A stretch of 32,000 nt of DNA. It comes from Microcystis aeruginosa NIES-843 (GTDB lineage Bacteria; Cyanobacteriota; Cyanobacteriia; Cyanobacteriales; Microcystaceae). Shown piece after piece: positions 1 to 32,000 of this stretch. Location of the stretch: contig NC_010296.1 of the NCBI RefSeq assembly GCF_000010625.1, positions 5,220,001 through 5,252,000 on the forward strand, in the 5' to 3' direction. Both the position numbers and the translations under genes were made by a program. Each line of letters starts with the position of its first letter. Within the stretch, counting starts at the first letter, position 1. The notes below the pieces were generated by a model. It was not told the origin of the DNA and searched no databases. It worked only from the letters and a program-made list of their open reading frames with translations.

Positions 1-46
1 AAAACGGACGGCGATTCCCAAAACTCACAATTTGGGTTTCTGCTTC
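1..46 (-). repeat. Solo right-end (RE) fragment of an IS200/IS605-family tnpB-type element, cut by the window edge
   Basis: nt 1-46 match 8896-8941 at 44/46 positions. That region is the 3' arm of the RE hairpin plus the last tnpB codons of the element at 8880-10205. Similarity stops abruptly at nt 47 and no TnpB-like frame follows. Confidence 0.55.
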
Positions 47-303
47 ATAGATGACATGACATCCCAGCAAGACGGCTATTTGCCGTTGAGATAAATTTAC
101 CTCTTGACCAAGTTGGTAGAGCAAGTTTCTTGGTTCTATGTTAGGATGTTGGTGGCTTCATTTTTGGGTCTGATTTGTTGTTGTTAAAGATCAGAATATA
201 CCTGATGAGCCTTTCTCTGTCAACTCTTAAGGCTGATGCGTTTCCTTTTTGAATTGGCGTTTTTGTTGGTAACGAAGCTGATAAGCGGTAGGGTGAATAA
301 AAA

Positions 304-1089
304 ATGACAGAACAAGCTTGGTGGGTACAAAAATGGCTGGAACTACTCGATTCCTATCGCTTTAAAAAACGCTTGGAACGAGCTAGACTTTACGCCAGAG
401 AAGGCAATGTTTTAAGTATTGACTTTGAAGACTCGCAAGTTATTGCCAGAGTACAAGGCAGTGAACCAGAGCCTTATATAGTGGATTTATCCCTAGTCGC
501 TTTTAGTGATGAAGAATGGGATTATATTATTAAGCTTCTCTCCAAAAAGGCCATTTATTCCGCTCAATTGCTCACGGGACAAATGCCCGATCATATCGAG
601 CGTGTTTTTATCGATAGTGGGGTGAATTTATTTCCCTTTTCCCTAGCTGATATTCGCTCTCGTTGTACCTGTCCCGATCAAGCCAACCCCTGCAAACATA
701 TAGGAGCAGTATATTATCAATTGGGCGATCGTTTTAGCGTCGATCCCTTCTTGCTTTTGCAACTGCGCGGCCGAACCAAAAGCCAAATTCTGGAAGCTTT
801 ACGAGAAAAACGCTCCTATTCCTCTGATAATCAACCTTTAGCAGTCAGTGAACCCCCCACAGTAGTCGAAAAAACTGCCCCCGACAGCACTATCGATCGC
901 TTTTGGCAGTACGATGAGGAGCTAGACCCCTCCCTAGTTGTGATTACGCCGGGGAATGAAAATCAAACCATTCTCGACATTTTAGGCAATTTTCCCCTCG
1001 CTGCCCCCGAATCAGATGCCATAGAACAATTTTTAAAACCAATTTACCGGCAAATTCCCCAAGAAGCGATGGCGATTGCTTTACAGTAG
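304..1089 (+). CDS. SWIM zinc-finger domain protein
   Basis: ATG-initiated 261-aa ORF with a CxCx(n)CxH SWIM signature in SRCTCPDQANPCKHIGAVYYQL. The overall layout resembles bacterial SWIM proteins that usually accompany SNF2-type helicases. Confidence 0.8.
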   Translation: MTEQAWWVQKWLELLDSYRFKKRLERARLYAREGNVLSIDFEDSQVIARVQGSEPEPYIVDLSLVAFSDEEWDYIIKLLSKKAIYSAQLLTGQMPDHIERVFIDSGVNLFPFSLADIRSRCTCPDQANPCKHIGAVYYQLGDRFSVDPFLLLQLRGRTKSQILEALREKRSYSSDNQPLAVSEPPTVVEKTAPDSTIDRFWQYDEELDPSLVVITPGNENQTILDILGNFPLAAPESDAIEQFLKPIYRQIPQEAMAIALQ

Positions 1090-1103
1090 GGGAATTTGAG
1101 GTA

Positions 1104-2057
1104 TATAGTTATTTCAAATAAGAACGAGACACTAGGCGACACAATAAGTACGAATAATTTCATCAAGGGGTGTCCCCACAGGAGCATACATTCTTGCCCT
1201 CTTTAATGCACTAAAATCATGTTCGATATCATTTAAATCAGGAGAGTATTTTGGCAAAAACACGACCTGATGACCTGCTTCCTCTACCAGTTGTTTAATG
1301 ACTGTCTTCCGATGAATTGGTGCATTATCCATAATTAATACTGATGTTATGGTTAGAGAGGGCAACAAATATAAAGATAACCACCCTTCAAAACCTTCGG
1401 CATTCAGGCTTCTCGTAAATACCATCGGTGCAATAAAGTCTTTTTTTCCCTTTCTTCTACCAGCGACAAGGTTCTCTCTTTTTCCTCGTTTTCCTTGTCT
1501 ATCTCCAAAGACTTTCTTCCCTTTTTTTGACCAAGCATAAAAACAGGCTTGAAATTCTTCAAACCCTGACTCATCAATAAATACAAGGCTTTCACTTCCA
1601 TATATTTTAATCAATTCTCTCAGCACTCTGTAGTATTTCATTCTTTCTTCTCGGTTTCTTTCTCTATAACGAAGTTCCTTCTTTTTTCTGGTAACTTTCA
1701 TGTTTTTTAAGGCATAGCAAATGGCACTTGGTCTCACTCCAAATTTCTCGGCTCTGTCTCTTAATCTTGCCTCGGGATTTTCTTGGACATCTTTTGACAG
1801 TGCTTTCCAGTCCAGCTTTCTCTGACGGTGTTTTACCTTTGTTGCTTCCAGTTTTTCCCTACCTAGCCATCTATATATCGTCGCTCTTCCTATATTAAAT
1901 AGAGCGGCGGCTTTGGTTATGCTTCCCCCATTCTCTACATAATCGATTACTTTTTTTCTCAAGTCTAGGCTATAAGACATTTTTCTGTATGGGTTGCTCG
2001 TTTCTCTTGATTTTACCTTATTTTTCCCTCGTCTCACACTTATTTGAAATGACTATA
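1104..2057 (-). mobile_element. IS630-family insertion sequence, apparently complete
   Basis: Terminal inverted repeats TATAGTTATTTCAAATAAG (1104-1122) and CTTATTTGAAATGACTATA (2039-2057) are 18/19 complementary. TA lies at both extremities, as expected for IS630/Tc1-mariner TA duplication. A single transposase ORF lies inside. Confidence 0.85.
1132..1980 (-). CDS. IS630-family DDE transposase
   Basis: N-terminal HTH (MSYSLDLRKKVIDYVENGGSITKAAALFNIGRATIYRW) and a C-terminal DDE-type region (FIDESGF ... IMDNAPIHR ... LPKYSPDLNDIEHDFSALK). The track ORF begins at GTG 2037; ATG 1980 (MSYSLDLRKK) is the more likely start. Confidence 0.9.
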   Translation of the reverse strand: MSYSLDLRKKVIDYVENGGSITKAAALFNIGRATIYRWLGREKLEATKVKHRQRKLDWKALSKDVQENPEARLRDRAEKFGVRPSAICYALKNMKVTRKKKELRYRERNREERMKYYRVLRELIKIYGSESLVFIDESGFEEFQACFYAWSKKGKKVFGDRQGKRGKRENLVAGRRKGKKDFIAPMVFTRSLNAEGFEGWLSLYLLPSLTITSVLIMDNAPIHRKTVIKQLVEEAGHQVVFLPKYSPDLNDIEHDFSALKRARMYAPVGTPLDEIIRTYCVA

Positions 2058-2113
2058 AGTAGCTGGTTATAATTAAATTAAAAATGGATTTTAGGTTCGA
2101 TCCTCCCTGCCCC

Positions 2114-2259
2114 CCCTTGATAAGGTAGGGTTGATTCAAGGTAGGGTTGATTCAAGGTAGGGTTGATTCAAGGTAGGGTTGATTCAAGGTAGGGTTGATT
2201 CAAGGTAGGGTTGATTCAAGGTAGGGTTGATTCATGAATCAACCCTACCCTTGATAAGG
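2114..2259. repeat. 16-bp tandem repeat (GGTAGGGTTGATTCAA x6 plus one 15-nt unit, 2124-2234) fused to a palindrome and flanked by 12-bp direct repeats
   Basis: Units start at 2124, 2140, 2156, 2172, 2188, 2204 and 2220. The last unit runs into its own reverse complement (TAGGGTTGATTCA|TGAATCAACCCTA, centre 2234/2235). CCCTTGATAAGG occurs on both sides (2114-2125 and 2248-2259). Confidence 0.9.
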
Positions 2260-2292
2260 GTGGTGTCTGATAATTTTTAACGCCTACCTACT

Positions 2293-2509
2293 TAGGATCA
2301 GCTGAATAAATCTAAAAACCTTGTTGGATAGGACTTTTAGACTTTTTTCCCCTCAAAAAGTGCCAGCCATTGCGGGGATCGGGGGGAAAATTCAGGTGCT
2401 TTTTCCCTGAAAATTAGGTAATTGACCACCTGAAAATGGGTAAAACCCCACACCCCACACCCCACACCCCACACCCTGCCCCTAGGAAAAACTTTTTCAG
2501 CAGACCCTA
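2293..2509 (+). repeat. MITE-like element, copy A (~217 bp, TA-flanked, 4 x CCCCACA)
   Basis: Collinear with 20475-20692 and, in inverse orientation, with 17357-17763 and 30661-30857. Ends are TA-GGATCAGCTGAA ... TTCAGCAGACCC-TA. The internal (CCCCACA)4 lies at 2446-2473. A 16-bp direct repeat CCTACTTAGGATCAGC sits at 2287-2302 and 2506-2521. Confidence 0.8.
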
Positions 2510-2619
2510 CTTAGGATCAGCCCGTTCAAAGTGGTGCAAAAGACAAAAAAGCCAGCCAGATTTGTCCTCGCATCAGGGCCAGGAATTAACCATGGAGAAA
2601 ATCGCCCCACCACTAACCG

Positions 2620-5256
2620 CTAAACCGTCTTACTTTTGCTGGTTTTACTGCCTGGGGAAGTAGTTTTTTTGGTCGTGCTAGAAGTAGTTTTCTTAGTAGT
2701 GGTTTTCTTGGCAGTGGTTGTCTTGGCCGCTAGGGCGACTAAAGCTTGTTCTAGAGTCAGGGTTTCGGCGGTTTCTCCTTCGGGAATCTTGGCGTTGGTC
2801 TTACCGTGCTTGATATAAACTCCGTAGGGACCTTCGTACAATCCCACGGATTCCCCATCGTCGGGATGTTTACCCAATTCTTTTAAGGGTGGTTTGGTGG
2901 AACCGCGGGCGCTGCGAGTTTTTTTCGGTTCGGCTAATAAGGCCAAAGCTCGATCGAGGGTTATGGTTAAGACATCATCGCCGGCTTTCAGGGAACGATA
3001 TTCTTTTTCCTTACCCTGTTCCTGAACTATATAGGGGCCAAAACGACCTAAGCTGGCTTTAATTTTGCCTCCGGTGAGGGGATGGGTTCCCAGTAGTCGC
3101 GGCAGTGCCAATAAACCCACCGCTTGTTCGAGGGTGACATCCTCTGGTTTGACTCCTTTGGGTAGGGAGGCGCGTTTCGGTTTGGGGTTGTCATCGCTGA
3201 CATCTCCTAACTGGACGTAGGGGCCGTAACTACCCACGAGCAGATAAATTGGCTCTCCGCTGTCGGGATGAAGACCTAATTTATCGGGACCCTCGGTTTT
3301 CTGTCGCAGCAGGGTTTCTACCTGTTCGGGGTTGAGGTCGGCGGGGGTTAAATCGGCGGGGATGGAAGCGGTGAGGATTTGATCGCCTCGGGAGACTTCC
3401 AGATAGGGACCGTATTTGCCGATCTTGATAGTTGCCTGTAAATCCTCTAAAATCACCGATTTGGCGGTGCTAGAGTTAATTTGACTCTCGCGCTCTTTTA
3501 CTTGGCTTTCTAGCCCTTTTTCGCCGCGATAGAAGCGATCGAGATAGGGCAACCATTGAGCGGAACCAGTGGCGATATCGTCGAGAGTTTCCTCCATTTT
3601 CGAGGTAAATTTGGGATCTACCAGGTCGGGGAAATGATTTTCTAACAAACTAACCACGGCAAAAGCGGTGAAGGTGGGAATCAAGGTTTTATTCCGCATT
3701 TGGGCATAACCGCGATCGATAATTGTGCCGAGAATGGTGGCGTAGGTGCTGGGTCGCCCGATTCCTTCACTTTCGAGGGTTTTTACGAGGGAGGCTTCGC
3801 TATAACGGGCGGGGGGTTGGGTATCGTGGCTAATGGCTTCTAGTTGGCGACAATTGGGGGTATCACCGACGCTGAGGGCGGGTAAGATTATTTCTTGGTC
3901 GTCGATGGCGGCTTCGGGATCGTCGGAACCTTCCACATAGGCGCGGAAAAAGCCGGGGAAGTCGATTCTTTTGCCGGAGGAGCGAAATCCGGCATTTTCT
4001 ACCTGAATATTAACGGCGATCTGGGTAATGCGGGCATCGGCCATCTGTGAGGCGACGGTACGTTTCCAGATTAGGTCGTAGAGGGCGAATTCTAGTCCGC
4101 TCAGTCCGGTTTCCCGGGGCAGGCGAAAGCTACTACCGGCGGGCCGGATGGCTTCGTGGGCCTCCTGTGCGCCTTTGCTTTTGGTGGTGTACTGCCGGGG
4201 TTGGGGACTGAGGTAATTTTTTCCGTACATTTGTTCTACACAATTGCGGGCGGCGGTGATGGCCTGATCGGAAAGATGGACGGAATCGGTCCGCATATAG
4301 GTGATGTAGCCCTGTTCGTAGAGATTTTGGGCGATTCGCATGGTGTCGCGGGCGGATATGCCCAGTTTCCGGTTAGCCTCTTGCTGTAGGGTGGAGGTGG
4401 TGAAGGGGGGGGAAGGTTTGCGAGTGGTGGGTTTTTCTTCGGTGTGGCTAACGCGCCAGATTTTGTCTTCGATGCGTTCTTTTAAGGCGGCGGCGGTGGC
4501 TTGATCCAAAAGTGTCACCTGGCGACCGGGGAGCAGTCTGCCGGTGTCGGCATCGAAATCGCTGCCATTTGCCACTTTTTGACCGTTTAAGGTGACTAAT
4601 TTCGACTCGAATTGATTTTTGTCTTTTTCGAGGGTGGCTTTCAGGTCCCAATAATTGGCGGTTTTAAAGGCTCGTCGTTCTCGTTCCCGTTGTACGAGCA
4701 GACGTACCGCCACGGATTGCACCCGGCCGGCGGATAACCCTTTGGAGATTTTTTTCCAAAGTAGGGGGGAGAGGGTATAACCGTAGAGGCGATCGAGTAT
4801 GCGGCGGGTTTCTTGGGCGTGAACTAAATTTTCGTCGATGGAGCGACAATTTTTGAGGGCGGCTTGGATTGCCTCTTTGGTGATTTCGTGAAATACCATC
4901 CTTTTGGTGGGTATTTTCGGGTTGAGTACCTGCAAGAGATGCCAACTGATGCTTTCGCCTTCCCGATCTTCGTCGGTGGCGAGGATCAGTTCGCTGGCCC
5001 CTTTGAGGGCTTCTTTTAATTCTTTGACGACTTTACTTTTGGTTTTGGGGACGACGTAGAGGGGGTCGAAATCGTTCTCCACATCTACGCCTAAGTTGGC
5101 CCAGGATTTGTCTTTGTGGGCGGGGGGAATTTCTTCGGCAGAGGCGGGCAGATCGCGGATGTGGCCCATGGAGGCTTGGACTCGATAGCCGCTAGGCAGA
5201 TAATTGCTGATCGTCCGAGCTTTGGTGGGGGATTCGACAATAACCAGGGTTGACAT
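2620..5256 (-). CDS. topA: DNA topoisomerase I
   Basis: 878-aa ORF with an N-terminal Toprim ([21 protein letters not shown]), the catalytic-Tyr motif [10 protein letters not shown], and repeated C-terminal Topo-I repeats (GPYVQLG / GPYIVQ / [10 protein letters not shown]). It ends in a Lys/Thr-rich tail ([29 protein letters not shown]). Confidence 0.97.
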
Positions 5257-5445
5257 AGGAATTGATCACGAGGGCATGGCCACAGCGACTGTTTTAGTTA
5301 GACTGACCATCTTTGTTTGATGATGGGCAAAAGTTACTATTTATCTTGACCGGCTTGATTCGGGTCAAAAGCCACTTACTACGATAATAGAGATTAAAGC
5401 TGGTGTTTTGTCACTAACTTCTTAATAAAACTTAATATTTTTCTG

Positions 5446-5592
5446 AAGCAGGGAGATGGGAGCAGGGAGTGGGGAGAAGGGGAGAGGGGAGACCAATTCG
5501 TGCGCGTTGCGGGGGGAGATGGGAGCAGGGAGAAGGGAGAAAAAAGCTGACACTGATGACTGATAACTGATAACTGATGACTGATGACTGAC
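5446..5592. repeat. Purine-rich GGGAGA-type low-complexity block followed by a (CTGAYRA)n heptamer run
   Basis: The 19-mer GGGAGATGGGAGCAGGGAG occurs twice (5451-5469, 5514-5532). About 6.5 heptamers CTGACAC/CTGATGA/CTGATAA lie at 5547-5592. Track ORFs here (5422-5676, 5432-5623) are translations of the repeats. Confidence 0.8.
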
Positions 5593-6145
5593 TCCTAACC
5601 CCATATTCGCCAAAGATAAGCAAAATTTATTGATTGATGCCAAAAACTTGAGAATATTTAAATTAACATTCCGCAATATTTATAAATTCTTAAAAATTAA
5701 TTGAGAAAGATTTTTATTTAACAACGATGTTACAATGGTTACAGCGATTTTACTGAATTTCATAATGGAATATTCTGTGCTTTTTTAGGCAGCAATGGTT
5801 GAAACCCTCACCAAACCTAGAAGGTTATCCTAATTAGGACGGGTAAATTAGTCAATTTCACCAACAACGATGATCTTTTTTGTGTGTAGTTTTATTGCAA
5901 AAAAAAAGTTTTTTTGACAAAAAGCACAAAGTATGATATGCACCCAACGTATTTCTGGCTGCCAGTAGTTATTGCAGAGTAGGATGGGGAGAAGGGAGAA
6001 TAAATAAAAATAATCCTCCTGACTGGAAAGAGGGTGTAGGGTGTGGGGTGTGGTGCGATTCGTTGGCTAGAAACTAGACAGTAAGACGTTTAGAGGATTA
6101 GCCGCTTGGTAAATGTAGTACCTTGATAACTTTATAACCCTACAG

Positions 6146-6837
6146 GTGCGGGTTAGTAATAACCTTAGTCCTGTCCTCTAGATGCCTAGAGTGACGGCAT
6201 TTCCTGCTGCTTTAGACTTGGTACATCTGAGGTAGTGAGCGAGGAAAAAAAAGCGGTATCTGATAGCCTAAATCAGAAACCCGTTGAGCCAGAACCTATG
6301 GATAGCCCTGGGGCGAAGATACGAATTAACCATCGTCAACACCCACGAGCCAAAAGGCTGACAGGCTCGAAACAAAAGTTAACAGAGTTGGGGCTGATAG
6401 CTCATACCACTATCAGTAAGGCATTCCCGTTACTCTGTTGTGGACAGTATCATCCTAAGGGTTCAACCAATGGTTATAGGGAACGAAGTAACCCTGATTG
6501 ACTCTGCCCGTTCGGGGCAGTAGGAAACCATCCGCAAGTCAATAGAGGGAGAGGATGTCCTTAAAAGCCAAGGCTTTGAGTAATATCAAAGATATGCTGA
6601 CAAAGGACGGGTAACTAGGAAGTCTAAGCAACAATCAACGGTCATATACGCCCTAAAACCAACAATCTTGTCTGGTGGGGATACAGCCAAGAGGGTTGAA
6701 TAGACAAGGAAATAATAATTCCCATTATTATTCTACTAATGACAGTAGCCTAGTTACTCAGGAGCCGGATACGGCGAAAGTCGTAAGTCCGGTTTTGAAG
6801 CAGGGGGTGGGAAGGCGACTTCCTGCTCTACTGTAAC
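6146..6837 (+). mobile_element. ORF-less group II intron (ribozyme only); 3' end approximate (6831-6837)
   Basis: GTGCG lies at 6146. Domain V at 6762-6795 (GAGCCGGAUACGGCGAAAGUCGUAAGUCCGGUUU) has the AGC triad, a 2-nt bulge and a GAAA tetraloop. A domain VI-like hairpin GGAAG-GCGA-CUUCC lies at 6810-6823, with a candidate branch A at 6830, 8 nt before ...AAC at 6837. Interior motifs resemble bacterial domain I/III (UAUAGGGAACGAAG 6475-6488; UGGGGAUAC). No reverse-transcriptase ORF is present. Confidence 0.75.
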
Positions 6838-6953
6838 GGGTGTAGGGAAGGAAACCTCTTTCATCTGTGGTGGTGAAAATTTTTTCATCAGGACTGACGC
6901 CTGACGACCGACGCCTAACCCCACCAACCAACTTTTTGCCGCAAACCCTAGTT

Positions 6954-7568
6954 ATGTCTGATTTACGTCAATATGCTCCGGCAACAGAACGCAATCGTCA
7001 GCCGATTTTAGAAGTTCTCAGCCAATTTTTACCGAAGACTGGGAATATCCTAGAAATATCTAGCGGCACGGGTGAACACGCTGTTTTTTTTGCTCCTCGT
7101 CTTGCTCCTTGTCGTTGGATTCCCTCGGATTGTAACCCTCTGGCTCTAGATAGTATTCGCAGTTGGTGCGATTATTGTCCTAGTTCTAATCTCGATCGCC
7201 CCCTATTTATCGATGTTCATCAGTCAGTTTGGGCGGTAGAGACGGAAAATATCGTTATTAATGCGATTGTTAATATTAACATGATTCATATCGCCCCTTG
7301 GTCCGCTTGTTTAGCGTTAATGGCAGGAGCGAGTCGCATTCTCAGTCCGGGGGGAATTCTCTATCTTTATGGTCCCTATAAACGACAGGGAAAACATACT
7401 TCTCCTAGTAATGAAAGCTTTGATTTTTCTCTCCGTTCTCAAAACTCTACTTGGGGAGTTAGGAATTTAGAAGATGTGGTGCAAGCAGCGAGCGATCGAG
7501 GTTTACAATTGTTAGAAGTAATTCCTATGCCAGCTAATAATCTCTCGGTTTTATTTCAATTGCCTTAA
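6954..7568 (+). CDS. DUF938-family class I SAM-dependent methyltransferase-like protein
   Basis: MSDLRQYAPATERNRQPILEVL ... LEISSGTGEHAVFFAP ... YLYGPYKRQGKHTSPSNESFDFSLRSQNSTWGVRNLEDV ... MPANNL matches the DUF938 pattern as I recall it. The track ORF starts at GTG 6867 inside repeat DNA, so ATG 6954 is preferred. Confidence 0.75.
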   Translation: MSDLRQYAPATERNRQPILEVLSQFLPKTGNILEISSGTGEHAVFFAPRLAPCRWIPSDCNPLALDSIRSWCDYCPSSNLDRPLFIDVHQSVWAVETENIVINAIVNINMIHIAPWSACLALMAGASRILSPGGILYLYGPYKRQGKHTSPSNESFDFSLRSQNSTWGVRNLEDVVQAASDRGLQLLEVIPMPANNLSVLFQLP

Positions 7569-7596
7569 CTGATAACTGATAACTGATAACTGATAA
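7569..7596. repeat. (CTGATAA)4 heptamer microsatellite filling a convergent intergenic gap
   Basis: Four perfect CTGATAA units lie between the TAA of the DUF938 gene (7566-7568) and the stop of the iron-binding protein gene (7598-7600). Confidence 0.95.
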
Positions 7597-7597
7597 C

Positions 7598-8653
7598 TTA
7601 TTTCCAACCAGCGCGATTCATTACCTGTACCGCTTTGGCTAAATTAGGACCATAATTAGCCACGCTAACTGTATCTTCTTTCCCGCGTCCGAGTTTTGCT
7701 AGGAAAGGGTCTAAAGCAACCCCTGGAACGACGGGATATTCTCGATTACCCTTAGCAAAAAAGTTCTGTGCTTCATTGCTAGAAAGATATTCTAAAAATT
7801 TAATGGCCGATTCTCGATTGGGGGCAGTTTTAATTAAACCACCACCGCTAATATTAACGTGAGTGCCGCGGCCTGCTTGGTCGGGGAAAATTACGCCTAC
7901 TTGGTCATAAATTGCCCGTTTAGCCGGGTCTTTTTCTTCGGCATACCCCGCTAAGTAATAGGTGTTAGCTAGGGCTAAATCGGCAATTCCTGCGGCTACA
8001 GCTTCGATTTGTGCCTTATCATTACCCTGGGGTGAACGGGCAAAATTAGCCACTAATCCCCGACACCATTTTTCTGCGGCTGCTTCTCCTTGGATGTCGA
8101 TTAACCAAGCGGTAAAAGATTGACTATAGATGTTACTAGACGACCGAGTGACGACTTTTCCTTTCCATTTGGGATTGGTTAAATCTGCATAGGAATCGAT
8201 TTCTCTGGGGTTAACTCTGTCTTTGTTATACATGATTACCCGCAAGCGTTTACTAAACCCGAACCAGTGACCTTTGGGGTGACGCAAATTAGCGGGAATT
8301 CTTTGGGTGAGAATGCGGGAATTGACCGGGGCAAAAATTCCCTGTTGGTCGGCCCGCCATAATCTCCCGGCATCTACCGTCAGGAGTATATCAGCAGGAC
8401 TATTGCTGCCTTCGCTTTTAATCCGTTCGATTAATGGGTCCGCTTCCCCTTCCACGAGGTTAATTTTTATTCCCGTTTGTCGGGTGAAGTTGTCATACAA
8501 TCGTCGGTCGGTGTTGTAGTGACGGGAGGAATAGAGGTTTAATTGTTTAGTTTGGGCGGAAACTTCGTTTATTTTCCCTAATTGACCCACTGCTAACGCT
8601 AAGGTGGCTGTTCCCGCGCCTAGAAAGACTCTCCGAGTTATTTTATCGTTCAT
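7598..8653 (-). CDS. futA: Fe(3+) ABC transporter periplasmic substrate-binding protein (FutA/IdiA/AfuA family)
   Basis: 351-aa ORF with a Tat-like signal (TRRVFLGAGTATLALA). LNLYSSRHYNTDRRLYDNFTRQTGIKINLVEG and the rest resemble cyanobacterial FutA/IdiA iron-binding proteins. The symbol is tentative. Confidence 0.85.
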   Translation of the reverse strand: MNDKITRRVFLGAGTATLALAVGQLGKINEVSAQTKQLNLYSSRHYNTDRRLYDNFTRQTGIKINLVEGEADPLIERIKSEGSNSPADILLTVDAGRLWRADQQGIFAPVNSRILTQRIPANLRHPKGHWFGFSKRLRVIMYNKDRVNPREIDSYADLTNPKWKGKVVTRSSSNIYSQSFTAWLIDIQGEAAAEKWCRGLVANFARSPQGNDKAQIEAVAAGIADLALANTYYLAGYAEEKDPAKRAIYDQVGVIFPDQAGRGTHVNISGGGLIKTAPNRESAIKFLEYLSSNEAQNFFAKGNREYPVVPGVALDPFLAKLGRGKEDTVSVANYGPNLAKAVQVMNRAGWK

Positions 8654-8879
8654 TGCTCGATTCTTGGTAAAGTTGTCTTTTCCTATTGTACAGCTATTGA
8701 GAATAATTCTTATCTGCGGGAGAAATTATTTGTCGGACTAGGGCGGTAAATGGGGAAAAATCGGGCGAAAATCAGGTTTTTTTGTTTTGATGGGGCTAAT
8801 AAATCCTCGAATCTATCGCTAGTTAAATTCAATAAGCCCAAAATGTTACCCTAAGCTCGATCGAGGGTATTGTGGATTG

Positions 8880-10205
8880 ACATCCTCGCCGCCGTAAAAC
8901 GGACGGCGATTCCCAAACCTCACGATTTGGGTTTCTGCTTCTTTCCCTTGCGGGGTTCCGCACCTGCCTTAACAGATTTACTCTGTTCTGGTCTTATGGT
9001 CGCTCTACAGACTGACACCGCAAGCCCTGCGGCCAAAATATTTTTACTGGCGTTAATATCTCGGTCATGGTGCGTCCCACAGTCTGGACAATCCCATTCT
9101 CGAACATTTAACGGCATTTTCAAGGGCAATATACCCGCAATTACTACACCTTTTAGAGCTAGGAAACCATCTATCTATTTCGATGTAGTTTCTCCCATAC
9201 CAACGGCATTTGTAGGCTAATTGTCGGGTTATTTCTCCCCAGCTTACATCAGATATTGCCTGAGATAATTTCGGGTTTTTGACCATATTCTTAACGGCTA
9301 AATTCTCAACCACAATCGTTTGGTTTTCACGAACTAATTGAGTGGTTAGCTTATGTAAATGGTCTTTTCTACTATCGGTGATTTGAGCGTGAATCCTTGC
9401 TACTTTGATTCTTGCTTTTTCCCGATTTTTTGAGCCTTTCTGTTTTCTAGAAAGATTTTTTTGTGCTTTTCGCAGTCTCCGATAATGCTTTTTAAAATGC
9501 TTGGGATTAGATACTTTATCGCCATCGCTGGTAATCACGAGGCTACTAATTCCTAAGTCAATTCCGATGGCTTTATCTGTTACTGGTAGAGGCTTAATCG
9601 TTGGGTCATCAAATCTAATTGAAATATGCCAACGTCCAGAAGGATGTAATCTGACTGTTACTGTGCTTGGTTCACATCCGTCTGGTATTTGTCTTGACCA
9701 CCGAATAGGTAAAGGTTCTGTGCATTTAGCTAAATAGATTTGTTTGTCTTTAAATTTAAAAGCAGATTTGGTAAATTCGGCACTTCCTCCCTGATGTTTT
9801 TTCTTAAAGTTAGGATACTTAGTACGACCAGCAAAGAAATTAGTAAAAGCTGTTTGTAAATGTCTTAAGCCTTGTTGTAAAGGTACACAGCTAACTTCAT
9901 TGAGAAAGTCTAATTCTTCTTGTTTTTTCCAATCGGTCAACATTGAAGAAGTTTGAGCGTAGCCTACTCTTTCTTGCTTTTCGTACCAAGCTTGTGTTCT
10001 GACATGGAGAGCTTTGTTGTAAACTAATCTTACACAGCCCAAAGTGCGCCGCAATAGCGACTCTTGTGTTGGTGTGGGGTAAAATCGGTAAGAATAGGCT
10101 TTTTCCATGTCTCACATTTTAGCATATATTTCGTAAATGTGCTAATATTTAACAGCAAAGCCGCCGTAAAACGGCGGGGTTTCAGACCCAAATTTTCGAT
10201 GATCA
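8880..10205 (-). mobile_element. IS200/IS605-family element of the tnpB-only (IS1341-like) type; boundaries approximate
   Basis: Similar subterminal hairpins lie in direct orientation at both ends: TCGCCGCCG-TAAAA-CGGaCGGCGA (8886-8909) and CCGCCG-TAAAA-CGGCGG (10161-10177). A single tnpB-like gene lies between them and there is no tnpA (Y1) gene. Confidence 0.75.
8920..10108 (-). pseudogene. tnpB: TnpB (OMEGA/RuvC-like RNA-guided nuclease) gene interrupted by a +1 frameshift
   Basis: ORF 9065-10108 (MEKAYSYRFYPTPTQESLLRRTLGCVRLVYNKAL ... IGIDLGI ... VVENLAVKNM ... CSNCGYIA) continues in another frame as ORF 8920-9129 ([33 protein letters not shown]). Deleting one C from the GCCC run (antisense; GGGC at 9124-9127 on the + strand) restores [17 protein letters not shown] and a ~395-aa protein. 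The zinc-finger second half and the third RuvC motif (HDRDINAS) lie downstream of the shift. Confidence 0.85.
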
Positions 10206-12820
10206 ACAGTAATCACCAACAAGCGATCGAGCTAATGTTAGCATCGGGAGACTATAATCAGTTATTGTTATTTTGTCAACAAGCGCTCGCGGTTCATCCG
10301 GAAGTGACTGATTATTATCCTTATCTGGGATTAGCTTATCTGCTGCTAGAGCAGCAAGCAACAGCGCAAGAAATTTGGTTATTTTGGCTATTACAATCAG
10401 AGTCTAGTCAAGATTTAATTATGCTCCTCAAAAAAGAGATAATTAGAAATCTCGATTGCTGGCAGTTTGGCCAAGCTAAATTAATCTATCTTCAGTGGCT
10501 AGAATTAGAGGAAATAGAAGGGGATGAAGAGATAGAAAATTATGCCCTGACTGCGATAAACTCCTGTCTTCAAGAGGTGCAAGAGGCAATTAATCGGCGA
10601 GAATATACTTTAGCTGAGGACTTTTACTTAAGAATTTTATCTTGGCGTGAACAATTAGCTTACATCTGGCACGATTTAGGATATTTATACTATATAATTA
10701 ACCGACTAACAGAATCTTTTAACTGTTTAGCACGAGCCATAGAATTAGAGGAAAATCAAGCCTTATATCATTATACTATGGCCATGGTGCTAGAAAAGCA
10801 ATCACGTTTAGATATAGCTTTATCAGCTTATCAAAAAGCGATTGATCTCAATCCCAATTTTATCGATGCTTATAACAAACTGGGCAATTTATTTTATAAA
10901 CTAGGGCAGCTAGAGTCAGCCGAAAAATTCTATCAGCAGGGAATTAATAAACAGGGTGATTTTTATCCTTTTTATATCAATTTAGGCAATGTCTATTTAG
11001 TTAAACAAGCTTGGACAGAGGCAAAAAATGCTTATAAAATGGCTCAACAACTGGCAGGAGATAGAGGAGAAATTAGTCAAAATCTCTCCCTTTGGCAAAT
11101 TCTGCAAGCTGACCAAAAAAGAGCGGATCTTTATTCTGGTGATTATTTTTATCAAAGAAAAATCTATCAATTAGCATTAAACTATTATCAAAAATTATTA
11201 GCAATTAAAATAGAGGACAGCAATTTTTATTTAAATTGCGCCCATTGCTATCTCATTGTTAAAGGAGAAAAACAGGCTTTAGAAGTGTATAAAAAAGGCA
11301 TTGCCTATCATCCAGAAAATATTGATTTACATTTGCGCCTAATTTGGTTACTACAAAATAATTATCCGATCGAGGTGGCAATTCAAGCAACTAAATCAGC
11401 TTTAGAGTATCTTCCCGATCACCCATCCCTGAAGTTAGAATTAATGCGGTTAATGCCGATAGTTTACACAACTCAAGCCGATATTATGCAATATCGATCA
11501 AACTACGAGAAACGGTTAGATAATATCTTGGAAAATCTTGATTTAAACACTAATAATCAACAACAAGAGGCTTGGAAAAGTATTGGATTAAGAACTAACT
11601 TTTATCTTCAATATCAAGCGGAAAATGATTTAGAACTACAAAAAAAATATGGAGAATTAGTTTATAAAATTGCCTCGGTTAACTTTCCCAATTGGGTAAA
11701 AAACCTAACCATGCCTACGGGAAAAATTCGCCTTGGCTATATTTCTGCTCACCTGCGTCATCACACAGTAGCGAAACTCTTTCAAGGATGGTTGCAGTGG
11801 CGAAATCGAGAACAATTTGAAATTTATTGTTATGGAATAGATATTAATAACACCTTCGATAATTTTACCAAACAATATCAAGAGCAAAGTGAATATTTTT
11901 ATCAGTTTGATAATCTGGTCAATATGGAAACAATTGCCCAACATATTTTAGATAATCAGTTACATATTCTGGTTTATTTAGATATTGGTATGGATGCTCG
12001 TACTACCCAACTAGCAGGATTGCGTTTAGCTCCAGTACAATGTGTAACTTGGGGTCATCCCATCACCTCAGGATTACCAACCATTGATTATTTTATCTCC
12101 AGTGAATTAATGGAACCCGCGCAGGGAGATAATCACTACAGTGAAAAATTAATTCGCTTATCCAATTTAGGTATTGCCTATGCCAAACCTTCCCTTCCTC
12201 TCCAGAGAAAAACTCGTTTAGAGATGGGATTAGCCGAGGATAAAATTATCTATTTAAACTGTCAGAGTTTATTTAAATATCTGCCAGAAAATGACGATAT
12301 TTTTCCGAGAATTGCCCAACAAGTTCCCAACAGCCACTTTATTTTTATCTGTCATCGTAGCGAATTTGTGACCCATTGCTTTCAGTCGAGATTAAGTCAA
12401 GCTTTTAATAAGTATGGACTCAATTGGCAAGATTACGGGGTAATGATGCCACAATTAGAACAAAATGATTATTTTCAGCTTAACTTATTAGCAGACATCT
12501 ATTTAGATAACTTAAGTTGGTCGGGGGGAAATACCACCTTAGAAGCAATTGCCTGTCAGCTTCCAGTTGTTACCTGTCCGGGGGAATTTATGCGCGGACG
12601 ACATTCCTATGCTATCTTGAAAAGATTAGGAATAACTGATACAATTGCTACGGATAAAAATCACTATATTGAAATTGCTATCCGTTTAGGTTTAGATAAT
12701 CAATGGCGACAAACAATCAAAGATTATACTAAAATGAATATCGATACAGTATTTAACGATCGAACCTCTGTAGAAAGTCTAGAAAGATTTTATCAATCTG
12801 TAGTAGGAGAAGGTAAATAA
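10199..12820 (+). CDS. TPR-repeat protein with C-terminal SPINDLY/OGT-type (GT41-like) glycosyltransferase domain
   Basis: The N-terminal ~500 aa are TPR-like. The C-terminal part matches the COG3914/SPINDLY pattern (RLGYISAHLRHHTVAKL, CQSLFKYLPENDDIF, YLDNLSWSGGNTTLEAIACQLPVVTCPGEFMRGRHSYAILKRLGI). The track ORF start (10064) lies inside the IS. ATG 10199 is preferred, but it sits in an IS-end-like motif, so ATG 10235 is an alternative. Confidence 0.8.
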   Translation: MINSNHQQAIELMLASGDYNQLLLFCQQALAVHPEVTDYYPYLGLAYLLLEQQATAQEIWLFWLLQSESSQDLIMLLKKEIIRNLDCWQFGQAKLIYLQWLELEEIEGDEEIENYALTAINSCLQEVQEAINRREYTLAEDFYLRILSWREQLAYIWHDLGYLYYIINRLTESFNCLARAIELEENQALYHYTMAMVLEKQSRLDIALSAYQKAIDLNPNFIDAYNKLGNLFYKLGQLESAEKFYQQGINKQGDFYPFYINLGNVYLVKQAWTEAKNAYKMAQQLAGDRGEISQNLSLWQILQADQKRADLYSGDYFYQRKIYQLALNYYQKLLAIKIEDSNFYLNCAHCYLIVKGEKQALEVYKKGIAYHPENIDLHLRLIWLLQNNYPIEVAIQATKSALEYLPDHPSLKLELMRLMPIVYTTQADIMQYRSNYEKRLDNILENLDLNTNNQQQEAWKSIGLRTNFYLQYQAENDLELQKKYGELVYKIASVNFPNWVKNLTMPTGKIRLGYISAHLRHHTVAKLFQGWLQWRNREQFEIYCYGIDINNTFDNFTKQYQEQSEYFYQFDNLVNMETIAQHILDNQLHILVYLDIGMDARTTQLAGLRLAPVQCVTWGHPITSGLPTIDYFISSELMEPAQGDNHYSEKLIRLSNLGIAYAKPSLPLQRKTRLEMGLAEDKIIYLNCQSLFKYLPENDDIFPRIAQQVPNSHFIFICHRSEFVTHCFQSRLSQAFNKYGLNWQDYGVMMPQLEQNDYFQLNLLADIYLDNLSWSGGNTTLEAIACQLPVVTCPGEFMRGRHSYAILKRLGITDTIATDKNHYIEIAIRLGLDNQWRQTIKDYTKMNIDTVFNDRTSVESLERFYQSVVGEGK

Positions 12821-12835
12821 AACTTTAGGGTTACA

Positions 12836-12878
12836 TAGGGTTTGCGGCAAAAAGTTTGTTGGGGTGTGGGGTATGGGG
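12836..12878 (-). repeat. Truncated MITE copy E (one end only)
   Basis: TAGGGTTTGCGGCAAAAAGTTTGTTGGGGTGTGGGGTATGGGG matches the GCGGCAAAAAG end of copies B and D, then breaks off next to the IS30-like relic. Confidence 0.6.
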
Positions 12879-12923
12879 AAGAAAACCAGATAAAGTTCAT
12901 TTTGTCAAGGATTTAAGATGCTC

Positions 12924-13312
12924 TTACCCTGGGTTTAATCCTCTTTCCCAAAAATGATAAGGAGTAGCAAAATAAAAATCTGTTCCTAGTTTCTGACTCA
13001 ACTCTTGATGTCCACAAAATTCTTTGGCCTTGTCACAAAGGTCGGTTTTTCTTTTGTCAGGGGGAATCTCTTGGAAAAGTTTTTCGGTGACAAGGGTTGA
13101 TTTCCGATGCGGTTTTGTTCTTGGCCAATCCTGCCACGCTCCGGAATCGCGCCAAGCTTACTTTTCGCCCCGCTTCGACTCTTTCTTTTTCCTCGTCTGG
13201 CCCTATAGGTATTCTTGATGCTCTCCATAGTCTCGATAGTTGACGATTGGCCACCTTGCCAAGAATTAGTGATAAAATTACAATATAAACAGTAATTTTT
13301 TCCCCCAAGCAT
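12924..13312 (-). pseudogene. IS30-family transposase relic (frameshifted, internally deleted)
   Basis: Minus-strand translation gives ...DKAKEFCGHQELSQKLGTDFYFATPYHFWERGLNPG* (stop 12924-12926), resembling the IS30 C-terminal DNGxEF...YFAxPYxxWxRGxNEN region. Upstream, in other frames, lie ...TYRARRGKRKSRSG...AIPER... and ...NRIG.... No intact ORF remains; track ORFs 12998-13312 and 13057-13362 are pieces of it. Confidence 0.5.
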
Positions 13313-13335
13313 AATCCCTCACCCCCAATAAAATT

Positions 13336-14142
13336 ATGATGCACGGTTTTATTCCCCCACATCGTTATTTTCCCTATCTTACTTGGACAGATATAGATTC
13401 AATGCCAGATAAGGAAAATGTGGTAATTATTCAACCCATCGGTGCGATCGAACAACACGGACCCCATCTACCTATTGCCGTCGATGCTGCCATTAGTTTA
13501 GGGGTTTTAGGCAAAGCTTTCGAGAAATTAGATACAAACATCGCCGCTTTCGCTTTACCCTGTCTCTACTACGGAAAATCTAACGAACATTGGTCTTTTC
13601 CAGGCACGATTACCCTCTCGGCAGCCACCTTATTAACCCTCATTCAAGAGATAGCTGAAAGTCTCTATCGTTCGGGTTTTCGCAAGTTAGTATTAATGAA
13701 CTCCCACGGCGGGCAACCGCAAGTTATGGAAATTGCTGCTAGGGATATTCATCAACAATATCCCGATTTTTTAGTATTTCCTTTTTTCACTTGGCGAGTT
13801 CCCCACAATGCGGCTGAATTATTCTCGGAATATGAATTAGAATACGGTATTCATGCAGGAGATGTGGAAACTAGCATTATGTTATCATTACTGCCAGAAC
13901 AGGTAAAAATTGAGCGGGCCGTCCGAGAATATCCTCAAGGTTGGCCAGAAAATAGTTTGTTAACTATGGAGGGAAAATTACCCTTTGCTTGGTTAACTAA
14001 GGAATTAACTAAAAGTGGAGTGATGGGAGATGCTACTAATGCAAGTAAAGAAAAAGGCGATCGATTATTAGAATCTGTTGCTAATGGTTGGGTACAGGTG
14101 ATCGCTGATGTTTATCAATTCCGTCAACCGAAGTTATATTAA
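13336..14142 (+). CDS. Creatininase (creatinine amidohydrolase) family protein
   Basis: 268-aa ORF with family motifs IGAIEQHGPHLP, LMNSHGGQ and GIHAGDVETS. Confidence 0.85.
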   Translation: MMHGFIPPHRYFPYLTWTDIDSMPDKENVVIIQPIGAIEQHGPHLPIAVDAAISLGVLGKAFEKLDTNIAAFALPCLYYGKSNEHWSFPGTITLSAATLLTLIQEIAESLYRSGFRKLVLMNSHGGQPQVMEIAARDIHQQYPDFLVFPFFTWRVPHNAAELFSEYELEYGIHAGDVETSIMLSLLPEQVKIERAVREYPQGWPENSLLTMEGKLPFAWLTKELTKSGVMGDATNASKEKGDRLLESVANGWVQVIADVYQFRQPKLY

Positions 14143-15407
14143 TAGAAGATTAATTAGAGTTGTTAATAAGCTGTACTGCATTTAAACTGCCTATTGGTAA
14201 TTTTAGTACAAAGGATAAAACTCCATCTTCCTTCTCCTTTGATTCAGGAATTTGCTCACCATCTTCCCTTAACATAAATAGAGGAAATTTTAACCAGACA
14301 GGTGTAGTTTTTAGCATAATTATTAATCTCAATCATGAGTTTTATCCCTGAGGTTTTAGAAATTTTGTCAACGGTAACAAAAAAAAAGAAACGACATTTT
14401 TTACCATATTTTTTCTAGGGGATAAGAATTGAAAACAGAATCAACGACTAGGATAATTAGGTTTTCTGGATTCTTCGGTACTTGTTATGCCATCAAAAAT
14501 ACCTAACTTGACCCATAAGGTTTTCAGGATAAGCAAAAATTCCCTAGCATACTACCTAACGAAGAACCAGATAAAGTTAATTTTTGTTTAATCTGAATTA
14601 ACCCTATTGTTAAGGATATTGGCTAAGATATAAGGATTAGGTGCATTATTTTCCTAATTTATTCCTGACAGAATATGTCCCGCTAAGAAAAGTAAATTCT
14701 AGTTGAAAATGTCAAAGGGAAGGAGGTGGAGAAAATTATTCCTCAAAAAAATCATATTATCTCGGAATTTCAGCTATTTGTAGATTTGAAATCGATTTTT
14801 GATGGACAGATTTTTTCAAACTATCTCTGTTCAGTTAATACCCACATTCAGCACGTCAATCAGGAAAAGTAGTATAATCAAAGAAAATTAACTAAGTATT
14901 TATCCTCAATATTTTCCCAATTGCTGATCGCCTTTTGTCTTCTCCTTAAAGCTTTATTTCTGTCTGTATCACTTGTTACCTTTTAAAATGAGAATTGCTG
15001 GGTCAGGAGACACATCTGATCCTCAATCCTGTTTAAAAGGTATAGTACAGTGGGGAGTAGCGGAGCAGCAGGCAGGGAACAGCAAGGGTTATCCGCTTTT
15101 TTAGCTAACTTAACAATACCCACTTTAAATGCGTCTTATCCTAAATCCGGTTATTAAAAACTGATTATTTATTCCTCCTTTTGCCTGTTGCATGAGTGCC
15201 TGTCCTGATAAGTAGCCTATACTCAAAGGATTTAGCCTTAGCTTAATTGCCGCGGGAAAGTTGGCCAAACCCTATCAAGGTTAGCTAAATCGGACAGCAA
15301 GCTAACTCAGCAATTTAAGCGAAAACTCTGCCATTCTCTAGGATGCCATTCCGGGTTAATCTGGGTTTCGGACGCAATTTTTCGATGACTAAATTTTAAG
15401 AGGCAGT

Positions 15408-15857
15408 ATGGAACGCACTTTCTTAATGATTAAACCCGACGGTGTGCAGCGCAATCTGGTGGGGGAAATTATTCAACGCTTTGAAACTAAAGGTTTTACG
15501 CTGGTTGGGTTGAAAATGATGCAGGTTTCTAGTGAATTAGCGGAAAAACACTACGCTGTTCATAAGGAAAGACCCTTTTTCCGTTCGTTAGTCGATTTTA
15601 TTACCTCCTCCCCCGTGGTGGCCATGGTTTGGCAAGGAGAAGGAGTAATTGCCTCCGCTAGAAAAATTATTGGCGCCACTAATCCCCTCAATGCTGAACC
15701 TGGTACGATTCGCGGTGATTTTGGCATTAGTGTCGGACGCAATCTTATCCATGGGTCCGATGGTCCAGATACGGCCAAAGATGAAGTTAGTCTCTGGTTT
15801 AGCGATGCAGAATTAGCTAATTGGACTCCCGCAATCACTCCCTGGGTGGTAGAATAA
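15408..15857 (+). CDS. ndk: Nucleoside diphosphate kinase
   Basis: 149-aa ORF: [26 protein letters not shown] ... GTIRGDF ... NLIHGSD (active-site His). Confidence 0.97.
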
Positions 15858-15870
15858 ACCCCTTTGAGGC

Positions 15871-15950
15871 AGTCAGGAGCCGGTCGTCAGGAGACAGGAG
15901 ACAGGAGATTGCTTTTATTTATTCTCCCTTCTCCCCTCTCCCTTCTCCCC
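15871..15950. repeat. AGGAGAC heptamer and pyrimidine-rich repeat block; inverted partner at 5986-6024
   Basis: AGTCAGGAGCCGGTCGTCAGGAGACAGGAGACAGGAG ... TTTTATTTATTCTCCCTTCTCCCC. The reverse complement shares GGGGAGAAGGGAGAATAAATAAAA with 5986-6009. Confidence 0.75.
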
Positions 15951-15980
15951 ATTTCCCCAACCCCCTAATATTCGGAAATT

Positions 15981-17354
15981 ATGACCGTAGAATCCAGCTT
16001 ACAACAGTTAAAAAGAGCTTCATCGGGACGATTACCCAGCAGTTACGGGGTCTATTTTAAGAATACCCTTGTGGCCCTCTGTCATGCTCTTGAAGATCAT
16101 ATCTTGCAAACTAGCAGCCCAGATAGTACAAATAAACCACTGGTCTTAGTCACCTTTCAACAGGGTAAATGGTATTTACAGGAAGCTGAGCGCTATTTAG
16201 ATATCGCTCGCTCTTCTCGTCATATTGCGATCGCCGCCGTGGCCGATAGTGGTTTTTCTGAGCATAAAACCGGCAGTTTAGAGAATGTTTCGCTAGTTAA
16301 CTTAGATAATAGCGATAGTTTGGTTAATGAGTGGAATTTAATCATTCTTTCCCCCGATTACGCCTCCATGGTACTCTGTCATGAGTTATCCCCAGAAGAA
16401 TACCGGTCCGATAGTCAACCCCAAATAGACACGGAGCGAAAATTCTACGGTTTATGGACATTCGATCGGGATTTAGTCGAAAAAGCCGCTAGGATCTTAA
16501 TTGAGCGTCTGCATCCTTATAATCCCAGTCTAGCGGCCGATTTAAGCAGACAACAGCAGGAAATTAGTCAAAATATTAATCCCATTCCCACGGATTTAAC
16601 GGGAGTAGTCTCTCGCATTGTCACCTATCTGCAAACCAGTCAACAGCAGTTAGTCACCGTCAGCAGACAAACGCGAGAATTAAGCGACTTAGAAGGACAA
16701 GCATCCCGTTTAAATAAAAATTTGGCCGCTAATAAACTGCAAGCTTTTCTAAGAATGGCTCAAAAGGTCGATGAAAGAGATATTGATAATCCCCTTGCTT
16801 CCCTACAGGTGGCCGCTTTAGCGGAAATGTTGGGACAATTGCTCGATTTACCCACCCTGAGATTGCGACGCTTGCGATTAGCCGGTTTATTATACCGCAT
16901 CGGTCTAGCGGAGGCTCCGATCGAAGTTTTTAGACAGCGTGCCAGTCAGTTAGAGGGAGCAAATGCGTTATTTTGGCGGGATCGATCGGTGTTAGGCGCA
17001 CAATTACTCGCCACTATGCCCGAATTAGCCCCAATTCAACAGATTATTTACCATGAGTTTGAATACTGGGATGGTAGCGGGGTTCCCAACGGCTTAAAAG
17101 GGGAAGAAATCAGCCTAGAGTCGAGAATTTTAGGATTATCAGCCTATTTTCAGGAATTAACTCAACCGCGAGGCGACCGACTAGCTCTAGATTTAGGAGA
17201 GGCCCTAGAGCGCTGTCAAAATTATAGCGGGATTCGTTTTGATCCCGCTTTGGTAGAAAAATTAAGTTCGGTAATTCGTCTGTGCGAAATGGGGTGGATG
17301 CAATTACCCGATCGCCCTAGTCAAGTCCCCGCCGTCTGGTTAGAATCAGTTTAG
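15981..17354 (+). CDS. DICT sensory-domain protein with C-terminal degenerate HD-GYP-like domain
   Basis: The N-terminal ~170 aa resemble DICT (YFKNTLVALCHALEDHIL ...). The C-terminus has the HD-GYP signature region YHEFEYWDGSGVPNGLKGEEISLESRILGL (GVP instead of GYP). The expected HD dyad position reads LLYRIGLA. Confidence 0.65.
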   Translation: MTVESSLQQLKRASSGRLPSSYGVYFKNTLVALCHALEDHILQTSSPDSTNKPLVLVTFQQGKWYLQEAERYLDIARSSRHIAIAAVADSGFSEHKTGSLENVSLVNLDNSDSLVNEWNLIILSPDYASMVLCHELSPEEYRSDSQPQIDTERKFYGLWTFDRDLVEKAARILIERLHPYNPSLAADLSRQQQEISQNINPIPTDLTGVVSRIVTYLQTSQQQLVTVSRQTRELSDLEGQASRLNKNLAANKLQAFLRMAQKVDERDIDNPLASLQVAALAEMLGQLLDLPTLRLRRLRLAGLLYRIGLAEAPIEVFRQRASQLEGANALFWRDRSVLGAQLLATMPELAPIQQIIYHEFEYWDGSGVPNGLKGEEISLESRILGLSAYFQELTQPRGDRLALDLGEALERCQNYSGIRFDPALVEKLSSVIRLCEMGWMQLPDRPSQVPAVWLESV

Positions 17355-17356
17355 AT

Positions 17357-17763
17357 TAGGGTCTGCGGCAAAAAGTTTTTCGTGGGGGTAGGGTGTGGGG
17401 TGTGGGGTGTGGGGTGTAGGGTTTTACCCATTTTCAGGGGGTCAATTACCTAATGGGACTTCGGCGTTTTCGGTCAGCAAAAAAGGCTCAAACCATTACG
17501 GGACAAAGGGTTAACCTCGATTTATGATTTTCCTTGATCTATCTGGGTTTCAGCGATTGTGGGCTTCTCGAAGTAAATCCCAAGCGGGGATCGGAGTTGA
17601 GGCTTTTATCGATTTGTTTTTTGTCTAAGTCCCACTAATTAATTTTCAGGGAAAAAGTGCCTAAATTTCCCCCCCGATCACCCCAAGGTCTGGCACTTTT
17701 TGATGGGAAAAAAGTCTAAAATTTTTACCCAACAAGGTTTTTAGATTTATTCAGCAGACCCTA
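17357..17763 (-). repeat. MITE-like element, copy B, carrying a nested insertion
   Basis: TA-GGGTCTGCGGCAAAAAG ... TTTATTCAGCAGACCC-TA. It is collinear with copy D apart from a ~182-bp insert. It fills the whole gap between the stop codons of two convergent genes (17352-17354 and 17766-17768). Confidence 0.85.
17455..17636. repeat. Second, unrelated MITE-like element nested inside MITE copy B
   Basis: It interrupts the ACCTAAT|TTTCAGG junction that is intact in copies A, C and D. Inverted termini are (T)GGGACTT ... AAGTCCCA(C), with TAAT/CTAAT repeated at both flanks. Confidence 0.65.
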
Positions 17764-17765
17764 GA

Positions 17766-18782
17766 CTAGACTCCGATTAAACTCTGCATGGCACGTCTCA
17801 TATTAGCCGGTTTAAAAGCTGCCATGGCCGCGGTCGGTTCATAGCCGCAATGTACCATACAATCGGCACATTGCGGATTGCCACTGGCCCGACCGTAGTT
17901 ATCCCAATTGGTTTCTGCTAAAAGTTCCCGAAAGCTTTTGTAATGACCTTCGTTGAGCAGATAACAGGGTTTTTGCCATCCTAAAAGACTATAGCTAGGA
18001 CTACCCCAAGGGCTGCATTCATAGTCTTGTTCACCGATGAGAAAATCGAGAAAGAGAGGATTATGGTTAAAATTCCACTTTTTCTGCCCTGATTTCCAGG
18101 GTGAGAGAATTTCTCGGAATAAAGCTCTAGTTTGCTCCCGTTTCAAGAAACTATCTTGATCTGGGGCCCACTCATAACTGTAACCGGGGGAAATCATCAT
18201 GCCATCGATGCCCAAAGTAGCGAGAAAATCGAAAAATTCCTGCATTTCTCGCGGCTCTGTGCCTTCAAAAACCGTGGTATTAGTAGTAACCCGAAAACCT
18301 CTCGCTTTCGCTGCTTTAATCCCTTGTACTGCCTTATCGAATACTCCCTCTCGATCCACACAGCGATCGTGATGTGCTTTTAAACCGTCCAGATGGACAC
18401 TAAAGGTAAGATAGGGTGAAGGAGTAAATTTATCCAGGCTTTTTTCCAATAACAGAGCATTGGTACAGAGATAGACAAATTTTTTTCTGTCCACTAACCC
18501 CTTGACAATTTCATCGATTTGTGGGTGTAAAAGCGGCTCGCCCCCGGGGATGGAAACCACGGGAACTCCGCATTCTTCCACCGCTGCGAAACATTCTGCC
18601 GGGGTGAGATGATTGCGGAGGATTTCCGGGGGATGTTGAATCTTACCGCAGCCAGTACAGGCTAAATTGCAGCGAAATAGCGGTTCTAGCATTAAAACTA
18701 AGGGAAAACGCTTTTTTCCTGCTAGACGCTGTTTCAAGATATAGGAAGCAACCACTAAAGCTTGTTGCAGTTGGACAGCCAT
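17766..18782 (-). CDS. hpnH: Radical SAM protein, adenosylhopane synthase HpnH-like
   Basis: The [10 protein letters not shown] radical-SAM cluster motif lies within [24 protein letters not shown]. Also present are [37 protein letters not shown] and [12 protein letters not shown], as in HpnH. The track start (TTG 18860) is replaced by ATG 18782 ([20 protein letters not shown]). Confidence 0.8.
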
Positions 18783-18914
18783 TTGCTCACACCAAAAGGA
18801 TTCTAAGTAATTATAGACTGTTAGCAGGGCATCAAGGCATAGAAGCCTAGAAAATGGCAAAATAAATAAAAGCTGAGGGCTTTTTTGGCTGTTTACTTTA
18901 TCACTGGATAGATT

Positions 18915-19514
18915 ATGAGTTCTTTAGGCGATCGCTTCAAGAAATTTGCGGGAAAAACTCGCTATGTGGTCTGTCGCTTATTTTTGCATCTCTACGGACA
19001 AGAAGTCGCACCCCTGATCGGTATCCTTAATCGTACCGGCCGGGAGGCGATCGATTCCGAAGGCGATTTAGAGGTCATGGGAGAGGGTTTAGTAGAAATT
19101 TGTCAAAATCTGCTGCAGATGAACCTCTATTGGTTTTCTATAGCTAATGAGGGCGATGTTTTTTGGAATGAGGGGGAAGCGGGAGACTACGTTAACGAAC
19201 TGTTTACCGATTCCGCGGCCAGATACCTAAGTGAATCGGTGTCTTCACAGTTGGGGGAAAACGAACCCTTAACTTTACCCGTCACCGATAACTTAGTTGT
19301 TATGATCACAATAGCCTTCGAGGGTGAGAGTGCTGCTTTAGAAACTAGCCTAGCCGATCGAGAAGCCCTAGAAGATGGTTTAAAATCAATAATTAACCTT
19401 CACTACCAAGGTCGGCTGCGTGCGATTCAGGTACATTTTTCTCCTGCTCAATTGGGAGATGAATTGACCAATGAGCAACTATTACTCAATTTCCCCGAAT
19501 TACTGCCTTTATAG
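18915..19514 (+). CDS. Hypothetical protein (acidic, cytoplasmic; probably conserved in cyanobacteria)
   Basis: ATG-initiated 199-aa ORF with ordinary codon usage and no recognised motif. Confidence 0.6.
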
Positions 19515-19530
19515 TCTTAATTTTGCCCTT

Positions 19531-20403
19531 ATGCTGCGCCAAGTAACGACAATCCTTTTAATTCTTACCCTTTGTTGCACAACGGTGGCCTGTGGTTCGT
19601 CGTCAAATGAAACTCAGTCACCGTCAGCTAGTAACAGTAGTGTAAGACGAGAATCCAATCAGGTTAGTAGCGGTCGCTACGAGGTGCAACAAGCTACCTA
19701 CGATGACGGAGATGGCACTTATACCTTAATGCTGTTAAACACCCCTGGGGGGACTTCTCCCCTCTTTCGCACCACTAACCTGCAAATGGCTAGATTAACC
19801 GAGGAGGACATTGCTAAAGGGGAAAAAACCGCAGTAGAAATCAACGGTGATCAGGCTACCCTGTACATGACCGAAGATTTTAAAATTGAGTATGTCCATA
19901 ATGTCACGGAAGTGCGGAACAATCCCCAAACCGGACAACAAGAAACCGTGGTGATTCGGCAAGAATCGAGTTTTTGGAGTCCTTTTTTCGGTGCTGTTGC
20001 TGGTCAAGCTTTGGGTAGTTTGCTCTTTCGTCCTCAATATTACGTTCCTCCCCTTTATACTCCGGGAGGTGTGATGACCGGTTTTGGTGGTTACGGTTCC
20101 ACCTATAATCAGGCAGTAGATCAATACCGGACTAAACATAATAGTCCACCTCCGGCGGTCAAAAATCGGCAAACTCTCCGTTCTACCGGCAATTTACGTC
20201 GTTATCCCAGTAATACTTCCTCTAGTCCCAATCGCAGCACCACCACCACCACAAAACCCAGTGGTTCTGGTTATGGTTCCAGTACCCTGAAGAATTCGGG
20301 TAAATCTGATAATGTCAAACGTTCTCCTAGTTTCGGTTCCTCCGGTTCCCGTCGTACCCCTAGTCGCAGTGGTTTCGGCAGCAGCAGACGCAGCCGACGT
20401 TAG
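19531..20403 (+). CDS. Putative lipoprotein with Ser/Gly/Arg-rich disordered C-terminal tail
   Basis: MLRQVTTILLILTLCCTTVAC|GSSS is a signal peptide with a lipobox-like VAC. The tail reads ...SGSGYGSSTLKNSGKS...GSSGSRRTPSRSGFGSSRRSRR. The track start (19471) overlaps the upstream gene, so ATG 19531 is preferred. Confidence 0.7.
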   Translation: MLRQVTTILLILTLCCTTVACGSSSNETQSPSASNSSVRRESNQVSSGRYEVQQATYDDGDGTYTLMLLNTPGGTSPLFRTTNLQMARLTEEDIAKGEKTAVEINGDQATLYMTEDFKIEYVHNVTEVRNNPQTGQQETVVIRQESSFWSPFFGAVAGQALGSLLFRPQYYVPPLYTPGGVMTGFGGYGSTYNQAVDQYRTKHNSPPPAVKNRQTLRSTGNLRRYPSNTSSSPNRSTTTTTKPSGSGYGSSTLKNSGKSDNVKRSPSFGSSGSRRTPSRSGFGSSRRSRR

Positions 20404-20474
20404 GAGGATTTGACTGGAGTGGTGGAAGATTAACCCTGTCTTCCCCACCTCAGACATTGGAGATGACAACTACT

Positions 20475-20692
20475 TAGGGTTTGCTGAATAAATCTAAAAA
20501 CCTTGTTGGATAGTAATTTTAGACTTTTTCCCCATCAAAAAGTGCCAGACCTTGGGGTGATCGGGGGGGAAATTTAGGCACTTTTTCCCTGAAAATTAGG
20601 TAATTGACCAGATGAAAATCGGTAAAACCCTACACCCCACACCCCACACCCCACACCCTAACCCCACCAACAAACTTTTTCAGCAGACCCTA
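20475..20692 (+). repeat. MITE-like element, copy C (best-preserved)
   Basis: TA-GGGTTTGCTGAATAAATC ... AAACTTTTTCAGCAGACCC-TA. It has an internal perfect 10-bp inverted repeat AAAAAGTGCC (20537-20546) / GGCACTTTTT (20577-20586) and (CCCCACA)3 at 20635-20655. It ends 1 nt from the stop of the CpcS-like gene. Confidence 0.85.
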
Positions 20693-20693
20693 C

Positions 20694-21206
20694 TTAAGAA
20701 GCAACCATTTTGCGAATTTCCGAATAGAAAACCGTCTGGCGATCGCCATTGCCCGACTGGATAATACTGGTACGCAATCTCAGATTAGGACTAGCAAACC
20801 AGATTCTTTCCTCGATACGATGGTGATTATCCTCGATGGTTAAAGTCAAAGCTTGATCGCTTCTGAGATGATATTCTCCCAGCGCTGCCGATTTACCGTC
20901 CGATGTGATTAATTTTCCTTGCCAAGAATTCTCTGAGGGCAGCCAAACTAAATAGCTAGAACCGATTTTTTTCGGTTGTCCATAGTCCACGGAATTATCC
21001 CAAGTTGCTTTCCATCCCCCTAGACTGGTGTGGGACTGACAGTTATTTCCTAAACATAATTGCACCACATCGGCAGCATCGGCAGCCAGCAAATCGATGG
21101 TGATTTCTGCTTTATTATTGGCAACTTTTTGGGCAGCTAATTGATAACTGGTGCGCTGAGAAAACCATTTACCCGCACAGAGATTAATAAATTCTTGAAT
21201 GTCCAT
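20694..21206 (-). CDS. CpcS/CpcU (CpeS-like) family phycobiliprotein bilin lyase
   Basis: 170-aa ORF: MDIQEFINLCAGKWFSQRTSYQL ... FYSEIRK, the characteristic N- and C-terminal motifs of the CpeS/CpcS lipocalin-like lyase family. Confidence 0.75.
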   Translation of the reverse strand: MDIQEFINLCAGKWFSQRTSYQLAAQKVANNKAEITIDLLAADAADVVQLCLGNNCQSHTSLGGWKATWDNSVDYGQPKKIGSSYLVWLPSENSWQGKLITSDGKSAALGEYHLRSDQALTLTIEDNHHRIEERIWFASPNLRLRTSIIQSGNGDRQTVFYSEIRKMVAS

Positions 21207-21267
21207 GAATGGCTGTAGGCAAAGATCGATCGCTCTGGAAGACTAGATTATTTATTCTATCCTATCC

Positions 21268-21936
21268 CTAGACGTTGGCCAATTTTTGCAAGGATAAACG
21301 GGCCGCTTCGCGCACTTGCGGGTGTTCGTCTTTGACCAAAAATTTTAGGGCTGCGATCGTTTTTTCCGCCGGAAGATGGCCTAAAGCTTCCGCTAATCGC
21401 TGCCGAATTAACCAGTCATCGGAGTTAACAAAGGTTAAAAGCTTCTCGACGGTTTCCACTGCTTTGATTTCGCCAAGGGCAGCAATAGCGGCCTGTTGAA
21501 TAACCGCTTCGTTACTATCGAGGGCCGATAATAACACCTGTTTAGCCCGAATATCGCCCAAATTGCCCAAAGCGACGGCGGCACTAAAGCGGACTAACCA
21601 TTGCGTGTCTTCGTAAAAAGCCCGTTGTAGGGGTTCAAAAGCGCGAATATCTTCTAAATAACCTAAGGCCCCGGCAGCATCGGCGCGAATGCCATAATCG
21701 GCATCATTGGCTAACAAATCCACTAGGATAGGAAAGCATTCCTCGGTTTGTTTGACTCCCAAAGCAAAGACAGCCATCGATCGCACTGGCAGCATTTCAT
21801 CATAAAGGACTTTTTTGATCAAGGGTACAGCTTCCTCCGGGGTCACTTCTCGCAGGGATGCCAAGGCCAGCAGACGATCTTTAGAATTGCTACTTTCTAA
21901 CTGGAGGGCAATGGCTTGTGTATCAGGCTTACTCAT
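21268..21936 (-). CDS. HEAT-repeat (PBS-lyase HEAT-like) protein, NblB/CpcE-like
   Basis: Repeated xxVRxxAAxALGxxxD units (VRSMAVFALGVK, IRADAAGALGYL, VRFSAAVALGNL, IQQAAIAALGEI, IRQRLAEALGHL, VREAARLSLQKL). ATG 21936 is preferred over the TTG track start at 21987. Confidence 0.75.
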   Translation of the reverse strand: MSKPDTQAIALQLESSNSKDRLLALASLREVTPEEAVPLIKKVLYDEMLPVRSMAVFALGVKQTEECFPILVDLLANDADYGIRADAAGALGYLEDIRAFEPLQRAFYEDTQWLVRFSAAVALGNLGDIRAKQVLLSALDSNEAVIQQAAIAALGEIKAVETVEKLLTFVNSDDWLIRQRLAEALGHLPAEKTIAALKFLVKDEHPQVREAARLSLQKLANV

Positions 21937-22240
21937 TTTTGTCAACCACTTGTAATATTTCTTTAATTCTAACGCAATTCTTGGCAATTCAGAAACGAGA
22001 GCGGGGAAAGGATTTCTTGAGGATTTCTTAAGGATTGAGGCGAGAGTTGACTTCCTCCGGGAAACTATAATTTAAGTATGGTAATACGATAAATGCTAGG
22101 CTTTCTGATAGATTCAGGAAAAAAATATAAAGCCCCACTCCCCTTCAGGTCAGCGAGGTTGAGATTAAAAAAAACAGATAGCCTAGGGCTAATTAGCTTG
22201 TCTAGCGGCAACTGCCACACCTAGACAAGCGGGAGGTGTT

Positions 22241-23770
22241 ATGGTGGAAAATCGAGTTTTTAATACTGGTTCTTTGACTCTAGACACGGAAAAAGAGCAT
22301 ATCTTTGTGTCCGTGACTCCAGACTATCAAAAAGGCCCCGGCATTCAACGGGATGGTATAACTCCTCCCAGAATGCAGGATCCTCATGCAGTGCCGGATA
22401 TAATGTATAATCGACTTGGTCAAATTGCTATTCCTGGCCTAGACTCTACGACCAATGCTTACGAGCAGAGAGCGGGTACTTGGACACTTTATCATCATCT
22501 CAAAGAATTCTGCGATCAGCGAGGACAGGATTGGCTCATTATTGGCGCCCAAGGTTGCGGGGATCTAACGATGAATCCGTGGCATCTTGCCTATCTTGGC
22601 CCTAATTACTACATAAAATCCTTGCAAAATCAATTATGTGGAATGTTTCTCCCCGGAGACCCGCAAGACCCGATCGATCGTCGCATCTATCGGTGTTTGG
22701 TCAAATGGTGTGATGCTATGGCTACACACCTCGGCCATCGTTATGAATTTTTGGATTTAAGGTTTATGGCTGGAGGCGCAAATATAATACAGATTAACGA
22801 TCCGCAAGTGGCTCGCAGATATAATCGTCATTTAGCAGGACTACCGGGATACGATGCTAATTTACAGAATATCGCCCCATTTTTAGAGTTTGCCCTAGGG
22901 GGAAAAACTATCATTCAACAAGGTGATGTGGTTCCCCTATTTACTGCTATCGATCGATTCCAAGATGTACGCCATATTTTTTGCCTGCCTTATCAAATTC
23001 CCTGTGCGGGGAATTTTAGGAGGCAGGGTATTAATACAATTAACTTGGGGGAATATCAACTCTATGGCGATTTGAATGCCAGGCGTGCCGCTTTAAACGG
23101 ACCGATTATCGTAGAAACTCAATTAATTTCTCCCGGTGGTTTTCTGAACATCAATCTGGCTAATCCTGCTGTCGCGAGGGAATTAGATGAACAGCAGTTT
23201 AAACGGGTTGATTTTTCTCCGCGTCGGGCGGGAGAATATTTTCCTTACCCCGGAGGAGATACGGTAGAAATTTACTTTCCCAAGAGCATCTATCCTTTCG
23301 GAATTTTGGGAATGTCCGGTCAAAAAATTATCTGTTTTGCGTCCTCGGGATTATCGGCAAAAATCGGCAATACCCTAGAAGGGATTACCTTAATTATGAG
23401 CGATGGATTCGGTGCGGAAGAAGCGATGGTTTTAGACGAAGGATGTGACGTTTTTCAAATGATCAATCCCATGAGGGATGATCATGCTTTCACTTATACC
23501 AACGATGAATTATTGGATAGAGTGTTAGCCTTTACCCACGATCAAATGCTTTCAGATACGGCTGCAAGCACTAGAAATCCGGTGAATGGTCCCGCATTAG
23601 GTGGAGACATGAGACAATGGCCTCTCAATCAAAATTTATTGAACCAAGTGGAAATTGATTATGGCATTAGAGCAGCTGGTCTAGATTATACAGATATCTT
23701 TCCGGTCAGGTTAAGTCGCTCGCAAATCAGAAGTATTTTGATTGTTGCTGTCCCAAAAAATCCTCAATAG
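22241..23770 (+). CDS. Hypothetical 509-aa protein; C-terminal region possibly phosphodiester-glycosidase (NAGPA/DUF2233)-like
   Basis: A strong RBS (GGGAGGTGTTATG) precedes a long ORF. The only resemblance I can see is GILGMSGQKIICFASSG...GNTLEGITLIMSDGFGAEEAMVLDEGCDVFQMI...RSQIRSILIV against the NAGPA pattern (xxGxxxdGxlxlvvvDG...GxTlxElaxxmxxlGaxxAlnLDGGGS...Rxxxxal.v). This is weak. Confidence 0.6.
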   Translation: MVENRVFNTGSLTLDTEKEHIFVSVTPDYQKGPGIQRDGITPPRMQDPHAVPDIMYNRLGQIAIPGLDSTTNAYEQRAGTWTLYHHLKEFCDQRGQDWLIIGAQGCGDLTMNPWHLAYLGPNYYIKSLQNQLCGMFLPGDPQDPIDRRIYRCLVKWCDAMATHLGHRYEFLDLRFMAGGANIIQINDPQVARRYNRHLAGLPGYDANLQNIAPFLEFALGGKTIIQQGDVVPLFTAIDRFQDVRHIFCLPYQIPCAGNFRRQGINTINLGEYQLYGDLNARRAALNGPIIVETQLISPGGFLNINLANPAVARELDEQQFKRVDFSPRRAGEYFPYPGGDTVEIYFPKSIYPFGILGMSGQKIICFASSGLSAKIGNTLEGITLIMSDGFGAEEAMVLDEGCDVFQMINPMRDDHAFTYTNDELLDRVLAFTHDQMLSDTAASTRNPVNGPALGGDMRQWPLNQNLLNQVEIDYGIRAAGLDYTDIFPVRLSRSQIRSILIVAVPKNPQ

Positions 23771-23939
23771 GGAGATTCAACCCGGTGCGTCTCCATTTTG
23801 TAGAAATACCTAGGGTTTGAACGAACCAATTGGCGATAGCAATCTCGGCAATGTTCCGCTTGCCTTATTCGCTAAAAAGCATACAGGATAAAGGTTACAG
23901 CAATTTTAAAACCCTTCCCTTAAAAAATTAAGCGAACAA

Positions 23940-24306
23940 TGAGTTATTACCCTTTGCCGTTCTCAGCAATACTGATGACCCCGAACAGGTGTTAAGTCAG
24001 GTGTCCCGTTCTCTAGAAACTATCTCTCAAAAACGGGTGCAAAGCAATCTCGCTGCCGCTACCAGTATTCTCGCCGGGTTAGTATTAAATCGAGAGACGA
24101 TAAAAAAAATCCTTTGGAGTGACATTATGAGAGAATCAGTCATCTATCAAGATATTTTAGAGGAAGGCAGAGAGGAAGGAGCATTAACCGCTAAATTAAA
24201 CTCTATTCCCCGTTTATTGGCTTTAGGGTGAAGTGTAGAACAAATTGCCCAAACTTTAGACTTAGATATTGAACAAGTACCACAAGTCATTGAGGGACAA
24301 AATTGA
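23940..24306 (+). pseudogene. 5'-truncated Rpn-like gene copy (head B remnant, hinge and tail T1) with an internal TGA
   Basis: 23940-24180 matches 26416-26656 almost base for base, so the first ~135 codons are missing. The frame continues ...YQDILEEGREEGALTAKLNSIPRLLALG*SVEQIAQTLDLDIEQVPQVIEGQN*. The TGA at 24229-24231 corresponds to TTA in the sister relic at 25135-25137. Confidence 0.75.
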
Positions 24307-25128
24307 GTGAAAACGGACAGTATTTTCTATCGTCTCTTTCAGACTTTTCCTGAAAGTTTCTTTGATTTGCTCAATCTTCCCCCAGAAACCGTCAATCATT
24401 ATCAATTTTCCTCCCTAGAAGTTAAACAACTCGCTTTTCGTTTAGATGGGGTCTTTCTTCCTGATAACCTTAATGAACCGATTTACTTTGTTGAGGTACA
24501 ATTTCAAAAAGATGAACGGTTTTACTCGCGCTTTTTTAGTGAAATATTTCTCTATTTTCATCAAAGTGAGAGTAATAACAATTGGCAAGGGGTGATCATT
24601 TATCCTCATCCTGGAATTGAAAATAGTCCCAAATCTCGTTATCAAGAATTCTTTGAGTCAGGACGGGTTAACTGTTATTATCTGAATCAATTAGATGAGG
24701 GGGATTCTCTGGGGGTAAAAGTGTTACAATTAATTGTGGAATCGGAACCAAACACCTTAGCCCAAGGAAAAGAACTGATTCAACAAGTTAGACAACAATT
24801 TCAGGAGTCTTTAAAAAGACAGGACATTCTAGAATTAATTGAGACAATTCTCATTTATAAATTACCGAAATTAAACCGTAAGGAGATAGAAGCTATGTTT
24901 AGTTTAAGTGATTTAAGAGAAACTAAGGTTTATCAAGAAGCTTTAGAGGAAGGAGAATTATCCGCTAAAAAAAGCCTAATTTTGCGTCAGCTAAACTTAA
25001 AGCTAGGTTCTATTCCTTTAAATATAGAACAAAAAATTAAACAGTTAAATCCTAATCAACTGGATAATTTGGCTCTTGCTTTATTGGATTTTTCGGATTT
25101 GGAAGATTTGCACCAATGGTTAAATTAA
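24307..25128 (+). CDS. Rpn/YhgA-like putative PD-(D/E)XK nuclease (DUF2887-type head A, DUF4351-like tail T2)
   Basis: GTG start preceded by GAGGGA. MKTDSIFYRLFQTFPESFF ... YFVEVQFQKDERFYSRFFSEIFLYF is typical of the cyanobacterial DUF2887/Rpn-family head as I recall it. The tail LILRQLNLKLGSIPLNIEQKIKQLNPNQLDNLALALLDFSDLEDLHQWLN is DUF4351-like. Confidence 0.8.
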   Translation: MKTDSIFYRLFQTFPESFFDLLNLPPETVNHYQFSSLEVKQLAFRLDGVFLPDNLNEPIYFVEVQFQKDERFYSRFFSEIFLYFHQSESNNNWQGVIIYPHPGIENSPKSRYQEFFESGRVNCYYLNQLDEGDSLGVKVLQLIVESEPNTLAQGKELIQQVRQQFQESLKRQDILELIETILIYKLPKLNRKEIEAMFSLSDLRETKVYQEALEEGELSAKKSLILRQLNLKLGSIPLNIEQKIKQLNPNQLDNLALALLDFSDLEDLHQWLN

Positions 25129-25212
25129 GTAGGATTAAGTGTAGAACAAATTGCCCAAGCTTTAGACTTAGAAATTGAACAAGTACCAGAAGTCATTGAG
25201 GGACAAAATTGA

Positions 25213-26019
25213 GTGAAAACGGACAGTATTTTCTATCGTCTCTTTGAGACTTTTCCCGAAAGTTTCTTTGATTTGCTCAATCTTCCCCCAGAAACCGTCA
25301 ATCATTATCAATTTTCCTCCCTAGAAGTTAAACAACTCGCTTTTCGTTTAGATGGGGTCTTTCTTCCTGATAACCTTAATGAACCGATTTACTTTGTTGA
25401 GGTACAATTTCAAAAAGATGAACGGTTTTACTCGCGCTTTTTTAGTGAAATATTTCTCTATTTTCATCAAAGTGAGAGTAATAACAATTGGCAAGGGGTG
25501 ATCATTTATCCTCATCCTGGAATTGAAAATAGTCCCAAATCTCGTTATCAAGAATTCTTTGAGTCAGGACGGGTTAACTGTTATTATCTGAATCAATTAG
25601 ATGAGGGGGATTCTCTGGGGGTAAAAGTGTTACAATTAATTGTGGAATCGGAACCAAACACCTTAGCCCAAGGAAAAGAACTGATTCAACAAGTTAGACA
25701 ACAATTTCAGGAGTCTTTAAAAAGAGAGGACATTCTAGAATTAATTGAGACAATTCTCATTTATAAATTACCGAAATTAAACCGTAAGGAGATAGAAGCT
25801 ATGTTTAGTTTAAGTGATTTAAGAGAAACTAAGGTTTATCAAGAAGCTTTAGAGGAAGGCAAAGAGGAAGGCGAGGAAAAGGGAAAAGAAGAAAAAGCCA
25901 GACAAATTGCCCTGAAAATGATATCTGCTGGTTTTCCTATCCCAGAAATCGCCCAATTTACCGATTTATCCCCCGACGCGATCGAGGAATTACAAAGGCA
26001 GAACGCTCGCGATGTTTGA
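25213..26019 (+). CDS. Rpn/YhgA-like putative nuclease (head A, tail T3)
   Basis: The first ~216 codons are near-identical to gene 24307-25128 (906-bp period). After YQEALEEG the tail switches to KEEGEEKGKEEKARQIALKMISAGFPIPEIAQFTDLSPDAIEELQRQ, which is homologous to the tail of gene 26012-26842. Confidence 0.8.
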   Translation: MKTDSIFYRLFETFPESFFDLLNLPPETVNHYQFSSLEVKQLAFRLDGVFLPDNLNEPIYFVEVQFQKDERFYSRFFSEIFLYFHQSESNNNWQGVIIYPHPGIENSPKSRYQEFFESGRVNCYYLNQLDEGDSLGVKVLQLIVESEPNTLAQGKELIQQVRQQFQESLKREDILELIETILIYKLPKLNRKEIEAMFSLSDLRETKVYQEALEEGKEEGEEKGKEEKARQIALKMISAGFPIPEIAQFTDLSPDAIEELQRQNARDV

Positions 26020-26842
26020 TAATATTTGTAAATTTATCGCCGAAAACTTCTCCGATGATCTAGCCACTTGGTTATTGGGTTCTCCCCTCCCCTTAACCGT
26101 CCTCGACCCGACGGAATTACAATTAGACCCCATTCGTGCCGATTCTCTGATTTTTTTGCAGTCAGAGGAATTGATTCTCCATACTGAATTTCAAACCGAC
26201 CCCGACTCCAAGATTCCTTTCCGAATGCTCGATTATCGCATTCGCGTCTATCGTCGTCATCCCCAAAAACCAATGCGTCAAGTGGTAATTTATCTGCGAC
26301 GCAGTGATTCCCCCCTAGTACAAGAAAATACTTTCCGTCTGGGGGAAACTTTTCATTCTTTTCAAGTCATCCGTCTTTGGGAAGAAAATACGCCGCAATT
26401 TTTCCATCAACCCGGTTTATTACCCTTTGCCGTCCTCAGCAATACCGATGATCCCGAACAGGTGTTAAGTCAGGTGTCCCGTTCTCTAGAAACTATCTCT
26501 CAAAAACAGGTGCAAAGCAATCTCGCCGCCGCCACCAGTATTCTCGCTGGGTTAGTATTAAATCGAGAGACGATTAAAAAAATCCTTCGGAGTGACATTA
26601 TGAGAGAATCCGTCATCTATCAAGATATTTTAGAGGAAGGCAGAGAGGAAGGCAGAGAGGAAGGCAGAGAGGAAGGCAGAGAGGAAGGCAAAGAGGAAGG
26701 CAAAGAGGAGGGAAAAAAAGAAAAAGCTCGACAAATTGCCCTAAAAATGCTATCTGCTGGCTTTCATGTCCCAGAAATCGCCCAATTTACTGATTTATCC
26801 CCCGCAACTATCGAGGAATTACAAAGACAGCAGCACAATTAA
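26012..26842 (+). CDS. Rpn/YhgA-like putative nuclease (head B, (EEGR/K)n hinge, tail T3)
   Basis: MFDNICKFIAENFSDDLATWLLG ... DSLIFLQSEELILHTEFQTDPDSKIPFRMLDYRIRVYRRH is an Rpn-family-type head (D...E.Q/K core). The start overlaps the previous stop (ATGTTTGA, 26012-26019). Confidence 0.8.
   Translation: MFDNICKFIAENFSDDLATWLLGSPLPLTVLDPTELQLDPIRADSLIFLQSEELILHTEFQTDPDSKIPFRMLDYRIRVYRRHPQKPMRQVVIYLRRSDSPLVQENTFRLGETFHSFQVIRLWEENTPQFFHQPGLLPFAVLSNTDDPEQVLSQVSRSLETISQKQVQSNLAAATSILAGLVLNRETIKKILRSDIMRESVIYQDILEEGREEGREEGREEGREEGKEEGKEEGKKEKARQIALKMLSAGFHVPEIAQFTDLSPATIEELQRQQHN
26633..26716 (+). repeat. In-frame 12-bp coding microsatellite (GAGGAAGGCAGA x4, GAGGAAGGCAAA x2, one degenerate unit) encoding (EEGR)4(EEGK)2
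   Basis: Perfect units start at 26633, 26645, 26657, 26669, 26681 and 26693. Paralogues have only 1-2 units at the same position (24163-24180; 25852-25875). Confidence 0.9.
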
Positions 26843-26858
26843 AGCTTTTAACCGCAAA

Positions 26859-26898
26859 GGGTGGGGAATTAGGAAAATTTCGGCTCATCTCCCCACCC
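26859..26898. terminator. Stem-loop between convergent genes (candidate terminator)
   Basis: GGGTGGGGA (26859-26867) and TCCCCACCC (26890-26898) form a 9-bp GC-rich stem with a 22-nt loop. A short T-run (TTTG) follows only on the minus strand. Confidence 0.4.
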
Positions 26899-26907
26899 CA
26901 AGCACGA

Positions 26908-27045
26908 TTAACGGCGTTTAGCGAGGCGACGCACCACTAAACCACTACCTAGTATGCCTAGTCCGATAATACTAGAAAGTTCGGGAGTGGACACATTACC
27001 AATATCACCCGAAATATCAGAAGTAACAAGGCGAAAGTTATCCAT
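26908..27045 (-). CDS. Miniature ORF consisting essentially of a PEP-CTERM-like sorting tail
   Basis: MDNFRLVTSDISGDIGNVSTPELSSIIGLGILGSGLVVRRLAKRR has a PEx motif, a Gly-rich hydrophobic helix and an Arg/Lys cluster. It has no signal peptide and no clear SD. The track version (TTG 27096) overlaps the aminotransferase 3' end. Confidence 0.4.
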   Translation of the reverse strand: MDNFRLVTSDISGDIGNVSTPELSSIIGLGILGSGLVVRRLAKRR

Positions 27046-27076
27046 TGCAGCATAACCACTGCTTAGAATATCGGTT

Positions 27077-28255
27077 TTATCCCAAAAAAGCCCCAATTTT
27101 CTCCACGGCAGCCTCTAGAATATCGGGATCGTGAACTAAGGCAAAACGCACATAACCCTCACCACCCTTACCAAAACCGGAACCGGGGGAAACAGCGACA
27201 CCGGTTTGGGCCACCAATTGCCGACAAAAATCGACGGAATTACCCGGCCAACTGGGGGGAATTTTCGCCCAAACATACATAGTGGCGGCCGGAGTGGCAA
27301 CCGGCCAACCGATGCGATTTAAGGCATTAATAAACACATCCCGGCGTTTTTGGAAGATAGCGACGGTTTCCTTGACCGAATCTTGATTACCGGTCAAAGC
27401 AGCGATCGCACCGTTGAGGATGCCCAAATACTGATTAAAATCAACCATGGCTTTAATCTGTCGCAAAGCCATAATTAACTGCGGGTTGCCAATGGCGAAA
27501 CCGATGCGAAAACCGCCCATATTATAGGACTTGGAAAAGGTAAAAAACTCGATCGAATTAGTTTTAGCTCGATCGGCCTGTAAAATTGACGGGGGGGGCG
27601 ATGTTCCCGCAAAAAAGATGTCTAGATAGGGAAAATCGTGGATTAAAACTAAATTATGCTGACGGCAAAAATCAACCGCTTTTTGGAAAAATGCCAAAGG
27701 TGCGATCGCTGTGGTGGGATTATGGGGATAACTCAAGACCATCAGCTTCGATTGTGCCAGCACTAGGTCAGGAATGTCCTCTAAAACCGGCAGAAAGTCA
27801 TTTTTTGCCAAAATTGGCATCCCGTAGATTTGACCGCCAGCAAGGGCAACACCGCCCAAATGGGAGGGATAACCCGGATCGAGGAGCAGGGCAAAATCCC
27901 CGGGGTTGAGAATGGCCAACGGTAGATGGGCCGTGCCTTCCTGAGAACCAATTAGGGGTAAAACCTCCGTTTCCGCATCGATGGGGACACCAAAGCGATC
28001 GCTATACCAGTTAGCGGCAGTTATTCGGAAGTCTCTGGTCCCATTATGGAGTAAATAGCCGTGGGTGTGAGGATCGTGGAGAGATCGTTCAATAGCATCG
28101 ACAACGTGGGGAGCAGCCCCAAGATCGGAGGAACCGAGCGAAAGATCGATAATGGTATTACCCGCTTCTCTACTGGCAGCTTTTGCCCGATCCATATCGG
28201 CAAAAACGTTGGATTGTAGTGCCTGTAAGCGGTGTGCTAGGGTTAAGTTATTCAT
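27077..28255 (-). CDS. Class I/II (fold-type I) PLP-dependent aminotransferase
   Basis: SYPHNPTT, the PLP-lysine motif FSKSYNMGGFRIGF, and an N-terminus (LQSNVFADMDRAK ... IIDLSLGSSDL) typical of AspC/DapC-like enzymes. ATG 28255 or GTG 28261 is the start. Confidence 0.85.
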   Translation of the reverse strand: MNNLTLAHRLQALQSNVFADMDRAKAASREAGNTIIDLSLGSSDLGAAPHVVDAIERSLHDPHTHGYLLHNGTRDFRITAANWYSDRFGVPIDAETEVLPLIGSQEGTAHLPLAILNPGDFALLLDPGYPSHLGGVALAGGQIYGMPILAKNDFLPVLEDIPDLVLAQSKLMVLSYPHNPTTAIAPLAFFQKAVDFCRQHNLVLIHDFPYLDIFFAGTSPPPSILQADRAKTNSIEFFTFSKSYNMGGFRIGFAIGNPQLIMALRQIKAMVDFNQYLGILNGAIAALTGNQDSVKETVAIFQKRRDVFINALNRIGWPVATPAATMYVWAKIPPSWPGNSVDFCRQLVAQTGVAVSPGSGFGKGGEGYVRFALVHDPDILEAAVEKIGAFLG

Positions 28256-28271
28256 AACCACAGATACCTAA

Positions 28272-28634
28272 TTAGCTGACATAGGTATCGATAAAAGATT
28301 GTAATTGTTGTTTGCCGATCGCCCCTTCATGAGTGGCAATAAGTTTTTTATCTTTAAAGATGCGTAAAGCGGGAACACCTTTCACATCACATTTAGCCAC
28401 CGAGTTGGGGTTAGGGTCTATTTCTAGTTTAACTACTTTTAGCCGTTCGCCGTAGGTTTTCGCCACCCAATCGATCGAGGGGGATACCAGACGGCACGGA
28501 CCGCACCAACTCGCCCAAAAATAGACTAAAACGGGTTTTTCGACCTCAAAAACCTCTTTGTCAAACTTCTGATCGCTAATGACAGTTACGCTACTCACAG
28601 TATTTATTTCCTCACCATCGCTACTGATCATCAT
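28272..28634 (-). CDS. trxA: Thioredoxin
   Basis: WCGPC active site in PVLVYFWASWCGPCRLVSP and a thioredoxin-fold C-terminus (VKGVPALRIFKDKKLIATHEGA). ATG 28634 is preferred to the GTG track start at 28667. The symbol is generic. Confidence 0.85.
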   Translation of the reverse strand: MMISSDGEEINTVSSVTVISDQKFDKEVFEVEKPVLVYFWASWCGPCRLVSPSIDWVAKTYGERLKVVKLEIDPNPNSVAKCDVKGVPALRIFKDKKLIATHEGAIGKQQLQSFIDTYVS

Positions 28635-28679
28635 AGAGGTTCTGGGTAATTTTCGGCAATTATCCACTTCTACGCTTCC

Positions 28680-29558
28680 TTAAACATTAGGATCAAAGAC
28701 ATCCCGTAAACCATCACCGATAAAATTAATACTTAACACCGTGATCACGATAGCTAGAGCGGGAAAAATGACCAAGTGGGGGGCAGTTGTCAAGTAATCT
28801 TTAGCTTTAAATAACATTTGTCCCCAAGTCGGCACATCGGGGGGGAAACCCAAACCCAAAAAACTCAGGGTTGACTCGGTAATAATCGCATTACCCACCG
28901 CTAAAGTGGCCGCCACGATAATCATTCCCAAAACATTAGGCAATAAATGCACCCAGATTAAACGGAAAGGAGTGGCCCCCAAAGCAATCGCAGCCGAGAT
29001 AAACTCCATCTCGCGTAATTTTAAGAAATTTCCCCGCACCAATCGCGCCACCGACATCCAATTTAAACCCCCGATTACTAAAACCACGAGGATAAAAATA
29101 CCCGTTTCCGGTCCGGCGATTTTTTTGATGCTATCGCGAAATAGATAGACAATCAGTAAAAGTAGGGGTAATTGGGGCAAAGATAGGAATAAATCCGTTA
29201 ATCGCATCAATAAGCCATCGATTGCGCCCCCGTAAAACCCGGAAATAGCCCCGATCGCCGTCCCTAGAATAATCGCAACTATCATAGCAGCAATCCCCAC
29301 CGCTAGGGAAATTCGACCCCCCACCAAAATCCTCGCCAATTGATCCTGGCCCAGATCATTAGTCCCAAAAAGATGTTTTAAACTGGGGGGAGCAGTGGTT
29401 TGACTAAAATCAATGGTATCGATGGGGACCCGATAGAAAATCGGACCGAATAGGACAGCAAGAATAATTATAATTAATGCGATCGCTCCTATTACTGCCA
29501 AGGGATCTCGGTAAAAACGTCGCCAAGTATCGATAATTGCAGAAGACAGGGGAGACAT
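28680..29558 (-). CDS. ABC transporter permease, DppC/OppC (peptide/nickel) family
   Basis: Multi-TM ORF with LFGTNDLGQDQLARIL and the binding-protein-dependent permease EAA-type loop (ISAAIALGATPFRLIWVHLLPN). ATG 29558 is preferred to GTG 29573. Confidence 0.85.
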   Translation of the reverse strand: MSPLSSAIIDTWRRFYRDPLAVIGAIALIIIILAVLFGPIFYRVPIDTIDFSQTTAPPSLKHLFGTNDLGQDQLARILVGGRISLAVGIAAMIVAIILGTAIGAISGFYGGAIDGLLMRLTDLFLSLPQLPLLLLIVYLFRDSIKKIAGPETGIFILVVLVIGGLNWMSVARLVRGNFLKLREMEFISAAIALGATPFRLIWVHLLPNVLGMIIVAATLAVGNAIITESTLSFLGLGFPPDVPTWGQMLFKAKDYLTTAPHLVIFPALAIVITVLSINFIGDGLRDVFDPNV

Positions 29559-29575
29559 AATCAAGAAAATCACAG

Positions 29576-30655
29576 ATGATTAAAATTTACACGGAAATCG
29601 AACGGGGGCAAAATTGGTTACAGCGCCATCAAAAATGTTGTCCGATATTTGCCCTAGTTTTGGGGTTTACCGAGACGGGATTAATCCCCGGAATCTCCAC
29701 CGCCGGTGCTACCCCGGAAGATAGAAAATATACAGCGATCGCTGATGCCGAATTTATCGTTAAAGGAGTTTCACCCCATCCCCGTTATCCCTTACCCCCC
29801 CTAACGGTGGGAGCCTCCCCCGCCTATATTACCCGCGCCGTGGTGGAAAAATTAGCCATTCCCGTCCTCGTTTTTAACGCCGGTTTACCCTTGCCCCCGG
29901 CCGTCGATTATATCGAACTGGGGGGACAACCGGCCCGTTGTCTCTCCACCGGCCGCGCCCTAGACCTGACCATAGTAAAACACCTGTTCGCCCAAGGATT
30001 AACTTGGGGAGAAAAATTAGCCCGCCAGTCTAGTTATCTAATTATCGGCGAGTGCGTGGTCGGCGGCACCACCACCGCCCTCGCCATCCTCACCGGATTG
30101 GGTTATCGAGCCAACGGCAAAGTTAACAGCAGCCATCCCCAGTGCAATCATGCTCAGAAACAGTCAATAGTTGAGCAGGGATTAGCCCGAAAAGAAATTT
30201 TTGATCCTTTTGAGGTAATCGCCGCCCTAGGCGATCCTCAGCAGATTTTCGTCGCTGGCATGGCCATCGCCGCCAGTGGGCAGGGTGGGGTACTCCTCGC
30301 CGGAGGAACCCAAATGTTAGCCGTTTCTGCCCTAATTCAAGCTCTAGTGGCTAAATATGCCTATCCGGTTAACTGGGAAAATATCATCGTCGGCACAACT
30401 CGCTGGGTAGCGGAAGATAAAACGGGGGATACGGTGGGATTAGCCCGCATGATCGGAAAATTGCCTTTATTAGCCACACAATTAGACTTTTCTGCCTCTA
30501 AATACCCGGTTTTGCAAGCTTATCAACAGGGTTTTGTCAAAGAGGGAGTGGGTGCGGGGGGATGTGCGATCGCCGCTTGTTTGTACCGGAATTGGACTAA
30601 TCAAGATTTGGTCAAAGCGATCGAAAATTTAATCGGGTTTCAACTAAACTGTTGA
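29576..30655 (+). CDS. UPF0284 / TIGR00303-type CobT-like phosphoribosyltransferase homologue
   Basis: FALVLGFTETGLIPGISTAGATPEDRKYTAIADAEF ... GECVVGGTTTALAIL ... LAGGTQMLAV is characteristic of the cyanobacterial/archaeal CobT-like family. Confidence 0.8.
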   Translation: MIKIYTEIERGQNWLQRHQKCCPIFALVLGFTETGLIPGISTAGATPEDRKYTAIADAEFIVKGVSPHPRYPLPPLTVGASPAYITRAVVEKLAIPVLVFNAGLPLPPAVDYIELGGQPARCLSTGRALDLTIVKHLFAQGLTWGEKLARQSSYLIIGECVVGGTTTALAILTGLGYRANGKVNSSHPQCNHAQKQSIVEQGLARKEIFDPFEVIAALGDPQQIFVAGMAIAASGQGGVLLAGGTQMLAVSALIQALVAKYAYPVNWENIIVGTTRWVAEDKTGDTVGLARMIGKLPLLATQLDFSASKYPVLQAYQQGFVKEGVGAGGCAIAACLYRNWTNQDLVKAIENLIGFQLNC

Positions 30656-30660
30656 CTATC

Positions 30661-30857
30661 TAGGGTTTGCGGCAAAAAGTTTTTCCAGGGGGCAGGGTGT
30701 AGGGTTTTACCGATTTTCAGGTGGTCAATTACCTAATTTTCAGGGAAAAAGTCCAGGGATTTTCCCCCTGATCACTCCCATGCCAGCCACTTTGGGATTT
30801 CAAAAAGGTCTAAAAGTCTTATCCAACAAGGTTTTTAGATTTATTCAGCCAACCCTA
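30661..30857 (-). repeat. MITE-like element, copy D (most degenerate; no perfect heptamer)
   Basis: TA-GGGTTTGCGGCAAAAAGTTTTTCC ... TTTATTCAGCCAACCC-TA. It starts 5 nt after the CobT-like stop codon, between convergent genes. Confidence 0.8.
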
Positions 30858-30901
30858 AATACGCGGGCAGCTTATGAGAGAAAATAGTGACCAGCAGATT
30901 T

Positions 30902-31888
30902 CTAGTCAATAATTAGGGCTATTTTCCCCGTCACCGAACCAGTTTCTAGCAGTTGATGGGCGCTGATAGCTGCCGCTAAAGGGAAGGTTTGGGAGAGATG
31001 AATAGTTAACTTTTTCTCGTCAATTAAACGCGCCCCTTGTCTGAGAATTTCTGTTTGATATTTTTGCGCTTCTGGCAGTCCCATCAAAGCCGGGGTTAAC
31101 ATTAATTCTAAACTAATCCGCAAATTGCGATCGCGCGCTTCCTTCCAGCTGCCCGTAGGTTCCAAAATCGTCACCATATCGCCGTACACTCGCACCGCTC
31201 GGCAAGTTTGGCCAAAAGTTTCCCCTCCCACCGTATCAAAAGCGACATCTACTCCTTTCCCTGCGGTTTGTTGAAGTATCGCCGAGACAAAATCGGTTTG
31301 TTTGTATAAAATCGGGTAATCTGCCCCTAATTGCCGCACTAAACGCTCTTTATCGCTATTTCCCACCGTCGTATAAACTTTAGCCCCCTTCAGTTTCGCC
31401 AATTGAATCGCGACATGACCAACACCCCCGGCCCCGCCATGGATAAGTACGCTTTGTCCCGACTGAAGACGGGCGCGATCATAGAGTGCTTCCCAAGCGG
31501 TGATTAAAACTAAAGGTACAGCGGCCGCCTCGGCAAAAGAAAGAGATTTCGGCTTGTGGGCTAGATAATCCGCCTCGATCAGGGCATATTCGGCATAATT
31601 TCCCGTGCCGGCCTTGCCCAGTCCGCCGTTACAAAAGTACACTTCATCCCCGGGGCGAAAATCCTGCACCGCCGCCCCAACGGCCTCGACAATTCCCGCC
31701 CCGTCACAGCCCAAAATGGCCGGCATTTGCTCGGGGTAAAAAGTGCCGCGTTTACGAATTTTTGTATCAATAGGGTTGACACCAGCGGCTTTTAATGCTA
31801 ATAAAACCTGATGCGGTTGACTAATTTTCGGGGTGGGGACTTCCTGAAGCTGTAGGACATCCACGGCGGTCATGAGGATAGCTTTCAT
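30902..31888 (-). CDS. Zinc-type alcohol dehydrogenase / NADPH:quinone oxidoreductase family (MDR) protein
   Basis: 328-aa ORF with a GroES-like N-terminus (GVNPIDTKIRKG, GCDGAGIVEAVG) and Rossmann motif HGGAGGVGHVAIQLAK. Confidence 0.85.
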   Translation of the reverse strand: MKAILMTAVDVLQLQEVPTPKISQPHQVLLALKAAGVNPIDTKIRKRGTFYPEQMPAILGCDGAGIVEAVGAAVQDFRPGDEVYFCNGGLGKAGTGNYAEYALIEADYLAHKPKSLSFAEAAAVPLVLITAWEALYDRARLQSGQSVLIHGGAGGVGHVAIQLAKLKGAKVYTTVGNSDKERLVRQLGADYPILYKQTDFVSAILQQTAGKGVDVAFDTVGGETFGQTCRAVRVYGDMVTILEPTGSWKEARDRNLRISLELMLTPALMGLPEAQKYQTEILRQGARLIDEKKLTIHLSQTFPLAAAISAHQLLETGSVTGKIALIID

Positions 31889-31893
31889 TCTAT

Positions 31894-32000
31894 CTATTCG
31901 GGATTAACCCACATTAATGTCTGACCGAATTCTACCGGTTCACCGTTAGCGACGGCGATTTCGACGATTTGCCCGGCCACCTCCGCTTCGATTTCATTCA
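31894..32000 (-). CDS. accB: Biotin carboxyl carrier protein, C-terminal 34 codons (partial; continues beyond the window)
   Basis: The minus-strand frame reads (M)NEIEAEVAGQIVEIAVANGEPVEFGQTLMWVNPE*. This is the conserved segment just after the biotinyl-Lys (AMKLMNEIEA...) of BCCP. Confidence 0.7.
   Translation of the reverse strand, partial: NEIEAEVAGQIVEIAVANGEPVEFGQTLMWVNPE

Follow-up and report, generated by a model that had tools for sequence, protein, structure and literature searches.

Within a 32,000-nt stretch of Microcystis aeruginosa NIES-843 DNA (hereafter the window) we found a group II intron of 785 nt at 6053-6837 on the forward strand, running from a GUGCG start to a UAAC end and lying between two Microcystis genes in an intergenic, repeat-rich region. 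Empty sites in other strains, identical copies, Rfam matches and covariation all bear on this assignment, and we consider it very probable (about 85%) that this is a non-autonomous intron of the IIB, chloroplast-like type, complete and without an ORF, that has recently been active and homes into (GGGGTGT)n arrays. A first-pass annotation of the window, made from the letters alone, had already proposed a group II intron lacking an ORF, set in an intergenic stretch rich in repeats, and in this it agrees with the Rfam match to domains V and VI, with covariation in domains I-III (D1-D3) and with a window that holds no reverse transcriptase (RT). It had misplaced the 5' end.

Boundaries, copies and insertion sites

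Four other Microcystis strains (L001-L004) had an empty site at which the flanks join 6052 directly to 6838, and because these flanks join exactly, the insert must be 6053-6837. The flanks of L004 were 100% identical to those of the window, yet its site was empty. Six copies in unrelated genomic contexts had 100% identity across exactly the 785 nt of 6053-6837, with the other copies at 98.6-99.9% identity. Relatives from other cyanobacteria all begin with GUGCGAYYCGUU (GTGCGAYYCGTT), matching position 6053, and have the motif '...TTGAYAACT...YAGGTG(C/A)G' ~90 nt inside domain I, and 8 of 11 distant plasmid matches begin at query nt 1 of the intron. The terminal consensus sequences are present at both ends, GUGYG as GUGCG at 6053-6057 and the 3' AY as ...UAAC ending at 6837.

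The first-pass annotation had instead started the intron at a GUGCG at 6146, giving an element of ~690 nt with UUGUGG (6438-6443) as a candidate EBS1 that could pair with CUACAG. A GTGCG is indeed present at 6146-6150, and the strings quoted in that annotation all occur where it placed them; however, the empty sites, identical copies, relatives' starts and plasmid matches all give 6053, so the real start is 93 nt upstream and the actual length 785 nt. In addition, 6142-6146 belongs to a conserved IC stem with 6170-6174, and UUGUGG forms the 3' side of a d helix in domain I, EBS1 being CAUACC at 6403-6408. As the empty-site comparison alone already refutes the shorter model, we give it practically no credence. 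The 3' end had been correctly set at 6837, where the Rfam RF00029 match stops.

We counted at least 16 distinct insertion sites, all in (GGGGTGT)n arrays and several within a MITE-like repeat. Filled and empty sites differed by exactly the intron, the comparisons showed no target duplication, and the sites were complementary to the EBS elements, as is required of a mobile intron. In M. viridis NIES-102 (AP019314), itself among the strains with an empty site at the window's locus, there were two tandem copies with exactly three heptamers (21 nt) between them. The 5' flank was conserved from -14 to -1 whereas the 3' flank was conserved only at +1 (to +3), with sequence beyond that possibly unrelated (e.g., GCCCCCC, GAAGGGG), an asymmetry that is the predicted outcome of IIB recognition via IBS2, IBS1 and IBS3.

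These flanks also bear on whether the copies might have spread at the DNA level rather than by retrohoming, through ectopic gene conversion among heptamer arrays, recombination between them, or hitch-hiking with the MITE-like repeat. The repeat targets would provide short homology on both sides, several copies do lie inside the MITE-like element, and gene conversion would likewise leave no target-site duplication. But many 3' flanks share only 1-4 nt (GGGAGAT and GGGTTTAG besides the two above), which leaves no 3' homology for recombination, and the window, L139 and L141 copies are outside the MITE-like repeat. The insert boundaries, moreover, coincide with the splice sites to the base, and conservation in the flanks falls on exactly the bases paired with EBS1, EBS2 and EBS3, so we judge DNA-level spread to be very unlikely.

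Some copies are plainly dead: an IS and a mini-element interrupt L148 copy 1, an IS605-type end disrupts L129, and of L147 only a fragment is left after deletion. Divergent sequence upstream in L129, considered as an IEP (intron-encoded protein) tail, turned out to be the right end of an IS605/TnpB element, and contigs ending 110-124 nt inside the intron, considered as a sign of a branch point in domain IV, more probably reflect places where the de Bruijn graph broke at a multi-copy repeat. A search of a phage collection returned no match to the intron. The three dead copies would fit the alternative offered in the first-pass annotation, that the element is a relic or degenerate fossil that neither splices nor moves, as would the lack of an IEP in the element or the window and of a cognate IEP in the Microcystis data examined. 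That alternative is contradicted by the six copies at different loci that are 100% identical over 785 nt and by insertions that are polymorphic between strains with 100% identical flanks; with the catalytic and exon-binding elements all intact and a tandem double insertion in one array, we regard a relic as highly improbable.

Fold and exon pairings

We derived a consensus fold of D1-D3 with RNAalifold from an alignment of eight sequences (A2) and mapped its columns to the window (Table 1). The intron has a six-domain IIB-type fold, in which the D1-D3 consensus comprises 87 pairs; compensatory changes among the eight sequences occur at 61 of these. Of the cells, 89.1% were paired (40-46% in slid controls). 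The covariation score, 0.61, exceeded the 0.12-0.16 of the controls, and none of 500 shuffles reached it. Domains I-III, on whose foldability the first-pass annotation had staked its intron, can thus be folded. The Rfam check that it had proposed gave a divided result, as RF00029 matched domains V-VI (6760-6837) with 55 bits, above its gathering score of 40 (E-value 2e-8), whereas the D1-D4 model reached only 26.7 bits against a threshold of 36. Besides RF00029, the best match to domain V only was the plastid ndhA/ndhB D5 model, which was also sub-threshold (41.7 bits vs 61).

Table 1. Features of the intron and its surroundings (window positions).
Feature	Position	Strand	Basis
5' exon, G-rich heptamer array (A)GGGTGTAGGGTGTGGGGTGTG	6031-6052	+	sequence; flank kept at 12/12 copies
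Complete ORF-less IIB chloroplast-like group II intron	6053-6837	+	empty sites, identical copies over nt 1-785, Rfam D5-D6, D1-D3 covariation
Domain I	6059-6487	+	RNAalifold on A2, pair counts and controls, sub-threshold Rfam RF01999 match at 6199-6266
Domain I basal helix I(i)	6059-6064/6482-6487	+	RNAalifold on A2
Domain I basal helix I(ii)	6130-6141/6470-6481	+	RNAalifold on A2
IC stem, holding the earlier false 5' end GUGCG (6146-6150)	6142-6146/6170-6174	+	RNAalifold on A2
Domain I d helices	6318-6322/6447-6451 and 6330-6335/6438-6443	+	RNAalifold on A2
EBS2 ACACCC	6339-6344	+	six Watson-Crick pairs with IBS2 GGGUGU
Terminal loop CUCAUACCA of hairpin 6394-6400/6410-6416	6401-6409	+	contains EBS1
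Coordination-loop strand A-C-A; C6445 proposed as EBS3	6444-6446	+	covariation with exon +1
CCUAAG (CCUAAAG conserved in relatives)	6454-6459	+	alignment A2
Domain II, short	6492-6549	+	helix 14, all 6 pairs changed on both sides
J2/3 with invariant GGAU, preceding domain III	6550-6556	+	alignment A2
Domain III	6557-6608	+	helices 15-17, 92-98% paired
Domain IV, ~146 nt	6612-6757	+	fold z = -5.3; no RT similarity
Domain V	6762-6795	+	Rfam RF00029 and RF04356 alignments
Domain VI	6800-6834	+	Rfam alignment and MFE fold
3' exon GGGTGTAGGG; G6838 as IBS3, pairing C6445	6838-6847	+	sequence, junction comparison
DUF938 methyltransferase-like gene	start 6954, 117 nt downstream of intron	+ (same orientation)	

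Within domain I, CCUAAG together with AAUGG (~6469-6473) resembles a GAAA-tetraloop receptor and may receive the domain V loop (zeta-zeta'); the divergent copy L128 no longer has the CCUAAG motif. The dominant sub-lineage has a C-U mismatch in the helix 6330-6335/6438-6443, which we count against our explanation. Domain IV is closed by a 10-bp stem (GGUAACUAGG/CCUAGUUACU, 6612-6621/6748-6757). Domain V is a 34-nt hairpin that had been described accurately from the letters, the Rfam alignments giving the same 9-bp lower helix with its AGC triad (6763-6765), AA bulge (6785-6786), 5-bp upper helix and GAAA loop (6776-6779). For domain VI, the hairpin noted earlier at 6810-6823 is real but is only the tip of a 15-bp helix (6800-6834) with a GCGA loop and a single bulged A6830, 7 nt before the 3' splice site. 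This unpaired A had been pointed out before and was borne out by the Rfam alignment and the MFE fold; it is a branch-point candidate, and the relatives have the same bulged-A arrangement.

In the 5' exon, IBS2 (GGGTGT) occupies 6039-6044 (-14 to -9) and IBS1 (GGTGTG) 6047-6052 (-6 to -1), separated by a 2-nt GG spacer (6045-6046), and a GGGTGT(R)GGGTGT(R) flank was present in 12 of the 12 copies whose 5' exon is known. EBS1 forms six pairs with IBS1. The EBS1-homologous loops of L025, L007 and L019 contain perfect 6-mers against their own exons at -6 to -1, and the segment homologous to EBS2 in L025, L007, L019 and L056 pairs with each of these introns' own exon at -7/-9 to -13 (partly judged by inspection). 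A loose null test of EBS/IBS pairing, over the whole region and in any register, was uninformative, since promiscuous pairing is common in G/U-rich exons, and we used a loop-restricted test in its place; this found an EBS1 match in 4 of 5 introns, with a product of chance probabilities of 5.5e-6. Two insertion sites with A at -1 give a C-A mismatch to EBS1, and this too we count against our explanation. The middle base of the coordination-loop strand, the proposed EBS3, covaries with exon +1 in 5 of 6 introns (C:G, U:A, U:A, G:C and G:C), failing in L047 (G:G), and exon +1 was G at 18 of 18 Microcystis 3' junctions. These EBS1, EBS2 and EBS3 pairings with the exons are those of a IIB-type intron.

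The missing reverse transcriptase and the proposed mode of spread

Domain IV has no ORF and no RT similarity in its ~146 nt, for which reason we file the element as a non-autonomous, ORF-less derivative. By tblastn we found no RT in the 32,000-nt window, in agreement with the first-pass annotation, nor in the retrieved Microcystis loci. The one internal ORF (6235-6501) had been described as devoid of RT motifs, and it matches no Pfam family; its only 'homologues' are miscalled ORFs in other intron copies, whose domain I is rendered as 'hypothetical proteins' by gene callers. The relatives carry an IEP ORF of 1.7-1.9 kb (RVT_N-RVT_1-GIIM-HNH) at the position of domain IV. A MAFFT alignment suggested similarity between domain IV and the region of the L116 IEP start, as a putative ORF remnant would give, but the local-alignment score was reached by 48 of 500 shuffles and is not significant.

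A semi-degenerate domain V pattern, scanned against genome contigs of all phyla, supplied the IEP-bearing relatives used for covariation, with no Microcystis among the matches listed. All 10 metagenome contigs with an identical domain V were ORF-less or truncated, with no IEP-bearing copy among them. Protein searches with the Microcoleus and Crocosphaera IEPs gave thousands of CL-type IEPs, none attributable to Microcystis, and the P0128 genome (L144-146) found by the IEP search has a ribozyme different from that of the window intron. A plasmid tblastn gave no Microcystis records, viral-contig searches gave nothing or the unrelated family L153/L160, a cluster look-up gave nothing attributable to Microcystis, and none of the retrieved IEPs reads through the domain V of the window intron. 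Strain NIES-843 is known to encode seven group II intron RTs (PMC8934634), and these are a possible source of a trans-acting IEP.

Having no domain IV ORF and no RT in the window, and with polymorphic identical copies, the intron is best described as an active, non-autonomous, chloroplast-like IIB retroelement. In the mechanism we propose, EBS2 (ACACCC) and EBS1 (CAUACC) recognise one heptamer each in the 5' exon and EBS3 C6445 recognises the +1 G, so that the target would take the form GGGTGTGGGGTGTG/G, a heptamer array and then the +1 G; the intron RNA would reverse-splice into the array, retrohoming being completed by copying into DNA. As domain IV lacks an RT/maturase ORF, both splicing in vivo and reverse transcription would have to depend on a protein acting in trans, the likeliest being a 'driver' IEP encoded by an ORF-containing group II intron at another place in the genome. 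Mobilisation in trans is something we infer, as the contig, protein, plasmid and viral data searched held no cognate IEP. Since the arrays are intergenic, many of them inside the MITE-like repeat, they would offer the intron many harmless landing sites.

We also considered that the helper might be heterologous, or that there might be no cognate IEP, with an RT/maturase of an unrelated class, a host RT, or self-splicing in vivo plus a borrowed RT doing the work. An IEP normally binds domain IVa and the core of its own intron, which speaks against such a helper, and we know of no documented case of cross-class mobilisation of group II introns. The lack of an IEP on which this idea draws likewise extends only to the contig, protein, plasmid and viral data searched. 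It is favored by the finding of no same-family IEP-bearing copy among the Microcystis contigs with identical domain V, and by the relaxed specificity that T. elongatus IEPs can have (PMC2882425); on balance we find it quite unlikely.

A broader idea joins such a helper to the choice of target. The intron targets a microsatellite whose repeat unit is read by both EBS1 and EBS2, so that any array two or more units long is a target, including those within the high-copy MITE-like element. An insertion would leave fresh targets on both sides (cf. the tandem copies 21 nt apart). That the lineage has as a whole become specialised on the heptamer microsatellite as a self-renewing landing pad, and proliferates without a cognate IEP parent via a heterologous driver RT, is a tentative proposal that we think unlikely.

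Genomic significance and comparison with known systems

The DUF938 gene starts 117 nt downstream of the intron and is read in the same direction, so its expression may depend on splicing if the promoter lies upstream of 6053; a promoter and terminator scan around the intron site gave only background-level signals. The Microcystis genome papers PMC2779907 and PMC2442094 cover ISs and MITEs, not this intron, and its domain I is miscalled as protein genes by gene callers. The intron adds a retroelement layer to Microcystis genome plasticity, entering arrays in MITE-like repeats and being itself hit by IS elements. Among group II introns it offers a clean natural example of one that is very compact (785 nt), non-autonomous and recently active and whose target is simple and repeated. 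Because its insertions differ from strain to strain, it could be used to mark strains and as a model, outside Thermosynechococcus, of how ORF-less introns relate to driver IEPs.

Among the introns we compared, those of Microcoleus (L116), Symploca (L079), Crocosphaera chwakensis (L025) and Microseira (L007) are ORF-containing CL IIB introns that share with the window intron its GUGCGAYYCGUU start, a D1-D3 architecture supported by covariation, the positions at which EBS1, EBS2 and EBS3 lie and the bulged A of domain VI. They are ~60-65% identical to it in D1-D3, differ in domain V mainly in the upper helix, encode a 579-636 aa RVT_N-RVT_1-GIIM-HNH IEP in domain IV and have unrelated targets. 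An intron of Hormoscilla sp. GUM202 (L019), ~830 nt long, resembles that of the window in lacking an ORF and in its architecture, and its EBS1, EBS2 and EBS3 match the exons that flank it; its sequence and target are different, and the two may have lost their ORFs independently.

Several bacterial introns are specialised for particular sites. IIC introns sit behind terminators and recognise a DNA stem-loop rather than a long EBS2 pairing. An E. coli IIB1 intron lies at the groEL stop codon (PMC12584367), and 2 of 9 P. putida introns are at REP elements (PMC1525189). Like the window intron, all of these colonise a recurrent, harmless context; unlike it, they encode their own IEP, and a tandem microsatellite target is not reported for the comparison introns (PMC12584367, PMC1525189).

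The closest system in our comparison is the one that the first-pass annotation had named as a precedent, the TeI3 introns of T. elongatus BP-1, which are likewise cyanobacterial IIB/chloroplast-like ribozymes without an ORF (Mohr, Ghanem and Lambowitz 2010, PMC2882425); the likeness drawn here is one of architecture. The TeI3 introns retain clear N- and C-terminal ORF remnants and reside alongside TeI4 parents, whereas the window intron has no significant remnant and no parent was found for it; the T. elongatus families also use many different targets, in contrast to the single heptamer microsatellite at all of the at least 16 sites. In T. elongatus, mobilisation of ORF-less introns by driver IEPs of related ORF-containing introns was demonstrated experimentally (PMC2882425), and it is presumably in this manner, by an IEP encoded elsewhere, that the window intron is spliced and mobilised.

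Boundaries of the insertion between topA and DUF938

The topA protein (2620-5256, - strand) that neighbors the intron is identical in several Microcystis assemblies, including AP019314 (Microcystis viridis NIES-102), and in four Microcystis strains the topA-DUF938 spacer aligned to window positions 5201-6053 and 6838-7000 as two blocks that abut. Compared base by base, the empty site is ...GGGGTGTG|GGGTGTAGGG..., and the filled site differs from it by 785 added nt without any duplication. Because the blocks abut and the sites differ by these 785 nt, the insert is 6053-6837, running from GUGCG to UAAC. The first-pass annotation had instead begun a ~690-nt element at the GTGCG at 6146, a motif that belongs to a conserved helix of domain I, the IC stem (6142-6146/6170-6174). 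Three independent lines support 6053 as the 5' boundary. Using a spurious ORF inside the intron as a look-up we recovered seven more contigs, and six copies in unrelated contexts had 100% identity across exactly nt 1-785, which, with the empty sites, fixes the length. The sequence GTGCGAYYCGTT, matching position 6053, starts the relatives in Microcoleus, Crocosphaera, Stenomitos, Microseira, Hormoscilla, and an Anaerolineae MAG, which also share an internal TTGAYAACT...YAGGTG(C/A)G motif ~90 nt downstream of the 5' end. Finally, 8 of 11 distant matches in cyanobacterial plasmids begin at query nt 1.

The DUF938 gene starts (ATG at 6954) 117 nt downstream of the intron in the same orientation, and promoter and terminator scans around the intron site gave background level only. 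The insertion splits the array GGGTGTAGGGTGTGGGGTGTGGGGTGTAGGG (6031-6052 and 6838-6847 joined), which is uninterrupted in the four empty-site strains (L001-L004); with at least five tracts of at least three Gs, it could form a G-quadruplex there.

Predicted fold and exon recognition

RF00029 (group II intron, domains V-VI) was the sole Rfam family above threshold across the 32-kb window, matching 6760-6837 on the + strand with 55 bits (gathering score 40, E = 2e-8) and terminating exactly at C6837; the domain I model RF01999 gave a sub-threshold match only, in a permissive search (6199-6266, 26.7 bits versus 36). The Rfam alignment reproduced the previously proposed domain V base for base: a 9-bp lower helix with the AGC triad at 6763-6765, an AA bulge (6785-6786), a 5-bp upper helix, and a GAAA loop (6776-6779). 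The domain VI hairpin noted earlier was also present, though its extent had been drawn too small, as alignment and fold both give a 15-bp helix with a GCGA cap and a single bulged A6830, 7 nt before the 3' end.

For the remaining domains we aligned D1-D3 of two Microcystis copies and six relatives. RNAalifold predicted 87 pairs in 17 helices, 61 of them retained via changes on both sides. Standard pairs filled 89.1% of cells, versus 40-46% with partners slid by 1-3 columns, the covariation score was 0.61 versus 0.12-0.16, and none of 500 column shuffles matched any observed measure; scoring on the same alignment that was used for prediction favors the fold, but the margin is large nonetheless. 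Of two strings noted in the first-pass annotation, UAUAGGGAACGAAG is the 3' strand of both basal domain I helices and GUUGUGGAC that of a d helix.

Predicted intron domains mapped onto the window, and copies of the MITE-like repeat
Feature	Position	Strand	Remarks
D1	6059-6487	+	closed by UUCGUU/AACGAA plus 12-bp helix 6130-6141/6470-6481
D2	6492-6549	+	short
J2/3	6550-6556	+	GGAU invariant
D3	6557-6608	+	
D4	6612-6757	+	10-bp closing stem GGUAACUAGG/CCUAGUUACU; z = -5.3 folded alone
D5	6762-6795	+	
D6	6800-6834	+	
MITE-like repeat	2282-2513	-	
MITE-like repeat	17352-17768	+	
MITE-like repeat	20471-20696	-	
MITE-like repeat	30657-30868	+	

The 5' exon ends ...GGGUGU-GG-GGUGUG. Its positions -6 to -1 pair with CAUACC (6403-6408), part of the 9-nt loop CUCAUACCA (6401-6409) that caps the stem 6394-6400/6410-6416, and positions -14 to -9 form six Watson-Crick pairs with ACACCC (6339-6344); we found no support for UUGUGG and CUACAG as the EBS1 pairing, as had been suggested. 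Homologous loops pair with their own last six exon bases in Crocosphaera chwakensis (AGGUUC/GAACCU), Microseira (GUUGCU/AGUAAC), and Hormoscilla sp. GUM202 (GGACGU/ACGUUC), while a further relative, L056, had no such 6-mer pairing. In this loop-restricted test the chance probability was 0.02-0.07 per match (product 5.5e-6); a looser EBS/IBS pairing test was uninformative. By inspection, the EBS2-homologous segments of the relatives also match their own exons. The 3-nt strand A-C-A (6444-6446) separates the two d helices; its middle base is complementary to exon +1 in five of six introns, with three different pair types among them, and C6445 is taken as the putative EBS3. Each of the 18 Microcystis 3' junctions had G at exon +1. 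Exon recognition is of the IIB type, and both the exon-binding architecture and the relatives make the element IIB/chloroplast-like. By all criteria that a sequence can address this is a group II intron; the earlier identification was essentially right, with corrections to its 5' boundary, length, domain VI extent, and exon-binding site.

Copies, targets, and neighboring repeats

The exact 33-nt domain V occurred on 10 metagenome contigs which, combined with the ORF look-ups, gave at least 16 distinct insertion sites, all intergenic and with no fixed orientation to neighboring genes. All known 5' flanks end GGGTGT(R)GGGTGT(R), with G at -1 in 10 of 12 and A in 2 of 12, and the 3' flanks have only a G in common, usually GGG, before diverging (e.g., GGGTGTAGGG, GGGAGATT, GGGTTTAG, GCCCCCC, GAAGGGG). 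Conserved 5' and divergent 3' flanks fit recognition via IBS2, IBS1, and IBS3; the copies might instead have spread by recombination between heptamer arrays, but this same asymmetry speaks against it. In NIES-102 the topA site is empty and two copies lie elsewhere in one array, exactly 21 nt apart, the spacer GGGTGTAGGGTGTGGGGTGTG being a complete fresh target. The window holds nine further perfect GGGTGTNGGGTGTRG sites (chance expectation none). With 100%-identical copies in unrelated contexts and filled and empty sites between strains, the intron is multi-copy, recently mobile, and directed to one kind of target, and the suggestion of a dead relic can be set aside.

Some copies are damaged. 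In NIES-102 an 87-nt inverted-repeat mini-element and an IS4-family IS disrupt the first copy, in L129 the end of an IS605/TnpB-type element cuts into domain IV, and the L147 copy is a deletion fragment. The nested elements of NIES-102 span 4730-7838 of L148: the mini-element, bounded by the 12-nt inverted repeats AGCTTAGACGCA...TGCGTCTAAGCT, follows intron nt 171, the IS4-family IS has a duplication of ~17 nt around intron nt 246-262, and the second intron copy is intact. Two sub-lineages were evident. The window type has 100% identity at seven loci and GUU at 6437-6439 where the L128/L149 type and all relatives show (-)CG, which weakens the d helix 6330-6335/6438-6443 and lengthens the EBS1 hairpin stem, whereas the L128/L149 type retains the consensus CGGUGG in that helix; the L128 copy has lost a CCUAAG receptor-like motif.

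Several copies are flanked by sequence matching a MITE-like repeat of ~200 nt, in which a (GGGGTGT)n array lies between the left arm TAGGGTYTGC(K)G(M)AAAAAGTTTTT... and the right arm GGGTTTTACC.ATTTT.AGG.GG.CAATTACCTAAT.... All four of its copies in the window are unoccupied targets, and the same repeat hosts the intron in other genomes (L128, L140, L149).

The window has further repeats and elements. Intergenic ACTGATA/ACTGATG heptamer arrays (TAACTGA register; 5545-5600 and 7568-7609) flank the DUF938 locus; TAACTGA direct repeats are reported to be abundant and intergenic in several genomes, that of M. aeruginosa NIES-843 included (PMC4679880). Downstream of topA, the 16-nt tandem repeat AAGGTAGGGTTGATTC occurs ~8 times (2106-2250), followed by an inverted copy, TGAATCAACCCTACC. 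An IS605-family TnpB gene (9065-10108, - strand, within 8896-10108; HTH_OrfB_IS605, OrfB_IS605, and Cas12f1-like TNB domains), has its C-terminal part as a separate ORF (8920-9129). The element is found in L002 and L004 but not in L001 or L003; its end sequence recurs at 1-46, and an end of this kind is the one in the L129 copy. Three tandem paralogous genes (23944-26842; 273, 268, and 276 aa), two with DUF2887 and the first also with DUF4351, contain 12-nt repeats (AGAGGAAGGCAG)n within the coding sequence, and segments 96-98% identical.

Source of the protein and comparison with known systems

The relatives encode 579-636 aa IEPs (RVT_N, RVT_1, GIIM, and HNH domains) in domain IV. Here that domain is ~146 nt, and tblastn with three relatives' IEPs found no RT in the window or the examined Microcystis loci, the sole match being translated domain V; the intron is thus ORF-less, as first proposed, and would need maturase and RT supplied in trans, as we infer from this anatomy and from precedent. 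A suggested IEP-start remnant in domain IV was not significant. Group II RTs are encoded in Microcystis genomes, seven of them in NIES-843 (PMC8934634; mentioned too in PMC11448079). Searches of metagenome contigs with identical domain V, IEP-baited proteins, plasmids, and viral contigs found no IEP-bearing copy or led to other families, and gave no link between those RTs and the intron ribozyme.

Published Microcystis genome descriptions (PMC2779907, PMC2442094) cover ISs and MITEs and omit the intron, and a published survey pipeline for ORF-less introns does not mention Microcystis (PMC8919778). At Hormoscilla sp. GUM202 L019 (4529-5361) an intron of ~830 nt is also ORF-less with the same architecture, and its EBS1, EBS2, and EBS3 fit the exons at its own, unrelated target; several Hormoscilla loci match the domain V pattern, which suggests proliferation there too. 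Precedent for an association of group II introns with repeats is only partial, as in P. putida, with two of nine at REPs (PMC1525189). The nearest known counterpart is the family in T. elongatus, where 17 ORF-less TeI3 introns, mostly outside genes and with a compactness thought to aid proliferation, were shown experimentally to be mobilized by "driver" IEPs of related introns (PMC2882425). Compared with that family, the Microcystis intron has no detected parent or ORF remnant, uses a single microsatellite target at all sites, and partly resides inside a MITE-like repeat.

Follow-up and report, generated by a model that had tools for sequence, protein, structure and literature searches.

Rpn-family genes with shared tails and predicted internal starts in a tandem array of Microcystis aeruginosa that varies among strains

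In a stretch of 32,000 nucleotides from Microcystis aeruginosa NIES-843 (hereafter, the window), ORF calls place three intact genes and an upstream 5'-truncated pseudogene head to tail on the + strand between positions 23940 and 26842 (Table 1), as the original prediction had proposed. Gene 1 joins head A to a DUF4351 tail (T2), gene 2 joins head A to a helix-turn-helix (HTH) tail (T3) and gene 3 joins head B to an HTH tail (T3), and the pseudogene upstream of gene 1 combines a 5'-truncated head B with tail T1, the translation of which reads as previously given. The overlap claimed for genes 2 and 3 is present in ATGTTTGA. The truncated fragment corresponds by tblastn to head B residues 136-207, and its left truncation is also found in M. 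viridis NIES-102 (locus L001), in which the gene 1 protein is identical, and roughly in locus L003. Although the upstream copy was correctly described as 5'-truncated, a further defect (that is, an in-frame TGA at 24229-24231) had been overlooked.

Table 1. Features of the array, in window coordinates
Feature	Position	Strand	Description and basis
5'-truncated head B (residues ~136-214)	23941-24180	+	includes hinge YQDILEEGREEG; 96% identical to 26417-26652
RpnS-like ORF remnant in pseudogene	24116-24231	+	GGAG 24116-24119, ATG 24127-24129, 34 codons, TGA 24229-24231; read from sequence
Tail T1 (HTH type)	24181-24306	+	disabled by in-frame TGA; from translation
Gene 1	24307-25128	+	GTG start, 273 aa; head A (DUF2887, PD-(D/E)XK type; D47, E63, Q65) + T2 (DUF4351); Pfam and NCBIfam matches
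Gene 1 predicted internal start	24880-25128	+	AAGGAG 24880-24885, 9-nt spacer, ATG 24895; 77-aa RpnS-like product
T2-specific inserted segment	24970-25129	+	DUF4351 codons, TAA stop and one more base
T1 3' relic	25130-25212	+	displaced end of original A-T1 tail; junction common to window, L001, L003, L005 and L011
Gene 2	25213-26019	+	GTG start, 268 aa; head A + T3 (HTH_Rpn_C type); repeats KEEG-EEKG
Gene 2 predicted internal start	25786-26019	+	AAGGAG 25786-25791, ATG 25801; 72-aa RpnS-like product; gene 1 register, offset 906 nt
Gene 3	26012-26842	+	ATG start, 276 aa; head B (D44, E59, Q61) + (REEG)4(KEEG)2 + T3; TIGR01784 115 bits
Gene 3 predicted internal start	26589-26842	+	GGAG 26589-26592, 7-nt spacer, ATG 26600; 80-aa RpnS-like product
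12-nt tandem repeat AGAGGAAGGCAG x6.5	26632-26709	+	TRF; codes for four-residue repeats

All three genes belong to the Rpn family (RpnA-E/YhgA-like/DUF2887), in line with their original description as Rpn/YhgA-like putative nucleases: their scores against the NCBIfam Rpn model TIGR01784 (70.3, 116.4 and 115.2 bits for genes 1, 2 and 3, respectively) exceed its cut-off of 52.1 bits, and both heads carry a D...ExQ motif. Head A is a full-length match to DUF2887 (PF11103; 260 bits, E 1e-77) and head B matches PF11103 and PF04754 weakly; the two heads are distant homologues (hhalign probability 97.9%, 17% identity) with the D, E and Q motif residues aligned. D47, E63 and Q65 are invariant across 70 head A homologues; every one of 74 head B homologues has D44 and Q61, and at least 90% have E59. 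An ExQ form of motif III has been documented for DUF2887 and YhgA (PMC3045609). The proposed PD-(D/E)XK assignment holds at the level of sequence families, whereas support from the fold is weak, with best Foldseek E values of ~0.03. The predicted models of gene 1 (mean pLDDT 82.4) and gene 3 (mean pLDDT 85.8) have as their best PDB matches EndoMS/NucS (probability 1.0, yet weak at E 0.033) and XisH (weak, E 0.028), respectively, and further weak matches include Nt.BspD6I, Cap4 and BamHI, the top matches being mostly PD-(D/E)XK nucleases with E > 0.01. Single-sequence searches of the PDB gave results near noise. In both models a long helix is followed by a small helical C-terminal domain (DUF4351 in T2; in T3, similar to structure 7TH0), and the gene 3 model has one long helix at residues 201-248 and then two short helices. 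We know of no full-length Rpn structure for comparison.

The tails are of differing kinds. T2, predicted to be DUF4351-like, is a full-length match to PF14261 (66 bits against a cut-off of 25). T3 matches HTH_23 and HTH_40 weakly and is 42% identical over 33 residues to crystallised RpnA-S (7TH0), which the head B family profile also matches (E 0.025); precomputed PF27070 matches are available for the NIES-102 orthologues and for many homologues. T1 and T3 seem to be divergent forms of a single HTH tail, given that the residues G[LF]S[VI]xEIAQxxDL are common to both and that a T3/T1 chimera occurs in L005. Head A proteins in other cyanobacteria usually end in a T1-type tail. An alignment with the A-T1 gene of locus L007 shows 28 T1 nucleotides, located between GCTAAA and TAGGATTAAGTG, replaced by the T2-specific segment. 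On this alignment, the DUF4351 tail was acquired by internal replacement five codons beyond the hinge, within an HTH-type tail, and the T1 relic is the displaced 3' end of the A-T1 gene that received the segment. The junctions do lie at the hinge, as predicted, but the exact position assigned to the DUF4351 junction has to be corrected accordingly. The relic had also been placed in frame immediately after the gene 1 TAA, which applies to the window strain and NIES-102 only (a single additional G brings it into frame); the frames do not match in L003, L005 and L011, and read-through from gene 1 was rejected for this reason. Searching with the T2 tail alone retrieved only six short Microcystis proteins; the two that were checked are tail parts of A-T2 genes with heads that are disrupted or cut by contig ends, and are not clearly independent genes.

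Comparison of the array with itself recovered the near-identity at a period of 906 nt (24224-24953 versus 25130-25859; 8 mismatches in 730 nt), which ends directly after GAGGAAGG (the EEG codons), and the likeness of the 23940-24180 fragment to head B of gene 3 (23944-24179 versus 26417-26652; 10 mismatches in 236 nt), which ends after EEGREEG. The heads of genes 1 and 2 are 99.5% identical and the two T3 copies (25851-26001 and 26680-26830) 88% identical. Every similarity breakpoint is at or just after YQxxLEEG, where the original prediction had located the hinge, and head/tail junctions are always in or beside a four-residue repeat tract. What the prediction did not include is that the hinge is the first unit of this 12-nt (four-residue) repeat tract, which in the window starts 10-16 residues after an internal Met (in E. 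coli, Zhong et al. 2023 give a distance of 8-20 residues from the RpnS Met; PMC10400941). Each compared strain has a repeat number and type of its own, the tract is different in each B-T3 copy, and A-T2 genes at the same locus have 0, 2, 3 or 4 repeats according to strain. Among paralogues that are otherwise unrelated in DNA, the sole homology consists of the 12-nt repeats together with the conserved flank (TATCAAGA..TTTAGAGGAAGG).

Orthologous loci in GTDB representative genomes were found through an aminotransferase gene used as an anchor (the 509-aa upstream gene, used in the same way, yielded no locus among these genomes). The array adjoins this aminotransferase gene in 12 of 12 Microcystis species representatives and in NIES-102; its neighbours are housekeeping genes and it does not lie in a defence island. 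Microcystis strains differ at the locus in how many genes and repeats they have and in their stand-alone tail genes: there are one to three B-T3 copies per strain (where an assembly is draft or metagenomic, its copy numbers may be collapsed or chimeric), and stand-alone B(184-207)+T3 genes with intact ORFs are present in L005, L006, L011 and L012. Tails are shared between heads, as the cassette-exchange claim supposed, with T3 on both head A and head B inside the window, despite the low identity of the two, and T1 attached to the truncated B of the window, to head A in L007 and many Microcystis proteins, and to an intact B in a metagenome contig (L096). The other strains examined largely retain the combinations and their order; A+T1 and intact B+T1 also exist. 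The largely constant arrangement leads us to regard head/tail exchange as historical rather than rampant. The 730-bp 'duplication' likewise needs to be reinterpreted. As dS between the two A heads is 0.008 inside the window and ~0.18 between strains, with the junction shared, their near-identity is best read as gene conversion within an old arrangement; a recent 906-bp tandem duplication was rejected because the same junction is common to strains whose heads differ by dS ~0.18.

Located 10-16 codons upstream of the hinge repeats, and absent from the original prediction, is an invariant in-frame ATG preceded by a conserved Shine-Dalgarno-like motif. M197 is invariant in 70 of 70 head A homologues and 74 of 74 head B homologues. 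Of 29 head B representative genes, all 29 use AGG or CGG for the Arg at -4 (background 22%) and 27 contain GGAG or GAGG (background 4.4%), although these are related genes, so that the counts are not independent and binomial significance is overstated. In head A genes, the Microcystis copies have AAGGAG, CAGGAG or GAGGAG 9 nt before the ATG, as do four of five loci from other cyanobacteria (GAGGAA in the remaining one), and Nostocales DUF2887-DUF4351 orthologues, with 0-8 repeats, have GAGGAG or CAGGAG ahead of the ATG. The E. coli rpnA internal site is likewise coded by K240, E241 and M244. These codon counts show a putative start signal that is conserved via synonymous choices. Given that cyanobacteria depend on Shine-Dalgarno sites less than E. 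coli does, the motif could in part be a consequence of the R-S or K-E residues being constrained; the bias at the level of codons speaks against this. A promoter/terminator scan gave counts no higher than those in shuffled sequence, with no internal promoter signal above chance. In L003, the counterpart of the RpnS-like remnant is open through T1.

We propose, with a probability of roughly 0.7, that the locus is a strain-variable tandem array of Rpn genes, each of which likely gives a toxic nuclease and a tail antitoxin, probably for phage defence. In E. coli, the RpnS antitoxin is produced from within the gene of the RpnL toxin (Zhong et al. 2023, PMC10400941). Each gene in the array encodes an N-terminal PD-(D/E)XK-type head with a D...ExQ motif, which a long helix links to a small helical tail; by analogy, the conserved putative ribosome-binding site and ATG just upstream of this helix would give a second product. 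The full-length product would most likely be a toxic nuclease (RpnL) and the tail protein of ~70-80 residues (RpnS) would most likely be translated and would bind and block it, and how many four-residue repeats the helix contains would set which RpnS fits which nuclease; a role in phage defence is, on the same analogy, the most likely one. For the changes at the locus, we infer that slippage in the 12-nt repeats may alter repeat number, that unequal or ectopic recombination at the repeats may fuse a head to the tail of the next gene, alter the number of genes and leave behind tail-only genes truncated at the 5' end, and that gene conversion holds the two A heads near-identical up to the hinge. 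Neither the Rpn proteins nor the adjacent 509-aa ORF matched in PADLOC (the 2023 library of which may lack Rpn), and a tblastn search of 50,697 phage records with genes 1 and 3 returned no match, so that this collection gives no indication of copies or tail mimics carried by phages. A bolder extension, to which we give little credence, is that the hinge is a built-in recombination hotspot that reshuffles heads, tails and repeat number into a toxin-antitoxin repertoire under cyanophage pressure in this bloom-forming cyanobacterium, in which the Rpn nucleases themselves might start such events and A-T2/A-T3, together with T3 on heads A and B, might form a cross-regulating network.

It is possible, if unlikely, that the tails are mainly DNA-binding specificity modules rather than antitoxins, with a helix and HTH that work as the E-helix and HTH do in gamma-delta resolvase; the number of repeats would then tune spacing or oligomer geometry, and a tail swap would retarget a nuclease or recombination activity. 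Laganeckas et al. 2010 inferred that the DUF2887/YhgA C terminus is homologous to the resolvase HTH, with a long helix between (PMC3045609), with which the order of helices in our models and the HTH matches of T3 agree, and the number of TAEL repeats in EcoR124I/II changes the recognised spacer (cited by Zhong et al., PMC10400941). However, the conserved internal ribosome-binding site and ATG argue that the tail also acts as a separate protein, several strains have kept stand-alone tail genes with intact ORFs, and in E. coli the nuclease is blocked by its tail protein (PMC10400941). One role does not preclude the other.

The truncated pseudogene and relic in the window, the IS and other insertions in two units of NIES-102 and a frameshifted A copy in L005 would also be expected of a decaying paralogue cluster without current function, the mosaic being a by-product of unequal crossing-over between repeats. 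We consider this very improbable, as the heads are under purifying selection (dN/dS between strains of 0.02-0.20), the three ORFs here and most units in complete genomes are intact, and the synonymous-site conservation at the internal start points to selection. Hardly credible, in our view, is the idea that repeated insertion of an unrecognised mobile element, with these genes as its transposases, built the array. The family was historically annotated as 'putative transposase', matches an ISNCY transposase model weakly, and is multi-copy in cyanobacteria and found on 25 plasmids; yet the array occupies the same chromosomal site beside the aminotransferase gene throughout the species representatives and NIES-102, unit boundaries are inside coding sequence (at the hinge), and Zhong et al. 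saw no evidence of autonomous transposition (PMC10400941). A repeat search of the window, moreover, revealed no terminal inverted repeats around the units.

As a set of probable nuclease-antitoxin genes, the array is a fresh, well-supported instance of the known Rpn system and not a new type of system. Kingston et al. reportedly worked on E. coli Rpn proteins (RpnA-E and plasmid RpnP2) in 2017 and, to our knowledge, a toxin/antitoxin role in phage defence has been shown by experiment for E. coli members only. With RpnA-E and RpnP2 the Microcystis genes have in common a PD-(D/E)XK head with ExQ, a long helix and a small helical or HTH tail (T3 resembling RpnA-S in particular), and also an internal ribosome-binding site and ATG coded by K-E or R-S codons (as read in the DNA of the array), 12-nt repeats at a similar distance after the Met that vary in number by strain, tandem arrangement, tail-only copies downstream and head/tail fusions. 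Arrays, repeat-number variation, small downstream copies and head/tail fusions have already been described for rpn genes (Zhong et al. 2023, PMC10400941). Unlike the E. coli systems, the host is a cyanobacterium, the heads are DUF2887 or an unnamed subfamily and not PF04754, two head subfamilies are mixed with common tails, three tail types (among them the in-frame DUF4351 fusion) occur at one locus, the heads are in concerted evolution and the locus is outside a defence island. Association with such islands is an enrichment for RpnL/RpnS systems and not a defining trait.

DUF2887 (PF11103) was predicted to be a PD-(D/E)XK nuclease by Laganeckas et al. 2010 (PMC3045609) and Steczkiewicz et al. 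2012 (PMC3424549), and head A corresponds to the family as described there in its full-length match, ExQ motif III, long connecting helix and C-terminal HTH; an internal start, a repeat tract, tail swapping and arrays are not noted in those two papers. Separately encoded RpnS proteins are annotated as DUF4351 in some species (Zhong et al. 2023, PMC10400941), and T2 is like stand-alone DUF4351 (PF14261) small proteins in its full-length match but differs from them in forming an in-frame fusion with a DUF2887 head, after the hinge. As in EcoR124I/EcoR124II HsdS, to which Zhong et al. drew the comparison (PMC10400941), the count of four-residue helix repeats may affect specificity, although HsdS is a type I restriction specificity subunit of unrelated sequence and architecture. 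The published Rpn hallmarks (that is, internal start, variable four-residue repeats, tail-only genes and arrays) thus extend to cyanobacterial DUF2887/DUF4351 proteins, and Microcystis strains offer a compact natural series that varies in head, tail and repeat number, usable for testing antitoxin specificity and repeat-driven rearrangement and with a bearing on Microcystis-cyanophage dynamics in blooms. Rpn proteins are very common, and dozens of copies in cyanobacteria are annotated just as 'Rpn family / putative transposase'.

The array is real, and the original prediction, which read it as a head-to-tail mosaic of Rpn/YhgA-like nuclease genes, was essentially right. Three intact genes, which join head A to tail T2, head A to T3 and head B to T3 (genes 1, 2 and 3; table), follow a 5'-truncated fragment (B'-T1) that encodes head B residues ~136-214 followed by T1 and carries an in-frame TGA at 24229-24231. 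The claimed similarities were borne out by the ORF list, repeat finding and ungapped comparison: 24224-24953 matches 25130-25859 at all but 8 of 730 positions, with identity stopping exactly past GAGGAAGG, and 23944-24179 matches 26417-26652 at all but 10 of 236, with identity stopping past the EEGREEG codons. The breakpoints lie at or just past the predicted hinge (YQxxLEEG); given the 12-nt repeat found by TRF, this hinge is also the opening unit of a tract of four-residue repeats. The T3 copies share 88% identity, gene 3 begins inside the end of gene 2 (overlap ATGTTTGA), and a relic of the T1 3' end (25130-25212) follows the TAA of gene 1.

Genes, tandem repeat and predicted internal starts of the array (window coordinates)
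Feature	Position	Strand	Details
Gene 1 (A-T2)	24307-25128	+	273 aa; GTG start; intact ORF
Gene 2 (A-T3)	25213-26019	+	268 aa; GTG start; intact ORF
Gene 3 (B-T3)	26012-26842	+	276 aa; ATG start; intact ORF
12-nt tandem repeat, AGAGGAAGGCAG x6.5	26632-26709		TRF
Predicted internal starts, genes 1, 2	ATG 24895, 25801		in frame; AAGGAG (K-E codons) 9 nt upstream
Predicted internal starts, gene 3, upstream fragment	ATG 26600, 24127		GGAG (R-S codons) 7 nt upstream

The nuclease assignment was upheld by profile searches: all three proteins (70, 116 and 115 bits for genes 1, 2 and 3) pass the cut-off of 52.1 bits for NCBIfam TIGR01784 ('Rpn family recombination-promoting nuclease/putative transposase'), and head A and T2 match DUF2887 and DUF4351, respectively, over their full lengths. 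A D...ExQ motif is kept in both head families (D44 and Q61 invariant and E59 at least 90% conserved in 74 head B homologues; D47, E63 and Q65 each invariant in 70 head A homologues), and hhalign yields a full-length alignment between the families (97.9% probability, E 5e-13, 17% identity) with the motif residues in register. All this agrees with a published account (PMC3045609) of DUF2887 and YhgA as PD-(D/E)XK nucleases whose motif III is ExQ and which have a C-terminal HTH as well as a long helix. Two AlphaFold models of array proteins (mean pLDDT 85.8 and 82.4) each have an alpha/beta core, a long helix through the hinge and then short helices; their top Foldseek matches in the PDB are mostly PD-(D/E)XK nucleases (XisH, EndoMS/NucS, Nt.BspD6I, EcoO109I, Cap4, BamHI and TnsA), but are weak (best E 0.03). 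Crystallised RpnA-S (7TH0) is matched by the head B family profile (E 0.025), and T3 is 42% identical to it across 33 residues.

In E. coli, rpn genes encode both a toxic endonuclease, RpnL, and a small antitoxin, RpnS, whose start lies within the gene; a four-residue repeat of strain-variable number begins 8-20 residues past the RpnS Met and sets RpnL-RpnS specificity, and in rpnA the codons for K240, E241 and M244 supply the RBS and start (Zhong et al. 2023, PMC10400941). The window genes have the same layout, with an RBS-like motif and ATG followed by four-residue repeats: LEEG begins 16 residues past the internal Met in genes 1 and 2, and 10 residues past it in gene 3 and the upstream fragment. 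This Met is invariant in both head alignments. Among 29 head B representatives (<85% nucleotide identity around the site, drawn from 80 metagenome loci encoding relatives), all use AGG or CGG for the Arg at -4 (29/29; background 22% of Arg codons in the same ORFs), and GGAG or GAGG lies 5-16 nt upstream of the ATG in 27 (4.4% at other in-frame head positions); the representatives are related to one another, such that a nominal P value overstates their independence. Where Ser is encoded by TCN and not AGY, the preceding Leu codon is in most copies TTG, restoring GAGG. For head A, (A/C/G)AGGAG lies 9 nt upstream in Microcystis copies and in four of five loci of other cyanobacteria (GAGGAA in the fifth), and in 24 Nostocales DUF2887-DUF4351 orthologues GAGGAG or CAGGAG is present along with the ATG and 0-8 repeats. 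This synonymous-site pattern is hard to explain without selection at the RNA level.

Gene copy number and repeat number differ between Microcystis strains, and further head/tail combinations occur (module maps and ORFs). M. viridis NIES-102 carries an identical gene 1 protein and an array between the same flanking genes, with three B-T3 copies, each with a different repeat tract, against one in the window. The aminotransferase anchor led to 12 further Microcystis species representatives, many of whose contigs end within the array. B-T3 is present twice in BLCC-F210, where the B'-T1 tail ORF is uninterrupted; in L007, an A-T1 gene precedes A-T2; a metagenome contig (L096) has an intact B-T1 gene; and A-T2 orthologues carry 0, 0, 0, 2, 3, 4 and 4 repeats. 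In protein searches, Microcystis head A (82-97% identity) is paired with T1, T2 or T3, T1 being the usual tail elsewhere; most head B relatives end in HTH tails, with 1-14 repeats, and a few in T1-like or DUF4351 tails instead. For E. coli rpn genes, Zhong et al. (2023, PMC10400941) describe downstream tail-only copies, some annotated DUF4351, which can be lost when an rpn N-terminal domain becomes fused to the small-gene region behind it. Their counterpart here is an intact short gene behind the full B-T3 in L005, L006, L011 and L012, comprising B(184-207), repeats and T3 and starting 11 codons ahead of the internal Met.

Several side observations concern these loci. In NIES-102, an IS630-type insertion (L001 8560-9735) interrupts the B' fragment with a transposase sharing the DDE_3 domain of the IS630-family transposase at window 1132-2037 (-; HTH_Tnp_IS630 + DDE_3), and a ~190-nt insertion (L001 11008-11198), possibly a miniature mobile element, divides the second head A gene into an N-terminal ORF of 65 aa and an ORF of 249 aa restarting inside the head. 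On the array strand of L005, a relic ORF (14885-15073) joins a T3 start (KSRQIALKMLFAGFS) to a T1 end (VPRLLVLGLTREQIAQ...), suggesting that T1 and T3 are homologous and can recombine internally, not just at the hinge. Many Nostocales loci (L021-L077) have a DUF2887-DUF4351 gene with 0-8 four-residue repeats on the minus strand ~7 kb from the orthologous aminotransferase match, directly followed in L038, L052 and L057 by an additional tail-only DUF4351 fragment. A further A-T2 cluster adjoins a DUF938 gene on a metagenome contig (L168 2-1735, 2187-2801), and the window DUF938 gene (6867-7568) is without an rpn neighbour; Microcystis strains may thus have a second rpn array site.

The sharing of tails between heads likewise held: A heads occur with T1, T2 and T3, and B heads with T1 and T3. 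We infer that recombination took place at hinge sequence common to A and B genes, which share TATCAAGA, TTTAGAGGAAGGCA and further 12-nt units; identical stretches are longer where (REEG)n tracts are expanded. The 730-bp duplication was correctly described as near-identical and ending at the hinge; a recent tandem duplication does not account for it. The junction between the T2 stop and the T1 relic is identical in five strains, and the two A heads are closer within a strain (99.5% in the window; 97.8%, 96.7% and 96.3% elsewhere) than positional orthologues are between strains (94-97% for most pairs), with dS of 0.008 within the window versus ~0.18 between strains. The arrangement is therefore old, and the near-identity of the A heads is gene conversion, with a tract ending at the hinge, where homology ends. 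Alignment with the L007 A-T1 gene, against which gene 1 has ~160 nt (DUF4351 and stop) in place of 28 nt of T1 right past GELSAK, shows that gene 1 arose by DUF4351 replacement in T1 that left the displaced T1 3' end as the relic. In protein sequence, the tail of gene 2 and its overlap with the following B start are identical to B-T3/B junctions in NIES-102, which fits a deletion between an A-gene hinge and the following B-T3 hinge; B-T1 is the reciprocal fusion type.

Head dN/dS between strains is 0.02-0.20, so selection maintains the array genes. The neighbourhood consists of housekeeping genes, PADLOC gave no match for the array, no relative was found in phage records, and relatives occur on 25 cyanobacterial plasmids. 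Directly upstream of the array, a 509-aa ORF (22241-23770, +) has no Pfam or PADLOC match and was not found by peptide patterns in GTDB representative genomes; NIES-102 has a 99%-identical copy. The features singled out by the original prediction (variable tails, the hinge, relics and arrays) are ones that Zhong et al. (2023, PMC10400941) had previously reported in Rpn systems, where arrays arise by tandem duplication. New are the cyanobacterial setting, tails common to two distant head subfamilies within one array, the in-frame DUF4351 replacement, the concerted evolution of heads, and the codon-level evidence for an internal start in three cyanobacterial subfamilies.

Elsewhere in the window, an Rfam group II intron match (RF00029, 6760-6837, +; 55 bits, gathering score 40) lies in a 1.6-kb stretch without an ORF of at least 100 aa (5257-6866), directly upstream of the DUF938 gene, and could be an ORF-less or degraded intron. 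An IS605 OrfB/TnpB-like ORF (9065-10108, -; OrfB_IS605, Cas12f1-like TNB domain) extends across the TTG start listed for a TPR + GT41 glycosyltransferase ORF of 918 aa (10064-12820, +), whose true start is probably further downstream.

Follow-up and report, generated by a model that had tools for sequence, protein, structure and literature searches.

RpnA-E and RpnP2 of Escherichia coli are toxin-antitoxin systems of the RpnL-RpnS gene-within-gene kind (Zhong et al. 2023, PMC10400941). The small protein RpnA-S has been shown to block RpnA-L, and the E. coli rpn genes have internal transcription start sites. For example, the internal start of rpnA consists of AAGGAG, a 6-nt spacer, and the ATG that encodes M244. 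Four-residue repeats, present in strain-variable number and beginning 8 to 20 residues past the Met that initiates translation, have been described for RpnS, and the domain DUF4351 has been linked to separate RpnS genes (PMC10400941). Here, we extend the E. coli design of a toxin with an intragenic antitoxin to cyanobacteria, as predicted pairs. The principle itself is not new, the mechanism being known from E. coli; what we add is its extension. Genes 1 to 3 of the Microcystis array described below are, with good probability, RpnL/RpnS gene-within-gene pairs in which the small form is an intragenic antitoxin, a prediction based on homology to RpnA-S of E. coli.

The array and its nuclease heads

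The window, by which we mean the whole 32,000-nt stretch of DNA that was analyzed, carries three tandem genes on the forward strand. Gene 1 (24307 to 25128) starts with GTG in the ORF list, and its 273-aa long form is composed of head A, a DUF2887-type Rpn nuclease (Pfam DUF2887, residues 3 to 198), a hinge, and a DUF4351 tail (residues 214 to 272). Gene 2 (25213 to 26019, start GTG) encodes a 268-aa long form in which head A is joined to an HTH_Rpn_C-type tail. Gene 3 (26012 to 26842, start ATG) overlaps the stop of gene 2 with its start (ATGTTTGA) and encodes a 276-aa long form in which an Rpn nuclease head of a second type, head B, precedes repeats and an HTH_Rpn_C-type tail. Close homologues are annotated with PF27070 (HTH_Rpn_C). 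Genes 1 and 2 share 99.2% identity across 722 nt, a block that ends 59 nt beyond the internal ATG, and their heads are 99% identical. Recombination breakpoints cluster at this point, 59 nt downstream of the Shine-Dalgarno (SD)-Met site. Between these two genes (25129 to 25212, forward strand) is an untranslated remnant of a third tail type (VGLSVEQIAQALDLEIEQVPEVIEGQN), for which intact tails are available for comparison (P0020 and P0267).

All three genes score above the curated cutoff of the NCBIfam Rpn model TIGR01784 (52.1 bits), with 70.3 bits for gene 1, 116.4 for gene 2, and 115.2 for gene 3. The residues D47, E63, and Q65 of genes 1 and 2 are invariant among homologues (alignment A1), as are D44, E59, and Q61 of gene 3 (alignment A2), and these D...ExQ residues align with the PD-(D/E)XK catalytic residues D63, E82, and Q84 of RpnA. 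Gene 3 is also matched to E. coli RpnA by blastp (E=5e-7). A structure model of gene 3 has an alpha/beta domain (residues 1 to 180), a long helix (201 to 248), and then two short helices. In Foldseek, the full-length model gave weak matches to PD-(D/E)XK nucleases (E of 0.02 to 0.4); to our knowledge, no RpnL structure exists. By their sequences, then, genes 1 to 3 are Rpn-family PD-(D/E)XK nuclease genes.

What surrounds the array? The neighbors are housekeeping genes, encoding a radical SAM protein, CpeS, a HEAT/PBS lyase, an aminotransferase, a thioredoxin, and an ABC permease. The PADLOC (2023) defense-system models had no match to the array, and neither the neighbors nor PADLOC placed it in a defense island, so a defense role is without support from the context. 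Rfam returned nothing between 23000 and 27500.

Internal and full-length start codons

Each gene contains an in-frame internal ATG, at 24895, 25801, and 26600, that is codon 197 of its gene. The SD motif AAGGAG lies 9 nt before the ATG in gene 1 (24880 to 24885, codons K192-E193) and in gene 2 (25786 to 25791, inside the duplicated 722-nt block). In gene 3, the motif is CGGAG (26588 to 26592, codons R193-S194), with 7 nt separating GGAG (26589 to 26592) from the ATG. The initial annotation had reported these sites, and its coordinates and spacers proved correct. It had also taken the shared codon number to be meaningful, which turns out to be a coincidence: the Mets of the two families (A, homologues of genes 1 and 2; B, homologues of gene 3) are six aligned codons apart, and family A homologues have theirs at codons 196 to 201. 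Finally, it had counted three paralogues with the motif. All three do carry it, but genes 1 and 2 are duplicates that differ very little, which leaves two independent internal-start cases, not three.

Could an in-frame Met simply have arisen after Lys-Glu or Arg-Ser codons that happen to resemble an SD motif? AAG GAG is, of course, just Lys-Glu, and the agreement of genes 1 and 2 is that of duplicates. The base rate of the arrangement in the window is low, with a GGAG, GAGG, or AGGA core at a spacing of 4 to 11 nt found at 2 of 104 internal in-frame ATGs in the 21 other long ORFs; about 3 of those 21 ORFs have an SD-like core at their own starts. Across homologues, the internal Met is invariant, in 113 of 113 for family A and 99 of 99 for family B. 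One metagenome scan pattern included the Met, and so its conservation in family B was counted only from an independent protein search. The codons ahead of the Met were then scored relative to the codon usage of the respective gene. Family A has G as the last letter of codon 192 in 70/71 homologues (p=3e-40) and GAG as codon 193 in 63/76 (p=6e-26), both against a background of about 25%, and the control codon, E195, is near background (GAG in 13/60). This bias persists in 39 representatives that are less than 80% identical in nucleotide sequence. In family B, R193 is encoded by NGG (AGG or CGG) in 69/69 (p=6e-50; background, 19%) and S194 by AGY in 57/63 (p=1e-20; background, 34%); the controls are flat, and for S200, which served as a control, TCN is used in 69/69. 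These codon choices indicate that the SD motif is under synonymous selection in both families, and the conservation across homologues on which the proposed start depends is thus present for Met and motif alike. A chance origin is refuted by the codon-level tests in both families (p of 1e-20 to 1e-50, with flat controls) and, with the base rate of 2/104 added, has next to no probability left.

The two families arrive at the same layout differently. In a profile-profile alignment, M197 of family A corresponds to I191 of family B, and M197 of family B corresponds to L203 of family A. An invariant Met within each family, with Leu or Ile at the aligned site of the other, points to a function as start codon and away from a structural one common to both. 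The SD motif is likewise spelled by different residues, [K/Q/E]-E in family A and R-S in family B. In addition, RNA structure is weaker around the internal start than elsewhere in the gene, by 2.05 kcal/mol in family B (p=5e-8) and 0.85 kcal/mol in family A (p=0.03).

The starts of the full-length genes are of another kind. In family A, 31/37 are GTG or TTG and 2/37 have an SD motif, and in family B, an SD motif is found at 2/21. Full-length translation would begin at a GTG or TTG without an SD motif, or possibly on a leaderless message. A strong internal start (ATG plus SD) combined with a weak full-length one (GTG/TTG, or ATG, with no SD) would favor an excess of the small protein. SD motifs are less relied on for initiation in cyanobacteria, however, so that a strong motif may not give much protein. 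Is there also an internal promoter? No conserved one was found: in family A, the 120 nt ahead of the internal start contain no -10 box under codon constraint, and scanning for the promoter consensus turned up 8 sites where 6.7 were expected, which is chance level. One candidate, the -10-like box TAT AAA TTx (TATAAA) at Y184-K185-L186, was rejected: among representatives, Y184 is TAT or TAC at 24/15 and K185 is AAA or AAG at 21/18, and the box is therefore without codon constraint.

Predicted small proteins, free-standing ORFs, and the headless copy

From the internal ATGs, the three genes would encode small proteins of 77, 72, and 80 aa composed of hinge and tail, as the initial annotation had described (72 to 80 aa). 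The predicted gene 1 product (24895 to 25128) begins with MFSLSDLRETKVYQEALEEG and ends with the DUF4351 tail, and that of gene 2 spans 25801 to 26019 (from the ORFs and sequence). The predicted gene 3 product (26600 to 26842) consists of MRESVIYQDILEEG, (R/K)EEG repeats, and an HTH tail, all three reading on the forward strand. The (R/K)EEG repeats are encoded by a 12-nt tandem repeat present in 6.5 copies (26632 to 26709, forward strand; Tandem Repeats Finder, 98% matches), with LEEG from residue 11 of the small protein and REEG from residue 15. Overall, four-residue repeats start 11 to 21 residues after the internal Met, and their copy number varies among orthologues: the number of extra repeats that follow residue 20 runs from 0 to at least 7 in family A, and repeat number is variable in family B as well.

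Small ORFs of this kind also stand by themselves. Free-standing gene 3-type ORFs begin at the hinge Met in two cases (L132:1545-1721 and L140:3213-3467), both downstream of a full-length rpn gene, and many database proteins start exactly at the Met, among them ORFs that begin at MFSLSDL, which is the gene 1-type internal Met. Another stand-alone small ORF, P0270, was found on 22 or more contigs, and an in-frame TAA precedes it by 30 nt. Some of the free-standing ORFs carry their own AAGGAG, and orphan small genes are found without an adjacent long gene. A search of the gene 3 small protein against 1.84 billion representatives yielded 12 short proteins that begin at the hinge Met, a weakly informative result because low-complexity repeats dominated the matches.

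These ORFs bear on the idea that no separate protein is made and that the conserved purine-rich motif and Met serve the full-length gene alone, for example as an SD-like pause that helps the nuclease head to fold or as a recombination motif in the hinge. The motif is positioned exactly where the head domain meets the long helix, the breakpoints mentioned above cluster downstream, and an internal promoter was not detected, all of which fit. Neither type of site needs an invariant ATG, however, and in each family the ATG occupies a different aligned position with its own SD motif at start-like spacing. Also against it are the free-standing ORFs, which have their start at this very ATG and in some cases carry AAGGAG, and the homologues in E. 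coli and C. difficile, which do make the small protein. We regard this explanation as improbable and continue with the small protein as a separate product.

What would such a protein do? The tails were compared with known families and structures. The gene 1 tail and small protein match DUF4351 in Pfam (E=3e-19 to 2.5e-18), and a single-sequence model of the small protein is all-helical (pLDDT 81); a structure search with this DUF4351-type model returned nothing below E=5 and no structural match to RpnA-S. The gene 2 small protein aligns with those of family B (alignment A3), and the profile of this alignment matches the RpnA-S crystal structure (PDB 7TH0) at E=2.5e-6, with residues 229 to 266 of the gene 3 tail aligned to 7TH0. 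A direct sequence search of PDB with full-length gene 3 found RpnA-S at E=0.29, significance being reached only by profile.

The small protein could also be made as a required partner of the long form and not as its inhibitor, for instance an obligate subunit on which oligomeric state, DNA binding, or specificity depends. Conservation of Met and SD would be compatible with a small product of whatever function, the tails resemble HTH domains, and Cas10d/Cas11d provides a precedent (PMC10400941). Yet the tail is homologous to RpnA-S, a demonstrated blocker of its long form, and orphan small genes lacking a long neighbor suit a neutralizer better than an obligate subunit. A required partner thus seems unlikely, if less so than a pause or recombination site, and an antitoxin remains the preferred reading.

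The window contains one further copy of interest, a headless fragment (23944 to 24306, forward strand) made up of the end of head B, GGAG (24116 to 24119), ATG (24127), a hinge, and the third tail type. Its head B end is 95.8% identical to gene 3. The initial annotation suggested that an internal start would explain why this copy persists. The motif and ATG are indeed present, but the ORF from 24127 stops at TGA 24229 after 34 aa, and a truncated small ORF is not good evidence for maintenance. The copy was therefore rejected as support for a maintained antitoxin gene; it is probably decaying and no longer a functional RpnSs gene. Elsewhere (L090, L117, and L148), the headless arrangement does exist in intact form, with 55 codons.

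Proposed mechanism and comparison with known systems

The initial annotation had read the array as an RpnS-type internal-start layout, and Rpn membership, the constraint on Met and SD, the free-standing ORFs, tail homology, and the repeats all agree with it. How might such a gene work? Initiation at the 5' start would give full-length RpnL, with its nuclease head, hinge helix, and tail, while ribosomes recruited by the internal SD motif would start at the internal ATG and produce an RpnS-like protein of 72 to 80 aa with only the hinge helix and tail. Judging from E. coli RpnA-S, the small protein would dimerize with the identical repeat-carrying helix of its own long form. The bound nuclease would be held inactive until a trigger, e.g., phage infection, frees it. 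We infer from these parallels that the small proteins are made. By homology to E. coli RpnA, RpnB, and RpnP2, the long forms may be toxic or cut DNA, or may be defensive, and each cognate small form would neutralize its long form by binding to it directly.

Rpn-family genes are very abundant in cyanobacteria. Database relatives of the two heads number more than 1,700 and more than 2,700, and “putative transposase” is their only annotation. Should each of them encode a nuclease and an internal antitoxin, thousands of small proteins would be absent from cyanobacterial annotations. In Microcystis, which forms blooms, tail shuffling and repeat variation would then show toxin-antitoxin specificity diversifying, with cyanophages as a possible driving force. 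The codon-level test allows an internal start to be demonstrated from sequence alone and suggests clean synonymous knockout designs.

Three known systems invite comparison. Type I-D Cas10d/Cas11d of Synechocystis also uses an in-frame internal start in a cyanobacterium to produce a C-terminal small partner of the long form (PMC10400941). It belongs to an unrelated family, though, and Cas11d is a required subunit, not an inhibitor. The free-standing DUF4351/RpnSs genes, such as E. coli ypaA, resemble the hinge-plus-tail ORFs that begin at the same Met, beside an rpn gene or alone; unlike the ypaA type, the only headless copy in the window has a premature stop at 34 aa.

Closest are the E. coli RpnL/RpnS genes themselves, from which the Microcystis genes differ in several ways. 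The cyanobacterial head subfamilies (DUF2887-type and the second type) are distinct from RpnA, with pairwise E of about 1e-6. No conserved internal promoter was detected, the family A full-length start is mostly GTG or TTG without SD, and the array, known here from its sequence, has no defense-island context. The Met is found at three nonhomologous positions in three lineages, counted to the first EG of the repeat helix: 9 residues before it in RpnA, 12 in family B, and 18 in family A. It may be, at somewhat less than an even chance, that the internal start, instead of being inherited as a fixed feature, arose anew or changed position in the Rpn family, and that cyanobacteria set the antitoxin-to-toxin ratio at translation, with no internal promoter. 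The features held in common with E. coli are extensive: TIGR01784 membership and the D...ExQ nuclease motif, an in-frame internal ATG with AAGGAG or GGAG just ahead of a long C-terminal helix, a tail homologous to RpnA-S (7TH0), four-residue repeats of variable number encoded by dodecamers, tandem arrays made by duplication, and free-standing genes for the small protein.

Identity and layout of the rpn array

On strong comparative evidence drawn from sequence, the three tandem Rpn-family genes (genes 1 to 3) are predicted to be cyanobacterial gene-within-gene pairs, each encoding a full-length nuclease (RpnL) and, from an internal in-frame start, a small protein of hinge plus tail (RpnS). This supports the reading put forward in the initial annotation. 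All three proteins score above the curated cutoff of NCBIfam TIGR01784 (Rpn family recombination-promoting nuclease/putative transposase), and their nearest relatives, at 92-97% identity, are from Microcystis. Pfam DUF2887 matches residues 3-198 of genes 1 and 2, which carry head A, and the gene 1 tail is DUF4351. Head A is homologous to head B, the latter found in gene 3, with an hhalign probability of 97.4% (E=1.3e-11). Against E. coli RpnA, blastp aligns gene 2 (E=1e-6) and gene 3 (E=5e-7) and gives no alignment for gene 1. The RpnA nuclease residues D63, E82, and Q84 align with the invariant D47/E63/Q65 of family A and D44/E59/Q61 of family B, the homologue sets of the two heads.

The genes lie on the plus strand: gene 1 from GTG 24307 to 25128 (273 aa), gene 2 from GTG 25213 to 26019 (268 aa), and gene 3 from ATG 26012 to 26842 (276 aa). 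The overlap of the gene 2 stop with the gene 3 start at 26012-26019, ATGTTTGA, suggests translational coupling within the array. The internal in-frame ATGs, each at codon 197, are at 24895, 25801, and 26600 and would yield small proteins of 77, 72, and 80 aa, respectively. AAGGAG Shine-Dalgarno (SD) motifs precede those of genes 1 and 2 (24880-24885 and 25786-25791) with a 9-nt spacer, and GGAG precedes that of gene 3 (26589-26592) with a 7-nt spacer. Rereading the sequence bore out every coordinate of the initial annotation.

Are these three independent cases? The motif is present in each paralogue, as first described, but 24232-24953 shares 99.2% identity with 25138-25859 across 722 nt, a match that stops 59 nt past the internal ATG, within ...ALEEG. 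Judged by this identity, genes 1 and 2 arose by recent duplication, which leaves two independent cases in the window, one for head A and one for head B, rather than three. The duplicated unit runs from a tail remnant to the hinge: what remains of a third tail type (…GLSVEQIAQALDLEIEQVPEVIEGQN), untranslated and in frame, directly precedes the GTGs of genes 2 and 1, at 25129-25212 and 24232-24306. Gene 1 resembles a DUF4351 cassette that was inserted, complete with a stop codon, into a third-type tail. Duplicated 47-aa ORFs on the minus strand (24262-24405 and 25168-25311), which cross the 5' ends of genes 1 and 2, are probably a mere by-product of the duplication. Directly 5' of the array is a 509-aa ORF (22241-23770) for which a Pfam search returned no match.

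Conservation of the internal start

In the 21 other long ORFs of the window, an SD-like core precedes only 2 of 104 internal in-frame ATGs and about 3 of the 21 ORF starts. M197 is invariant in both families: among 113 homologues of family A, with identities as low as about 46% and amid neighbouring hydrophobic positions that vary, and among 99 of family B, with identities as low as about 49%. When the hinges are aligned (MFSLSDLRETKVYQEALEEG in family A, MRESVIYQDILEEG in family B), the two Mets fall in different columns. Family A M197 is opposite I191 of family B, where I, L, or V occurs, and family B M197 is opposite L203 of family A, a Leu in 112 of the 113 homologues. A shared structural role would hardly explain, from the alignments, a Met that is invariant in one family and Leu or Ile in the other; the pattern would follow easily if each Met were a start codon. 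The number in the original claim of "exactly codon 197 in all three" is correct, but it is a numerical coincidence, since the Mets do not align and the position ranges from codon 196 to 201 across family A.

Is the SD conserved as well? Codon choice just 5' of the Met was tested against each gene set's own codon usage. Family A was represented by 80 loci from genomes, which gave 76 distinct full-length ORFs, and family B by 80 loci from metagenomes, which gave 69 ORFs. At family A codon 192, 70 of 71 K/Q/E codons end in G (background, 26%; p=3e-40), and codon 193 is GAG in 63/76 (25%; p=6e-26); cases with GAA there are mostly GGGAGGAA, in which the SD is shifted by 3 nt. At the control codon, Glu195, GAG accounts for only 13/60. 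Across 120 nt upstream, skew is confined to the third positions of codons 192 and 193, and it persists in 39 representatives below 80% nucleotide identity (34/35 and 30/39, respectively). Family B Arg193 is AGG or CGG in 69/69 (19%; p=6e-50) and Ser194 is AGY in 57/63 (34%; p=1e-20); as controls, all 69 codons for the invariant Ser200 are TCN, and a single Arg198 codon is CGG. These skews indicate that selection at synonymous sites keeps a GGAG core, encoded by different amino acid pairs in the two families, at a distance from the invariant ATG of 9 nt in family A and 7 nt in family B. Both elements of the proposed start are thus conserved in homologues.

Long forms, short forms, and free-standing small genes

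In family A, 31 of 37 representatives have GTG or TTG as the annotated full-length start (GTG 24307 and 25213 in genes 1 and 2), and 2/37 have an SD core; family B uses ATG there, and 2/21 carry an SD core. The internal start therefore bears the stronger initiation signals. Minor support comes from RNA structure, which is weaker around the internal start than elsewhere in the gene (family B, +2.05 kcal/mol, p=5e-8; family A, +0.85 kcal/mol, p=0.03). In most non-Microcystis family B genes (loci L092-L159), a -10-like TAnAAT within the 20 nt 5' of the full-length start ends ~7-9 nt short of the ATG, and an SD is lacking, which suggests a leaderless or nearly leaderless long-form mRNA. No conserved internal promoter was detected, either as promoter-like sites or as codon constraint in the 120 nt upstream in family A. 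The full-length mRNA may also serve for translation of the small protein; alternatively, an internal promoter may escape the promoter tests used.

Small proteins are also encoded on their own. Public databases hold many proteins of 58-98 aa whose start falls exactly on MFSLSDLRETKVYQ, and each of the three tail types occurs among them. Locus L132 has a 58-aa ORF (1545-1721; MKESVIYQ...) 11 nt past a full-length rpn gene, with its own AAGGAG, and the 84-aa ORF of L140 (3213-3467; MQESVIYQ...) duplicates the tail of the nearby rpn gene, with fewer repeats. An overlapping two-gene cassette (92 and 135 aa; L140:2480-3162) lies between full-length rpn and the free-standing gene. One of the database proteins, P0270 (66 aa), occurs at a locus conserved in Microcystis and was seen on at least 22 contigs; it has an in-frame TAA 30 nt upstream and no other start codon between, so that its ORF can begin only at this Met. 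Its orphan gene (L162:2940-3201 on Microcystis chromosome CP046973.1, and L163-L166) is without an SD. A promoter-like TTAGTT-17-TATAAT does lie some 27 nt upstream of it, and homology to rpn starts only about 12 nt 5' of the ATG. The headless fragment 5' of genes 1-3 (23944-24306), a partial copy with the end of head B, hinge, and tail, does retain GGAG-N7-ATG as first noted (24116-24119, ATG 24127), but a TGA (24229-24231) in place of a Leu codon of intact homologues shortens its small ORF to 34 aa. Intact 55-codon versions are present in other strains.

Function and likeness to E. coli Rpn systems

The internal sites are very probably real initiation sites, and the full model, including an antitoxin function for the small protein, is likely. 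With housekeeping genes as neighbours and no PADLOC hit, it is homology only that points to a defence role. Modestly new are the internal start at nonhomologous positions in different Rpn lineages and the systematically weak full-length start signals; no mention of a cyanobacterial RpnS was found in the literature searched.

In E. coli, RpnS binds RpnL directly, blocking toxicity, SOS induction, and DNA cleavage (Zhong et al., PMC10400941). A profile built from the predicted small proteins matches the RpnA-S crystal structure 7TH0 (E=2.5e-6, residues 8-45 of 49), and E. coli rpnA reads cacAAGGAGagtttaATG at M244. A structure search with the DUF4351-type small-protein model found no structural relative. 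In the AlphaFold model of gene 3 (pLDDT 81.7), an alpha/beta domain (1-180) is followed by a long helix (201-248) and two short helices, a predicted arrangement with the shape reported for RpnA-S, in which M197 would directly precede the long helix. RpnS proteins have four-residue repeats, strain-variable in number, that begin 8-20 residues past the initiating Met (PMC10400941). Gene 3 has a 12-nt repeat of 6.5 copies (26632-26709), and Microcystis orthologues of gene 1 have 0, 1, 2, or 4 extra (R/K)EEG or IEQG units and three alternative tails on one head. Separate RpnS genes are often annotated DUF4351, and rpn arrays originate by tandem duplication (PMC10400941). The sequence-level features named above from the E. 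coli Rpn study (PMC10400941) all occur here as well.
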